This document shows positions 1 through 64,000 of a stretch of 64,000 nucleotides of DNA, piece after piece. Made by a program: the position numbers and the translations under genes. Numbering within the stretch: the first letter of the stretch is position 1; every line of letters starts with the position of its first letter. The stretch is taken from NCBI RefSeq assembly GCF_036588685.1, contig NC_086373.1:40858001-40922000 (forward strand). The letters are read 5' to 3'. The stretch is from Mytilus trossulus (Eukaryota). Under the pieces are notes generated by a model. The model did not search any database. It saw only the letters and a program-made list of their open reading frames with translations, and was not told where the DNA came from.

Positions 1-2827
1 TGTAAAGTAAGTTAAGATTTTGATAATCCTTTAATTGCTTTTATGTAACTAAATAAAATATATATTAATCATATAAATCTATAACATAAAAAGAGAATAG
101 TTGACCAATAAAAAGTAACTTTATAAAATTCAAAATTGACGCTTAAATTTCATAGGTGAATAAAATAATTCCAATCAGCACGTGATGTTGGGGTTAAAAA
201 GGGAAGACCGCAACTTCCCAACATCACATATCACACTTAAATGTAGATAGCTGTTTGGAATAAATAATTGAAACATCATTGTATTTTATTCACCAGGTAT
301 GTAAATTATTAAAGTATAAACTATTTCAAATTGTATTTTAAAAGTAAGAATTTAGCTTCTGATTTAATAACTTAGTTTTGTATTTAAAACTTAACTTAAA
401 TTTATAAAAGATTTTCATTAACAGAAATAAGTTAAAACAAAGTTTACTATTTAGATCACAGATCACAGATCACATATCACACTTAAATGTAGATAGCTGT
501 TTGGAATAAATAATTGAAACATCATTGTATTTTATTCACCAGCGCCAGGCCTCGAAAGCACAAGTGTCCGAGATGAGAGACACGCCAGAAGAAGGTATAA
601 CCTAGACCTGAAATGAGTGAGCTAGTCTATTCCCCTGATTTTCACGAGAGAAGCTAGAATCCCCGTATAGATAAAAGAGAGACACAGTAGTCCCCAGTGA
701 AAGATGACAGTCCACCGACATTTATATATAATGATGGAAAATTGTATGTTGGAAAAGGAAAATAAAATAAAGTAAACTTAGACAAATAAACTAATAAATA
801 AATAAAATTGAATTAAATCGTATTGCTAAAGCTCCAAGGCAAAGTATGTGACTGAAGATTAAGTCATAAATAGTTTCGTCTTTTTTTAATAATATAGTTA
901 ATCTCATTTCTAGAGTTCTTTTGATCAAAGCTATTAATCTGACGTTGAGAAATAAATTAAATAAACTGTCATCTTTTAAAAGAATAAAAATGTTTGTAAT
1001 TTGCCGTAGGAAAATAACCCTTAAAGTGTTTCTATTGTCCACTTAATAATTCTGTAAAGTAAGTAAAGATTTTGATAATCCTTTAATTGCTTTTATGTAA
1101 CTAAATAAAATATATATTAATCATATAAATCTATAACATAAAAAGAGAATAGTTGACCAATAAAAAGTAACTTTATAAAATTCAAAATTGACGCTTAAAT
1201 TTCATAGGTGAATAAAATAATTCCAATCAGCACGTGATGTTGGGGTTAAAAAGGGAAGACCGCAACTTCCCAACATCACATATCACACTTAAATGTAGAT
1301 AGCTGTTTGGAATAAATAATTGAAACATCATTGTATTTTATTCACCAGGTATGTAAATTATTAAAGTATAAACTATTTCAAATTGTATTTTAAAAGTAAG
1401 AATTTAGCTTCTGATTTAATAACTTAGTTTTGTATTTAAAACTTAACTTAAATTTATAAAAGATTTTCATTAACAGAAATAAGTTAAAACAAAGTTTACT
1501 ATTTAGATCACAGATCACAGATCACATATCACACTTAAATGTAGATAGCTGTTTGGAATAAATAATTGAAACATCATTGTATTTTATTCACCAGCGCCAG
1601 GCCTCGAAAGCACAAGTGTCCGAGATGAGAGACACGCCAGAAGAAGGTATAACCTAGACCTGAAATGAGTGAGCTAGTCTATTCCCCTGATTTTCACGAG
1701 AGAAGCTAGAATCCCCGTATAGATAAAAGAGAGACACAGTAGTCCCCAGTGAAAGATGACAGTCCACCGACATTTATATATAATGATGGAAAATTGTATG
1801 TTGGAAAAGGAAAATAAAATAAAGTAAACTTAGACAAATAAACTAATAAATAAATAAAATTGAATTAAATCGTATTGCTAAAGCTCCAAGGCAAAGTATG
1901 TGACTGAAGATTAAGTCATAAATAGTTTCGTCTTTTTTTAATAATATAGTTAATCTCATTTCTAGAGTTCTTTTGATCAAAGCTATTAATCTGACGTTGA
2001 GAAATAAATTAAATAAACTGTCATCTTTTAAAAGAATAAAAATGTTTGTAATTTGCCGTAGGAAAATAACCCTTAAAGTGTTTCTATTGTCCACTTAATA
2101 ATTCTGTAAAGTAAGTAAAGATTTTGATAATCCTTTAATTGCTTTTATGTAACTAAATAAAATATATATTAATCATATAAATCTATAACATAAAAAGAGA
2201 ATAGTTGACCAATAAAAAGTAACTTTATAAAATTCAAAATTGACGCTTAAATTTCATAGGTGAATAAAATAATTCCAATCAGCACGTGATGTTGGGGTTA
2301 AAAAGGGAAGACCGCAACTTCCCAACATCACATATCACACTTAAATGTAGATAGCTGTTTGGAATAAATAATTGAAACATCATTGTATTTTATTCACCAG
2401 GTATGTAAATTATTAAAGTATAAACTATTTCAAATTGTATTTTAAAAGTAAGAATTTAGCTTCTGATTTAATAACTTAGTTTTGTATTTAAAACTTAACT
2501 TAAATTTATAAAAGATTTTCATTAACAGAAATAAGTTAAAACAAAGTTTACTATTTAGATCACAGATCACAGATCACATATCACACTTAAATGTAGATAG
2601 CTGTTTGGAATAAATAATTGAAACATCATTGTATTTTATTCACCAGCGCCAGGCCTCGAAAGCACAAGTGTCCGAGATGAGAGACACGCCAGAAGAAGGT
2701 ATAACCTAGACCTGAAATGAGTGAGCTAGTCTATTCCCCTGATTTTCACGAGAGAAGCTAGAATCCCCGTATAGATAAAAGAGAGACACAGTAGTCCCCA
2801 GTGAAAGATGTCAGTCCGCCGACATTC
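1..2827. repeat. Tandem array, 1052-bp unit, ~2.7 near-identical copies (continues off the left edge)
   Basis: Units start at 1, 1053 and 2105. The identical 83-aa ORF recurs at 791 and 1843 (offset 1052). Identity stops after ...CCGACATT near 2827. Confidence 0.97.
155..294. repeat. Small foldback/MITE-like element inside each 1052-bp unit
   Basis: Nested inverted repeats GGTGAATAAAATA/TATTTTATTCACC and GTGATGTTGGG/CCCAACATCAC. The right ~74 nt are duplicated again at ~470-542. Confidence 0.7.
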
Positions 2828-2917
2828 TAAAGTTACTAACGTTTTGGAGGAAAAGGGGAGACAATCTAACAGTGCAGCGTTTCTTCCCCCTTTTCCTGCA
2901 TTACATGTATACATTTT

Positions 2918-5900
2918 GGAAATTTATTAGCTAACCTTTGCTACATTTTGTACTTCTCGTTTTGGAGGCCAGTGCCTTAGGAATGACTTGAAAATAATAG
3001 TTCCAATCTTTCTAAAATATAGTGAAAACAATTATTCTGAATTTCATCGATTTAAACTAATTTGTCATTAGAATTAAAAGGTAACAAGTCGTTTAGTTTA
3101 GGTTTGTTAAAGATTAAATGAGCAAAATCCTGCCGGAAGTTATATCTATAATTCTAGTGCGTTTGATGACATTTGTTGTATTCTCTGAATTATATGCCCG
3201 TATCCATGAAGTCAAACCTGCATGTCTTGATTTGGACACTTAAATTCGTGGATAGATCCATCTAGGAAAACCACGAAAATTTTTACTGAACAACTAAAAG
3301 TACTTTCATAGTGTTGGAAATGATTCGTATGATGATATCAACCATATTTACATCCCAACTCCTTTGTTCTAACAGGAGTGATCTGAGTCGGACCACCCCT
3401 ACCAGATTACCCTAGATTCTTTGTTCTACATGGTTTTCTTCTGTTCTGTAACATTTGGCGGGAATTTCGAACACACAATAAAACTTAAAATTATTGATGC
3501 GGAATAACTTTCAAAATTTATGTAGAAAAATATCCACTAAACCAGTAACTATGCGGGGAATCAACATCAAGACCTGAAGCATGTGAAGCCACGATTCATA
3601 CCCCTTCACCAGGACGACTGGATACAAAGTCACTGGTAATTTAACACACGAGGCTCGTAAAGGGCATATACTATATAGTAATATATAAAGTATATTATAA
3701 TTATTGTATGGCATTCTGAACTAGATGTTATTAAGCGTAAACTTTTTCATACAGTTATTCTAGAAAGAGCTGGGATGTAAAATTGTTATCCCACTCGGAC
3801 TGGATGTGGCAGTGTAACTGAAAACAGAAAATAAATGTGAAGAAAAAACGCGATCCCTAAAGATAATTATCAATAATGGTTGTCCTCAAATATAACTCTT
3901 AACTTAGATCACTTATCGATAAAGTTGTATCAAAAATATCTAGTACATGACCACGTCAGAAATCCATAAATTAACGGATTTGAACGGACAGTTCAATAAA
4001 AGTGTGAAATTTTCTAACTAGTATGAAAAACTACAAAAAGCATTTTCAAAGCGGTTTGAGGGAAAATATATTGCAAATGTTACCGGGGACAGCTCAAATT
4101 AAAGTCTGTCCAATACGAATACCAATACTTTATTAAATTAATTATCGGTCCTTAAAAGGCATGTTACATATAATGATTACAAATAGATTTAAATAATAAA
4201 AAACAATAATGACAATGCTCATGATAATATGGATTTAACGATAGCAGTTCTTAAAGTTTTCTTATTGTAAAACATTTATAACAAATTAAAGCCACAATGT
4301 TGCATATTTCGTCATGTTCACAAGACAGAAGCCAAATAAACCTGTTTTCTGTATTAAGATTTTTTAAATTATAGCATATATTTTTAAAGAAGCATGTAAC
4401 ATTACTTGTCGCTGTTGCTCGAATGCTGGACATTTCATCAGAAAATGAATTTCATTCTCAATTGAATTCAAGAACAAAATTTACAATTCTTTTCTAAAGT
4501 TCATTTGGATAAGTTATCAAATAAACAATAACACTTGTATTGAAGCGATTAAGAAATTAAGAAAAGGAAACAATTTTTACCTTCTATCTGTACCTTCCAT
4601 TCTCCTAAATTTTCCCAATTTGTGTATATTCCAATGCTTCTCACTGTAAAAGGATTTGGGTCGGTCAACTCAGCTATAACATTTCTACCAACGATAAGTC
4701 CTTTTCCCATCATTATAACTCCGTGTATAGCACTGATCCAGAATGGTCGGTATTCATCGCATTTACAAACGTCAGGAGTGTCGTAAAGGACGCTTTGCTG
4801 GCTACCCGGTGTAAGTGAATCGTCATTCCGTCTTTGAATAGCTGATTTTAAATTTGTCCAACCACCAATAATAAAATTATACATGGACTTTGAGGAGTCT
4901 TCATCGTCTGAATTCGACATAATAATTGAAACATCTTGACACGCCTTCACCTCAAATGTTATTGTCGTAATTCCGCTTAAATCAAGACCATTTTTGTTGA
5001 TATCAACAACGTAATGCAAAATATCAGCGACTTGCAAAAAACTCTTGTGTCCATTGTTTGGTGTTGTAAATGTATTTTCAATTACCAGTCCTATAAAATA
5101 ATATATATTAACCAATCCAGTTCACTCAGAGTAAGACAGGAAAATATATGATAAACAAGAGGGGATAAGATACTTGTACTAAAGTGGCATTCAAAACAAA
5201 AGAAAAACAGACAGCACCATGACTAGAAGAAGAAAAAGGAATAGACACACGGTACACAAAACATTAAAACGAAAATTGGAAACAACAGGGGAAGAAGCAA
5301 AATTCCATTTACCTCCTAAATTAATTTGCTATGACATACTCTTTACAATTCAGTTTAAAAAGGGGGGGGGGGGGGCACGTTAAGCAGGTAAATTACGGAA
5401 ATGTTTATTAATAAGTCATCGTCTTGATTTTTGTTCGTAGTCCTCAACGCTGTATAAAATTTGAAACTAAGCCCCTTTGGTTTGTTGACTCAAAAAAGAA
5501 AAAGAAAGGACGAACAAGTTTACTTAATACTACGCTACAAACGTATTCATACACATTTTATATTATAGGAAGACAAAACTATACAAAACGGCGTACTACC
5601 AATCAGATAAAAATGTAATTTGTTGATATTGTAGTTCAAATTGGTGTATCTTATTAATTTACTGATTGTAAACTTTTATATAAATTGAGGGTAAGAGTTT
5701 GTCAAATATTTTTGAATGTCGTAGAATATGAAAGCTACATGTATTTATTTTATTCCCATTGGATGTATGTGTTGTGAGACATTGATATGATTATTGTTGC
5801 TTGATTATTTATGCAATTATTTTAAAATTTACGACAGAGAAATGAGACTTGCAGAATTTAGCCTGCAACCGGTCGTTTTACTATACGTATAAAAGTGTGC

Positions 5901-6503
5901 GATATACATATAACATACAATGCTGTTTACTGTTTTAATTATGAGCGAGCGGCAATATTAAAATTAGCGTGTTTAGTTTCTTCTTCGCAGTCCGCGTTCA
6001 TACAATTTATTAATAATAAAAATGATAATTATATTACTGATACTGTTATAGTAAGCTCAGTACATTTTAATTGTTTTGTTCTGTTTTAGATGAAAATTCA
6101 GATTTTGGATTTAATATCAATAAAAGCTGTAGCTTTGACTTTTATGTCGATAATCTACAAAGCTAAAAGAGTATTCGGGGATTTTCAATGGGAAATAAAT
6201 GGTTCAAACTTATAGAGATAAAGTTAAGATTTTACAGGTTGTTCTCGCATATGAAACCTCTCTAGTAGTAAAAACTTTCTCAATTTTTATTTAAAACAAC
6301 TTCCCGAATACTAGAACATTCTCAAAATCAAATCAAAATGACGTCACAAATATTCCTACTAAGTACTCAGTTGAAAAGACATATCCAATTGCATTTTAAT
6401 TGCAATGAACAACATATGTTGATGAACAATGTAATTATTATTGTTCTCAACAAAACCTTTGAATTTCATAATGAAACAAAAAAGAAAAAGAAAAACTGAT
6501 AGC
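2918..6503 (+). repeat. Segmental duplication copy 1 (direct paralog of 60033-64000)
   Basis: Colinear sequence match from GGAAATTTATTAGCTAA (2918 vs 60033) to AACTGATAGC (6503 vs 64000). Confidence 0.97.
3786..3817 (-). CDS. Candidate short terminal exon for FAMeT copy 1 (VTLPHPVRVG*)
   Basis: Strong acceptor TTTATTTTCTGTTTTCAG, phase-compatible with exon 2, would give a 198-aa protein. No homology support. Confidence 0.3.
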
Positions 6504-6934
6504 TTCAAAGTAAAGAGTGATTTGAAATCAGGCTTCTAAAATCTTTATTTTCACCTAAAATTACCTACTGTACATTTCTCCACCACAAAAGATTCCGTTT
6601 TCTCTAAGAGAACAACAATTTCATTATAAAAGAAACAACGGGAGAGTAATTTTTTTGATAAATATGCTGGCCAAAAAAACTGAGAGTGAAAAAGAAGGAA
6701 AAACTATATCACATGTACCACGTCTTTTTTTAGTTAGGAAATTTTAAATAACTTAAAAAAGAAAAGATTGAAATTTTATATGCATTTAAAACTTGTTAAG
6801 TATCATCGGAATAGCGAAAACATGTATATGTACATTTATACTTCAAGCAATCCAATGAATTATATTATGTTAGTCTTACCTAAAGTCTTCACAGCAACAA
6901 TACTTAAGAGGAATAATCTTTGACCAAAAGCCAT
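4581..6934 (-). CDS. Secreted farnesoic acid O-methyltransferase-domain (Methyltransf_FA) protein, copy 1: exon 1 6934-6880 (signal peptide), exon 2 5090-4581; terminal exon uncertain
   Basis: Exon 1 reads MAFGQRLFLLSIVAVKTL-G followed by GTAAG. Acceptor TTTTATAG, then a 510-nt phase-1/1 exon with FAMeT motifs (TFEVKACQD, FIIGGWTNLKSAI, DEYRPFWIS, GKG, DPNPF, GEW). Donor G|GTAAAA. Confidence 0.88.
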
Positions 6935-7493
6935 CTTCTACTCATTAAGCCAAATTATTGTAGGATTATGAAAGTAGTTTTTTTCTCTACTGATATAAAT
7001 ATCAACAAGATATATAAAATATTTAGCGAAAGTCGATATCGCTATCTACATGACCGTGTATAATTCCATAACGGCATTCTTATTGGAAAACTAAGTACAC
7101 GTGTGTTGTATAATGTTTCCATGAAATGATCGGAGATTGTCGGAATTGGAAATCTTTTTTTTTTTTTTTTATAAATATGACATTGTTTTAAAATAATTTA
7201 TTTGTCTTATGAATGTACCTGGACAGAATTAGTTTTTCTACAATCTAATGAAAATTAAACTCCTCACGGGTCCCACGTAGCGATCAAGCATAAAAAATTA
7301 GCGAGTGCGGATATTTTGTTTTAATTAGATTGGTTCTTTTAGTACTGGGTTTAAATAAGCCTTTTCTGCCTGTAATTTTTAAAGGGTTGCTCGTGTTATG
7401 AAAGAAATTTTCTAATTGAAGGTTGAATTTATCCCTTCCAACTGAAAAAAAAAATGACAAAATAATTTAGCAAATGAAAAGTGGTTAATTATC

Positions 7494-7733
7494 AGAGCAT
7501 TTGCATTATTCACGTATTTGCTGGCGTATTCGTATCGACGTATCGTACAACACGTATATGAGGAAAGGGTAAATTAAGTCAAGTTGGTCACGATGAAGAT
7601 AATTTATAATGCATTTAATTTTGATTTTGGTTTAATTGAGTTCAGGGCTAAATCATTATTTTATACAAATCTGCCCGATACGTATACGTCGATCTGTGCA
7701 AGTATCCAGATACGTGAATAATGCAAATGCTCT
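7494..7733. mobile_element. MITE, ~240 bp
   Basis: TIRs AGAGCATTTGCATTATTCACGTAT / ATACGTGAATAATGCAAATGCTCT. No clean TSD (ATTAT on both sides). Confidence 0.8.
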
Positions 7734-9769
7734 ATTATGAAGGAAATGTAATTGCAATTGTCCAAAACATGCATTTATTTGTCTTTCGTTTAGGGGCGTT
7801 GATATATTTTATTAACATATAGGGTAACCTTACTCGTTTATTTAAGCCACTGACTTTATGGTCAGTTATTTCGCGGGTTGTTGTGTTAAAAAAATGTTTT
7901 CTCAGATTTTAATTATTTTCATCTAAGCTAATAAATTCCATTATGAGAGCTGTTTTTATATCATCTTCCCTTTGGAACCAAATGATTTATTTTTTTATGA
8001 CGAATTACAGTTCATAACAAGATACAAGTTATCTGATGTTCAAAAACTAGAACTATCTTTAAAAAAGATATCCGACGTATTTAAATTTGAGTAAATGTTT
8101 AAAACTATCATTTCGATTTACCATTTAAATAACGTTTTCTCTGTTTGTCACGGTTCAGTATTCTCGGTCCTCGTATCTTTCTGTTTACATTCACCAAAAC
8201 CCCGCGGAAATCTCACATGCGTAGGTGCGTTCTAAAAGTCATGTACGTTCGTACAACAAAGTTTACATTGCAAATTATATAATTGTCCCGAATAAACAGC
8301 TGTCATGGATGCAAAGAGCTATTGGAGAAACAATTATTTTCATAAAATATAAATCTTTGTAAGATCTAGTTCAAGTATTAAAGTTTTTCACTTGCTTTCC
8401 ATCACGATATAATTACGAGACGTTTTTTCAAACACAACCAAATCACCCACCATGACAGCATTTTGTCCAACCACAGAAAGGATTTTCGAGCATGCGTATT
8501 CTGTTGCCATAGTTAAGCGTCCTTAAGTTCAAAGGGCACAAACCGAAACTATACCGACTACGTCGGAATAAATCAAATCAAAGCACTGACGTACTGTTAG
8601 CAAGAATGAACCCAAGATCTGATGGCTGGCAAATAAATAGTTCAGAAAAAATCTCTCTGAAAACTGCTAGAAGTAACTTCCAGTTGTTTTCTTACGTGCA
8701 AATTCAAATATTAAAATTAATTTTAGGACGATCAATATTTAAACAGTTTATCAATTTATTCATTTTTGTTGGAATAGAGGGTTGACATCGAATAGGACAA
8801 CTAAAAGAGAAAAGTGTAGTGCACTGTTAGAACGCCGGATAATAAATTCAATAAACATTCACAGTCTGATCAGCCGTGACTTTGTATAAAATTTCAAACA
8901 GACTGTCTCCCTCGAATGTGTCTTTATATTCCTATTCTAACACCTAAATATATATTAATATGAAAGGTATATTTGACTTTAAAATCGAAGGTGTAGAGCC
9001 AATTTCCTCCGGGATCTTTTACAAAATAGTTGCATTTGAAGAAAAAAAACATTACCAGATTTTAATGGGTGTTCTTAAAAATACTTACAATACTATAGAT
9101 AATTTCAAATAAATTATAATATACCTACGTTTTGAAAGCCTGACGATTGCACAAAAAAGCAAGTATGTTAGAATCCAGCACTAGTGTGTATCTATCTGTA
9201 AAATGAAAAGCGTGACATTCTCATTGAAAATAAAACCAAATTGCTGTTCGAAGTAAAGCTATGTATTGTATTTCTAATTATTTCGTTTAGGGGAGTAACG
9301 TCCTTCAAGAGTTATATAAAACATGTAAAATTTACAATTTTAAATCAAAATGCCTTTATCAGAAATATGTAGAGCCAAAAAGTATTTTTGGGATTTTTAT
9401 CACAATGCCATTATAAGTATCATATTTTTTAATTTTTCATATGTTTTATTTAATTATGTTAAAATTGTTTGAAAATGTTTCAACTATATGTTACAAATCT
9501 CTTTAATATTTACTATCCAGTAGAATTTGATAATATATTTTGACTCTTCGGGTGAAACTAAGACAGGACATAATGGTCTAACATCTTTCATTAAGCCTCT
9601 AATTTAAGTTTTAGTTCCATGATCAATATTAAATAGAATTTTGAAAGAACCATTGCTTATCTCATGTATATCATGACGAATAGATATTCTATGCACATGT
9701 AACTAGTAAGGGTTAAACGTTATCATACACAAATCTTTACAAACATTTGACAACAAACTATTAAGGAAA

Positions 9770-10310
9770 GGAGCATTCCTTTTTGCTGTTCTATACGTCT
9801 ACTTAAATCTAATATATTCCAGGGCTTGCATTTTCTATCATGATTTCCTTGATAGAGGATTGCCGCTCACAAAAAAGCTTTTTAACCAAGAGTTGCAAGT
9901 TGTGAATTTGAAATCATCTCTTCGAAAATTTAACGGACCCAATAACGAGTTGTATATTATGGAATATCTGTTTTACAGATGACGACGGATATGTTCCATT
10001 GTTTGTAACCTCTTATCCCCGAATGTAACCTACCGAATTAGACTTATCACCGAGGTTGTATTAACATGTGCAACACGATGGGTTTCACATGTGGAGCAGG
10101 ATCTGCTTACCCTTCCGGAGCACCTGAGATTACCCCCGGTTTTTTGTTTGGTTCGTGTTGCTCAGTCTTTAGTTTTCTATGTTGTGTTCTTTTATATCTT
10201 TGTTTGTCTTTAACATGTTTAAGTCTTTTTCGTTTTTTGCTTTAGCGTGGTTAGCTTATTTCTTACTTATGAGTTTGAATATCCTTTTGGTATTTTTCGC
10301 TTATTCTGTA
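9770..10310 (+). mobile_element. 5'-truncated Penelope-like retroelement relic (RT thumb C-terminus + 3' tail), family B
   Basis: Decayed translation SRAC..YHDFLDRGLPLTKKL.NQE..V.NLKSSLRKF..YGISVLQM. Tail GGAGCAGGATCTGCTTACCCTTCCGGAGCACC. Tail fragments recur at ~18845-18982, 21336-21492 and 48525-48580 (-). Confidence 0.75.
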
Positions 10311-10322
10311 ATTTGAGAAGTA

Positions 10323-13300
10323 TTTAACAATAATTCATACGCTACCAATAGTGTTATCATTTGGTAGTAATCCTGACCTCATGGAAATAAGATATCGTGA
10401 AACCCAGCGATAAGTTTTTGCAAGCGTTAGGTTTTTTCGTAAAGGTAGTCCGTAAATTATACGCCATAGTGAAAAGGTCATCCTGGCAAAAAGAGTTCTA
10501 AAGTAGGATGTACAACTGTGCCTTTTTACCACGCCTTTGGTAAAAAAATAAAAATATTTTAACGGAATTTAAACTTGAAGCTACATTCCGTCATTTTTAT
10601 CTCTTTCAAATACACAAATTTACGTCACATTCTTAGGAATAGTTTTATTTGATTACCAGATGATTTTGTGTTGGATCTAGAGAATAGAACATCTGGTATT
10701 TTGTAAATAAACTATATTAAACAAACCAAAAGGTTTAGTGATTTGGTGCTATCTTACTAGTTTAACCCTGCTACATTCTGTATGTGCCTGTCCCTATTCA
10801 GTAGTTGTCATTTGTTGCTGTGTTACATATTTGTTATTCGTTCATTATTTTGCACAGAAATTAGGCTGTTTAGTTTTTTAAATTTGTCATTTTGGGGCTT
10901 TTATAGCTGACTATGCAGTTTGGATTTTGCTCATTGTTAAAGGCCGTACGGTGACCTATAGTTGTTAATTTCTGTGTCATTTGGATTATTGTGGTGTGTT
11001 GTCTCAGTGGCAATCACACTACATCTTGTTTTTATATGTAGGTTTGAGTGGCTCGATCAAAACATGTATAGATGAGATATTTTCGGAAGGTTGATCTCAT
11101 CATGCTTAAATTGAAATACAATGTATTATATGAAAACAAACACTTTTATTTTAGTCGTCAATCATTCCCTTTTCACGTCTTAGTGTAGCATATACAAACT
11201 CGTTGAAAAAAACTTTTACCTTTCTTATTTTTATCATCGCCTGACAAAATCATATATCATATATCGCAATAAAACCGTAGATAAGAACCATAGTGAAACA
11301 TTTTTTTTATAAGTGTTCAGTTATGTGGTTAATTGCAAAACCATAAAAAAAAAGTTTGTACTATTATTGAGTGATTTAAATGGAAATTTTACATCATAGC
11401 ATTTTACAAGATCTTATCTTCGTGTACTATAAACATGGAATAATTTATGGAGTTGATGTATTGTTGTTTGCCTTACGTACAGTGGCAAATAACATGCATG
11501 TTCATGACGAGAACACATTAATTGTAAATACAATATCTAGGTCTTGCAATAGGAAGCCGACAGTGTGGTAGGACCGTGTAATTGGAATACCACTAAAAAC
11601 TGAGGGAATATTGAATAAGGACAGAAATTTAGCATTGCAACAGCTGGCCACATCCGGCCCCATCCACACCCCTTAAATAATTGGTGCAAGAGTAACTTGT
11701 TTGCAGAAAGCGTTGATACATAAAATCTATACTGAAGTCGGTCATCCATATTTGCGTGTAGTTTCTAATATAATTTAACACATCTAATTTAGGTTAGTTG
11801 CTTTTAACTCGCTTTAGTAACTGTGAAGTTTTTGTGAAACTAATTTTTGGTATGATATTATGTACTACCGCTTTCATGTGTTTTGTTCGTGTGTGTGTTC
11901 ATCTCGAGAGCGGGAGGTTGTTGGTTCAAAACCCGTCAAACAAAGACGTTTAAATTGGTGTTTGCTGTTTAACAATAATTCATACTCTACCAAAAGTGCA
12001 ATCATTTGGTAGTAATCCTGACCTCATGGAAATAAGATATCGTGAAACCCAGCGATAAGTTTTTGCAAGCAATAGGTTTTTCGTAAAAGTAGTCCGCAAA
12101 TTATACGCCATAGCGTAAAGGTGATCCTGGCAAAAAAAGTTTTAAAGTAGGATGTAAAACGGTGCCTTTTTACTACGCCTTTGGTAAAAAAAAAAAAAAA
12201 AAAAATTAACGGAATTTTAGCTTAAAGCTACATTTCGTGATTTTTATCTCTTTCAAATACACAAATTTACGTCACATTCTTAGGAATAGTTTTATTTGAT
12301 TACCAGATGATTTTGTGTTGGATCTAGAGAATAGAACATCTGGTATTTTGTAAATAAACTATATTTAACAAACCAAAAGGTTTAGTGATTTGGTGCTATC
12401 TTACTAGTTTAAACTGCTACATTCTGTATGTGCCTGTCCCTATTTAGTAGTTGTCATTTGTTGCTGTGTTACATATTTGTTTTTCGTTCATTATTTTGCA
12501 CATGAATTAGGCTGTTTATTTTTTACATTTGTCATTTTGAGGCCTTTATAGCTGACTATGCGGTATGGATTTTGCTCATTGTTGAAGGCCGTACGGTGAC
12601 CTATAGTTGTTAATTTCTGTGTCATTTGGTCTATTGTGGTGTGTTGTCTCAGTGGCAATCATACAACATCTTCTTTTTTATATGTAGGCTTGAGTGGCTC
12701 GATCAAAATATCGCCTGACAAAATCATATATCATATATCGCAATAAAACCGTAGATAAGAACCATAGTGAATTTTTTTTTTATAAGTGTTCAGTTATGTG
12801 GTTAATTGTAAAACCATAAAAAAAAGTTTGCTCTATTGTTGAGTGATTTAAATGAAAATTTTCCATCATAGCATTTTACAAGATCTTGTCTTCGTGTACT
12901 ATAAACATGGAATAATTTATGGAGTTAATTGATTGTTGTTTGCCTTACGTCAAGTGGCAAATATTTCATACATGTTCATGACTAGAACACATTAATTGTA
13001 AATACAATATATAGGTCTTGCAGTAGGAAGCCGACAGTGTGGTAGGACCGTGAAATTGGAATACCACTAGAAACTGAGGGAATATTCAATAAGGACAGAA
13101 ATTTAGCATTGCAACAGCTGGCCACATCCGGCCCCATCCACACCCCTTAAATAATTGGTGCAAGAGTAACTTGTTTGCAGAAAGCGTTGATCCATCAAAT
13201 TTATACTGAAGTCGGTCATCCATATTTACGTGTAGTTTCTAATATAATTTAACACATATAATTTAGGTTAGATGCTTTTAGCTCGCTTTAGTAACTGTGA

Positions 13301-13460
13301 AGTTTTTGTGAAACAAATTATTGTACATAAGGTTTCGGTATGATATTCTGTACTACCACCCTCCTGTATGTTTTTCGTGTGTGGGTTCACCTGGAGAGCG
13401 GGAGGTACTTGGTTCGAAACACGACTGGGTCAAATAAAGACGTTGACACTGGTATTTATT
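10323..13460. repeat. Tandem duplication, ~1.65-kb unit (10323-11968 / 11968-13460)
   Basis: TTTAACAATAATTCATAC starts both copies and they are colinear with scattered substitutions. Copy 2 lacks ~190 bp (about 11063-11255). Confidence 0.93.
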
Positions 13461-13625
13461 GTTTCAACGCTTAATTAGCGGCATTTAGGAGTTAGAGCAC
13501 AGACTTGTCGGCTCGGAGTGAGATATATTTCCGAGTAGGGTGACTAATATTCCTGAGAACTGATATCTTGTGAACTTATGTGTAAAAACACGGTTCAGCG
13601 TATCGGACTAGTACAAAGCAGTGTT
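13370..13625 (+). mobile_element. tRNA-derived SINE (Meta-SINE-like), decayed
   Basis: B-box-like GGTTCGAAAC, then GGTCAAATAAAGAC..TGGTATTT..GCATTTAGGAG..AGAGCACAGAC..GGCTCGGA..CTAGTACAAAGC, resembling the bivalve Meta-SINE core as recalled. Confidence 0.65.
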
Positions 13626-13671
13626 AATACTCATATTATATGTACATGTTATCGTCCTGAATATTCATTTA

Positions 13672-15410
13672 CAGCTAATACATTAATGCTAGCAAGACAA
13701 ATCTTTGTTTGGCTTGCTTGCTTTGCTTGTATCAATGTTTGCTCAAGCATGGCAATTAAGATAGGCGGGGCTTCAGCTTGTATACATCATTCTTAAATTT
13801 TATTGGACGTTATGTTTGAAGTTAAGGACAGTCACACTAAATTTTAAAACATCACAAGATGACAAATATAAAGCGCAATCGTAGAAATGGAAGCCAAAAA
13901 ATTGTATTTGTTTTTTCACGAAGATATGCATTTTTTTATCATCCAACTGTCAAGTACTTTTAGTATAACAAAAAAAGCTATTCGAACACACCTACTCTGA
14001 TTTCGAGTAATTCATTACATACGGATATTTCATTTGACCCAGATATTTCATCTTTTAGTACTGTGATTTTTTATGTTATAACGTCAACCTGTAGCTTTGC
14101 TATATAAAAATGATAGAATCTGAAGCGAGATGATGTATCAAATATTCTTTCTTTGTACGTTTTCAACACAAAATATTCATCTCAAACACACCCTAATAAA
14201 GAAGGTGCACTTGATTTTCTAATAAAAGGGATAAATTAATTAGGGGGGGGGGATGACTTAATTATTTTATTTTTTATGTCTATTGTTATTGAATATTGCG
14301 CACTTTGGATTAATTTTTGCTTGTAAACCTTCAAACTGATTAGTCTTTGTTTATAGAGAAGGCGATAAGTGCTTTCTGTTATGTTTCCTTTAATAAGATT
14401 TTTTTAAAGTGAATAGAAACAAATAAAATAACAATTTTCTTCTCAAATACGAGTGTTTTATTGTAAAAAAACAACCATTTGCATAAGTTTTTAATTTATC
14501 TATTACATAGTTAAGTAGAACAGTTAGATATCAAGTCGACGACATCAGTGGCGGATGCAGGAATTTTCGAAAGGGGGTGCTAGCCCAGGGCAAAGGGGGG
14601 GGGGGGGGGGGGGGTGCAAAACATATGTCCCGATTCAAATGCATGGATCCGCCAAAATAAAGGGGGAGTGCGCACCCCCGGAACCCCCCCCCCCCTCTGG
14701 ATCCGCCACTGGACATGGTTATCTATCAAGTTGGGTGAAGAAAATTCCTCCCTTTTTTTTTAATTAATACAGACGGAGAATATATCAATCTATAAGTTTA
14801 CTTATTTCCGTGTCTGTCCTTCAATTACGTGACTCAAAAAAAAAAATTGAAAAATTGAAAACAATTGTATCAAAAAGAAAAAATCGAGCGAACCTTCTTA
14901 TGTTAGGGTGTGTTTGAGATGAATAATTTGTCTAAATAACGTACAAAGGAAGAACATTTGATACATCATCTCGCTTCAGATTCTATCATTTTTATATAGC
15001 AAAGCTACAGGTTGACTTTAAAACATAAAAAAATCACAGTACTAAAAGATGAAATATATGGGTCAAATGATATACCTATGTAATGAATCACTAAATCAGA
15101 TTAGGTGTGTTCGAATAGTTATTTTGCTTTTCGACAGTCTTTTCAGTTGGATGATGAAAATGCATATCTTCGAGAAAAAACAAATCCATTTTTTTGGCTT
15201 CCATTTCTACGATTGTGCTCTATATTTGTCATCCTGTGATGTTTAAAATTTAGTGTCCTTAACTTCAATAACTGTCCAATAAAATTTCAGTATGACGTAT
15301 ACAAGCTGAAGCCCCGCCTATCTTAATTGCCATGCTTGAGTAAACATTGATACAAGCAAAGCAAGCAAGCCAAACAAAGACTTGTCTTGCTAGCATTAAT
15401 GTATTAGCTG
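13672..15410. mobile_element. Foldback non-autonomous DNA transposon, ~530-bp TIRs, TA target duplication (Tc1/mariner-like)
   Basis: TA|CAGCTAATACATTAATGCTAGCAAGAC ... GTCTTGCTAGCATTAATGTATTAGCTG|TA. Arms ~13672-14200 and ~14900-15410. The paralogous site near 43470 lacks the element. Confidence 0.9.
14546..14711. mobile_element. GC-rich MITE nested in the foldback spacer, 5-bp TSD GACAT
   Basis: GACAT|CAGTGGCGGATGCAG ... CTGGATCCGCCACTG|GACAT. A related one-ended relic lies at ~55306. Confidence 0.88.
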
Positions 15411-16298
15411 TAATATGCGGCTGGATGTCATCCTTTGTCATCATTTATTTTACCGTTATACTATACAGTGAAGTGTTTTTCTTCTACTTGTTTATATTAC
15501 ACCTTCTTTAATTTCCACCGATCGAAATTTAAAAACGGCAGGTGATATGTTTCAATCAAACTCTTGTGCCTGTTGGGATATCATTAACGGTAAATACTAT
15601 TAAATCAAATGGCCCTGTTAGAATATCTTTGACGGTGAATATTATTAAATTAACTCCGTATTTTCTAAATCATTGAACGGTTTTGAGATTATTTTATATA
15701 CGCATCTGTCTATTACAGAAAACTATGTTGACTCTTAATATTTTGATTTGTCTCTTTCGTTAGATTGCTGCCGCATTAATGTATACCTTTATCTCCTTTG
15801 ATTCAAAACCAAAAGATTGACTTGGGTATAGTGGGTATATAAATGTTGACTTTCTTGACCACCCCTCTTTCGTCCGACAGTAAACCCTTGCTAAAGGGGT
15901 GCGTCAGGTTAGCTGTTCAGATGTACGGTCGGAAAAGAAATGTCGTATATTCGATGCCTTGTGTACATGGTGTAATAAGAGTTTCACGCTATCTTTAGGT
16001 TAAAGAACCATTTGAATAACTCTTTGAGGGGAAATACGATCTGCGCACATGTTTGTTGATGTAAATAACAACAAAGATCAGCTAAGTTTTCAAATAATTC
16101 GCATGGTAGATTTTAACACATTTTTTGCGGCTTTCGCTTAGACAATCGTAGATGAAATTGTTTTAACAAAACCGATCAGTAAGACTATATCTAAAAAATA
16201 AATAAAACGGCCAAAATAAGTTGAATCCTTATATAAACTGTTGCCAACATTTTTTTATCCACTTTTTCTATTATAACAACTATTATACCAGTGTGGCA

Positions 16299-16458
16299 CC
16301 GTTAAAGTCCACAATTCCTCTAAAGTCCACAACTCCGCTAAAGTCCACAACAATCTGCCGCTAAAGTCCACAACGCCGCTAAAGTCCACAAACTTTTCGC
16401 TAAAGTCCACAAAATGACCTCCGCTAAAGTCCACAAGAAAACGCCGTTAAAGTCCAAA
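16299..16458 (+). repeat. Eight copies of (C)GCTAAAGTCCACAA with short variable spacers
   Basis: Direct reading. Resembles the subterminal binding-site array of a DNA transposon end. Confidence 0.85.
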
Positions 16459-19156
16459 CAATTCGATTTTTTGTTATTCCCGATAGTATAGATCTAATGA
16501 AAAGCATTGACTTTTGTTCGTGGAAAGTATTTCTTATTAGCTTGAATTACATTTTTGATAAATGAAAAGATTACAATTTCTGATCTTTGTATTGCGATTT
16601 TCTACCAATCAAACAGACAAGATTTCTCAAAAGTTATCTAGCTATCATGGTGCGTTTGTATTCTTTAATAAACATTTGAACATCTACAAGAAACTCCAAT
16701 ATAGCGTTCTTTTTCTTTATATGCTGGAGACATTGACATATCTTGGGTCCTATATTTGACATTGAAATTTACTTTGCAAATATATGAAACCAGAGACATA
16801 TAATTATATGTCTCTGATGAAACATAAAAAAGAAAATGTAATCCATGTAGTGTCTGTTAGGCTCCACAGCAGCCAAAATGGTCCGTAAATCTCAAAAGTA
16901 GACTTTGAACCATAATGCTCTTGTATGAAATCAACATAATGAAACAGAATTCCACACATTCATGCATTTTGTGGTGCTTAGCAGATTTCCATCACTCATT
17001 GGTTGCATGTTTTTTTTTTTTTTCAATAAGTAAAAATGTATTTGTTTCAAAATGCGTTGACGATGAATTAAAAATTAAACGCGGATGCGGTTCTATTTTG
17101 TTAATTACCCATGATGAGTATAAAAGTATAAAAGATTTTAACATTTTAACAATGCTATATGTATATATGTTCTAGATAATATGAGTACACGTATGGTCCG
17201 AACCATATAAGTATACTTGAACGTATAATGGGCCCGAATGAGTATACTCATACGGTCTGGGTACGAGCTCGACCATACACGTGTATTTGGACCACATATG
17301 GGTTGATTTGTCAAATTTATCAATAGTTAAAAAAATGAAATTAAAACTTGAACTGAATACAAAAGTTTATCAGTTTATCAGTTAAGCTCCTGTATTAGAT
17401 TTGAAGTTTGAGTTCATATGATTACTGAAATTAAAGTTATTGGAAGTACATACATGTATAATGTTGGAAGATACGTATACGATTTGTCACCTACAATTTG
17501 TTGTTACCTATATTACACGGTATCATGAAAATCTACGTTTTTCATAAAAAATATTTGGGGCCTATTTCATGCAATATTTTAATCAAAATTGGTACCAAAG
17601 GAAGCAGGATTCTCATTATTTTTTTTTATTATTTGGTAATATAATTATTTTGAAGCGTCAATTATCAATTTCTCATGATGTAACACAAAGTTTATATTTT
17701 ATCAAAAAATTGGATTGAAAAATTGGATTTGCATCAGGAGAAAAAAAAAATAACCGAAGAAAATTATGACTAAATAAACAAATGTCTATTCAGACAATGC
17801 TGCGTCTTTCAACAACTGGTTTGTGAAAATCCAACTGTAAATACCATGGTCAATTGTAGTTTTGAATTTAATTTGTTTTTTGTTGTATGTTCTTTATATA
17901 TGTAGAAGTGCATATTGACAAGAAATTATGATTCGAATAATGAATTATTATTAGTAGATATTCACCTTTACAAAACAAATTTGGTCTTAATATACCCCTG
18001 AGATAATACATCAAGTTTCATGAAACTGTGTAGATAAAAAGTTTTTTTTGATTTGATATGTAAGTAGTTGCCTCATCCTGAAAGTATTAAAGGCTGCCCA
18101 CAACTTTTGTTGTTCAAGTATAGACTTAAAAAGAGGGATATTATATGTTTTTAAATAATAAAACAAAATTGGTTATTTCACAAGAGACAGTAGTTCCACT
18201 AAACTAATAATTATTTTAAAGAAGGAAACGAGGTATATGTTTGTGTCTTAATCTTAGCCGATTAATCCTTTCTCCGACCGGTTGATAATGTTATCCTGTT
18301 TTGTTATCAATGTATGGTTCGTTTGATCACAGAACTGTATTGGTCAATTATGACTGTATATTTTCTTGCTATAATCTAAGGTTGCTATTGTGACACTACA
18401 AAAAAAGAATGACCATGTCTGGTGACGTCATCAAGACAGTTTATGCACTGTCCTTACTTTTGATTGGTTCTCTGCTAAACTATTATGATTGACTCAGCAA
18501 AAACGTTGTAGTACCTCAGCTATTAATGACTTCATGGTTCCGCCAGCTAGCAAGCTTACCAATGATTTAATTTTCACCTACACACTCAAGGCAGTGTGCT
18601 GAAAACGACATGCTAACCAGTAAAAATTTTACCTGGTTGCTGGTTTAACTGGTCCACTTGACTGACGCTATTCCTGTAACACAAAATTGAAATGTAGATA
18701 TTTCACGATTTCACACTCTTTTGATTAACGGTATGACACAGTACTCTTTTATTTGTCGTTTGGATTTAGTCCTGACTGAAAGTATTTATATATTTAAATA
18801 ATAAAATATTTTTCATTGCAAATAACATCTTTTTTCTCATATTTGTTCGTGTTGCTTAATCTTTAATTTTTCTATGTTGTGTCTTCTGTACTATTATTTG
18901 TCTGTTATTTTTTTCTTTTTCACCATGACGTTGTCAGTTTATTTTCGATCTATGATTTTGACTCTCTTTCGTCCCTCTTTTGCAATTTCAAATTCGAAAA
19001 TTTCGCGACTAAAGATAAACAAGCGGGTTAGTCGATTTGCACTTTCCATAGACTAAAAATGGGGTCAAAAGTTTATTCATTTGCTCAAAATTTCATTTTG
19101 TTTGAAATTTCTATTCTTTGAAGAAACATGCCTATCTTCACTAGCTTCAAAGTACA

Positions 19157-20282
19157 CAGCAGAATGCATTGAGCGTGCAGGTAAAGGTTATATCTTTGTG
19201 TAGCTTGTTTCTTGAAAATTCCGTGAAATCGTTACTAGATTAGGTAACCTACCCTCCTTTAAGAGTAGACAAGTCCGACAGATAACCAATATTTCTGTCT
19301 GTAGGACTGGGGCCGTGTCAATGAAAGTATCCTAGGATATGTCCTAAGATAGGTCTTAGTACATTATTTAGGATGGTCTTAGGACGTGTCTGAGACATGT
19401 CTTAGGATGTAAAACAAAGCTGTCCTAGGACTGTCCTAACTACGATGGTCCTAGGACCATCCTAACGCATTTATTTAATTGAAAATATATGTAAAGATTT
19501 GTATGACAGAGATTGAATTGTATTTTATATGTAAAGACAATATATAGAAAACAATTAACGCAAAATAAAAGTTTAAGTTTTAACGGAATACTAATAAATA
19601 CGTTATTAAATATGATAAAAGATATAAAATGGGATTTAATACGAAAACAAAAGTAAATGGTTACAAAACTTTGTGATATTCGTGCTGCAATTTTAGTACA
19701 TAAACTAGTTTTGTCCTTAGGTCCACTCGATTACATTACATGTATCGAATCAGGATTAGGTATTAAAGAGAAGTAAACTTTTTCCCATATTTGAATTATT
19801 TAAAATATGTTGCTTATGAGGATAGTATTGTTTAGGCTTCAAAAAAGGCTGCACGAAATAATTTAATATAATACAATTAAATCTTTAACAAACATTAAAC
19901 AATATTTTTTTATTATTAATTTTATCTAATGATAGTTTAATATTGTATTAGTATTTTTAGTATTGAGTTTATGCCATATTTGTTGTTTTTATTACATTTT
20001 AGGACATCGTAACTTTTAGGACTATCCTAAGACACCTAATTGTATATCCTAACTTTAGGACCAAGTTTAGGACATATCTTAGTTTAAGAGACTTTCGTTA
20101 ACCCGACTTAGGACTAAGACGTGTCCTAAGACCATCCTAAGACATGTCTTAGTCCTAGGACAGCTTCGTTGACACGGCCCCTGGACTACTCCGAATAGTA
20201 TACCTAACATAGTAATGACTTAATTCACGGTTCAGCTCACAAGCAATCTAACCTTTAACTACTCGCTCAATGCATTCTGCAG
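19157..20282. mobile_element. Older small foldback element hosting the Harbinger MITE
   Basis: GCAGAATGCATTGAGCG..AAAGGTTA (19160) is inverted to TAACCTTT..CGCTCAATGCATTCTGC (20280). Confidence 0.65.
19310..20180. mobile_element. PIF/Harbinger-like MITE with 3-bp CTG TSD and CCTAGG/CCTAAG subterminal repeats
   Basis: CTG|GGGCCGTGTCAATGAA ... TTCGTTGACACGGCCC|CTG. Confidence 0.88.
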
Positions 20283-21140
20283 TAAACACGTATGGATTTT
20301 TTTTAAACAGTTGGAATATATTCTTTACATTAGTATGCTTTATCTTTATTTAACAATTCTTTTGAATAATTTGCTTTAATTAGATAATTAAAATTCTAGA
20401 AAAGAAATGGCAATTTTTGTTGTTCTTTTATCTATTTTGAAAAAAAAACCACCTGGTGTTTTCTCATAAAAATTATAACAAATAATTTGCATACATTGTC
20501 AATAGATATAGAAAGTTGTGGTATTAGTGCCAATATGACAACTCTACATCCAAGTCACAACTTATCAAAGTAAACCATTATAGGTCAATGTACGGTCAAC
20601 ACGGTGCCTAGGCTCACATCGAACAGCAAGCTATAAAGGGCCCCAAAACTTACTAGTGTAAAACCATTCAAATGGGAAAACCAACGGTCGTATCTATATA
20701 AGAAAACGAGAAACACTTATGAACCACATAAACAAACGACAACCACTGAACATTAGATCCCTGCTTATAAGTGTCATTTAAAGAAGTGTATTCGTTTTCT
20801 TGCAAATGGCTGAATTCAGATGAAAAATGGATCATTTCCCGACAGTCACATGTTTATGTCGCGAAAATTAATGTTATTTTAAAGCGCTTGTCTTTTGAAA
20901 TTTTGTCTCCCTATATACCTTAATATAAGGTATATACAATTGTGTTTTAAAGACAAATGCCTGTGATTTTACGTTATCAACCTCATTGTTTCCGCAGTAA
21001 CTGTCTCTTAAGCCTTTAGCAAACCATATCGATACAATGATCGACACAATTCGCATCAAAACAACAGAAACAATGCAACAAATTAAGAACACTGGCACTA
21101 GTCTCAAAATATCCTCTTTATACCTTTATATAACTCAATA

Positions 21141-24100
21141 TAGTACGGTGACAAGTAAGGTAAATTACAAACTTTAATGGACCGAAATACCTTACGGCTA
21201 ATTTTGGTCTTATTTTGAAGATAAATATAATAACCTCCGAGTAAGGCATGTCGTAGAATGCCAAAGTGGTGTAGATTTTTTATAATTGCGGTCAAAGGTA
21301 AAAAGGGGGCATTTTAAAAAATCGCAATTTTTGGACATTTGGGGTTCGTGTTGTTTATTCTTTGGTTTTCTATGTTGTGTCGTGTGAACTATTGTTTGTC
21401 TGTCTGCTTTTTCGTTTTTAGCCATGGCGTTGTCAGTTTATTTTAGATTTATGAGTTTGACTGTCCCTTTGGTATTCGTCCCTCTTTTTTTTTCGGACAA
21501 TATATCGGTAGTCCCTCATGATAACTGAGAAAAAAATTCAATTGAAGCAAGCTCCGGGGATGCTGCACAAATTCAGCTTGTAATATTTATGCCAGATTGA
21601 CATAGATTAGTGATGTATAACCCCGCAGCAAACATGGAAGAAAATGATAAAGATTATCTTTATTTACAAAAATTATCGATAAAAAATATTTATATTTAAG
21701 ATTTAGCTTTGCAATAATATATGACAACATATAAAGATATTTTTGGGAAAATTTTGTTAAGATAACATAAAAAATAAAGGAAAAGAAAGTACTGTAAAGT
21801 TTACACCCGGTCAATGATTCAATGAAAATAATGATGAAATGTATTATTACTTTTTTAAACCAAAAATAATGTTGAAACTATTAAATATAGTCTTGATGCA
21901 TAAATGTCAGCATGAACACGATAGTATATGAAGTTTTATTTTTTTATGACAATAGGTCAACAAGTGCAAGAGTTATAGCATTTTGAAAATGTGCGTCCCC
22001 CTTTTTATAAAACAACACAAACAACAAAAAAGCAAGAGTAGACTTGTGACTTAAACCGTGTTAAAGCACTATATGTATCCTACAAACACGATTCACATAA
22101 ATTTGGAAAAATAAAGATATTTGTGTATATTTCAGTAATTACGGAAAACTAACACAAAAATGTATCGATTCGATGTCATGTTATACTTAATATATAAATA
22201 TTCGATAAAGTCTTCAGTTGGTTTACAAGCCCACCAACCACGTCAAGGTCGGACCACTGGCAGGTTTTTTTTAATATTTTTTTTAATTTTTTTTTTTATT
22301 TTTTTATTTTTTTCTCAAAATTGTTCAAGAGAGAAAAGGCTACTAGCAAACACAAGTAATATGGGCCTAATTCTTTCTGCTGATTTTGTAGAATGTTCTA
22401 CTTCATACCGATCAAACACGTCTACGACACACCCGAAATTTTCAAAACATGCTATTAAGGTTCTAAAGTAGTCCTTGGCCAAATCTCTAAATCTATTGCA
22501 CCTTTTTACAAAAAGACTTTGAACAATGACCATACAAGCTCTGATCAGGATTGATGAAGAAGATTGATTGAGAAGAGGTGTAACATTTCTTTTTCCAATA
22601 GATGAAAAATGGATGTTGGTATTCTACCGATGGGGTAAGCCAAAACCTTTTCAACCGTAACTTCGTCTCGGACATTTGCAAGGGCTAAAGCTCTACGAAA
22701 TACAAGCTCTGGATTGATATGCTATTTTACAATATCGCCAGATCGCATTTTAGAATGCATGGCTTTGCCATGTCGTCAAAGGTTTTGAGTGCAGATTTAG
22801 AAATTGGAGAAAAAAGGTCGCGAGTTTCGTTGTCTTTGAAACAACCGTCTACAAAAGATTTCATCGATTTTTGTCCTCGATCTACAGAATTTAGCAGAGA
22901 ATCTTCAACTTCTCTACTGGCATGCAAACCTGTTGCAATGTTAATAAGGGATTTGGGACATTATTCAATGTCGAATGGATCTGTCATATTATTTTGAACA
23001 TGCTCAAAAAGATCCGTCACTTGCTGCTCATCGCGTTTTATCGCTGTTGGTCTACTCTCTTCGTGGTTTTCTTCAGAGCCAATAGCAATTCCAGACCTTT
23101 ACCTCATCTCAGCGTACCTTGCAAGAATGTGTCTAGTAAACGTCCATCGACGAAGAGCAGTTTTTTGCGTAGTCAATCCGACTATACCGCCACTTCCTTT
23201 CGAATCCTTGATTATAGTCTTCTCTGTTGCCATATCAGTCCATATGCCATTGCATACACCAGGCTTTTGTCTGACTGCAAACTTTCCGGACATGAAGGCT
23301 GAATAAGTTTCTTTTGGGGGATTCAGCATGTGTCCATCTAGCATAATTTGTCTTGTTTGCAATAAAGAAATATGGCAACATAGAAGCCGTGGATTGGAGG
23401 TGTGAAGTCCAATCTCCATCACGTTCTGCTCTGACATTCATAAGCATAACGGCTCATAAAAAAAATTCCCAAAATTTCAAAGTTGGAGATGCTTTATAAA
23501 ACGCTCTCCCGGAAAAGAATTAAAAATTCAGAGAGATCTTCTTCGTTTGTATTTAAGTCAGTGAATGCATCATGACAATACAGCATTGTTTGCCAGAACT
23601 TTTCGTCTATGTTAGCATCTTTTCGTTGGCTTGAACACCATTGAAAAAAATTCTTAAACCATAGTGCCATCACAGTTTCATACGCTAGTGTGAAAGCTCT
23701 AACACCGCGATTAAACTGCTTGCCTTTAAGAATCTGATCTTCAGTACATCCTGCATATGCATCTGAATCGACCAATAAATCACGAAGCCCAGCTGATGCC
23801 CATATTTTGCCTATTGCTGAAATGTAATACGAAACCATGTGGAATGCACCTAATCTAACAACCTGCAGGTGAAAAATCTGAGGCATAGACCACTTTACTT
23901 ATTGGGCAATGGCATAACGATGTTGGTCAAAGGTCTGTACAGGGTTATTCTTACCTACGGCCTTTGACATTTCTAGGCATTTCAGCATTGTCGTATATAC
24001 TGTCGCCATGTCAGCAGATTTTTCGTCTATGATTGGGGATATGCAACGACGACATGAATTGCTTTTCAGTCGGAAAGTCTTTTGTGGAAGCCTGTCCAAA

Positions 24101-26279
24101 AAGGTAGTACTTGTGTTTTATCATTTTGAAACACAGGTAGTTCAATGTCGCATGTAAGTGATCGGGAGCAATACCCAAGCCATATCAGACACGTCAGATC
24201 CATTGGTTGTACATGATTCAAATGGCTGTATGGCTCAGTACATCTAGGCGGTTCAAATCTTTATTAAGGCTTACACAAAGGCAAACAAGACATGAGAGCA
24301 GAAGTTTTTCCGTCAAGAGCGAGGGATCTTTTTTGGCCGCGTTTTATTTTGACGGTAGCTAAGTCTGTCTTAAAAGTCGGATTATTCACAACCTGAAAAA
24401 AACGCTCGAGCCATAGAATGAAATGTGTTTTACCGTCAATAGTTTCTGCATTTATATCAACATTGTCAGACCCTTCTTGAATGAGGTCTTCACCTGAAAT
24501 TTTAGGACATATGCCATAAGGAATGTGTGTTCTATTTTGGGATCGTATGATTTCATGCTTTGCTGAACTAGTCAGAAATTTTCTATCTTCAGTGTAAGAC
24601 GCACAAAAGCCATGTGAATGTAAAGTTTCAATAAGATTTTTCGAATCATATTCATGATGCAACTGAAGAGCCAATGATAAACTAAAAAGGGTGAACTGGT
24701 TTTTATGCTGAGATATCACACATTCGGCTAAAGCAATACATTCCCGTACTGTATCACATGGGAGTGAATTGTAATCATTCTCCATATGAAAATAGTTGTC
24801 ATCTATTAATCTGGAAAGAAAGCTTAGCAAAGAGGTAGGTATATGTGGAAGAAAGGAACAATATATGTCTAGTAAATTCGACAACGAAAATGATTACTAT
24901 TTCACAAACAGATCATCGTGTAGACCTTCCGTCAGGTTCTTGAACGCAATGTCATGCTCCAATTCATTTGAAGCATGATCAGCAGGTTCCCTTTTCCAGT
25001 TCTGCATGTAGTTAGCAATGCATGTTGAATGATACAGTGCGTTGTCCTTGAAGTTCTCCATAGAGAGTAAACTTACCATTGGATAGTCAAACTTGTCTTT
25101 TGCGGCATTCAAGATATAATCAGCACGTTCAACAGACTCGACTCGCCGTAATTGCTTATCTCGCTTGTAGAACTTTTGTCTACAGAATAAACATTTAGAC
25201 CAGTCTAATGGTAATACCGTGGTAATACCGTGGAACGTGTTTGACGCAAGTTGATTCAAACACGGAATTGTTTGCACTCGATGTTGAGCATTGTTCTTCC
25301 CTAGTTGAAATGTTGCGAAGTTTTTTCTACTTGTATTGGTTTTGTAACACGACCTATGATATTTATTTGCTCTAATGGAATCATTTTCGTTGACTCAAAT
25401 TCCTCATAAAGGCGGCGATAAACTATTGCGTCTAAAAGAGTAGTTTTCCCTTTTTCTGTTGCATTTGAAAAATTTTCATTTGTAGATATTTGGAAAATAA
25501 CGCATAATTCCCAATTACTCCTAAGCCTTATCTTTTTTGGAACTGAGTTAGCAAACTTAACCCATAAAGTCTGTATACTCAGTCAAAATCTTGACACAGA
25601 CATTGATAAAAATATGTCTTATTAGAAAAGAAAATATAGAAAAAACACAGGTTTTTTTTCTGTAAAAACACAGCTAATCACAAGTCAGGGGAAAATAGGA
25701 AAAGGGAGAGCAACAAGACATATTGAAGTGAAAATCGAATAGTAAAACTGCTATATGATGAGTATTATAAAAAGGCCCGAAAAGTTAATTTGCATGCTTT
25801 TTCGAAATTTTAGGTATTAAAACTTCTTGCATATTGTTTATTATACTATTTTTTGTGAAAATGTACCACTGTTGATATATACATGTATAAAAAATGTTAT
25901 ATACTTTGCCAAACGGTAATATTGAAAAAAGTGACATATACATTTGAAAATCGTCCAATTCACTTAATTTATATGTTCATATGAGAAAGTTTGATGTCAA
26001 ATTAAAGCTTATACATTACTCTTTCATCTGATAACAACTTTTGTTATGATATCTTCATTCGGGAATTAATTATAAACGTTTCCGTGTTAGAAAAGAAAAA
26101 AGAAAAAAATCGGAAAGTCACACTTTATCGCAATTTTACAAAAAAAACTGCACCGTGGGAAAACTCTACGACAGGGCTAAAATGAAAGTATAATGTTTAC
26201 TCTATCTTCATGTCGTGAGGTATTTCGGTCCATGAAACTCCTTAACTGAGCGACTTTTCACGATTTGTCACTCCACTTA
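21141..26279 (-). mobile_element. Decayed AcademX-type DNA transposon
   Basis: Imperfect TIRs: TAGTACGGTGACAA..ATGGACCGAAATACCT..TGTCGTAGA on the left, TCTACGACA..AGGTATTTCGGTCCAT..TTGTCACTCCACT on the right. Possible ATA TSD. Encloses a fragmented transposase. Confidence 0.75.
22315..25277 (-). pseudogene. Frameshifted Academ-like transposase with the start of an XPG/PIN-like nuclease domain
   Basis: Colinear ORF pieces: WSKCLFC..YHSTC; DNVDINAETIDG; TFDQ; RLGAFH; RDGDW..HL..MLPYFF..NYARW; GKFAV..TDMATEKT..KG.GG..G; VFDRY..STKSAER. Many stops and frameshifts. C-terminal part missing. Confidence 0.8.
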
Positions 26280-26345
26280 TATTTTGGTCCTCAAATCTCT
26301 TCAACTTCGTACTTTATTTGGCCTTTTTAACTGTTTTGGATTCAA

Positions 26346-26389
26346 GCGTCACTGATGAGTCTTTTGTAGACGAAACCCGCGTCTGCCGT
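26346..26389 (+). ncRNA. Type I hammerhead ribozyme motif in a partial retrozyme monomer (~26280-26428)
   Basis: GCGUCA-CUGAUGA-GUC(uuuugua)GAC-GAAA-C(ccgc)GUC-UGCCGU. Core intact, one stem I mismatch. Confidence 0.85.
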
Positions 26390-27064
26390 ATATACAAAAT
26401 TTAGTCCTGGTATCTATGATGAGTTTATATACTTACATATACATTTTGAGAACCGGTCACAGAATCTAATTACAATATAAATTCAAGACCGGTTATCATT
26501 TTTTTTTAAATTAAGAGACAAGTGCCTTTGAATAAAAGTACTGATTAAGCAATTTGGAAGTTTTAGTTTAACTGTGTTTTATTAATATTGTATTTATATT
26601 GTGTCGTAGAAAAATGTATTCGTTCAGTGTATGTTCATCTGTTTTTGTATATATGTCTTTAGATTGAGTTAAGCCATTTTAATTGACATTTATAGTGTTT
26701 TTTCTATGTTGTGCTGTTACACTATTGGTTCAGGTACATTGAAGGTTAGTGCCTTTTAATTTTTAATTTGTTAGCACCTGTCCTTTGTAAGTCAGGAACC
26801 TTATGTTCAGTGGTTGTCGTTTGTTCGTTTGTTGATGTGGTTCACAAATGTTTCTCTTTTCCCTTTTTTATACAGATTAGACCGTTGGTTTTCCTGTTTG
26901 AATGTTTTACATTTGTAGCTTACTGTTCGGTGTGAACCAAGGCTCTGTGTTGAAGGCTGTACTTTGAAATATAATGGTAGACACGCTCGATTGTGACTTG
27001 GTTGGTCTTCTTATATGTATTTGTAACTTTTTGTGTTTTATTGATTCACGTATGTATCATTATA

Positions 27065-27200
27065 TAAATAACAGATAGCTGAGAGGGTGGTAGAGCAGAT
27101 TGTTACTCCGAGAAAACATTGTCAACCGCGGCGAAGGTTGACAAAGCTTTTTCCAGGGGGACTAATCTGCTCTATCACCCTCTCAGCTATGTGTTATTTA
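27065..27200. repeat. ~135-bp palindrome (possible non-autonomous Crypton-like element end)
   Basis: TAAATAACAGATAGCTGAGAGGGTGGTAGAGCAGATT ... AATCTGCTCTATCACCCTCTCAGCTATGTGTTATTTA with inner TTGTCAACC/GGTTGACAA. The palindrome is certain, the family is tentative. Confidence 0.7.
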
Positions 27201-28056
27201 ATTTATTATACTGTATATCCTATCATTATTGTCTTTTACAGATGAATTTAATGTAAAAGTATTTTCTTTGACGTCACGTACAAAACAACGTTACGGGTAT
27301 TAGAAAAATCAACAGAAGTGTAGCAAAATGTTAATTTTTTTTTATTTTGACAGCCAAATAATAGAATTTGAGCCAAAACGTAGAACTTAGACATTGTCTT
27401 TAATAACTAGATGTACATTTAATTCATTGTCCTTTAAATTATCGACTTTTGATTGGTCTAGACGAGAAGGTAACATTAAAAAAAATTGTCACCCGCTCAG
27501 CCATGTGATAGAGTTATTAACACCCTAGGATTAGCCAATTTTAACGTGAATTATAATAAAATTGGTTAAACTCTGAAGTCTGGTTACACGAAAAGCATTG
27601 GGGTGTTCACTTAGTTATGCCAAATGTATGCTAAAATATCAAGCATCATGTCCATTTTACATTTCATACTTCTAGTTTGAATCAAGATTATATGAGTAAT
27701 AAATTATTCGTTACAACTAAAAAAATAAATGTTTGTCAAAACTCCGCATACAGCATTATTTACGGTACATGTGCTCCTTAGTTATTTAAACATACAACTC
27801 TTTTCGATGCCACTACTGGTGGTTTCGTCCCTGAGGGTATCACCAGCCCAGTAGTCAGCACTTCGATGTTGACATGAATATCAATTATATGGTATAAATT
27901 TCCTGTTACAAAATTTAGAATTTTTCGAAAAACTAAGGATTTTCTTATCCCAGGAATAGATTACCTTAGCCGTATTTGGCACATCTTTTTGGAAATTTGG
28001 GTCCTCAATGCTCTTCGACTTTGTACTTGTTTGGCTTTATAACCATTTTGATCTGA

Positions 28057-28100
28057 GCGTCACTTATGAGTCTAATGTAGACGAAACGCGCGTCTTGCGT
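28057..28100 (+). ncRNA. Type I hammerhead, core-mutated (CUUAUGA), probably inactive
   Basis: GCGUCA-CUUAUGA-GUC..GAC-GAAA-CGCGC-GUC-UUGCGU. Confidence 0.75.
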
Positions 28101-28321
28101 ACTAAATTATAATCCCGGTAACTTTGATAACTATTTACACCACTGGGTTGATTCCACTGCTGGTAGACGTTTTCGTCCCCAAGGGTATCACCAGCCCAGT
28201 AGTCCTGACTTCGGTGTTGACATGAATATCAATTATATGGTCATTTTTATAAATTTCCTGTTACGAAACTTTGAATTTTTCGAAAAACGAAGGTTTTTTT
28301 GTATCCCTGGAATAGATTACC

Positions 28322-28767
28322 CGGCCAGGTCCACTTGTATTTTTTGTCTATCTGATGAGTTAAGCCTTTTTCGACTGATTTTTATAGTTTGTTCTTATGT
28401 TGTACTGTTATACCACTGTCCCAGGTTAGGGGGAGGGCTGGGATCCCGCTAACATGTTTAACCCCGCCACATTTTTTATGTATGTGCCTGTCCCAAGTCA
28501 GGAGCCTGTAATTCAGTGGTTGTCGTTTGTTTATGTGTTACATATTTGTTTTTCGTTCATTTTTTTTTACATAAATAAGGCCGTTAGTTTTCTCGTTTGA
28601 ATTGTTTTACATTGTCTTAGCGGGGCCTTTTATAGCTGACTATGCGGTATGGGCTTTGCTCATTGTTGAAGACCGTACGGTGAGCTATAGTTGTTAATGT
28701 TTGTGTCATTTTGGTCTTTTGTGGATAGCTGTCTCATTGGCAATCATACCACATCTTCTTTTTTATA
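28322..28767 (+). mobile_element. Abundant interspersed repeat family A (fixed 3' end ...CACATCTTCTTTTTTATA, variable 5' end), inserted in the retrozyme
   Basis: Other copies at ~10760-11036, 12408-12683, 20505-20765(-), 26660-27010, 31385-31530(-), 43543-43868(-) and 56120-56750. Confidence 0.9.
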
Positions 28768-28858
28768 TTAGCCGTATTTGGCACAACTTTTTTGAATTTT
28801 GGGTCATCAATGCTCTTCAAGTTTGTACTTATTTGGCTTTATAACTATTTTGATCTGA

Positions 28859-28902
28859 GCGTCACTGATGAGTCTTATGTGAACGAAACGCGCGTCTGAC
28901 GT
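28859..28902 (+). ncRNA. Type I hammerhead with intact core and weakened stem II
   Basis: GCGUCA-CUGAUGA-GUC..AAC-GAAA-CGCGC-GUC-UGACGU. Confidence 0.8.
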
Positions 28903-28994
28903 ATTTTATTTTAATATTGGGACCTTTGATAACTATCCCATGTACATTCAATGTGAATACGCATAACACGAGGATTCAATGGGAATACATTTAA

Positions 28995-29333
28995 GGATGT
29001 TCGATTGTCATGTTTTGAAATTTTTGTCAGATTTTCGAAATCATCTGGTTTTATCCATTTGAATGCTTTGAACATTTTTGCCCATTTTGACCCCCATTTT
29101 TCTTTTTATAAATCGTTTAAATGTATTATTATTATGTAAAAATCTCATAAAATCCTATTTAATTTTAAATAGTTTTGGAGAACATTTGCATCAAAATTTC
29201 AATGGCTAATATTTGGAAAACAAGCACATTGACCTCTATATTTTTTTTGAGTTTTTGATTCCTTAATTAATCCCCTATCAATATACACATGTTATGGAAA
29301 GCTATGTATTTTGAAACGGAGTAGCGAACTTCC
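28995..29333. mobile_element. Kolobok-like MITE (GG..CC termini, TTAA TSD)
   Basis: TTAA|GGATGTTCG ... CGAACTTCC|TTAA. Confidence 0.7.
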
Positions 29334-29691
29334 TTAACTGACAATATATAAATTGCAGTTGATAGTTTTTAAATTGTTATTTTCATTACAATGTAAAGAT
29401 AAATAAAGTCGAAAAGACATAAAGTATAGAAGACATAACAAATACTAGCAGAATTAACAAAATAGCACCGAGTGTAGCTGGAATTTACTTCTCTTAGCTG
29501 TTCTTATATATTATACATATCGAGTAGCAATATATTCTATCACAGGAAAGGGTAAGCAATATGAAAATAATCAGTCGTGGGGGAGGTAGATTCAACGCAA
29601 TGAGTGAGGGAATTTAATGAAACAAACAAAATGTTACTTTAAACATATGGTTTAGTATATTTTGTTTTGTTACAATATTTCCAACCGCTCT

Positions 29692-30794
29692 TTATATTAA
29701 ACTGTCTGACATTTTAACGACATGGATTTTACCATAATCCTCATTTTTGCCTTTACCGCATCCAATCAATAAATGTCCTTCTGTGTCAAAGCAAACACAA
29801 CTTGGCCTGGTTATGCCCAAGTCTATGAAAATTAACTGCAGTCCAAGTAAATCTCCATATGAATTTATAACATGTAGTGCATCGTTTCCCCTGTCTGCAA
29901 CTACAATGTTATCACTTGCCGTAATAGTGATTCCCACTGGTTGAAATGTTTTCAAATCGTGTTGTCCGTCGTAGATAAACCGCAAGCGGCTATTTCTGTC
30001 TGCAGCTACTATTCTACCATTTTTGTCATTGTCAAAATGATCAATAACATAGAAAACATTTCTAGAATCAGTGCGGATACGTGCTGCATAACTGAACAAT
30101 TTATTGCCTTTTTGGTCGAATTCTAATGTTACTTTCCGTTTGTAATCACTACCGAAATTATAACTTGTCTGACCGAAAAATCATGAACTGGAACCGGTGG
30201 ACCCTGTTCTCTTAATCCAACTATTACCTCATCATCTTTGTTAACATGTATGGCCAAAAATTTCATAGGAGAAGAATCTTACACAGTCTTGACTTCACCT
30301 ACAGATGACAAAATTTGTATTTTGTTGACACCAAATTCTTTTAAAAGTATTTCGCCGGTCTTTTTTAATGAAATGTCAAATATTTTTTTCTTGTACGTCT
30401 GCAATATCTGTTTAGTAGATTTCAAAAGTTTCCCTTTCACAAATTGATTTTTCGGAGACGGGGCAAAACAATACGTAAAGTAAAGTAAATCGTCATCTGA
30501 GCACAGTAGATTGTGAACAGCTGGTAAAATAGTTGTATATGAATTGACAACTGATGAAATAACTACTGACGTTACCTCCTGGGATCCTGATGATGACTTG
30601 CTAATATCCTGAATAGAAACAACTTCATGATCTTGTGTGGAAGGAAGTCCTTGGTGAACGGTAACTTTACAAGAGTTACACATGCGAACACTGCAATCAT
30701 CACATTTCCATTTGATCTGTGATCCTTTGCAAAAATAGCATGAAACTGGTACTTGTGCTTTTCTTATACTTGTAGATTTACCTGATGTCGCCAT
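29692..30794 (-). pseudogene. Intronless B-box + NHL/beta-propeller (TRIM-like) gene with a nonsense codon and a frameshift
   Basis: B-box CYFC..WKCDDCSVRMCNSCKVTVH..HEVV. NHL motifs PVGITITASDNIVVAD and PSCVCFDTEGHLLIG. In-frame TAA at 30279-30281, after which the frame reads on (DSSPMKFLAIHVNKDDEVIVG). A 1-nt shift near 30157 joins to GSDYKRKVTLEFD..LFSYAARI. Confidence 0.88.
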
Positions 30795-31587
30795 TTATAC
30801 AGAAAAATAATCAACAAATGTCACGTGTTTTACTTCCTTCTTCATTGTAACTAGATAAACAAAGTTAAAAGCTTTTACATTTAGCGATGTGTAATCTAAT
30901 ACTATTTAAGTTCGTCTTCCTGTGACCTTAACATAAAGTAATGTCATTAGAATAAAAAATTGTGCAACGATGTTGATAACAGATAAATACTACACTTTAA
31001 ATCGTATTGTAGGGCTTTTACAAAAACAGGTATTGTTTGAAAAAAAAACTTTTACTATCAAATTTAAATTTCAAATAACTTATTTCATAAAAGAAGGAGT
31101 ACTTACGTCAATTTCACAAATGGAGGTACATAATGCATTTAAAAACCAACATAGCTGTCGTATGGAAAAGAATTTTGCTCTATTTATGTACTTGCGATTG
31201 AACACTCACTCAATCTAACAACAGGAATGGACAGCAGAAAGTATAACTATATGCTGATTTGTAGAATAATGTATTTTTTTTTTAATTTCAAACGTTGTGT
31301 ATATCTTTCTGTGAATGGAAGTCTGTGATCATTTAACCAATTTCAATACTTTCTGTTTGATTAAAACTTTAAGCAAATTTTTATAAGAAGATGTGGTATG
31401 AGTGCAAATGAGATATCTCTCCATCCAAGTCACAATGTGTAAAAAGTAAACAATTATAGGTCGTTGACAATAAGGACGGAGCATTCGTTCACACCATACA
31501 GCAAGCTATAAAAGACCCAAAAATTACTCTTGTCAAGCTGTCCGTGTCAATATCATAGCAAATTAGGTGGTAACATTAACTAAGCAG

Positions 31588-32480
31588 TCCTTGAATTTTA
31601 AGAAAGCTTTTGATGTAGAAGATCATGATATTCTCAGTAAAATAACTTAAAAATTGGTTTGATAATGCTGTTGTTCCTTTTTTCAAATCCTATTTCGACA
31701 AATTACAAAGTGCGAATTGGTAATGCTTATTCTGGAAAACTCAAATACAAGTATGGTGTCTCCTAAACCTCTAAAAGGGCATTTTCTGATTTATTTATAC
31801 TGAAATGACCTTATTTCATGTATGTTTATGAAAAAAAATGCACTGACTTATATGCTGATGATTCATATTTACATTCGTCAGGTAATTGTTTACAAACTCT
31901 GTAGTCAAGGTTACAAAACATTTTGCATTCCGTTAAGGAATGGTGCAATGCTTAAAGTATATTTACAACTCAATTTTAAATGAAACATGTGAAATATTTG
32001 AGAATCGGAACAAGAAAAACAAAGAAATGCCACATTATAGTTACAGTTGTTTAACTATCAAGAATAATGTGATATAAATTATTACATGTAAAAAGCATTA
32101 AAATTTACCCTTCCAATATATGGGTAAACCAAACTGATAGAATTATTCTAAAAACCGACTCATCGCTTTTTTTGGTATTTTGTTTAAACACTTAATCTGG
32201 ATAACAATTGAACAGAAAAAAAATATCACGAATTCGTGATTACGTTTAAGTGCATCAAAAAGCGTATCTAACTAGCAAGACTTATTATTTTTCTGACAGA
32301 ATAAAATACCCCTTATGAAATGCTGTTCAAGGCAACCTTATACTTTCTATATCAAGAATCGAATTGTTCATGAATTTTTTTATGTATTCTGGACCATCCT
32401 TGTGGAACAATTTGATCGTCTTTACGAAATACTATAAATGTTATAATTAATTATTTCAAAATCAAAATAACATATCAGAC
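31588..32480 (+). mobile_element. Decayed CR1/L2-type LINE RT relic
   Basis: Remnant motifs LNFKKAFDVEDHDIL, YGVS, LYADDS, SGPSLWN, with many stops. Confidence 0.7.
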
Positions 32481-34686
32481 AATAAAAAAAATGAATATTT
32501 ATGATTTCATCATGTTAATTTCTTTATAACATTTGATGCAGTTGTAATTAGCATATTTATTATACTTCACTTTTATGCCATGTAGATGTTTGCAAACTTT
32601 TTTTCAACAATTTAGTTGTTTATGCTTTTCTGTGACGAGGGCATCAATGAAGATTATTTATATAGCTAACAACATGAACGTAACTCTCTTAAAATGTATG
32701 GAAATATTTAAAAACTGGCCATTACTTCGTGTTCAGATCAAAAGTTTAAATCGACAAATTTTCGGAGTTGCAACGGGTACTTTATGCGCAAATCCATTAT
32801 ATTCTGTAATAAAAATCGAAAAAATCGAAAAATTTAAATTCTGACAAATGAGCTTCGGTAATGATTAAAAATCTGGAGAAAAGACTCTTATAAGATTATC
32901 TTAATTTAGAAAATAAGCCCTATCCACAAAATCCCATGGACCACTTATTTGTCATGTCCTACATTTCCGATCACATCATTATTCTAAGTTCAATATATAG
33001 GTTCTCAATTAATCATTTCCTATCATTTTCACATTTTGTTGAATAAAGATTCGCAACATTTGATTAAATAAATTAATCAAACAATTATTTGAAACTTCTA
33101 TTGAAAATAAAAGGAGATGAATTCGCTTATCTATATTTTTTAGCATTAAAAACAAGAAATTCAAAATTACTATCATATGTTACAACGAATGAACGACAAC
33201 ATGTTATCACGATAACAGGTGTGAACATATACAACCTATAAAGTGGAGGGGTCTTCTTCTGGCGAAATCTTTTAGATTAGAGAGATTAATCGCAGAACCT
33301 ATTTTATGTAGCTGTTCATAGTTTTGATTGGTTTTAACACTTTGAATGTTAAATGTTCAGATAATTTCAATAACAACGTAGAAATAAAAACAACATGGTA
33401 TGTAGTTTGGTCACCTTGTAATTTGCAATATACCTAGGTTTGACAATAATTTGTCATTTTATTGGAAAACAAATGACAATAATGAAGTCATGACGAAAGG
33501 GGTAAAATAAGGAGATTGTTTTATCTAAAGTGAAAGATTTGAACTCTCGATCAGATATCAAGTCTTTAAAGAGATATTTTTTTTGGGTTAAAATATCAAT
33601 ATTTTAATTGCTAATATCTAGAGAGTTGAATAAGTGCTATGAGAAATTTTCACTCTTCACATTTCAACAGTCAAGAAAGTAGTAAATTCAGAAAAGTGTT
33701 GGTAGTTTCCAGATTGGCAATACATTACTGTATGAGTTCCTGGTAGAAAAGGAAACAAACTATACAAACGTACATATTTCACACACACATATACACAACA
33801 GCATCATGTCCTATAGAGAAGAAATCCTGCAAGAACAAGAAAAAAAATATAAGTTGATTTACCATCACAGAATAATGAAAACATTTAACAATAATGAAGA
33901 GAAGATTTCTATTAGGTCAGAAGTGGTTTATCTGTCGTAAGTTCCCGTATTATTTCATATAAAACACGTACTTAATTTAAAGTCATATGAAACGATTTTT
34001 TTTCAAATTATGATGTGTTTGAAGTTATTGAACCAAATTGAATGCATGAATATATACTATAACCAAGTCCTGTATGCACATTTTTTTTTTCTATCAACAG
34101 TAGTAGAACTTAATTTTAGTATTGTATTGTTAGTCTTCTTTCAATTTTCTTCTTTAATCATGTTTATTCAAAATTAATTGTCAAGCGAAATATACATAAA
34201 AATGAAAACCACTAAAACCAACACACGATTGTATATTTTATCAGTAATCTTGTAAGTTAGTACATTTTCTAAACTTTCCAACAGCAGTTACACTTTGTTT
34301 GTAAATATTGACCCTTGAAAATATGTCAGAAATGAAATAACTGTAGTGAATCATAAAAATATGCAGGTGACACAATTGTAACATAAGTTTCTTTTTCACA
34401 TACAGTCCCATTTTATGAACTTTTGAGATTATTGTCGGAAAGATTAGAACACGAAATGGACAACATCTGACATCAATTGATGTGACGTGGTTATTGCTAA
34501 TCAGAAATTGTACATACTAATGAGTTTGATTTATTTATATTTTCTTCATATTAACCCCTTACGTGGTGCGTTTGTCCTCATCCTTTCCAATTATTTTGTT
34601 CAGGGATTAGTTGACTAAGAAATTAAATCTTGGTCAGATGATGTAGCTCCATGAAGTGTGTCAAGAGATTTGTGGTTACTAATATG

Positions 34687-34720
34687 TATATAAAGTCGCA
34701 AACATAAGCTTGTGTCACTC
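34687..34720 (+). promoter_or_regulatory. Candidate core promoter (TATA + Inr) of the PTN/MK-repeat gene
   Basis: TATATAAA at 34687 and TCACTC with its A at 34717 (30 nt downstream), 35 nt before the ATG. Confidence 0.55.
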
Positions 34721-34751
34721 CAGTTTTCTTTTGTCTTTAATAAGCTACAAT

Positions 34752-37700
34752 ATGAAAAACGTGTTTGTTATTTTTGTCGTCGTCCTGGTAGCTACAGTCG
34801 CTGCAAAAAAGGGATGGAAAATCCGACCACGACAACGTAAGTCTAAAGTTTAACAAGCATTTTAATACGTTTAGTGTAAGCATTAAAATTTTAACTACCT
34901 TTACAATCATTTTAATTAGTTGAACAATTATTCAAATTACTATAACTAGCATTTCTATTATTTAGTAAGCATTTTTGTTAGTTTATCAAGCATTTCAATA
35001 AGTTTAACAAGTATTCAAATTACTATAACTAGCATTTTTATAAGTTTAACAAGCATTTTAATTACCAAAATTACTACATAGTGCACCAGATGGTCAGTCC
35101 AGGGAAATAAGCAAGACTGTCTTTCATAAAAATTTGTAAAATAATTCAAAATCAAAAGCAGCTGACCTTGAAATATATAAAATAAAATACAATCAATAAA
35201 GAAAACGTCCTGATTTGATTTTACAAATGAACAATAAAATAGCACTTTATAAGTTTGTAGCGTCCGGGGCGCTTTTCAGTATTAACGCTCAAACCACAGG
35301 CTTATAAAACACGAATACACCAGACGCTGTATGACCAAAATGGGGAAAACAAAACAATGTTTCTTGTATCTTAAGTCAACATTGATGGAGGGATTGAGTA
35401 TATGTGTTTCTAAATAGTTTCGAAATTCATTAAAAGAAAATTCAAGAAAAATAGGTTATACATTGTGTCAGTAATGAAAAACTCCAATAAGAACTTTTTC
35501 GATGCCGAATAAAGAAGATATGTAGTAAAATGTATGTTATATACTAGTACGTATTTTGCCTGATATATTAAGATCTTGTTTGAATTATTATAAAGGATAA
35601 ATATTGAACATATAATGTGTCAAAATATTAGTATTTGAACAAAATAGGACTTGTTTACTTAACGTTTTTATTTTAAACCTTGAAAATGATTAAACCAACT
35701 TTTCAGAATGCAAATATGATAAAAGTGCATGGAGTGACTGTGACACAACAACAAATACCGTCAGCCGAGTTCTGACTCTAAAATCAGGCAAGGAAGGATG
35801 CCAACAGACACAGAATCAAACTATTACATGTGATAGGTTTGATAGGCTACAAGCATGGAAAATAAAAAAGGCGGAAAGTAGAAGAGAATTGCAGGAAAAG
35901 AAACATCAAAGAAAAGAACGAAAACAAGAGATGAAAGAGAATAAACAGCTTGTGAAAGAGCAACTTAAAAGTAAGAACATATATGAGAATGATTGAAAAA
36001 TAGTATGTTACACATAAAATATTGTTATTTACAAACATAATCAGAATTTTTACTATTTTGATGCAGGTTGTGATTTCTAAAACAATTGCTTCCTAATAAA
36101 TCAAGCTTTAGAATTCATTTCGGTAAGAGTACGTATCGTATATATAGACAGAAAAATTTAGAATATATTGTAAAAATGAGTAATTAAAAATATTTATGTA
36201 ATTTGTTTTCGAGTCCTCTTATCTTTAGATAACCCAATTTCTACTTAATTGAAGCCAATTAAAAATATATGACTGTATATCAAACAACATAAGTAATACT
36301 GATTTTATTCTTCTAACTTTTCCTCTTAAGTTTAAAAAGTAAAATCACAAAAATACTGAACTCAGAGGAAAATCAATTTGGAAAGTCCATAATCACATGG
36401 CAAAATCAAAAAACAAAACGCATCAAAAACGAATGGACAAGAACTGTCATATTCCTGACTTGGTACAGGCATTCTCAAATGTAGAAAATGGTGGATTAAA
36501 CCTGGTTCTATAGCGCTAACCCTCTCACTTTAATAACAGTCTCATCAAATTCCGTTACATTTACATGATGCGTTAAATAAACAGTCACAATCAATAAAAT
36601 AGTCAAAATATGGGAACATCAGTCATCATCGTATAACAATTTAACAGGACACAACAACATCTACTATCTACGAACACATGGATTGATTTGAGTGTCTGAC
36701 GTCAGAAAAATTATATACGTCACATAAATTTGTTGTTCAATGTGCATACAAACAATTTTAAATTTTTTTTTTCCCCATAGGCAATGTACGCATACAGAGT
36801 TAAAAAATCAAAAGTATGTAAGAATAAATTACAGAAATAGACCGAGATTCAAACTAGTTCAAAAGTTATACATAGAATTTATGAGAATCCAAAAATTGTC
36901 AATTCCACTACGCCATTGATTGATTTTGACGTTTGTGGTTCAACGTATATAGTAATTCATAATAGAAATTTATCATAATGACATATTATAGACAAATATC
37001 ATACTGACGGGATCTTTTAAAGTACAGAGTCACGTTATAAGCACAAAAGAAATACAAAGAGTCACATATACAAAACAAATCACCAAAAAATTAAAGCCAA
37101 TACAAACACATTGACGAGATGTATAAGTACCGAGCCACGTCAAACGGATATCACATAAAACCATTCAACAGTAAAAGTAATCTTAATAATAGATCAAAAA
37201 CAAATAAAAGAACAATAAAACATGTTGTTAAGATGATACACAACATCAGTACGCAGAATCTATACATCAAGACCATCGTGTATTATTTGAGAAGTTGATA
37301 CGGAATATTTATCAACAAGGTCTTGGTACCTTCCGATGAACTTTTTTAGAAAAAGGACGAGACGTTCTTTGACATACCCCTGGTTCATCAACTTTCTACT
37401 CAGACACTGATGACGTTTTACAAAGTCTGAGTAGGAGCTGCAAGCTCTTGAATATCGAATAAGTTGGGAAATATATATCCCATATGCAGGTGAAGTTGGT
37501 ATATTGCTACTAAGGTGGGGGAAATTTATAATTTCGAAATTAAAATCGTCTCGTTTGTCATAGATTCTGGTACTGAGATGACTGTGTAAGTCAAATTCGA
37601 GATATAAGTCTAAAAATGAGGCGGAGGAAGCCGTGTCTGTTGTTTCTTTAATCTCGAGTTCTGGGGGATATATTAAAACGATTCTCCGATACTAAGAATA

Positions 37701-40425
37701 TAATTGAACGATTTTTTTTATCTTTATAATTATCTAAATCGGTATGTATTAAATAAAACTTCGTTATTCAACAACATACCATCAAATGCTACTTCTAGGA
37801 TCAGCCTAGCGAGTTCTTAATGTGATATTTTTTCTTTAAATTTGAGCAAGGTTTTCCATGATTTTGGGAACAAAATTTGAGATAAAAATAGGGGTACACC
37901 GACTTCGTTTTGTCACTATAGAAATCTCAATTTCGTGTTTTATGAAATAATCTCGCCCTTCATTTCTGTAGACCTACGTCTCAGAATCTTCTACCTACTG
38001 AATAAAAGATAATTTCTATTCATCCTGAAAATGAATGAAACATTTGCCACTGGCTTACAAACCAAAAAACAACCAATCATATTGAAATAAACAGCATAGC
38101 AAATAAATGATAATTGTTTCCTGTCTACGACACAGTTGTCTATTGTATAAGTAAACTCTTTTGATAAAAGGATTCTTCTCTCTTTGATCAGTATATAGGT
38201 AAACAAAAAAGTGGTGCAAACATATTTCTAATTTTGGATTTTCTGGATTTACATTAATCAGAGATGTTCACTCAAAACTTAACATTGTTAGAGCGATGAT
38301 GAATGAGAACAATCGGGAACCTTTAGACATCAGTATTTTATTTATGTAAACGAATGAATGTTTTGTTTGGTTTGCATTCGAATTGGTACATGCATGGAGT
38401 CAATATACGTGATTTATTAATTTGTAGTATCTTTAGTAATATTGCGATCATGTTTTTTATAAAGGATGTAGTTATGAACACAGTGATTGGAGTGAGTGCG
38501 ATCAAGCAACAAATACAGTAACCCGAAATTTTACTTTGAGTGAAGGCGAACAGGGTTGTGAACAATCACACACTATCACCATAACTTGTGACAAACTAAA
38601 CAGAATACAGACATGGAAAGCAAAGAAAAGGGACCGTAAACAGAATAGAATAGACGAAAAATTGCAAATGAAGCAAGAGAGAAAAGAGAAAAGAAAGCTT
38701 GAAAAAGAACAAAGACTTAGTATGTATTGATTTTAAAATTTAATTCACTACAGTTGTTTATTCGGTATTATCAATCTATGATGGAATACAACCAGCTTTT
38801 TCATCATACAAATAATTAAGGTTAAAATGTACTTAGAAATGTCATATTCGAATTGTCAGGAGCGTACCAGATGAAATATATTTGATGAACGCATGGAAAG
38901 TACACTCTTGTTGGAAGGGGGTTGCCATCTTTACTTGGTTTTTTTTATATTTGTTGTGGGTTTTTTTAACATTATTAAAACGCTCAAACATTGATATTCA
39001 AACTTCTTTGTGAAATATGTTAATTCTTTGTATTTTTTCTCATCACAATTTATTTCAGAATGCAAATATGACAAGGAAGACTGGAGTGAATGTGATAACA
39101 CAACAAACATAGTAACCCGAGTTATGACATTAAGGGACGGAGAAGAAGAAGAATGCGAACCAATAATAAATGTCATAATTTCATGTTCAAAGTTTGAGCG
39201 TATTCAACAGTGGAAAGCAAGAAAAATGGAGCGCAAGAATGAAAAAAAGGAGAATAAAATGTTTATTAGAGAACAGAAAAATATGTGGAAAGAAAATAAA
39301 AAGATAGTGAAGGAACAACGTAGACGTAAGTAAATAAGTTAACAAAACAAAACAAACAAACAAAAAGTGACATAAAACAAAATTCAAATGATAAAAAGAG
39401 TAACTGCCAGTAACAATTAAGTTCTCACTGACACAAGTATAAGTGGATTCCTGGATTACAAAATGCACATCCTAATGATTTAAAGCTTAATTTTATAGAA
39501 TAAACAATGAAATCAATGCAATTTAACGAACAAGATACGTCTACAGATCAAAAACAGTCTTTTACAATGGACAGATGAGACTCCCACAGGGTACCCTCCT
39601 CAGGTCGCAAGGTCGCTTTTAAATTCGTCGAGAGGTCGTTTTTAATGGAAATGTACAGGTCGCAGGTCGTTTTTCCCAACTCAGAGGACGGAAGTCGGTC
39701 GGAGGTCGTTTTTTTCCAAATTTAACAGGTCGCAGGTCGTTTTTAGAAGGCCCTCAGGTCGGAAGTCGCCTCTAAAAAGCCCAGAGGTCGCAGGTCGTTT
39801 TTTACCCTGCGGGAGCCTCACAGATGTCTATACAATATGTCAAGCTCTTAATCACCTCCTTGTTAAAAAAATGATGTTTTAGTCATGTCTGGTTATTCGT
39901 TCAAGTAAATAGAATGCTTTTTAATTTTAAAAAAGTGTTTTGAAGTTAACCTTGTTAGCTTAAAGGATATCCCATTTAATTGATTAACCGTGATGTTATA
40001 ATTCACTAACAAAAACTTCCCATACCGAATTTAAAAGATTTCAGAATAATTCTTAATCAGCAAACACTTTCTCTTATTTTTTGGTTTCCGTTGCATTCAC
40101 GGATCGACTCTACATATTCAAAGACAGGGCTTTAAGAACCGCCGATTGTATTATATTCTATGAATATAGGTTTATATTGACATGTTTATTTTCAGTCGGA
40201 TGCAGTTTTGATGTTACCTTTAGTGAATGTGATCTTACAACTAACATGGTTACAAAATCGTACATACCAACAACAGATGATGATGATTCATGTGAAAACA
40301 GGTCATTTGAATATTCATGTGATTTGCATGAAAGATTAATGGAAAAGAAGAGAAAACGTCAAGACAAAAGAGGCAACAGAAAAATAAATAGGAAGGAATT
40401 TAGACAGCAGAGGCTTCTGATCTAA
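34752..40425 (+). CDS. Secreted protein with four pleiotrophin/midkine-like domains and basic helical linkers, 366 aa; exons 34752-34836, 35707-35970, 38465-38719, 39059-39325, 40196-40425
   Basis: Signal peptide MKNVFVIFVVVLVATVAA. All four introns are GT-AG and phase 1, and the joined ORF is 1101 nt with no internal stop. Modules such as CKYDKSAWSDCDTTTNTVSRVLTLKSGKEGCQQTQNQTITC match the midkine C-domain spacing C-x9-C-x19..21-C-x9-C. AATAAA at 40795. Confidence 0.9.
36333..37677 (-). mobile_element. 5'-truncated Penelope-like retroelement (family C), antisense in intron 2
   Basis: Open frame ~37676-37259: LIYPPELEIKETTDTASSASFLDL..RIYDKRDDFNFEIINFPHLSSNIPTSPAYGIYISQLIRYSRAC..KLMNQGY..HDGLDV*, then a ~920-nt 3' tail. 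Confidence 0.88.
39577..39819. mobile_element. MITE with internal AGGTCG(C) repeats in intron 4
   Basis: ACAGAT|GAGACTCCCACAGGGTA ... TACCCTGCGGGAGCCTC|ACAGAT (6-bp TSD, or 4-bp CAGA if the termini are TG..CA). Confidence 0.85.
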
Positions 40426-43229
40426 ACTAAAGACTTTTGAATAATGATCAAGAAGAAATCCACTTTTCATCATGTACAATGTATAAAGACTGAGAAAAAA
40501 GTTAGTTCAACCCTGCGTCAAATTGTTTTCTATACATATGAAAGTGACAGAGAACATGTGACTATGTACTTTGGTGGTTTACTAATATCAATTGTGAAAA
40601 TAGGCTGTTATTGAAATCTAGATAAATTGCAATCTAAATATAATACATGAATATCTATATGTATAAAAATTCCATAATATATTAGAATTGTGGTTCTTTG
40701 ACAGCAATAATTGATAGCCTCTTTTTTTTTTAAATCTGTAGAAACTAAAGACGACAGTCATTTTGCGTTTCTTTTTTTAAATCAAACTTCTTTTAATAAA
40801 TAGTGTACAAGTCTTCTTTGACTGCCATTTTTTATCTCAGTTGTTGGAATCATACGCAATACTTGTGTTGCTGAAGTCTTGTATTAGAAGTTGATGATGT
40901 GATTTCCGGATCTTCTTTTATGGTAGGCTGTTTCTGTTAAATCGACCATCGAAATATACATAAGTCCTTTCTACCTTGAACTCGCACACAATTCGAAATA
41001 AGATACTTTAAAAGATGATTTGTTTCTTCTAAACCGCTTTATGAGATTTAAACATTTAAACTACTGTTGCTAAAAAACTGTTAAGTTACAACTTCCTGAT
41101 GATGACTATTCACTGAATGTGGATTCGCATAACGGGTGATAAATGCAGGCCCGGAAACACTTGCGCACCCGGTTTTAGTTCATGCGGTTCCCTCATTTTA
41201 TTTTTGTGTTTACCTTCATTTGTATATTTTTGTTTGGTTTATAAGATTTGAACACCGGTTAACAACTGTGGCCTCTAAATGATCTCTAAGCAGTAACATC
41301 ATTGATGTTGAGAAATTTCCTTCTTTCCAAAAGATCTTACCTAAGTCGCTTCCTAGAGACAAGATTAGTTTTATTTAACTAATAGACATAGAGAGAAAAA
41401 TCCATGCTGAAGCGATTTCCTGGATCAACCTTCAACGCCCAAAACCGAATATAGTATGAAAATCCAAGGATGTATAAGAAACGAAACATTTGAAGAGCTA
41501 TATGAACAGAATGGTCATAAACAATAGCCAAATCCATCTAAAGCTTAATGAGGGAGTTGAAACCTTTATAATTTCTTACAAACCTGCTCGTGCATTTTTC
41601 ATTGTTATTCAACGCAAAATAATTATCTAAGATACCTGGGACGATCTCATTTCACAAAGGATTTCTATTGTCTACTTATTGTACCTCGAACTTATTTACC
41701 CGGTGTAGGTCTTTAAGTTGAGGTTCAATATACTTAAAGTTAATCGGGCATGACTAATTAGATACACCCTCTTAAAATCAGGGGGTCCGAACTAGGATCG
41801 AGAAAAACATCCAGCAAAATACCATAATTTACAATTTTAGATTTTTTTTTATTTAAAGTGCTTTTGGTTGCTTAAATATCTCCGATCAATAATCGAACGG
41901 TATTTTGTGGAAATTATATGTCCCGAATCGGGAGATGTTGGCTGCAATAGGAATTTATTTATTAAAAAGGCCATATCTCCTTTACTTAAAGTGACCGTTT
42001 TTTATCATAAATTCATGACGTTTTGTTTTTGGCATTCGTCTATCGTGAAGAAAAAAGAGAGAAGGAGGCCGCTAATAGCTTAACTTACGAGTTCGATCAT
42101 AATCTATTCTATTATGGCATACGTTTTACCTCTAGCGATCGCTCTGTCTTATTTTAAAAAGTGCCACTCAAAATTAGTAAGCATTTGCTTCAGATTGATA
42201 CACTTTGCATCGAATCGTGAATATGCATGACATATTCGCCACTGGACACAAAGGAGCAATAAATTAATCAGCTTCGTTTTAGTGATGTATAATCATTTGT
42301 CCTCAGTTGATTATCATCTCAAACAGTTTTCCAATTTTTATATATTTCATTTGTATTTACATTTGAATTTTTAAGCGTAAATCTTAGCATTTCTTCCATC
42401 ATTTTTTCCTTTGCATTTAATCTTTTTGTATTTAACATTAAAAAAACGTTGTCGTAGTACACATCAGCGGTTACATTGTATCCTTTCCAGCAAAACTAAT
42501 ATAGGGGAGGGGGTAAGAACAGAAGAAAAATCTTCATTGAGTGGCTATAACTCTTATATTGAAGCGTACAATGACTGCTGTCTCGTCTAGGTGACAACAT
42601 TTGCTGTTTCAAGTTTATTTATATCTCAGACTGGTATAATAGTTGTAATAAAAGCCCCCCAAAAAATGAAAAAAAAATGTTGACAACAATTTATACACTT
42701 ATTTTGGGCGTTTCATTTTTTTTTTATATTGTCTTGCTGATCGGTTTTGTTATAGTTTTTTTTTCATCTACTATAATTGTCCATGCGACTTATTTGAAAA
42801 GTTTTAGATGACCTTACTTGTTGTTTCAATCATTCAACTCGTGCGTAGATCGTCTTTCCCTCTAATGTTTTTAAGGTATAAAGAATGTGAAATTCTCACT
42901 ACACCAGGCATCGGATATACATTCCAATTATATTTCGATCGGACAAAGCTGCGTATTTATATATCCGATAAGCAAAACGAACGCAACCATTTAGCAAGGT
43001 ATACTGTGGGACGGGAGAGGTCAAGATATGTTTATATTTCTACACCCAAGTGAATCGTTTGGTTTTAAATAAAAGGAGATAAAGGTATACATTAATGCGA
43101 CAGCAACCAAAAGAAACAGATAAATCAAAATATTTAGAGTCAACATTCAGTTTTATTTTTTATAGAAAGATGCGTATACAGAATAATAAGCTCAAAACCG
43201 ACCCATGACTAAATAATAGTTATACGGAG

Positions 43230-44850
43230 TTAATTCAATAACATTTACCGTCAAATATTATATATCCGAAAAGGCACACTTGATTTAATATTATTTACCG
43301 TCAAAGATTTCCCAACAATCACAAGTGTTTGGTTAAAAAATTTCACCTGCTTTATTTTAATTTTGATCGGTGAAAATTTAAGAAGTTGTAATATAAACCG
43401 GTAAAAGAAAAACCCTTCACTGTATAATATTACGGTAAAATAATGGATGACGACCAGCGGCAAATACAATTGATACTCAGGACGATAACATGTAAATATA
43501 ATAAGAGTATTAACCCCGTTTTTTACTAGACTGACACGCTGATATAAAAAAGAAGATGTGGTATGATTGCCAACAAGACAATTGCCCACAAGAGACCAAA
43601 ATGACACATACATTAAAAACTATAGGTCACCGTACGGCCTTTAACAATGAGCAAAGCCCATACCGCATAGTCAGTTATAAAAGGCTTCGATATGACAATG
43701 CAAAACAATTCAAACGAGAAAACTAACGGCCTTATTTATATAAAAAAAAATTAACGAAAAACAAATATGTAACACATAAACAAACGACAACCACTGAATT
43801 ACAGACTTCTGACTTGGGACAGGCACATACATGAATAATGTGGCGGGCTTTAACATGTTAGCGGGATGAGTCGATTTTTGTATTGTGTAAGTTCACAAGA
43901 TATTAGTTCGCAGGAAGAAAAGTCAACCGACACGGACACATTTCCGACTCTGAGCCTGCCAGTCTGTGCTCTTACTCTATGATGCCACGTGTTTAACGTT
44001 GAATTAGAATACAAATTTAATTAACGTCTTTGTTTGACCCGTTCGGGATTCGAACAAATGACCTCCCTCTCTCGAGACGAACACCCCTTCACGAGACTAA
44101 CCAGGAGAGCGGTAGTGATCGGTAGTACAGAATATCATACAAAATACAATACACAATACAGTTTCACAGAATTTTCACAGTTACTAAAGAGAGCTAGGAT
44201 CAACGCTCTCGGCAAATTAAAACGTCTTGCACCTATTATTTCAGTGGTCCGAATGTTACCAGCTGTTGCAAGTCTAAATTTCTGTCCTTATTTAATATAC
44301 CCTCATCTTCCATTGGTATTTTAAACCGTCACGTCCAACCTCACTGTCGACCTCCTATTACACGACCTACCTATTGTATTTAAAATTTATGTGTTATAGT
44401 CATGAACATGCATGGAATATTTGCTACTGGACGTAAAGCAAACAACAATCAATTACAATCAACTTAATTAATTTCCCTGTACTAATACTTAGCACACAAA
44501 GACAAGATCTTGTAAAATGCTATAATGTATAATTTCCATTTAATTTTTTATGGGTTTTTAGGGGGGGGGGGTCTCTTCAATTTATGATATAACTGACTGC
44601 TTATTAAAAAGGTTTAAATATTTATTTACTATGGTTCTTATCTACTGTTTTAATACGATTTATTACATATGATTTTTTTGTCAGGCAAGGATAAAACTAA
44701 GAAAGATAGTTTTTTTCAAGTGATTTTGCTTCGTTTAGACATCAAAAGGGAATAACGGACGACTACATTAAAGAGTTTGTTTACATATAATACATTGAAC
44801 TTGCGAATATAACTCACCTAACACGTTTTGATCGGGCCAGTGAAACCTAG
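43230..44850 (-). repeat. Old inverted paralog of the 11040-15660 non-coding region
   Basis: Reverse-complement matches including CATGTTATCGTCCTGA, GGACAGAAATTTAG, CAAGATCTTGTCTT and GATCAAAAC, plus the same SINE. Confidence 0.8.
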
Positions 44851-45500
44851 TTTAGGAAGGTTTTATTCATTGAAGTTTGCATGCATAGTTTTTATTTTTT
44901 TTTAAAAAGCAAGATCTATTAATTAATTGGACTGAATAGACAAAAATAATTATTTTGCATTCGCATGTAACGTAATGTAGGAAAATTACCGATTCAGAAA
45001 TAAAATGAACATTTACCGGATGAAAGTTGATGGAAGAGTTCACTTACTGTTTTCTAAGGTCTGATCTTTACGAATCTATTTCATGATTACTGACAGATCA
45101 AAATTATCAAGTATATATAGCAAGAAGTTGTTGGCCAGAATATTCATTGGTCAGTTATAAATGAGGTCTGTATGGGTTTTTAATTGCCTCATTTATTAAA
45201 TAAGAAATCGATATTTTGAAAAGATGGCTATAAAAATATAAATTTACCCCCTAATTTGGTAAAACTATCATTTGGTGTTATTTTAATGCTAGACAAATTA
45301 TGATAAATTAATAATTATATGATGTAATGCCATTAAATCGGTCCGTTTTCATTGCAATTTGGTAACTGTTAATTGTATATATCAGTCTGAGTACGGTTTA
45401 ACTATCATCTAAGTTGAACATATCTAGACTCGTCCAATTCAGGGGAATTAGGTTTCTGCAAATGCTTTTTATGTACTTTTCTTATATTTTTGACTGTTTG

Positions 45501-45672
45501 TAAGTCAGTAAAAGTTCCATGATTAAGTTAATATTTACATTAAAAGACCTCCTCACAAAAATGGCTGTTCAAATCCCCTCGCCCTTCGGGCTCGGGATTC
45601 TGAACACCCCTTTTTGTTCGGACGTCTTTTAATATCAATATTAACTTATCATTGAACTTTTACTATTACTTA
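45501..45672. repeat. ~170-bp imperfect palindrome with GCCCTTCGGGC apex
   Basis: AGTAAAAGTTC..AAGTTAATATT..ATTAAAAGAC inverted to GTCTTTTAAT..AATATTAACTT..GAACTTTTACT. Confidence 0.75.
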
Positions 45673-48600
45673 ATTTATTAACGGACAATTTAAGAAAGAT
45701 TTGCTTTAAATCATGTCAGTGCCGAGGTACTGACTTCCTAGCTGATGATACTTTCGGAACTTATAGTCTACCAGCAGCGGTAGAGACATTCCGAATATTG
45801 TGTCTGTATCAGCAGGCCAAAGACTATTCTTCTACAAATTTGTTTGTAAAGTAAGTTCACAGTGAATAGATTACTCGGTCAATCAGAAATTAAATTCAAA
45901 CAAAACTCTTTCTGCGAAACATCACACATCAATGTCTAACATTTTCAGTTTACTTGTTATAGCGATTAACAATAATATTCCTAATTTTTAAGCAGTTTTT
46001 AACGGGCATTAGTTACGCGAAATAGAAAAGAAATTAAAACGATATTTTTTTCAATCATCAATGAAAGTATAATAGTGAAATTATATATCGCTTTTAACGA
46101 CCAGTTTGTTTCAATTTTGTCAAAATAAGCTAAGTAACATCGATGATGAATTATTCAGTTGCAAGTGAATAATTCGACCTCATTGAATCCGGATTCATGT
46201 GACCTGCATTTAACCGCTTAGCTTGAGCTGAATTACGCATTAATTAGGTGTGTTCAGTTATTAAAAGGAAAATAATGTCAACATTCAAAGTGAAACAAGG
46301 GTAAACCATTTGATTGACTGATTCGATTCACAAAAACTCATTCTTATACAGGTAAAAACAATGATAAATATATGTTTAGACCAAGAAATCCTATTGCACG
46401 AGTTCGCTATCTATTTATATCTATATTTTTGTTTAAATCGGGTTATATGACCGTCTTCGGAGGTCACCGCGATAGTTAATAAGATAGCGTCTAGACTAAA
46501 ATACACACGAAATGCCGATACATATTATCGAGCCTATGCATTTAAATTGTTTATTTTAGACTTGTTATAATTTAGATTTACGTGTGTTACAAAATCAAAT
46601 ATGAGAATCAGAGTCAAATCGATGAAAATGAATTTGACAGATATGCCCTCTTAATGTTAAAATAAGTTCTACATGAGATAGCATAGTGGTTGTTGATTGA
46701 CAGAGGCCGATCATTGTGATATTTTATGCATTCCAAATTTTCTTCTATTACGATTTCTTTGTGTTCAATAAAGGTTTTAGTTAACAATGTTACATTTAAA
46801 TGCGTATACAGTACAAGCGCATAGGAAAAGAACAAATGTAATCAGTCAATCTAATTTGACCGAGAGTAATAAACATTGATAATCATTGCCGTATATAAAG
46901 AAAACAACAGTATGATGTAAAATTATAATTGTTATAATATCCAACAACAACCACTAGACAAAGACAAATGAAAAAGGAAAAGGTATAGCGAAAACAACCG
47001 AACTTGAAGGCAAATTTTAAAAGAGGAAGTCCATAAAAACTGGCAAAATCAAACGCTTTCAATCAACAAATCGAGTGAAAAACAACTTGAAATGCGTTTT
47101 TATTGCTATTATTCATCCATAAATCATAGAGGTTTTGTACATTGAACAAAAGGTCACATCTTACCGTAAGTAAAACACGGTCCATTGCACCGTGTATGCA
47201 ATTATAACTATTATATATAATTTTCTAATGTTTCGGGTTTATATGAAATTTTGTATGCATAAAAAATCCATTGAATAACATATGAAAATCGAAAATCCTT
47301 TATGATAAAATATCATCATTAAATGCAATCAATTAAAATGGTATGATGTAAAATTTAAAGAATGATTTTACGAGTATTTTCAAATATCTTTTGCAAACAT
47401 TTTAACTGATTGTATTACTGAAAATGTATCAATGTTTCAAAAACCATCCTCCTTTTTCCAGTTCTTAGATACCTCCAGTTTTCCTTAATTCATTATTCAG
47501 ATATTGTTTATCAAATCAAATCTAATTGCTCCTCTTGACTCCAAACGGATAATAAGAGCTATTCTTATTCGACAAAAGGTCAACACCTCTTTTTTTATTT
47601 CCGCATTTATCATTTGAAAATAATATTTCTTAAACATTAGTAAGAGAATGTAAATTTGCTGATGAGATGGCCAATGTTGTACGAAGATAAGAAAGGTGCA
47701 AATTTAAAAAATATTTTTGAAAAAAACATAGTTAAAAGGAAGAGGTTGAATAAACAAAAACTTCCGTTTTTCAATTAAGATTTAGCAACACGAATCCTAC
47801 TTAAAACTCGGAGAAATTTGGTTCCACCAGAACGGCACCTTTTATGAGGCTTATGACAAGAGAAACCCTGATGATTAACCGGATTCTTTTGGGTCATATA
47901 TAAAACAAGAAAATACGTATCTAAGGGCTGCGTCAGGTTTAGATAAAGGTTTTTATATTGGCATCACTGTATATATACTATTATAATTATTATTATTTTT
48001 GTTGACGGTGTCTAGTGGTTTCGCAAGATGTCGCTTAGATCTTTTGCAAATGATATCGAACAGTAATTGCGGTTTTGAAACTGACCCTGTTTAACCGAAC
48101 ACTTTTTATTTTCTGAAACCTTTCATTTGTTGAAGATTTTTCGCTTATTCCAAGTTTGCATGGACATTGAGTCAGCACTGAAGATATAATATCCTTTTTA
48201 AAAAAAATGCAATAGTTAAACTTTTCAGAAGCTAATCCTGGCTATTGTGATGGACTTATTAGAGCTCCTTTTGCAGTTAATGTTTTGAGATGTTATTGTG
48301 AGAATTCTGACTTTGTGTTATGGATTTCCAAAACAAGGATAAAACTTGATAAACTTGCGAGAAACTATACGTTCCAGTTGGAAAACGGAACATATACTAA
48401 TACACAGAAAGCGGCTGAAAATTTCCATGAATTTTATAGTTATTGTGAAAATGAAATGTGGCTCCAAGTTGGTATATGTTTACTCGTGATATTCATATAA
48501 TTTACTACTCCTATTGTAGTTATAAAACTAAAGACTGAGCAACACGAACCCCATCAAAAACCGCGGATGATCTCAGGTGTAATGTTTGTATGGTAGGATG

Positions 48601-49210
48601 TGTTACAATATTGTCATGATTTATTTTGAAAAGACAACATTTAGTGTTAAATTGAGTATAACTACTAGCACTTAAACAATATTTGGTAACCATCGCTGAC
48701 CATCACGTATCCATCTATGTCATTTTTCCCTGATTAAACATTGGATTTTCGCAAACAGCATACACATATATATTTACTCTTATTTCCTGTGATCCCAAAT
48801 GATTCAAAGTATTATAAGCATGATTAAGTTGAATAACATCTGAAAAAATATGTAATTTAAATTATAAAATATATTCAAAATTCATAATTAATATTTTTTA
48901 TGAATTATCTTTATTTTACTTTTGTTACCTGTAAATTGGATGCCCGCATACGTAAACTATTTTAATCCCCAAATTCTTTCAAATATTATGCGGCCCAGCC
49001 AGCAATGTGGTGGTGTTATGACGTATATACTAAATGGAAGTTCTTAAGGGTGGTGAAATTATAAACTCTTTTAAATCCGTGCGCTTCACAGAGAGTCATA
49101 TAGTTATCAATCATAAATATCATTACCACATCTCAGCTTAAGGCATCTTTTTAACATTTGAAGGTCTCTACGATGTATTAGTTACCTAAACTACAAAACA
49201 ACAAAAAAGA

Positions 49211-50458
49211 GAGTTGATGAACCAAGGGTATGTCAAACAACGTCTCGTCCTTTTTCTATAAAAGTTCATCGGAAGGTACCAAGACGTTGTTGATAAATAT
49301 TTCGTATCAACTTCACAAATAATACATGATGGTCTTGATGTATATATTCTGCGTACTGACGTTGTTTATCATCTTAATAACGTGTTATATTGTTCTTTAA
49401 TTTGTCTTTGTTCTATTTTTAATATTACTTTTACTGTTTGGTCTGTTTTCTGTGATATCCATTTGACGTGGCTCGGTTCTTATACATCCGGTCAATGTGT
49501 TGTTAGTATTATTTTTCATTTTTGCTGGTGTGATTTGTACGTGTGACTTTTGTGTTTCTTTGGTACATATGACATGACTCTGTACTTTTAAAGATCCCGC
49601 CAGTATGTTTTTGTTCTATTATATTTCCATTATGTTATTGTTCTATTATAATTTAGAAAATACTTTGGACGACAAAATTATTTTATATCTCTTTCTCTGT
49701 GACGTCAAACTCGAGACTCTACACTAGAGTTTATGGGAAACTGTGTACTCGCGTAGTGGTATTAATCATATGTGGATTCTTAACAATTCTAAAGCACTTC
49801 TGGATAATTTTAAATCACGGTCTTTTTCTGAAATTAGTTATATCAAAACTTTTTAGTTTTCAACCCTGTATACCAACATTCCCAATGTGAAATTATGATT
49901 TTGAAAATACTTTGAACAACAAAGTTATTTTATATTTCTTTCTGTGTGACGTTTACATTTTGACGTCAAACACGCGACTCTACACTAGAGTTGATTTGAA
50001 ACTTGACATTCAGTCACAGGACTTCAAATATTTCAATCTTTTATGGGTTGATTTAAAATACATATATAACATGTATAAGTCAGCAATGCATGTGGTTGTT
50101 AAATTTGATAGATGCTTTTTGTGCTTCTTTGTAAAATATTTGTTTGTTTTTGTTCTAATTAAGATTGTGACACAGTGATGACTGCTGTATCCCTATTTTG
50201 ACAACTTTGCCTATTATGTCTGTTTTGTTAACGCATCGTTGTAAATATAATGGAATTTGATGCGACTGTTATACAAGTGAGGGGTTTAGCGCTATAAAAC
50301 CAGATTCAATCCACCATTTTCTACATTTGAAAATGCCTGTACCAAGTCAGGAATATGACAGTTGTTGTCCATTCTTTTGATGTGTTTTATCATTGAATTT
50401 TGCCATTTGATTAGGGACTTTCCGTTTTGAATGTTTCTCGGTGATTTTACTTTTTTTT
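49211..50458 (+). mobile_element. Second 5'-truncated copy of Penelope-like family C
   Basis: Begins at LMNQGYVKQRLVLFL and matches 36333-37390 in reverse complement through the T-rich end. Confidence 0.88.
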
Positions 50459-50471
50459 ATACGTTTCTTAA

Positions 50472-51180
50472 ATAAGGTTTATCGACAGGTTGCAGGTATT
50501 TCTAAATTGCACCCCTTTAATAGCAGAATTGTTATGAATTAGTTTATGTCCAAACTGATTAAAGACGTCTCTTAATTGAATTAAATTGATAATTTCAACA
50601 ACAATTATCGTTATCTTGATGATATTTGTTCGTTAAATAATCAAGAATTTTTCTAAATATAATGCCGAAATTTACCCCCAAAAAATAATTTACATAGATC
50701 AAATATAAACGGTTATAAATATTCTTTCCTTGATTATGATATATCAATTTTTAAACGGGAAACTCTACACAAAAAATTACGACAAAAGGGACAATGTTTT
50801 CTATGCCCGTGTCTGCATTTACGTTTTAGATTTCAATGAACGTAAATTGTGTATTATTGGTAAATTATTGAGTCAAGGATTTAGATACATGTACCACACA
50901 TTACTTAAAACTTTTACTAAGGTCTTCAGATACAATGATTTGGTTTGTAACTTTGCCTGTACATGTAGAAGACTTATTGCAAACGGGATAGCAAATCCTA
51001 ATTTTTACAGTGATTTTGTTTACCAAGCCCGTTAATTTAGATACGTTCCGGGTAAATTTATCGAACCTTTAATAAACTTATTCAAAAAGGTTATCAATTC
51101 AACACTGTAATTAGATCGATGAATATTGTCTTCATCAGTATAAACTTTGATTTTGAATCAGTTAATTAAAACCAAACTAA
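50472..51180 (+). mobile_element. Decayed Penelope-like RT core (family D)
   Basis: VYRQVAGI, NCTPLIA, YRYLDDICSLNN, EIYP, GKLYTKNYDKRD, ARVC, KLLSQGF. Confidence 0.8.
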
Positions 51181-51636
51181 AGATTTCTATTATACACATA
51201 TACTGTCGTTGTTTAGCATTTCATAAAATTGCCTGAAAATTAAGACATTTAATCAAATGCCTATATCATATTTAAGATATATAGACGATGACGATTATTA
51301 CAAATATTAATATTGTACTTTAAAAGCTTCTACAAATGCTTTTATTTAACATAGTTGACGACTTGCAAGAAATATGTTATTGCATGAATACTTTTTACTT
51401 GAGTATAACAATTTATTGATATCTTTCATTTGAAATAAAACTACTCAGATTGAAATATCTCTTATGATCCAAAACTTTGTGTTATTTTGAAAAAAATTTA
51501 CTTAATTTCAAGAATTATTCAAAGATCCGAATAACGGATTATAAATCGATATTAAAATACACTCATAAATACATTAATGTTTAACTGCATGCAAAAATAC
51601 ATAAATGTATAACTGCATGCAAACATACAGCAAATA

Positions 51637-51757
51637 ACATTACATTACATTACATTACATTACATTACATTACATTACATTGCATTACATTACAATTACA
51701 TTACATAACATTAACTTACATTACATTACATTACATTACATTACATTACATTTACAT
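51637..51757. repeat. (ACATT)n microsatellite
   Basis: Direct reading. Confidence 0.97.
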
Positions 51758-52439
51758 CACAACACAGTAATTGTGGAACATGACACATGTATTTGAATCT
51801 AAATTATGCTCTTAAAAGCACAATTGTAAAGATCTGATCCACTGACAATTGCAAATGATTTTTTTTTCAAATGGAGTCTTTGTTTTCAAGGCAAAATGCC
51901 TTTACAATAAAGTTATCTTAAATCAGCGGGAACTCATACTATTGTTATATAAGACAATGAATAGCCTTTCAATAATTTCTTGTTAAGGTAAAAGCTAGAT
52001 ATTAGAAATTCCAAACAGTTCCACATTAAATTATTTGATGGTGAGATTTTTCAGTTGAAAACGACTTTTTCGAGGCTACAGAAATATAATTCATATATCT
52101 GAATTGGAAAAAACAGATACAAGATAGGTTCAGACAATAAAAATAAAATATCGTGATTCTATGACACCGAGGCCCCCCTTTAGAAAGTGAACTGTGATGT
52201 GAGTGATACAGTCCTGTCTTGATATTTTATAATACATCTAATAGATATCTATATTTTGGAATTGAGGTCTACTTCATCAAACAGCCATCCATTTTTAGGT
52301 CTTGTTAGAAATTTCCATTCAATGAACATTTTCATTGACACTGTTCAATCCTGGAAGTATGTTACTTCAATGGTTCAATCAAAAAAAGTAACACCTAACG
52401 AATAGAAGTAACATTTAATCATAAAAATAAGTAAGTCAA

Positions 52440-52975
52440 ACACTCAGTCGCCGGAAGTAGCACCAGCTCGTCAGAAGTAACATTCATCATCCAGAAGTAA
52501 CACAATGTCGACATACACTCAGTCTTCAGATTCCAGAAGTAGCTCCAGCCCGTCAGAAGTAACATTCATCATCCAGAAGTAACACAATGACGACATACAC
52601 TCAGTCTCCAGAAGTAACAACAGATCGTCAGAAGTAAGATTCATCATCCAGAAGTAACACAATGTCGACATACACTCAGTCTCCAGAAGTAACAACAGAT
52701 CGTCAGAAGTAACATTCATCATCCAGAAATAATTCCGTGTCGGTTGACACACAGTTTCAAGAAGTAGCACCAGCCCGTCAGAAGTAACATTCATCATCCA
52801 GATCTAGAAATATGACCATGTCGACTGACACTCAGTTTCCAGAAGTAGCACCAGCTCGTTAGAAGTAACATTCATCATCCAGAACTAACACAATATCGCC
52901 TGACACTCAGTTTCCAGAAGTAGTACCAGCTCGTCAGAAGTAATATTCATCATTCAGAAGTGACACGAAGTCGAC
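52440..52975. repeat. ~75-bp minisatellite (~7 units, each with three CAGAAGTA sub-repeats)
   Basis: TTCATCATCCAGAA recurs at 75-82-nt intervals. Confidence 0.9.
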
Positions 52976-54858
52976 TGAAGTAACACCTAATGAAATAAAG
53001 TAACACCCATTCATCAGTAGTAACACCAAACTCTTAGATGAAGACGAACACCATCAGTAGTTACACCAAAGACATGCACCATTGTATCTGTAACATTTTG
53101 TATGAAATTCCCAACCGTCTTCTTGTTTCTTTGGGATCTGTGTTACAACACCAGAACTTAATGCTACTAGTTCACAGCTGAAACTGATAAATTAAATCAT
53201 AAATAATTTTGAGCTAGTATTTTTATAGATTTTAGCTTCTAGTCTTAAGCCTTTCCTTTAAACTATCTTATTTGATAATTCTTACTTCCACAGCTGAAAG
53301 AATTGAAACAGGATTTCTCGAAAATATGTCAAAATGTGTCTTCCTCTTTTATTTGAGATTCAGACTTTTTTTAAGTAGATACATTTTTAAAGGGTGTTTA
53401 CATTAAAGTATTATAATTCTACTGGTGTTTTTTCTTAGAATACAAAAGACTTAAATCGTCTGGTTATGAATTATGAGGCTCTTATGGGGAAGAGGTGTTT
53501 CCATTCTGTATTGTTTAATTTAAGGCCATTTTCACCTATCTTTTACTAATATTATAATGTGTGTTCATTTTTTCTCTATTATTTGTTACTTTTATCATGT
53601 TTGCCTATTTTTCTCTCTTCTTTATTACTGCTATCATGTTTGCCCATTTTTCTTTAGTCTTTGTATTTAGCATTTCATTAATCTCATATTTTTATTCCCC
53701 CCCCCCCCCATTTATTTATTTCTTTATCTTTTTTGTCCTATTATGTTAACCCCATTAAGGCCCTCCTGGATGACAGTGGCTATATGTCAAGAAAGTTACT
53801 TTCCCATAACAATTATGTGGATTTATTTATTTCCGCCAATATGAGTGGATTTAGAAAAAAAATGTGGTTTCGTGGCTATTTCATATTGAAGTTTCACAAA
53901 TTCTACATAAAAACCTTAAGATATATTGACGGACATTAAAAACGCAACACTAGATTATTCTTTTTAGTTATCATTTTCCACTGTGCAATTTTTGTGAATA
54001 AAATACTTAAAAATTAATTTCATGCATAACTTTATTGTATACTAAAAATTTGAAGTTCAAAAATTGAATTGATCTCGTCATGTTTAATGTTCAAATCATG
54101 TGGTATGCACTGAAACCCTGGGTTTTTCCTAACTTAAGGATATGTCACCGTCAAACGCAGATACTTCCTCTAACCAATGCCCAATCGATTGACAGAATGG
54201 TAAACCATTTATGTTGGGCATGTTTAGAGTTCTTCTTTTTTCCTTCTGATTTGGCATCTGTCCCTCCCATTACGTTTTTTTTTGTCAATTATGCAGTTTA
54301 AACTTTAGGATTAAAAATATTTTTCTGCAAGAGATTCTCTGGTATTTCAGTATATTGGAAACATGTATGGCGTTTATCTGTCTGCCATGGCATTCGACGA
54401 CTTATTTAGCCGTTGACGATGTGACCGTAAACATGTCTCGCAAAAGACGTTGCGTAATCAAACTTTATTGATGAGGCGTTGTCACCTCATATTGATCAGA
54501 TTATGGGTAGTTTTCAACAAAACCCGTATGCCTGTACCGTTGTTGTTAGGCCAGTAATAGGTGTTTCTGACGTGAAATTGTATCCAAGTGGCAGCAGTAG
54601 AGCACATTGTCATCTGTATACCACTTCCTTTTCACAATATTATCTAACAAATCGTGTATCATGTATCTACACACATTCCATAGAGCGGTTTATTTCGGGC
54701 CATACCTCCGATCTCTTCAAAGTAATGAAGTGAGGTTTTATATGTCTCTTCTGTTCGGATTATGATATTGCACGCAATATATCTAAAGTACCTATTACCA
54801 GTATACTTTTTCAATTGCTCAGATAATTCGAAGGAATGACAATGATAAAGAACAAAAC

Positions 54859-55019
54859 CTACCTTTGACTATGATAGTTGAGTCCAATGCATGAGAGTAG
54901 CTTATCACACAACACAGCACATTGCAACAATGACGTTTTCTTCAAGAATAAAATGTTGAGGACTGCTTTATAGTTTGTTGTACATTGGAAGAAACTACCA
55001 TCATAAAGGTTGTTCACAA
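54859..55019 (-). CDS. PAN/apple-like exon, probable downstream exon of FAMeT copy 2 (truncated or frameshifted)
   Basis: Acceptor TTTTGCAG, phase 1, reads (V)VNNLYDGSFFQCTTNYKAVLNILFLKKTSLLQCAVLCDKLLSCIGLNYHSQR*. The expected final Cys (RFCSL) follows in a shifted frame. Confidence 0.6.
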
Positions 55020-55672
55020 CTGCAAAACATATTCAAATACATGTTCTGATATTTTAATGCGAAATTATTGAATATATAATCTTACTACCGTATGCTATCT
55101 TGTTTAAATGGCCTTAAACCGTTCACTCCTAAATAAATAAATACACACAACCACTTATCCGAAGCATTTTTGGTCGGGTTATTTTTTGCTTGCATTTTAT
55201 ATTGTATATTTCTTAATAATATGTAATTCAATATTTGATCACAAGACACACGTTTCTTGTTTGCCTCAAACACAGATTATTTATTAGAAGGGATTTATAT
55301 TTATACAGTGGCAGATTCAGGGTGGCAGATTTAGGGGGCATACGGTCCCCTTTGATCGCCCAAAAAAATAATGATATGTTTTTACGATTTATATGATTGT
55401 TTAGCTTCACATGACGGTATATTTTCAGTTCTTACTACTCCCCCCCTATCCCCCCTTTCCCCCTTGAATATCACATTGTCGTTCCCTTATTTGGAAGCTC
55501 AGTCTTATGCTTTGATAACAGAAAATTACACACTTTCGTATCTTAAGAAATTCAGTTGCTTAGATTTTCCTACAAAAGCAATTTTGAGACTGTACAAATG
55601 ATTGGGTAAGACCTTTGCACTGGTACTGTTTATTTATAAATCATGCTTGAAAAAGATTGTATTCATGACAGA

Positions 55673-55781
55673 AGGTCAGTGGTTCTCTCTGGGCATTCCG
55701 GCTTCCTCCACCAATAAAAAGTGACCGCCACAAAATAACACATAGTGCTTAAAGTGGCAATAAACACCAATCAATCAATCA
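55673..55781 (+). mobile_element. V-SINE-like 3' fragment
   Basis: GGTCAGTGGTTCTCTCTGGGCATTCCGGCTTCCTCCACCAATAAAA..GACCGCCAC..AAAGTGGC followed by a (CAAT)n tail. Confidence 0.6.
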
Positions 55782-56119
55782 GGAGAAGTAAAACATAAGA
55801 TCCCTTACCAAAAGGGGACTTTGTTAAAACTGTGTCTACGTATATTATTTCCGCCTAACAGGAGTTCCCCTTGATACTTTGTTATTAACAAAGGCAAAAT
55901 ATCTATTTCAGATAAAACGGATATTCGATATAATTTATTAGGAACAGAAACTGTAATATTTGTTCCTTCGGAAATAATATTACAGAAAATTTCTACACAT
56001 GGAAATTATATTATGAGGTAACTTCTATTTCATGACACTTTGACAGGAAAACGGACAATCCTAGTCAATGAAGATCGGAATCGGGCTCAAGGTAATGTTT
56101 GTATCTCACTGTTTATACC

Positions 56120-56750
56120 GTCTTTACACTAAATCCATTGGATGTTGGATGTGTACTGATTGATAATTTAGTCTTAGATGCATGATTTTTTTTATTAGTT
56201 GTCAGTGACTTTGAACTAGCTGTCAGTAACTGCGAGTACTCTCAGATCTGTACTTAGTGTCTTTTTGTTGTTGGGATGTACAAGTACCCGGCCACGTCCA
56301 CTTGTATTGTAGTATTTGTATTTTTATCCATCTGATGAGTTAAGCCTTTTTCAACTGATTTTTATAGTTTGTTCTTATGTTGTACTGTTACACTACTGTC
56401 CCAGGTAAGGAGAAGGGTTGGGAGTCCGCTAACATGTTTAACCCCACCACATTCTCTAAGTATGTGCCTGTCCCAAGCCAGGAGCTTGTAATTCAGTGGT
56501 TGTCGTTTGTTTATGTGTTGCATATTTGTTTTCGTTCATTTATTGTACATAAATTAGGCCGTTAGTTTTCTCGTTTGAATTGTTTTACATGGTCATTTCG
56601 GGGCTTTTTATAGCTGACTATGCGGTACGGGCTTTGCTCATTGTTGAAGGCCGTGCGGTGACCTATAGTTGTTAATTTCTGTGTCATTTTGGTCTCTAGC
56701 TTGTGGAGACTTGTCTCATTGGCAATCATACCACATCATCTTTTTTATAT
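56120..56750 (+). mobile_element. Longest copy of repeat family A
   Basis: Matches 28322-28767 and appears to extend further 5' (left boundary approximate). Confidence 0.85.
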
Positions 56751-56844
56751 CACTTGCCTTGTGCGGGATTCGTACTCACAACCTCAGCGTTGACAGGGTT
56801 ATACAGTAGCTGGACTACTTAGACCACTCGGCTACTGAGGCCCC
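56751..56844 (-). mobile_element. tRNA-derived SINE head
   Basis: GGGGCCTCAGTAGCCGAGTGGTCTAAG (A box) ... GAGTACGAATCCCGC (B-box-like). No full cloverleaf. Confidence 0.65.
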
Positions 56845-59800
56845 TACTTCTCCAGAAGAGAAAACCAATTGTCGAAATTTCTAAACTGCCATTAAGGGCA
56901 CAAAATTATATCATCGTATACATGTTTTTCCTTTCTCCGAAATACCACTAACAAGGTTCCCATAGTTATGCTGTCATATCCATATCGAGTCTTGGATCGA
57001 TACAGATTTGGTTTTGAAATGCATATTATGGCGTTAGAATACAAAATACTGGGAAATATTTTGCTCTTAAAAAAACTTCATATAAATGATCAACCGATTA
57101 TGAGAGAGTTCATTAAATTTGATGATATATTTGTTATTTTTATTCCTTTCATATTTGTTTGAGATTTAAAAATCAACAGTCGTATATGTAAGGTGATCTC
57201 GGCTAGCTAGGTTTCATATGATTGATCTTTTACATGTGCGTATTATGATTGGCTAATATTATTGAATTAGCTATTTTTATTTGAAAGGGAATCTACTATA
57301 ATTTACGATATTGTTAGGGCTGATTAAGATAATGATTAATTATTGATAATAGGCTAGTTCTGTGTTTTTATTCAATGTTTTCAACTTTTATATTTACTCG
57401 ACAATCGGACTAGTACACTATAATACAAACTTCAGTTTACTGTTGCCCGGGAATGACTTTCGCTTGTCCCGAGAAATGTTACAACCTTTATTGGTATACC
57501 TTAATTATATATTTTTTTCTTTGCATAAAATGTAAATGCAGAGACAGTGGGAAATCTTGTGACAAAATAATACCTCCCCTGTAAAGACTAAAAACATGAT
57601 CTTTTTATTGTTTATTCCGTTTTATCAAAGACGCTTTTAATTTAAACTTCACAAGTAAACGTTCTTGTTAATAGTAACACTAAAAATGAATTGAAATGAA
57701 AACAAAATTTCCATATATTGTTATAATTTCCCTCCGAAAATAACAAACGATGAGTACTGCAGGCTCTAGGAACTTTGTGTTAAATTGGTTTAAAATATTG
57801 CTATGCGAATTAATTTCTGGAGTACCAACTTCAATTTATTTTTCTATTGGCTGTATACCTCTCTGGAACATATCAATTATCCGTAGATGTATGCAGCTAG
57901 ATCAGAGAAGTCAGTGGGAATAATCCTTAAGAATCGATTGATGTGCAGCAAAGATTTTACACGTTTGAAATTAAGTTACTAAGCAAATTCAAAAGGACCT
58001 AATACCGATTTAATTTAAAACATTGAATGTAAATAGATCGAGAAGACTGCAAATACACGAACAGAAATCGTTGTATAAAATTGTATAAAAAAATTCAAAA
58101 TCTTTTAACGGATAACCTACTTTATAAAAATACTTGTCTTTAACTTTTGAACGACTTTTGAATTGTCATATTCATGAAAAGAATATTTTTATATTGAAAG
58201 TTCACGTGACAAGAGGAAACAGCTGTTCTCGAAAACTTGAAATGTGAAAAATATGTATATTCTGGGAAATGGTAACATGCTAGGGACTATGTGGAACACT
58301 CCGAAAAAAGGTGACACGAAATATCTCTAGATTTTGTATGCATATGATTTTTTTCCATTTTTTTTTATAAATATGCAGCAAAGATTAACATATTTTGAAT
58401 TTCACTTTCACAAACTTCTAATGCAATTATCTCGATTAATAATGAACATAAACATCGTGTATTTGCACATACATAGTTTGATACATATGTTTTTAAATTG
58501 TTCAATTGTTTAGAAATAACTTTTGATCAGTATCGTCACCGGCATTGTTTTACTATTGGCTTTTTCTATTTTTTCTATGAGGTCAAGGGTAATGATAATT
58601 GGTCACTTTCGGTTGATCGAAAGTGAATTTTCCAATGTTTTCGGTCATTAGTTTTGCGACTGGTTAGCGGCCGGTTTGAAATTCGCTATTAAAAATTCAA
58701 TATTCAACCGGCCGTTAGCAGTTGTTTCGAAGTAATCAAAGAGATGAAAATCACTCATAGAAAGATTGGAAGAGTAGTTTGAAGAATCTACAAATGGTGT
58801 GGGAGGAGAAAGGACATTAAAATAGCAATATTGCTGATCATTGCAAAAACTGCAGGTCGTTAGACGGATAATCCCTTATTCAATAGATGAAATAAGCTAA
58901 ATGTGAATCAATGATAGCGGCAGGTCCCTTTATTTGAATAAAACGTTCGTGTAAATTGTAATTTCATATATAAACCAAATAACTATCCCTGTTACATGCT
59001 TCACCTTTTACGATTTATCTTTAGAAACAGAAGAAATTACCAAATAAAAATACATCTAATTAAGTTTATCAATTATCCTTGTAGGACATGAACCAACAGA
59101 TAGACCTGTAGCTAATTTAAAAAAAATGTTTTTTTGGGGGGAGGGGCATTTTTTTAAGTTGAAACATAGGTATATAATTATTAATATTAATTGCTTATTG
59201 ATTTTGAAAACAATTATTATGATTATATGACAATGAAATTTAAAGTTGAAGAGTATATTCATTTAATATTTTACAGAAAGGGCACTAAATATTATGTACT
59301 TTTTCAACGTAAACAAATTTAAAAACTTTTATTGAAATGGGGATTCAGTCGGATAACTCAGGTTAAGAGTTGAAATTTGACTTACTGTTTCAAGCCAATC
59401 ACTGATTAGTGTAACCTAAATTATTGATTAATAACAGGTGAAAATTACAGAGATTTATCAAATAAAATATAGACCTTACTTGAATACCTTTTTTTATATC
59501 TGGATTTCATATTTTGTATTTTCTTTTGAGAAACATATATATATCTTGTTAATCTTTAATCATTTATCTTTCAGACATACTTTATAGAATCACTTCAAGT
59601 AGTGTAGATCAAAAATATTTAAATGGGCAATGAACATTTTCTATTAATATACATTTGTGTAATCAATAATTAGGTCAAACATTTGTGTATGGAGATGTAT
59701 AATGAAGGGTCTGTTTAATTATGTAAGACTGAGGATGATTAGTAATTTGGTTAATATGATTAGCATTAAAGGAGGTGGGACATTGTTATTAAGCCCCACC

Positions 59801-60823
59801 CTGTCTCTGATTGTTTAGTGGGTATGGCAGTTGTCAATCAAACTGGTATTGCATCATTACTCTTACCTAATTAAAATGGAAAAAAAAAAGCCTGCAAATT
59901 GACATACTTAGAGACATACATACTTCAATGAACTTCTCCAAAGATATAATATAAACTTTTCACAATTTATATGTACATATGTACAAGGACATGAGACTTA
60001 AAGGGAACTATACTTCAGTGTGTATACAGTTAGGGAATTTATTAGCTAATCTGTGCTACATTTTTTTCTTCTCGTTTGGGGGGATAGTGTCTTAGGAATG
60101 ACTTGAAAATAATAGTTCCAATCTTTCTAAAATATAGTGAAAGCAAATATTCTGAATTTCATCGATTGAAACTAATTTTTCATTAGAATTAAAAGGTAAC
60201 AAGTCGTTTAGTTTAGGTTATTAAAAAATTAAATGAGTAAAATCCTGTCGGAAGTTGTATACATAATTCTAGTTTGTGACATTCGTTGTATTCTCTAAAT
60301 TATATGCCCGTATCCATGTATTCAAACCTGCATGTCTTGATTTGGACACTTAAATTCGTGGATAGATCCATCCAGGAAAACCACGGAAATATTTACCCAA
60401 CGAATAAAAGTACTTTCATAGAATTGAAAATGATTCGTATACGATGATAACCATATTTACATCCCAACTCCTTTATTCTAACAGGGGTGATCTGAGTCGG
60501 ACCAACCCTACCAGATTACCCTATCTTGAGATTCTTTGTTCTACATGCTTTCTTCTGTTCTGTAACATTTGGCGGGAATGTCGAACACACAATGAAATAT
60601 AAATTATTTATGCGGAATAAAGACTAATTTTCAAAATTTATGTAGAAAAATATCCACTAAACCAGTAACTATGCGGGGAATCAACCTCAAGACCTGAAGC
60701 ATGGGACGCCACGATTCATACCCCTTCAACAGGATTTAACACACGGGGCTCGTAAAGGGTATATACTATATAGTAATATACAAATATAATTATTGTATGG
60801 CATTCTCAACTAGACGTTATTAA

Positions 60824-61448
60824 GGGCATACGATACAGTTACAGGGGTTCCCGGAGGTAATGACGTTGCTAACGGAAAATGTTATTTTTGCGACGTTAAT
60901 CTGTTACATATCGGGAAAAGATGCATTTTTCGACTGATTTTTATCATTCAAACTGCTTTGATTTGAAAACGAGTTCATGGACCCCTATTTTTCAAAACGG
61001 CAATTTGTTTCATTTTGCATGGAGATTATGTGACCCAAATTTTATAAAACTGTAAACAGAGGATTTTTTTAAATTTTGATAAACATGCAGCAAAATATGA
61101 CGTTTTTCCTCAATTCATGAACATTTGATAAATTTGAGTTATTTCTGAATAAAAAATGCATATTTTTATTCGTATACTTATAAAATACAGAAATTACCGA
61201 TTATTTTACCAAAACAATTTGTTTTTATCTTTTCTAACAAAAAAAGTTATGTCTTTCTTTCGAAAAAGAAATTACGGCCTCAAATCTGAATTTGAGCAAA
61301 TATACAAAATATCGACCTCATTTCACTCAAAAAGTAGCAGATGAAGGTATATTTTTTATAACATATTTGATTTAATCAGGTAAAAAAAAGTCTTTATGCA
61401 AATGTTCATGAACTTGTAAATACAGGATTAAAACTATATCGTATGCCC
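60824..61448. mobile_element. Kolobok-like non-autonomous DNA transposon, 625 bp, TTAA TSD
   Basis: TTAA|GGGCATACGATACAGTT ... AACTATATCGTATGCCC|TTAA. The paralog has an empty single TTAA at 3731-3734. Confidence 0.92.
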
Positions 61449-62139
61449 TTAAGCGTAAACGTTTTTCATACAGTTATTCTAGAAAGAGCTGGGATGTAAA
61501 ATAGATATCCCACTCGGACTTGTGTCACGTCAGAAATTTATAGATTAAAAACGGACAGTTCAATAAAAGTTTGAAATTTTCTAACTAGTATGAAAGACTA
61601 CAAAAAGCATTTTCAAAGCGCTTTTAATGGAAAATATATTGCAAATGTTACCGGGGACATCTCAAATTAAAGTCTGTCCAATACGAATACCAATACTTTA
61701 TTAAACCAATTATCGGCCCTTAAAGGGCATGTTACATATAATGATTACAAATAGAAAAACACAATAATGACAATGCTTATGATAATATGGATTTAACGAT
61801 AGCAGTTCTTAAAGTTTTCTTATTGTAAAACATTTATAACAAATTAAAGCCACAATGTTGCATATTTCGTCATGTTCACAAGACAGAAGCCAAATAAACC
61901 TGTTTTCTGTATAAAGATTTTTTAAATTATAGCATATATTTTTAAAGAAGCATTTAACATTACTTGTCGCTGTTGCTCAAATGCTGGACATTTCATCAGA
62001 AAATGAATTTCATTCTCAATTGAATTCAAGAACAAAATTTACAAATTCTTTTCTAAAGTTCATTTGGATAAGTTATCAAATAAACAATAACACTTGTATT
62101 GAAGCGATTAAGAAATTAAGAAAAGGAAACAATTTTTAC

Positions 62140-62649
62140 CTTCAATCTGTACCTTCCATTCTCCTAAATTTTCCCAATTTGTGTATATTCCAATGCTTCT
62201 CACTGTAAAAGGATTTGGGTCGGTCAACTCAGCTATAACATTTCTACCAACGATAAGTCCTTTTCCCATCATTATAACTCCGTGTATAGCACTGATCCAG
62301 AATGGTCGGTATTCATCGCATTTACAAACGTCAGGAGTGTCGTAAAGGACGCTTTGCTGGCTACCCGGTGTAAGTGAATCGTCATTCCGTCTTTGAATAG
62401 CTGATTTTAAATTTGTCCAGCCACCAATAATAAAATTATACATGGACTTTGAGGAGTCTTCATCGTCTGAATTCGACATAATAATTGCAACATCTTGACA
62501 TGCCTTCACCTCAAATGTTATTGTCGTAATTCCGCTTAAATCAAGACCATTTTTGTTGATATCAACAACGTAATGCAAAATATCAGCGACTTGCAAAAAA
62601 CTCTTGTGTCCATTGTTTGGTGTTGTAAATGTATTTTCAATCACCAGTC
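62140..62649 (-). CDS. FAMeT-domain exon, copy 2 (signal-peptide exon expected just beyond the window)
   Basis: 510-nt exon with the same splice sites as 4581-5090 and one amino-acid difference. Confidence 0.88.
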
Positions 62650-64000
62650 CTATAAAATAATATATAACCAATCCAGTTCACTCAGAGTAAGACAGGAAAA
62701 TATATGATAAACAAGAGGGGATAAGATACTTGTACTAAAGGGGCATTCAAAACAAAAGAAAAACAGACAGCACCATGACTAGAAGAAGAAAAAGGAATAG
62801 ACACACGGTACACAAAACATTAAAACGAAAATTGGAAACAACAGGGGAAGAAGCAAAATTCCATTTTCCTCCTAAATTAATTTGCTATGACATACTCTTT
62901 ACAATTCAGTTTAAAAAAGGGGAGGGCACGTTAAGCAGGTAAATTACGGAAATGTTTATTAATAAGTCATCGTCTTGATTTCTGTTCGTAGTCATCAACG
63001 CTGTATAAAATTTGAAACTAAGCCCCTTTGGTTTGTTGACTCAAAAAAGAAAAAGAAAGGACGAACAAGTTTACTTAATACTACGCTACAAACGTATTCA
63101 TACACATTTTATATTATAGGAAGACAAAACTATACAAAACGGCGTACTACCAATCAGATAAAAATGTAATTTGTTGATATTGTAGTTCAAATTGGTGTAT
63201 CTTATTAATTTACTGATTGTAAACTTTTATATAAATTGAGGTCAAATATTTTTGAATGTCGTAGAATATGAAAGCTACATGTATTTATTTTATTCCTATT
63301 GGATGCATGTGTTGTGAGACATTGATATGATTATTGTTGCTTGATTATTTATGCAATTATTTTAAAATTTACGACAGAGAAATGAGACTTGCAGAATTTA
63401 GCCTGCAACCGGTCGTTTTACTATACGTATAAAAGTGTGCGATATACATATAACATACAATGCTGTTTACTGCTTTAATTATGAGCGAGCGGCAATATTA
63501 AAATTAGCGTGTTTAGTTTCTTCTTCGCAGTCCGCGTTCATACAATTTATTAATAATAAAAAAAAAATTATTTTGTTCTGTTTTAGATGAAAATTCAGAT
63601 TTTGGATTTAATATCAATAAAATCTGTAGCTTTGACTTTTATGTCGATAATCTACAAAGCTAAAAGAGTATTCGGGGTTTTTCTCTGGGAAATAAATGGT
63701 TCAAACTTATAGAGATAAAGTTAAGATTTTACAGGTTGTTCTCGCATATGAAACCTCTCTAGCAGTAAAAACTTTCTCAAATTTTATTTAAAACAACTTC
63801 CCGAATACTAGAACATTCTCAAAATCAAATCAAAATGACGTCACAAATATTCCTACTAAGTACTCAGTTGAAAAGACATATCCAATTGCATTTCAATTGC
63901 AATGAACAACATATGTTGATAAACAATGTAATTATTATTGTTCTCAACAAAACCTTTGAATTTCATGATGAAACAAAAAAGAAAAAGAAAAACTGATAGC

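Follow-up and report, generated by a model that had tools for sequence, protein, structure and literature searches.

A mussel gene encoding four pleiotrophin/midkine C-type modules, each followed by a basic segment predicted to be helical

The 64,000-nucleotide stretch of the Mytilus trossulus genome analyzed here (the window; contig NC_086373.1, 40,858,001 to 40,922,000) almost certainly contains an intact five-exon gene whose product carries four homologues of the C-terminal domain of pleiotrophin and midkine (PTN/MK). Each homologue is followed by a long K/R/E/Q-rich tail that is predicted to be helical. Taking all observations together, we favor, with modest confidence, the explanation that the protein is an exported, rigid and multivalent polycation that would bind polyanions.

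Reading of the sequence and exon-by-exon translation gave one signal-peptide exon and four exons with one module each, all on the forward strand. The coding part of exon 1 (34752..34836) starts with a methionine, a 15-residue hydrophobic core and the sequence VAA|KK, which we judged by eye to be a putative signal peptide (34752-34805), probably cleaved after VAA and followed by a short basic stretch; the exon ends in phase 1 at the donor GTAAGT. Modules 1 to 4 are encoded by exon 2 (35707..35970), exon 3 (38465..38719), exon 4 (39059..39325) and exon 5 (40196..40425, closed by a TAA stop), the last being of a divergent terminal type. Each of the four introns lies in phase 1 and is bounded by GT..AG; the donors are, in order, GTAAGT, GTAAGA, GTATGT and GTAAGT, and at every acceptor a pyrimidine-rich tract precedes the AG. 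The translations sum to 366 amino acids (28+1+87+1+84+1+88+1+75), the length given by the first-pass annotation of this DNA, and confirm its outline of a signal peptide plus four exons that each encode a four-cysteine module. The reading frame, all 16 cysteines and all splice sites are intact in the window copy. The 3' UTR extends beyond position 40500, and a candidate TATA box (TATAAA, 34689..34694, forward strand), read from the sequence, lies about 60 bases 5' of the ATG.

Transcript evidence consisted of intron-less contigs drawn from four public runs, which represent four studies and three organism codes. The junction 34836>35707 is present in contigs of runs X6 and X8, and the junctions 35970>38465 and 38719>39059 in contigs of all four runs; the skipped introns have GT..AG ends. 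One contig of 1312 nt (run X6, record 14) spans exons 2, 3, 4 and 5 contiguously and thereby supports the fourth junction, 39325>40196. These contigs show that the gene type, as distinct from the exact window copy, is transcribed and spliced exactly as modeled.

The cores encoded by exons 2-5 follow the pattern C-x9-C-x19/20-C-x8/9-C, and their tails measure 46, 43, 46 and 34 residues in modules 1-4, matching the earlier estimate of about 45 residues in modules 1-3 and fewer in module 4. Modules 1-3 recognize one another in tblastn searches within the window with E values of 1e-19 to 1e-24, module 4 matches them at 6e-8 to 4e-5, and the rest of the 64-kb window holds no further module-like match below E 0.06. 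The modules are clearly related to one another, and the array grew through successive duplications of a symmetrical phase-1/phase-1 exon carrying one core and one tail, the origin that had been proposed from the sequence.

Modules 1-3 scored 34.6, 35.4 and 43.8 bits against PTN_MK_C (PF01091; gathering threshold 25.3 bits), which was the only Pfam family found. Module 4 had no Pfam match to PF01091; it aligns to modules 1-3 with all four cysteines in register, and its terminal type forms a clade of its own (98/96 support) across family members with two, three or four modules. When PDB sequences were searched with a module profile, only midkine and pleiotrophin were matched (zebrafish midkine a and b, human pleiotrophin and the human midkine C-domain; E 2e-9 to 2e-6). 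Because the Pfam, PDB-profile and fold matches (see below) agree, we assign the modules to the PTN/MK C-domain; the evidence supports true homology and bears out the likeness noted in the first pass. PTN_MK_N (PF05196) matched none of the exons, and a six-frame search did not find it anywhere in the genome. The midkine/pleiotrophin architecture, a PF05196 N-domain with three disulfides followed by one C-domain, is thus absent, and the protein does not belong with the canonical two-domain cytokines of the midkine type.

AlphaFold models module 3 (pLDDT 95.3) with strands at residues 2-5, 17-26 and 35-41 and a helix at 42-87. The top four Foldseek matches of this model in the PDB (8voi_B, 2lut, 2luu and 2n6f) are all pleiotrophin or midkine, with probabilities of 0.99-1.00 and rmsd values of 1.9-3.2 Å; the best, 8voi_B, superimposes to 1.9 Å over 45 columns with a target-normalised TM of 0.68. 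TSR domains rank after these C-domains. The M. edulis ortholog P0151 is 95-96% identical; in its full-length model (pLDDT 84.8), helices span residues 70-117, 158-202, 244-290 and 332-365, each abutting the next strand, and module 4 comprises three strands and a helix. The helix pLDDT is mostly 80-95, and the first three helices are 45-48 residues long.

From these models, each module is predicted to be a three-stranded, two-disulfide sheet whose 45-48-residue helix leads directly into the following module; the domain type is thrombospondin-repeat-like. Each tail is predicted with high confidence to be a single alpha-helix from the last cysteine of its module to the first cysteine of the next, and the whole would form a stiff chain of small beads about 7 nm apart (46 residues x 0.15 nm). 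The beads-on-a-rod architecture suggested earlier is therefore supported as a prediction, and we consider the helical-rod shape likely. On K/E-rich sequence of low complexity, AlphaFold is known to model long helices with high confidence. Opposite-charge i/i+4 pairs number 1-5 per tail, at a net tail charge of +8 to +11; this is fewer than expected for a classical ER/K single helix and counts against our confidence in the rod. Hydrophobic residues make up 17-25% of the helices and occupy 3-6 of 10-13 heptad a/d positions, and the conserved ones lie mostly at the helix ends, at +3, +6 and +9 after the last cysteine and 5-7 before the next.

The net charges of the cores of modules 1-4 are +1, -6, -7 and -7, with a pI of 4.1-4.2 for modules 2-4, and the tails of modules 1, 2 and 3 carry +8, +10 and +11, respectively. 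The sheet cores are thus neutral to acidic, unlike the basic cores of midkine and pleiotrophin, and the positive charge resides on the helices. Judged by core charge, with the residues mapped only by eye on the PDB-profile alignment, the basic clusters of the C-domain sheet of the heparin/chondroitin sulfate type are absent here. The suggestion of a glycosaminoglycan-binding growth factor consequently finds no support at the domain level: with cores neutral to strongly acidic, only the helices could account for any polyanion binding. The strongly basic tails make heparin or glycosaminoglycan binding of the protein plausible. Comparison with the C27 paralogs yielded dN/dS values of 0.21-0.27, equal for cores and tails, which marks the tails as constrained sequence, not filler.

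Vertebrate midkine and pleiotrophin (PF01091; PDB 1mkc, 2n6f, 2lut, 2luu and 8voi) have the same four-cysteine pattern, CKY..W..CD start and three-stranded sheet as the mussel modules; in common, too, are secretion, which for the mussel protein follows from its putative signal peptide, and a basic sequence after the domain. The mussel protein differs in having four C-type modules rather than one, in lacking an N-domain, and in its long predicted helices, where midkine and pleiotrophin have a flexible hinge and disordered tails. Its neutral to acidic cores also contrast with the vertebrate pI 11 protein and its conserved basic clusters, and in pleiotrophin the binding of chondroitin sulfate draws in part on the basic tail and the hinge (PMC9363672). 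Drosophila Miple1 and Miple2, secreted invertebrate family members rich in basic residues, bind heparin in vitro despite incomplete conservation of the vertebrate heparin-binding residues (PMC4224452). The mussel protein resembles the Miple proteins by description only. We know of no 45-residue helical spacers in them.

Stand-alone ER/K-rich helices (SAH), which are stabilized by dense i/i+4 E-K/R pairs, act as fixed-length spacers between folded domains in myosin X and caldesmon. The helices predicted for the mussel protein, which would likewise stand alone and serve as spacers, are long and charged with few hydrophobics, a functional analogy rather than homology; they differ in that they would be extracellular, are net strongly basic instead of balanced, and have only the 1-5 i/i+4 pairs per tail given above.

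The four-module architecture is shared by M. edulis, M. coruscus, M. californianus and M. galloprovincialis, and occurs also in transcript assemblies at 40-60% identity. When 1.84 billion representative proteins were searched, the matches included predicted proteins with up to 10-11 PTN_MK_C modules, some of them from the bivalves Mya and Dreissena. The earlier baseline, only two such domains in vertebrate midkine/pleiotrophin and Drosophila Miple, was therefore incomplete. Module number varies among bivalves and is not what makes the mussel protein unique; the long helical spacers set it apart. Packed arrays such as Mya arenaria LOC128238294, Dreissena polymorpha DPMN_042771 and others with up to 10-11 modules carry the same module in tandem behind a signal peptide, but their modules are basic, lie 50-58 residues apart on short K/R linkers without long helices and, in the arrays examined, are followed by an extra CFFG.WG...C domain. 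Packed-array genes are also present in the mussel genome, on contig C10. The M. trossulus "midkine-like" protein P0018 (contig C10) and a two-module gene on contig C6 (M. galloprovincialis LOC143080457, P0164) each combine at least one core and long charged helix with a divergent terminal module. With two or three modules, and with no helix on the first module of P0018, they have the look of earlier steps in this series of exon duplications. The subfamily appears to be lineage-restricted, with recent copy-number changes.

Relatives are named "Pleiotrophin/Midkine C-terminal domain-containing protein" in UniRef, and the 366-aa M. edulis counterpart is named "golgin subfamily A member 6-like protein 26" in RefSeq. 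Golgins are cytoplasmic coiled-coil proteins with golgin domains and no signal peptide. We reject this identity, as Pfam finds only PTN_MK_C, a putative signal peptide is present and the predicted helices have no heptad seam; the name, we infer, reflects the K/E/Q-rich composition. It is misleading and hides these genes from searches of mussel data for midkine-like factors. Of the view that the architecture was undescribed, one part stands, since we found no paper on this protein in the literature, and the other does not, since the M. edulis gene model is already public.

In the mechanism that we tentatively propose from the sequence, the protein would be exported and act outside the cell as a rigid, multivalent polycation. 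Positive charge would have moved from the sheet, where it lies in midkine and pleiotrophin, to the helices (+8 to +11 each), and the sheets would have become acidic (-6 to -7). Binding of polyanions would then fall to the helices rather than the cores; the partners may be sulfated glycans in the matrix or in mucus, or the surfaces of microbes, and the alternation of acidic beads with basic rods could also favor head-to-tail self-association. A bolder version, which we regard as rather unlikely, is that of a mussel-invented architecture in which TSR-like beads sit at fixed steps of about 7 nm on stand-alone basic helices; such a block polyampholyte could self-assemble or set spacing on polyanionic matrices in a specialised secretion, and duplication of one phase-1 exon would adjust how many modules (2, 3 or 4) it has. 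If the predicted shape is true, a growth-factor domain would have been re-used as a structural bead, with its charge inverted and the ligand-binding charge placed on rigid helical spacers; to our knowledge, most known single-helix "rulers" of this kind belong to intracellular proteins. The subfamily would also provide a clean, datable case in which a protein was lengthened by duplicating one symmetrical exon, with two-, three- and four-module members and recent copies in one genus. We consider the weight of the finding moderate, because the gene model is public and the function is predicted from sequence and models.

Other functions can be envisaged for such an array. If the protein were a polyprotein precursor cut at basic residues before each module, it would yield four antimicrobial-peptide-like products, each consisting of a small disulfide core and a cationic helix. 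The first cysteine follows a K or R in modules 2 and 3, RR-L-G precedes module 4, the tails contain many dibasic pairs, and midkine and pleiotrophin are bactericidal (PMC9363672). However, the junctions show no conserved convertase motif across homologues (LKR, RLK, RLR, LER, KLK, RRLG, KKLG), the predicted helix is unbroken to the residue before the cysteine, the conserved hydrophobics 5-7 before it suggest a packed, not exposed, junction, and purifying selection is equal in the whole tail and the cores, all of which makes processing highly improbable. An oligomeric structural or matrix protein of byssus, shell, mucus or egg coat, assembled through coiled-coil pairing of the helices or through docking of acidic beads onto basic rods of neighbors, would suit the block alternation of charge (cores -6/-7, helices +8 to +11) and the several gene copies. 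The summed exon contig depth, 2e4 to 1.9e5 in run X1 versus 5-176 in the three others, would fit a secretory gland, but such depth is a poor measure of expression. With hydrophobics at 3-6 of 10-13 a/d positions no coiled-coil seam is evident, and the composition seems to be without the DOPA, Gly, His or Asp-rich signatures generally known from byssal and shell proteins; we hold this reading to be improbable. It is very unlikely, finally, that the protein is a midkine/pleiotrophin-type signaling ligand whose four C-domains engage receptors or proteoglycans multivalently. Its modules share homology with the receptor- and GAG-binding C-domain and adopt the same fold in the models, and it is putatively secreted, but the cores are not basic, PF05196 finds no N-domain in protein or genome, and apparent lineage restriction with recent copy-number change is a pattern more usual for effector or structural genes than for conserved cytokines. 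The "midkine-like" gene on contig C10 and the packed-array genes are better candidates for the ancestral role.

Compatible with any of these functions is the somewhat unlikely case that the window copy is silent or decaying and that the transcripts stem from a near-identical twin 73 kb upstream in the same genome. Two further copies lie on another contig, and a downstream copy has already decayed to a pseudogene. At the diagnostic sites 38601 and 39177, the two covered by the reads table among the exon sites that separate window copy and twin, every contig in all four runs has the letter of the twin or ortholog and none that of the window; the runs come from other individuals or species than the assembly, however, and the window letters may be private alleles. 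The window copy has three private amino-acid changes, among them one that abolishes an N-V-T sequon in module 3, but its frame, cysteines and splice sites are undamaged. Comparison with the twin by blastn and inspection of the break points further revealed a 1335-base insertion in intron 2 (36338..37672) that is absent from the twin and flanked by repeated TTAAAA. The insertion, which matched no Rfam family, is probably a transposable element; very many contigs from each of the four runs cover its left part and the adjoining flank on that side, as fits a dispersed repeat.

The window gene comprises five exons on the forward strand (34752-40425, +), as established by reading the sequence and translating it exon by exon. 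The product of exon 1 (34752-34836, +) begins with methionine and a hydrophobic core of 15 residues; cleavage probably follows VAA, after which comes a short basic segment. Each of the following exons encodes one module, in which a four-cysteine core of 40-42 residues is followed by a tail rich in Lys, Arg, Glu, and Gln; the tails measure 46 residues in module 1 (exon 2; 35707-35970, +), 43 in module 2 (exon 3; 38465-38719, +), 46 in module 3 (exon 4; 39059-39325, +), and 34 in module 4 (exon 5; 40196-40425, +). Each of the four introns is a phase-1 intron with a GT donor and a pyrimidine-rich acceptor ending in AG; the codons that they split encode Q, R, K, and L. Summing the translated exons yields the 366 residues that the first-pass annotation had given for the spliced product. 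In tblastn searches, modules 1-3 find one another with E-values of 1e-19 to 1e-24 and module 4 with E-values of 1e-5 to 6e-8, and no other module-like match in the 64-kb window is better than 0.06; judged by their sequences, the four modules are mutually related, well beyond chance.

Pfam family PF01091 (PTN_MK_C) recognizes modules 1, 2, and 3 with 34.6, 35.4, and 43.8 bits, respectively, against a cut-off of 25.3. The proposed membership in this family is thus borne out by Pfam for three modules; module 4, which is too divergent, finds no Pfam match, though it aligns with the other three with all four cysteines in register. A profile built from 14 module cores of the M. trossulus genome and searched against all PDB chains finds only five sequences, with E-values of 2e-9 to 2e-6: midkine a and midkine b of zebrafish, the C-domain of human midkine, and two chains of human pleiotrophin, one being its C-domain (8voi) and the other the full-length protein (2n6f). 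An AlphaFold model of module 3, calculated with 37 aligned modules, has a mean pLDDT of 95.3 and displays strands at residues 2-5, 17-26, and 35-41, followed by one unbroken helix (42-87). Its four best Foldseek matches in the PDB, all with probabilities of 0.99-1.00, are 8voi_B, a pleiotrophin C-domain (target-normalised TM 0.68; rmsd 1.9 Å over 45 columns), then midkine a, midkine b, and pleiotrophin, with thrombospondin type 1 repeats next; the E-values are just 0.01-0.06, which is the expected size for a 45-residue domain. A protein-atlas search returned PTN_MK_C and TSP1 clusters only, with scores below 0.9. Because Pfam, the PDB profile, AlphaFold, and Foldseek agree, the concern that the modules might fold unlike pleiotrophin and midkine can be set aside, and we hold the gene and its assignment to this family to be very nearly certain.

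The shape of the whole protein was modeled on P0151, the 366-residue M. edulis ortholog, whose identity in module 3 is 95%. AlphaFold, supplied with nine aligned homologues, reached a mean pLDDT of 84.8 and placed helices at residues 70-117, 158-202, 244-290, and 332-365, each running from the last cysteine of a module to the first strand of the next. Hydrophobic residues make up 17-25% of these helices and fill 3-6 of 10-13 heptad a/d positions, a count that makes a classical coiled coil unlikely. Most of the conserved hydrophobic positions are +3, +6, and +9 counted from the last cysteine (an F/L..I/L..W motif) or, as LV or IV, 5-7 residues ahead of the next cysteine. The helix ends are therefore predicted to pack on the flanking sheets and the charged middle parts to be exposed, resulting in a rod with beads. 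Sequences rich in Lys and Glu are prone to over-confident helix prediction, and the tails contain few i/i+4 salt-bridge pairs. Modeling a two-copy P0151 complex yielded no verdict (score 0.00) and speaks neither for nor against self-association.

The electrostatics set the protein apart from its vertebrate relatives. Pleiotrophin (pI 11) bears conserved clusters of basic residues on each of its two domains; its hinge is flexible and its tails are disordered, and it binds chondroitin sulfate and heparin through the C-domain, hinge, and tail (PMC9363672). In contrast, the cores of the window gene are neutral to acidic, with net charges of +1, -6, -7, and -7 for modules 1-4 and a pI of about 4.1-4.2 for modules 2-4, whereas the tails carry +8 to +11. 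Given these values, the charge by which the vertebrate domain binds glycosaminoglycans appears to have moved from the sheet to the helices. Moreover, midkine and pleiotrophin possess an N-domain, but PF05196, which describes it, finds no match in the exons of the window gene or anywhere in the genome. Considering the models, the window gene is an array of midkine/pleiotrophin C-domains with inverted core charge and predicted long helical spacers.

Searching 1.84 billion representative proteins with the core profile gave 434 matches, 31 of them below 1e-30, with the largest family members containing up to 10-11 modules. Four modules are hence not exceptional, and the two-domain baseline assumed in the first-pass annotation is incomplete. 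The largest proteins, of the packed type (P0001-P0006 and P0011) and with Mya arenaria and Dreissena polymorpha as named examples, have basic modules 50-58 residues apart, short K/R linkers, and a terminal extra CFFG.WG domain, whereas the window gene represents the long-spacer form. This form is rarer, and its named members are all from Mytilus (edulis, galloprovincialis, coruscus, californianus, and trossulus). Among relatives from transcript assemblies, which share 40-60% identity, P0157 and P0158 have four modules, P0016 and P0159 three, with a first helix of double length (about 70-85 residues), and P0028, P0163, and P0164 two. In P0016 and P0159, the second core has seemingly been lost and both tails kept, which is odd, as a single exon encodes each core together with its tail in Mytilus. 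In a tree of 34 modules, a terminal module type stands apart from all others (98/96 support) and Mytilus module 2 joins module 2 of P0157 (83/78), the remaining branches being unresolved on 55 columns. These sequences fit growth of the family from a putative two-module ancestor by duplication of an internal core-plus-helix exon.

In the M. trossulus genome (1.30 Gb, 541 contigs), where the window occupies C1:40858001-40922000, PF01091 has 19 exon-level matches. Located 73 kb upstream, an intact twin (C1:40819334-40823640; L020:3334-7640) differs by three amino acids and is 95-98% identical at the DNA level, also in its introns and flanks; this indicates a recent segmental duplication. About 9 kb past the window end, a decayed third copy (C1:40931307-40934180; L021:4307-7180) has stop codons that interrupt modules 1 and 2, lacks cysteines of modules 2 and 3, has lost 25 residues by deletion, and ends in a broken exon; its exon 1 was not found. 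Two intact tandem four-module copies with 86-89% amino acid identity to the window gene are located at C27:3262001-3285000 (L022, L023) on a contig of 4.08 Mb, which may be a distinct locus or another haplotype; one of the copies is RefSeq LOC134700373. Compared with these copies, dN/dS is 0.21-0.27 and equal in cores and tails, so the tails are constrained sequence. Further PF01091 matches belong to a two-module gene on C6 and to three-module and packed-type genes on C10, the contig of the 'midkine-like [Mytilus trossulus]' entry. Exons at C10:10139915-10150788 (L017, L007), one of them containing stop codons, form a packed basic PTN_MK_C array ending in a CFFG.WG...C domain, probably the mussel counterpart of the 8-11-module Mya and Dreissena proteins.

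Part of the window-gene stretch is present in 24 public runs, many with about the word share expected for exons alone. Contigs were aligned to the stretch from four runs, representing four studies and three organism codes. In contigs of these runs, the joints 34836>35707, 35970>38465, and 38719>39059 are exact and the skipped sequence is bounded by GT..AG, and a 1312-nt contig (X6 record 14) spans exons 2-5 contiguously and thereby also supports 39325>40196. The joining of the exons, which the first-pass annotation had left to be checked, is thus found in intron-less contigs. These are best explained as cDNA, the RNA nature of the runs being a software guess. Summed exon contig depth, which is not an expression measure, was 2e4 to 1.9e5 in run X1 versus 5-176 in the others. 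The window copy and its twin differ at six exon positions; at the two of these for which contig letters are listed, 38601 and 39177, every contig of all four runs has the twin's letter, so that splicing and expression are established for the gene type rather than for the exact window copy. At 39110 and 39176-39177 in module 3, the window copy encodes Ile, in contrast to the Thr of its twin, the C27 copies, P0151, and the M. coruscus and M. californianus orthologs; an N-V-T glycosylation sequon is lost through one of these changes, and the changes may be private to the window copy.

Intron 2 of the window copy contains a 1335-base insertion (36338-37672) that is absent from the twin and has a TTAAAA repeated at its two sides. 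Thousands of contigs from each of the four runs cover its left part (up to about 36640) and the sequence immediately preceding it, which fits an abundant dispersed repeat; no match to the insertion was found in Rfam. Tandem repeats occur in intron 1 (34888-35064, period 21/42/83 bases) and intron 4 (39725-39802, a 29-base unit containing CAGGTCGCAGGTCG). The latter region collects contigs from all four runs and is hence probably part of a repeat family. An Rfam search of 33000-42000 gave no match.

As for function, the protein would be secreted as a stiff multivalent polycation whose helices bind extracellular polyanions, to which the acidic beads may add self-association. Drosophila Miple offers an analogy that makes polyanion binding by the helices plausible: its heparin-binding residues are not fully conserved, yet it binds heparin via basic composition (PMC4224452). 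We put forward the polycation reading as a tentative one, somewhat more apt to fail than to hold. It is possible that the product is a polyprotein cut at its basic junctions, but the junction residues are not conserved and the predicted helices are continuous and anchored at their ends. A coiled-coil or self-assembling matrix protein is likewise possible. A midkine-like signalling role appears the least likely, because the cores are acidic, the N-domain is missing, and the copy dynamics are specific to the lineage. The gene itself is confirmed as first observed, and its original interpretation is partly supported.

In RefSeq, the same 366-residue protein of M. edulis is named 'golgin subfamily A member 6-like protein 26', whereas UniRef labels relatives 'Pleiotrophin/Midkine C-terminal domain-containing protein'. 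A golgin identity was rejected, as the protein has a signal peptide but neither a golgin domain nor a heptad seam; we regard the name as a compositional artefact. The 'golgin' of a Mytilus transcriptome paper proved to be golgin A4. A full-text literature search found no paper on midkine/pleiotrophin-like mussel proteins or multi-module forms. The architecture is thus undescribed, as first suggested, in the sense that this search found no characterising paper, but its gene model is public and annotated. With the gene model already in databases and module arrays known elsewhere, the finding is of moderate weight.

Elsewhere in the window, open frames at 4552-5115 (-) and 62111-62671 (-) match Methyltransf_FA (the Pfam farnesoic acid O-methyltransferase family) with 82 bits each; since they lie 57.5 kb apart, they suggest that the duplicated block includes other genes. 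Adjacent open frames at 29695-30794 (-) encode a B-box zinc finger and an NHL repeat and are probably exons of a TRIM-NHL-type gene.
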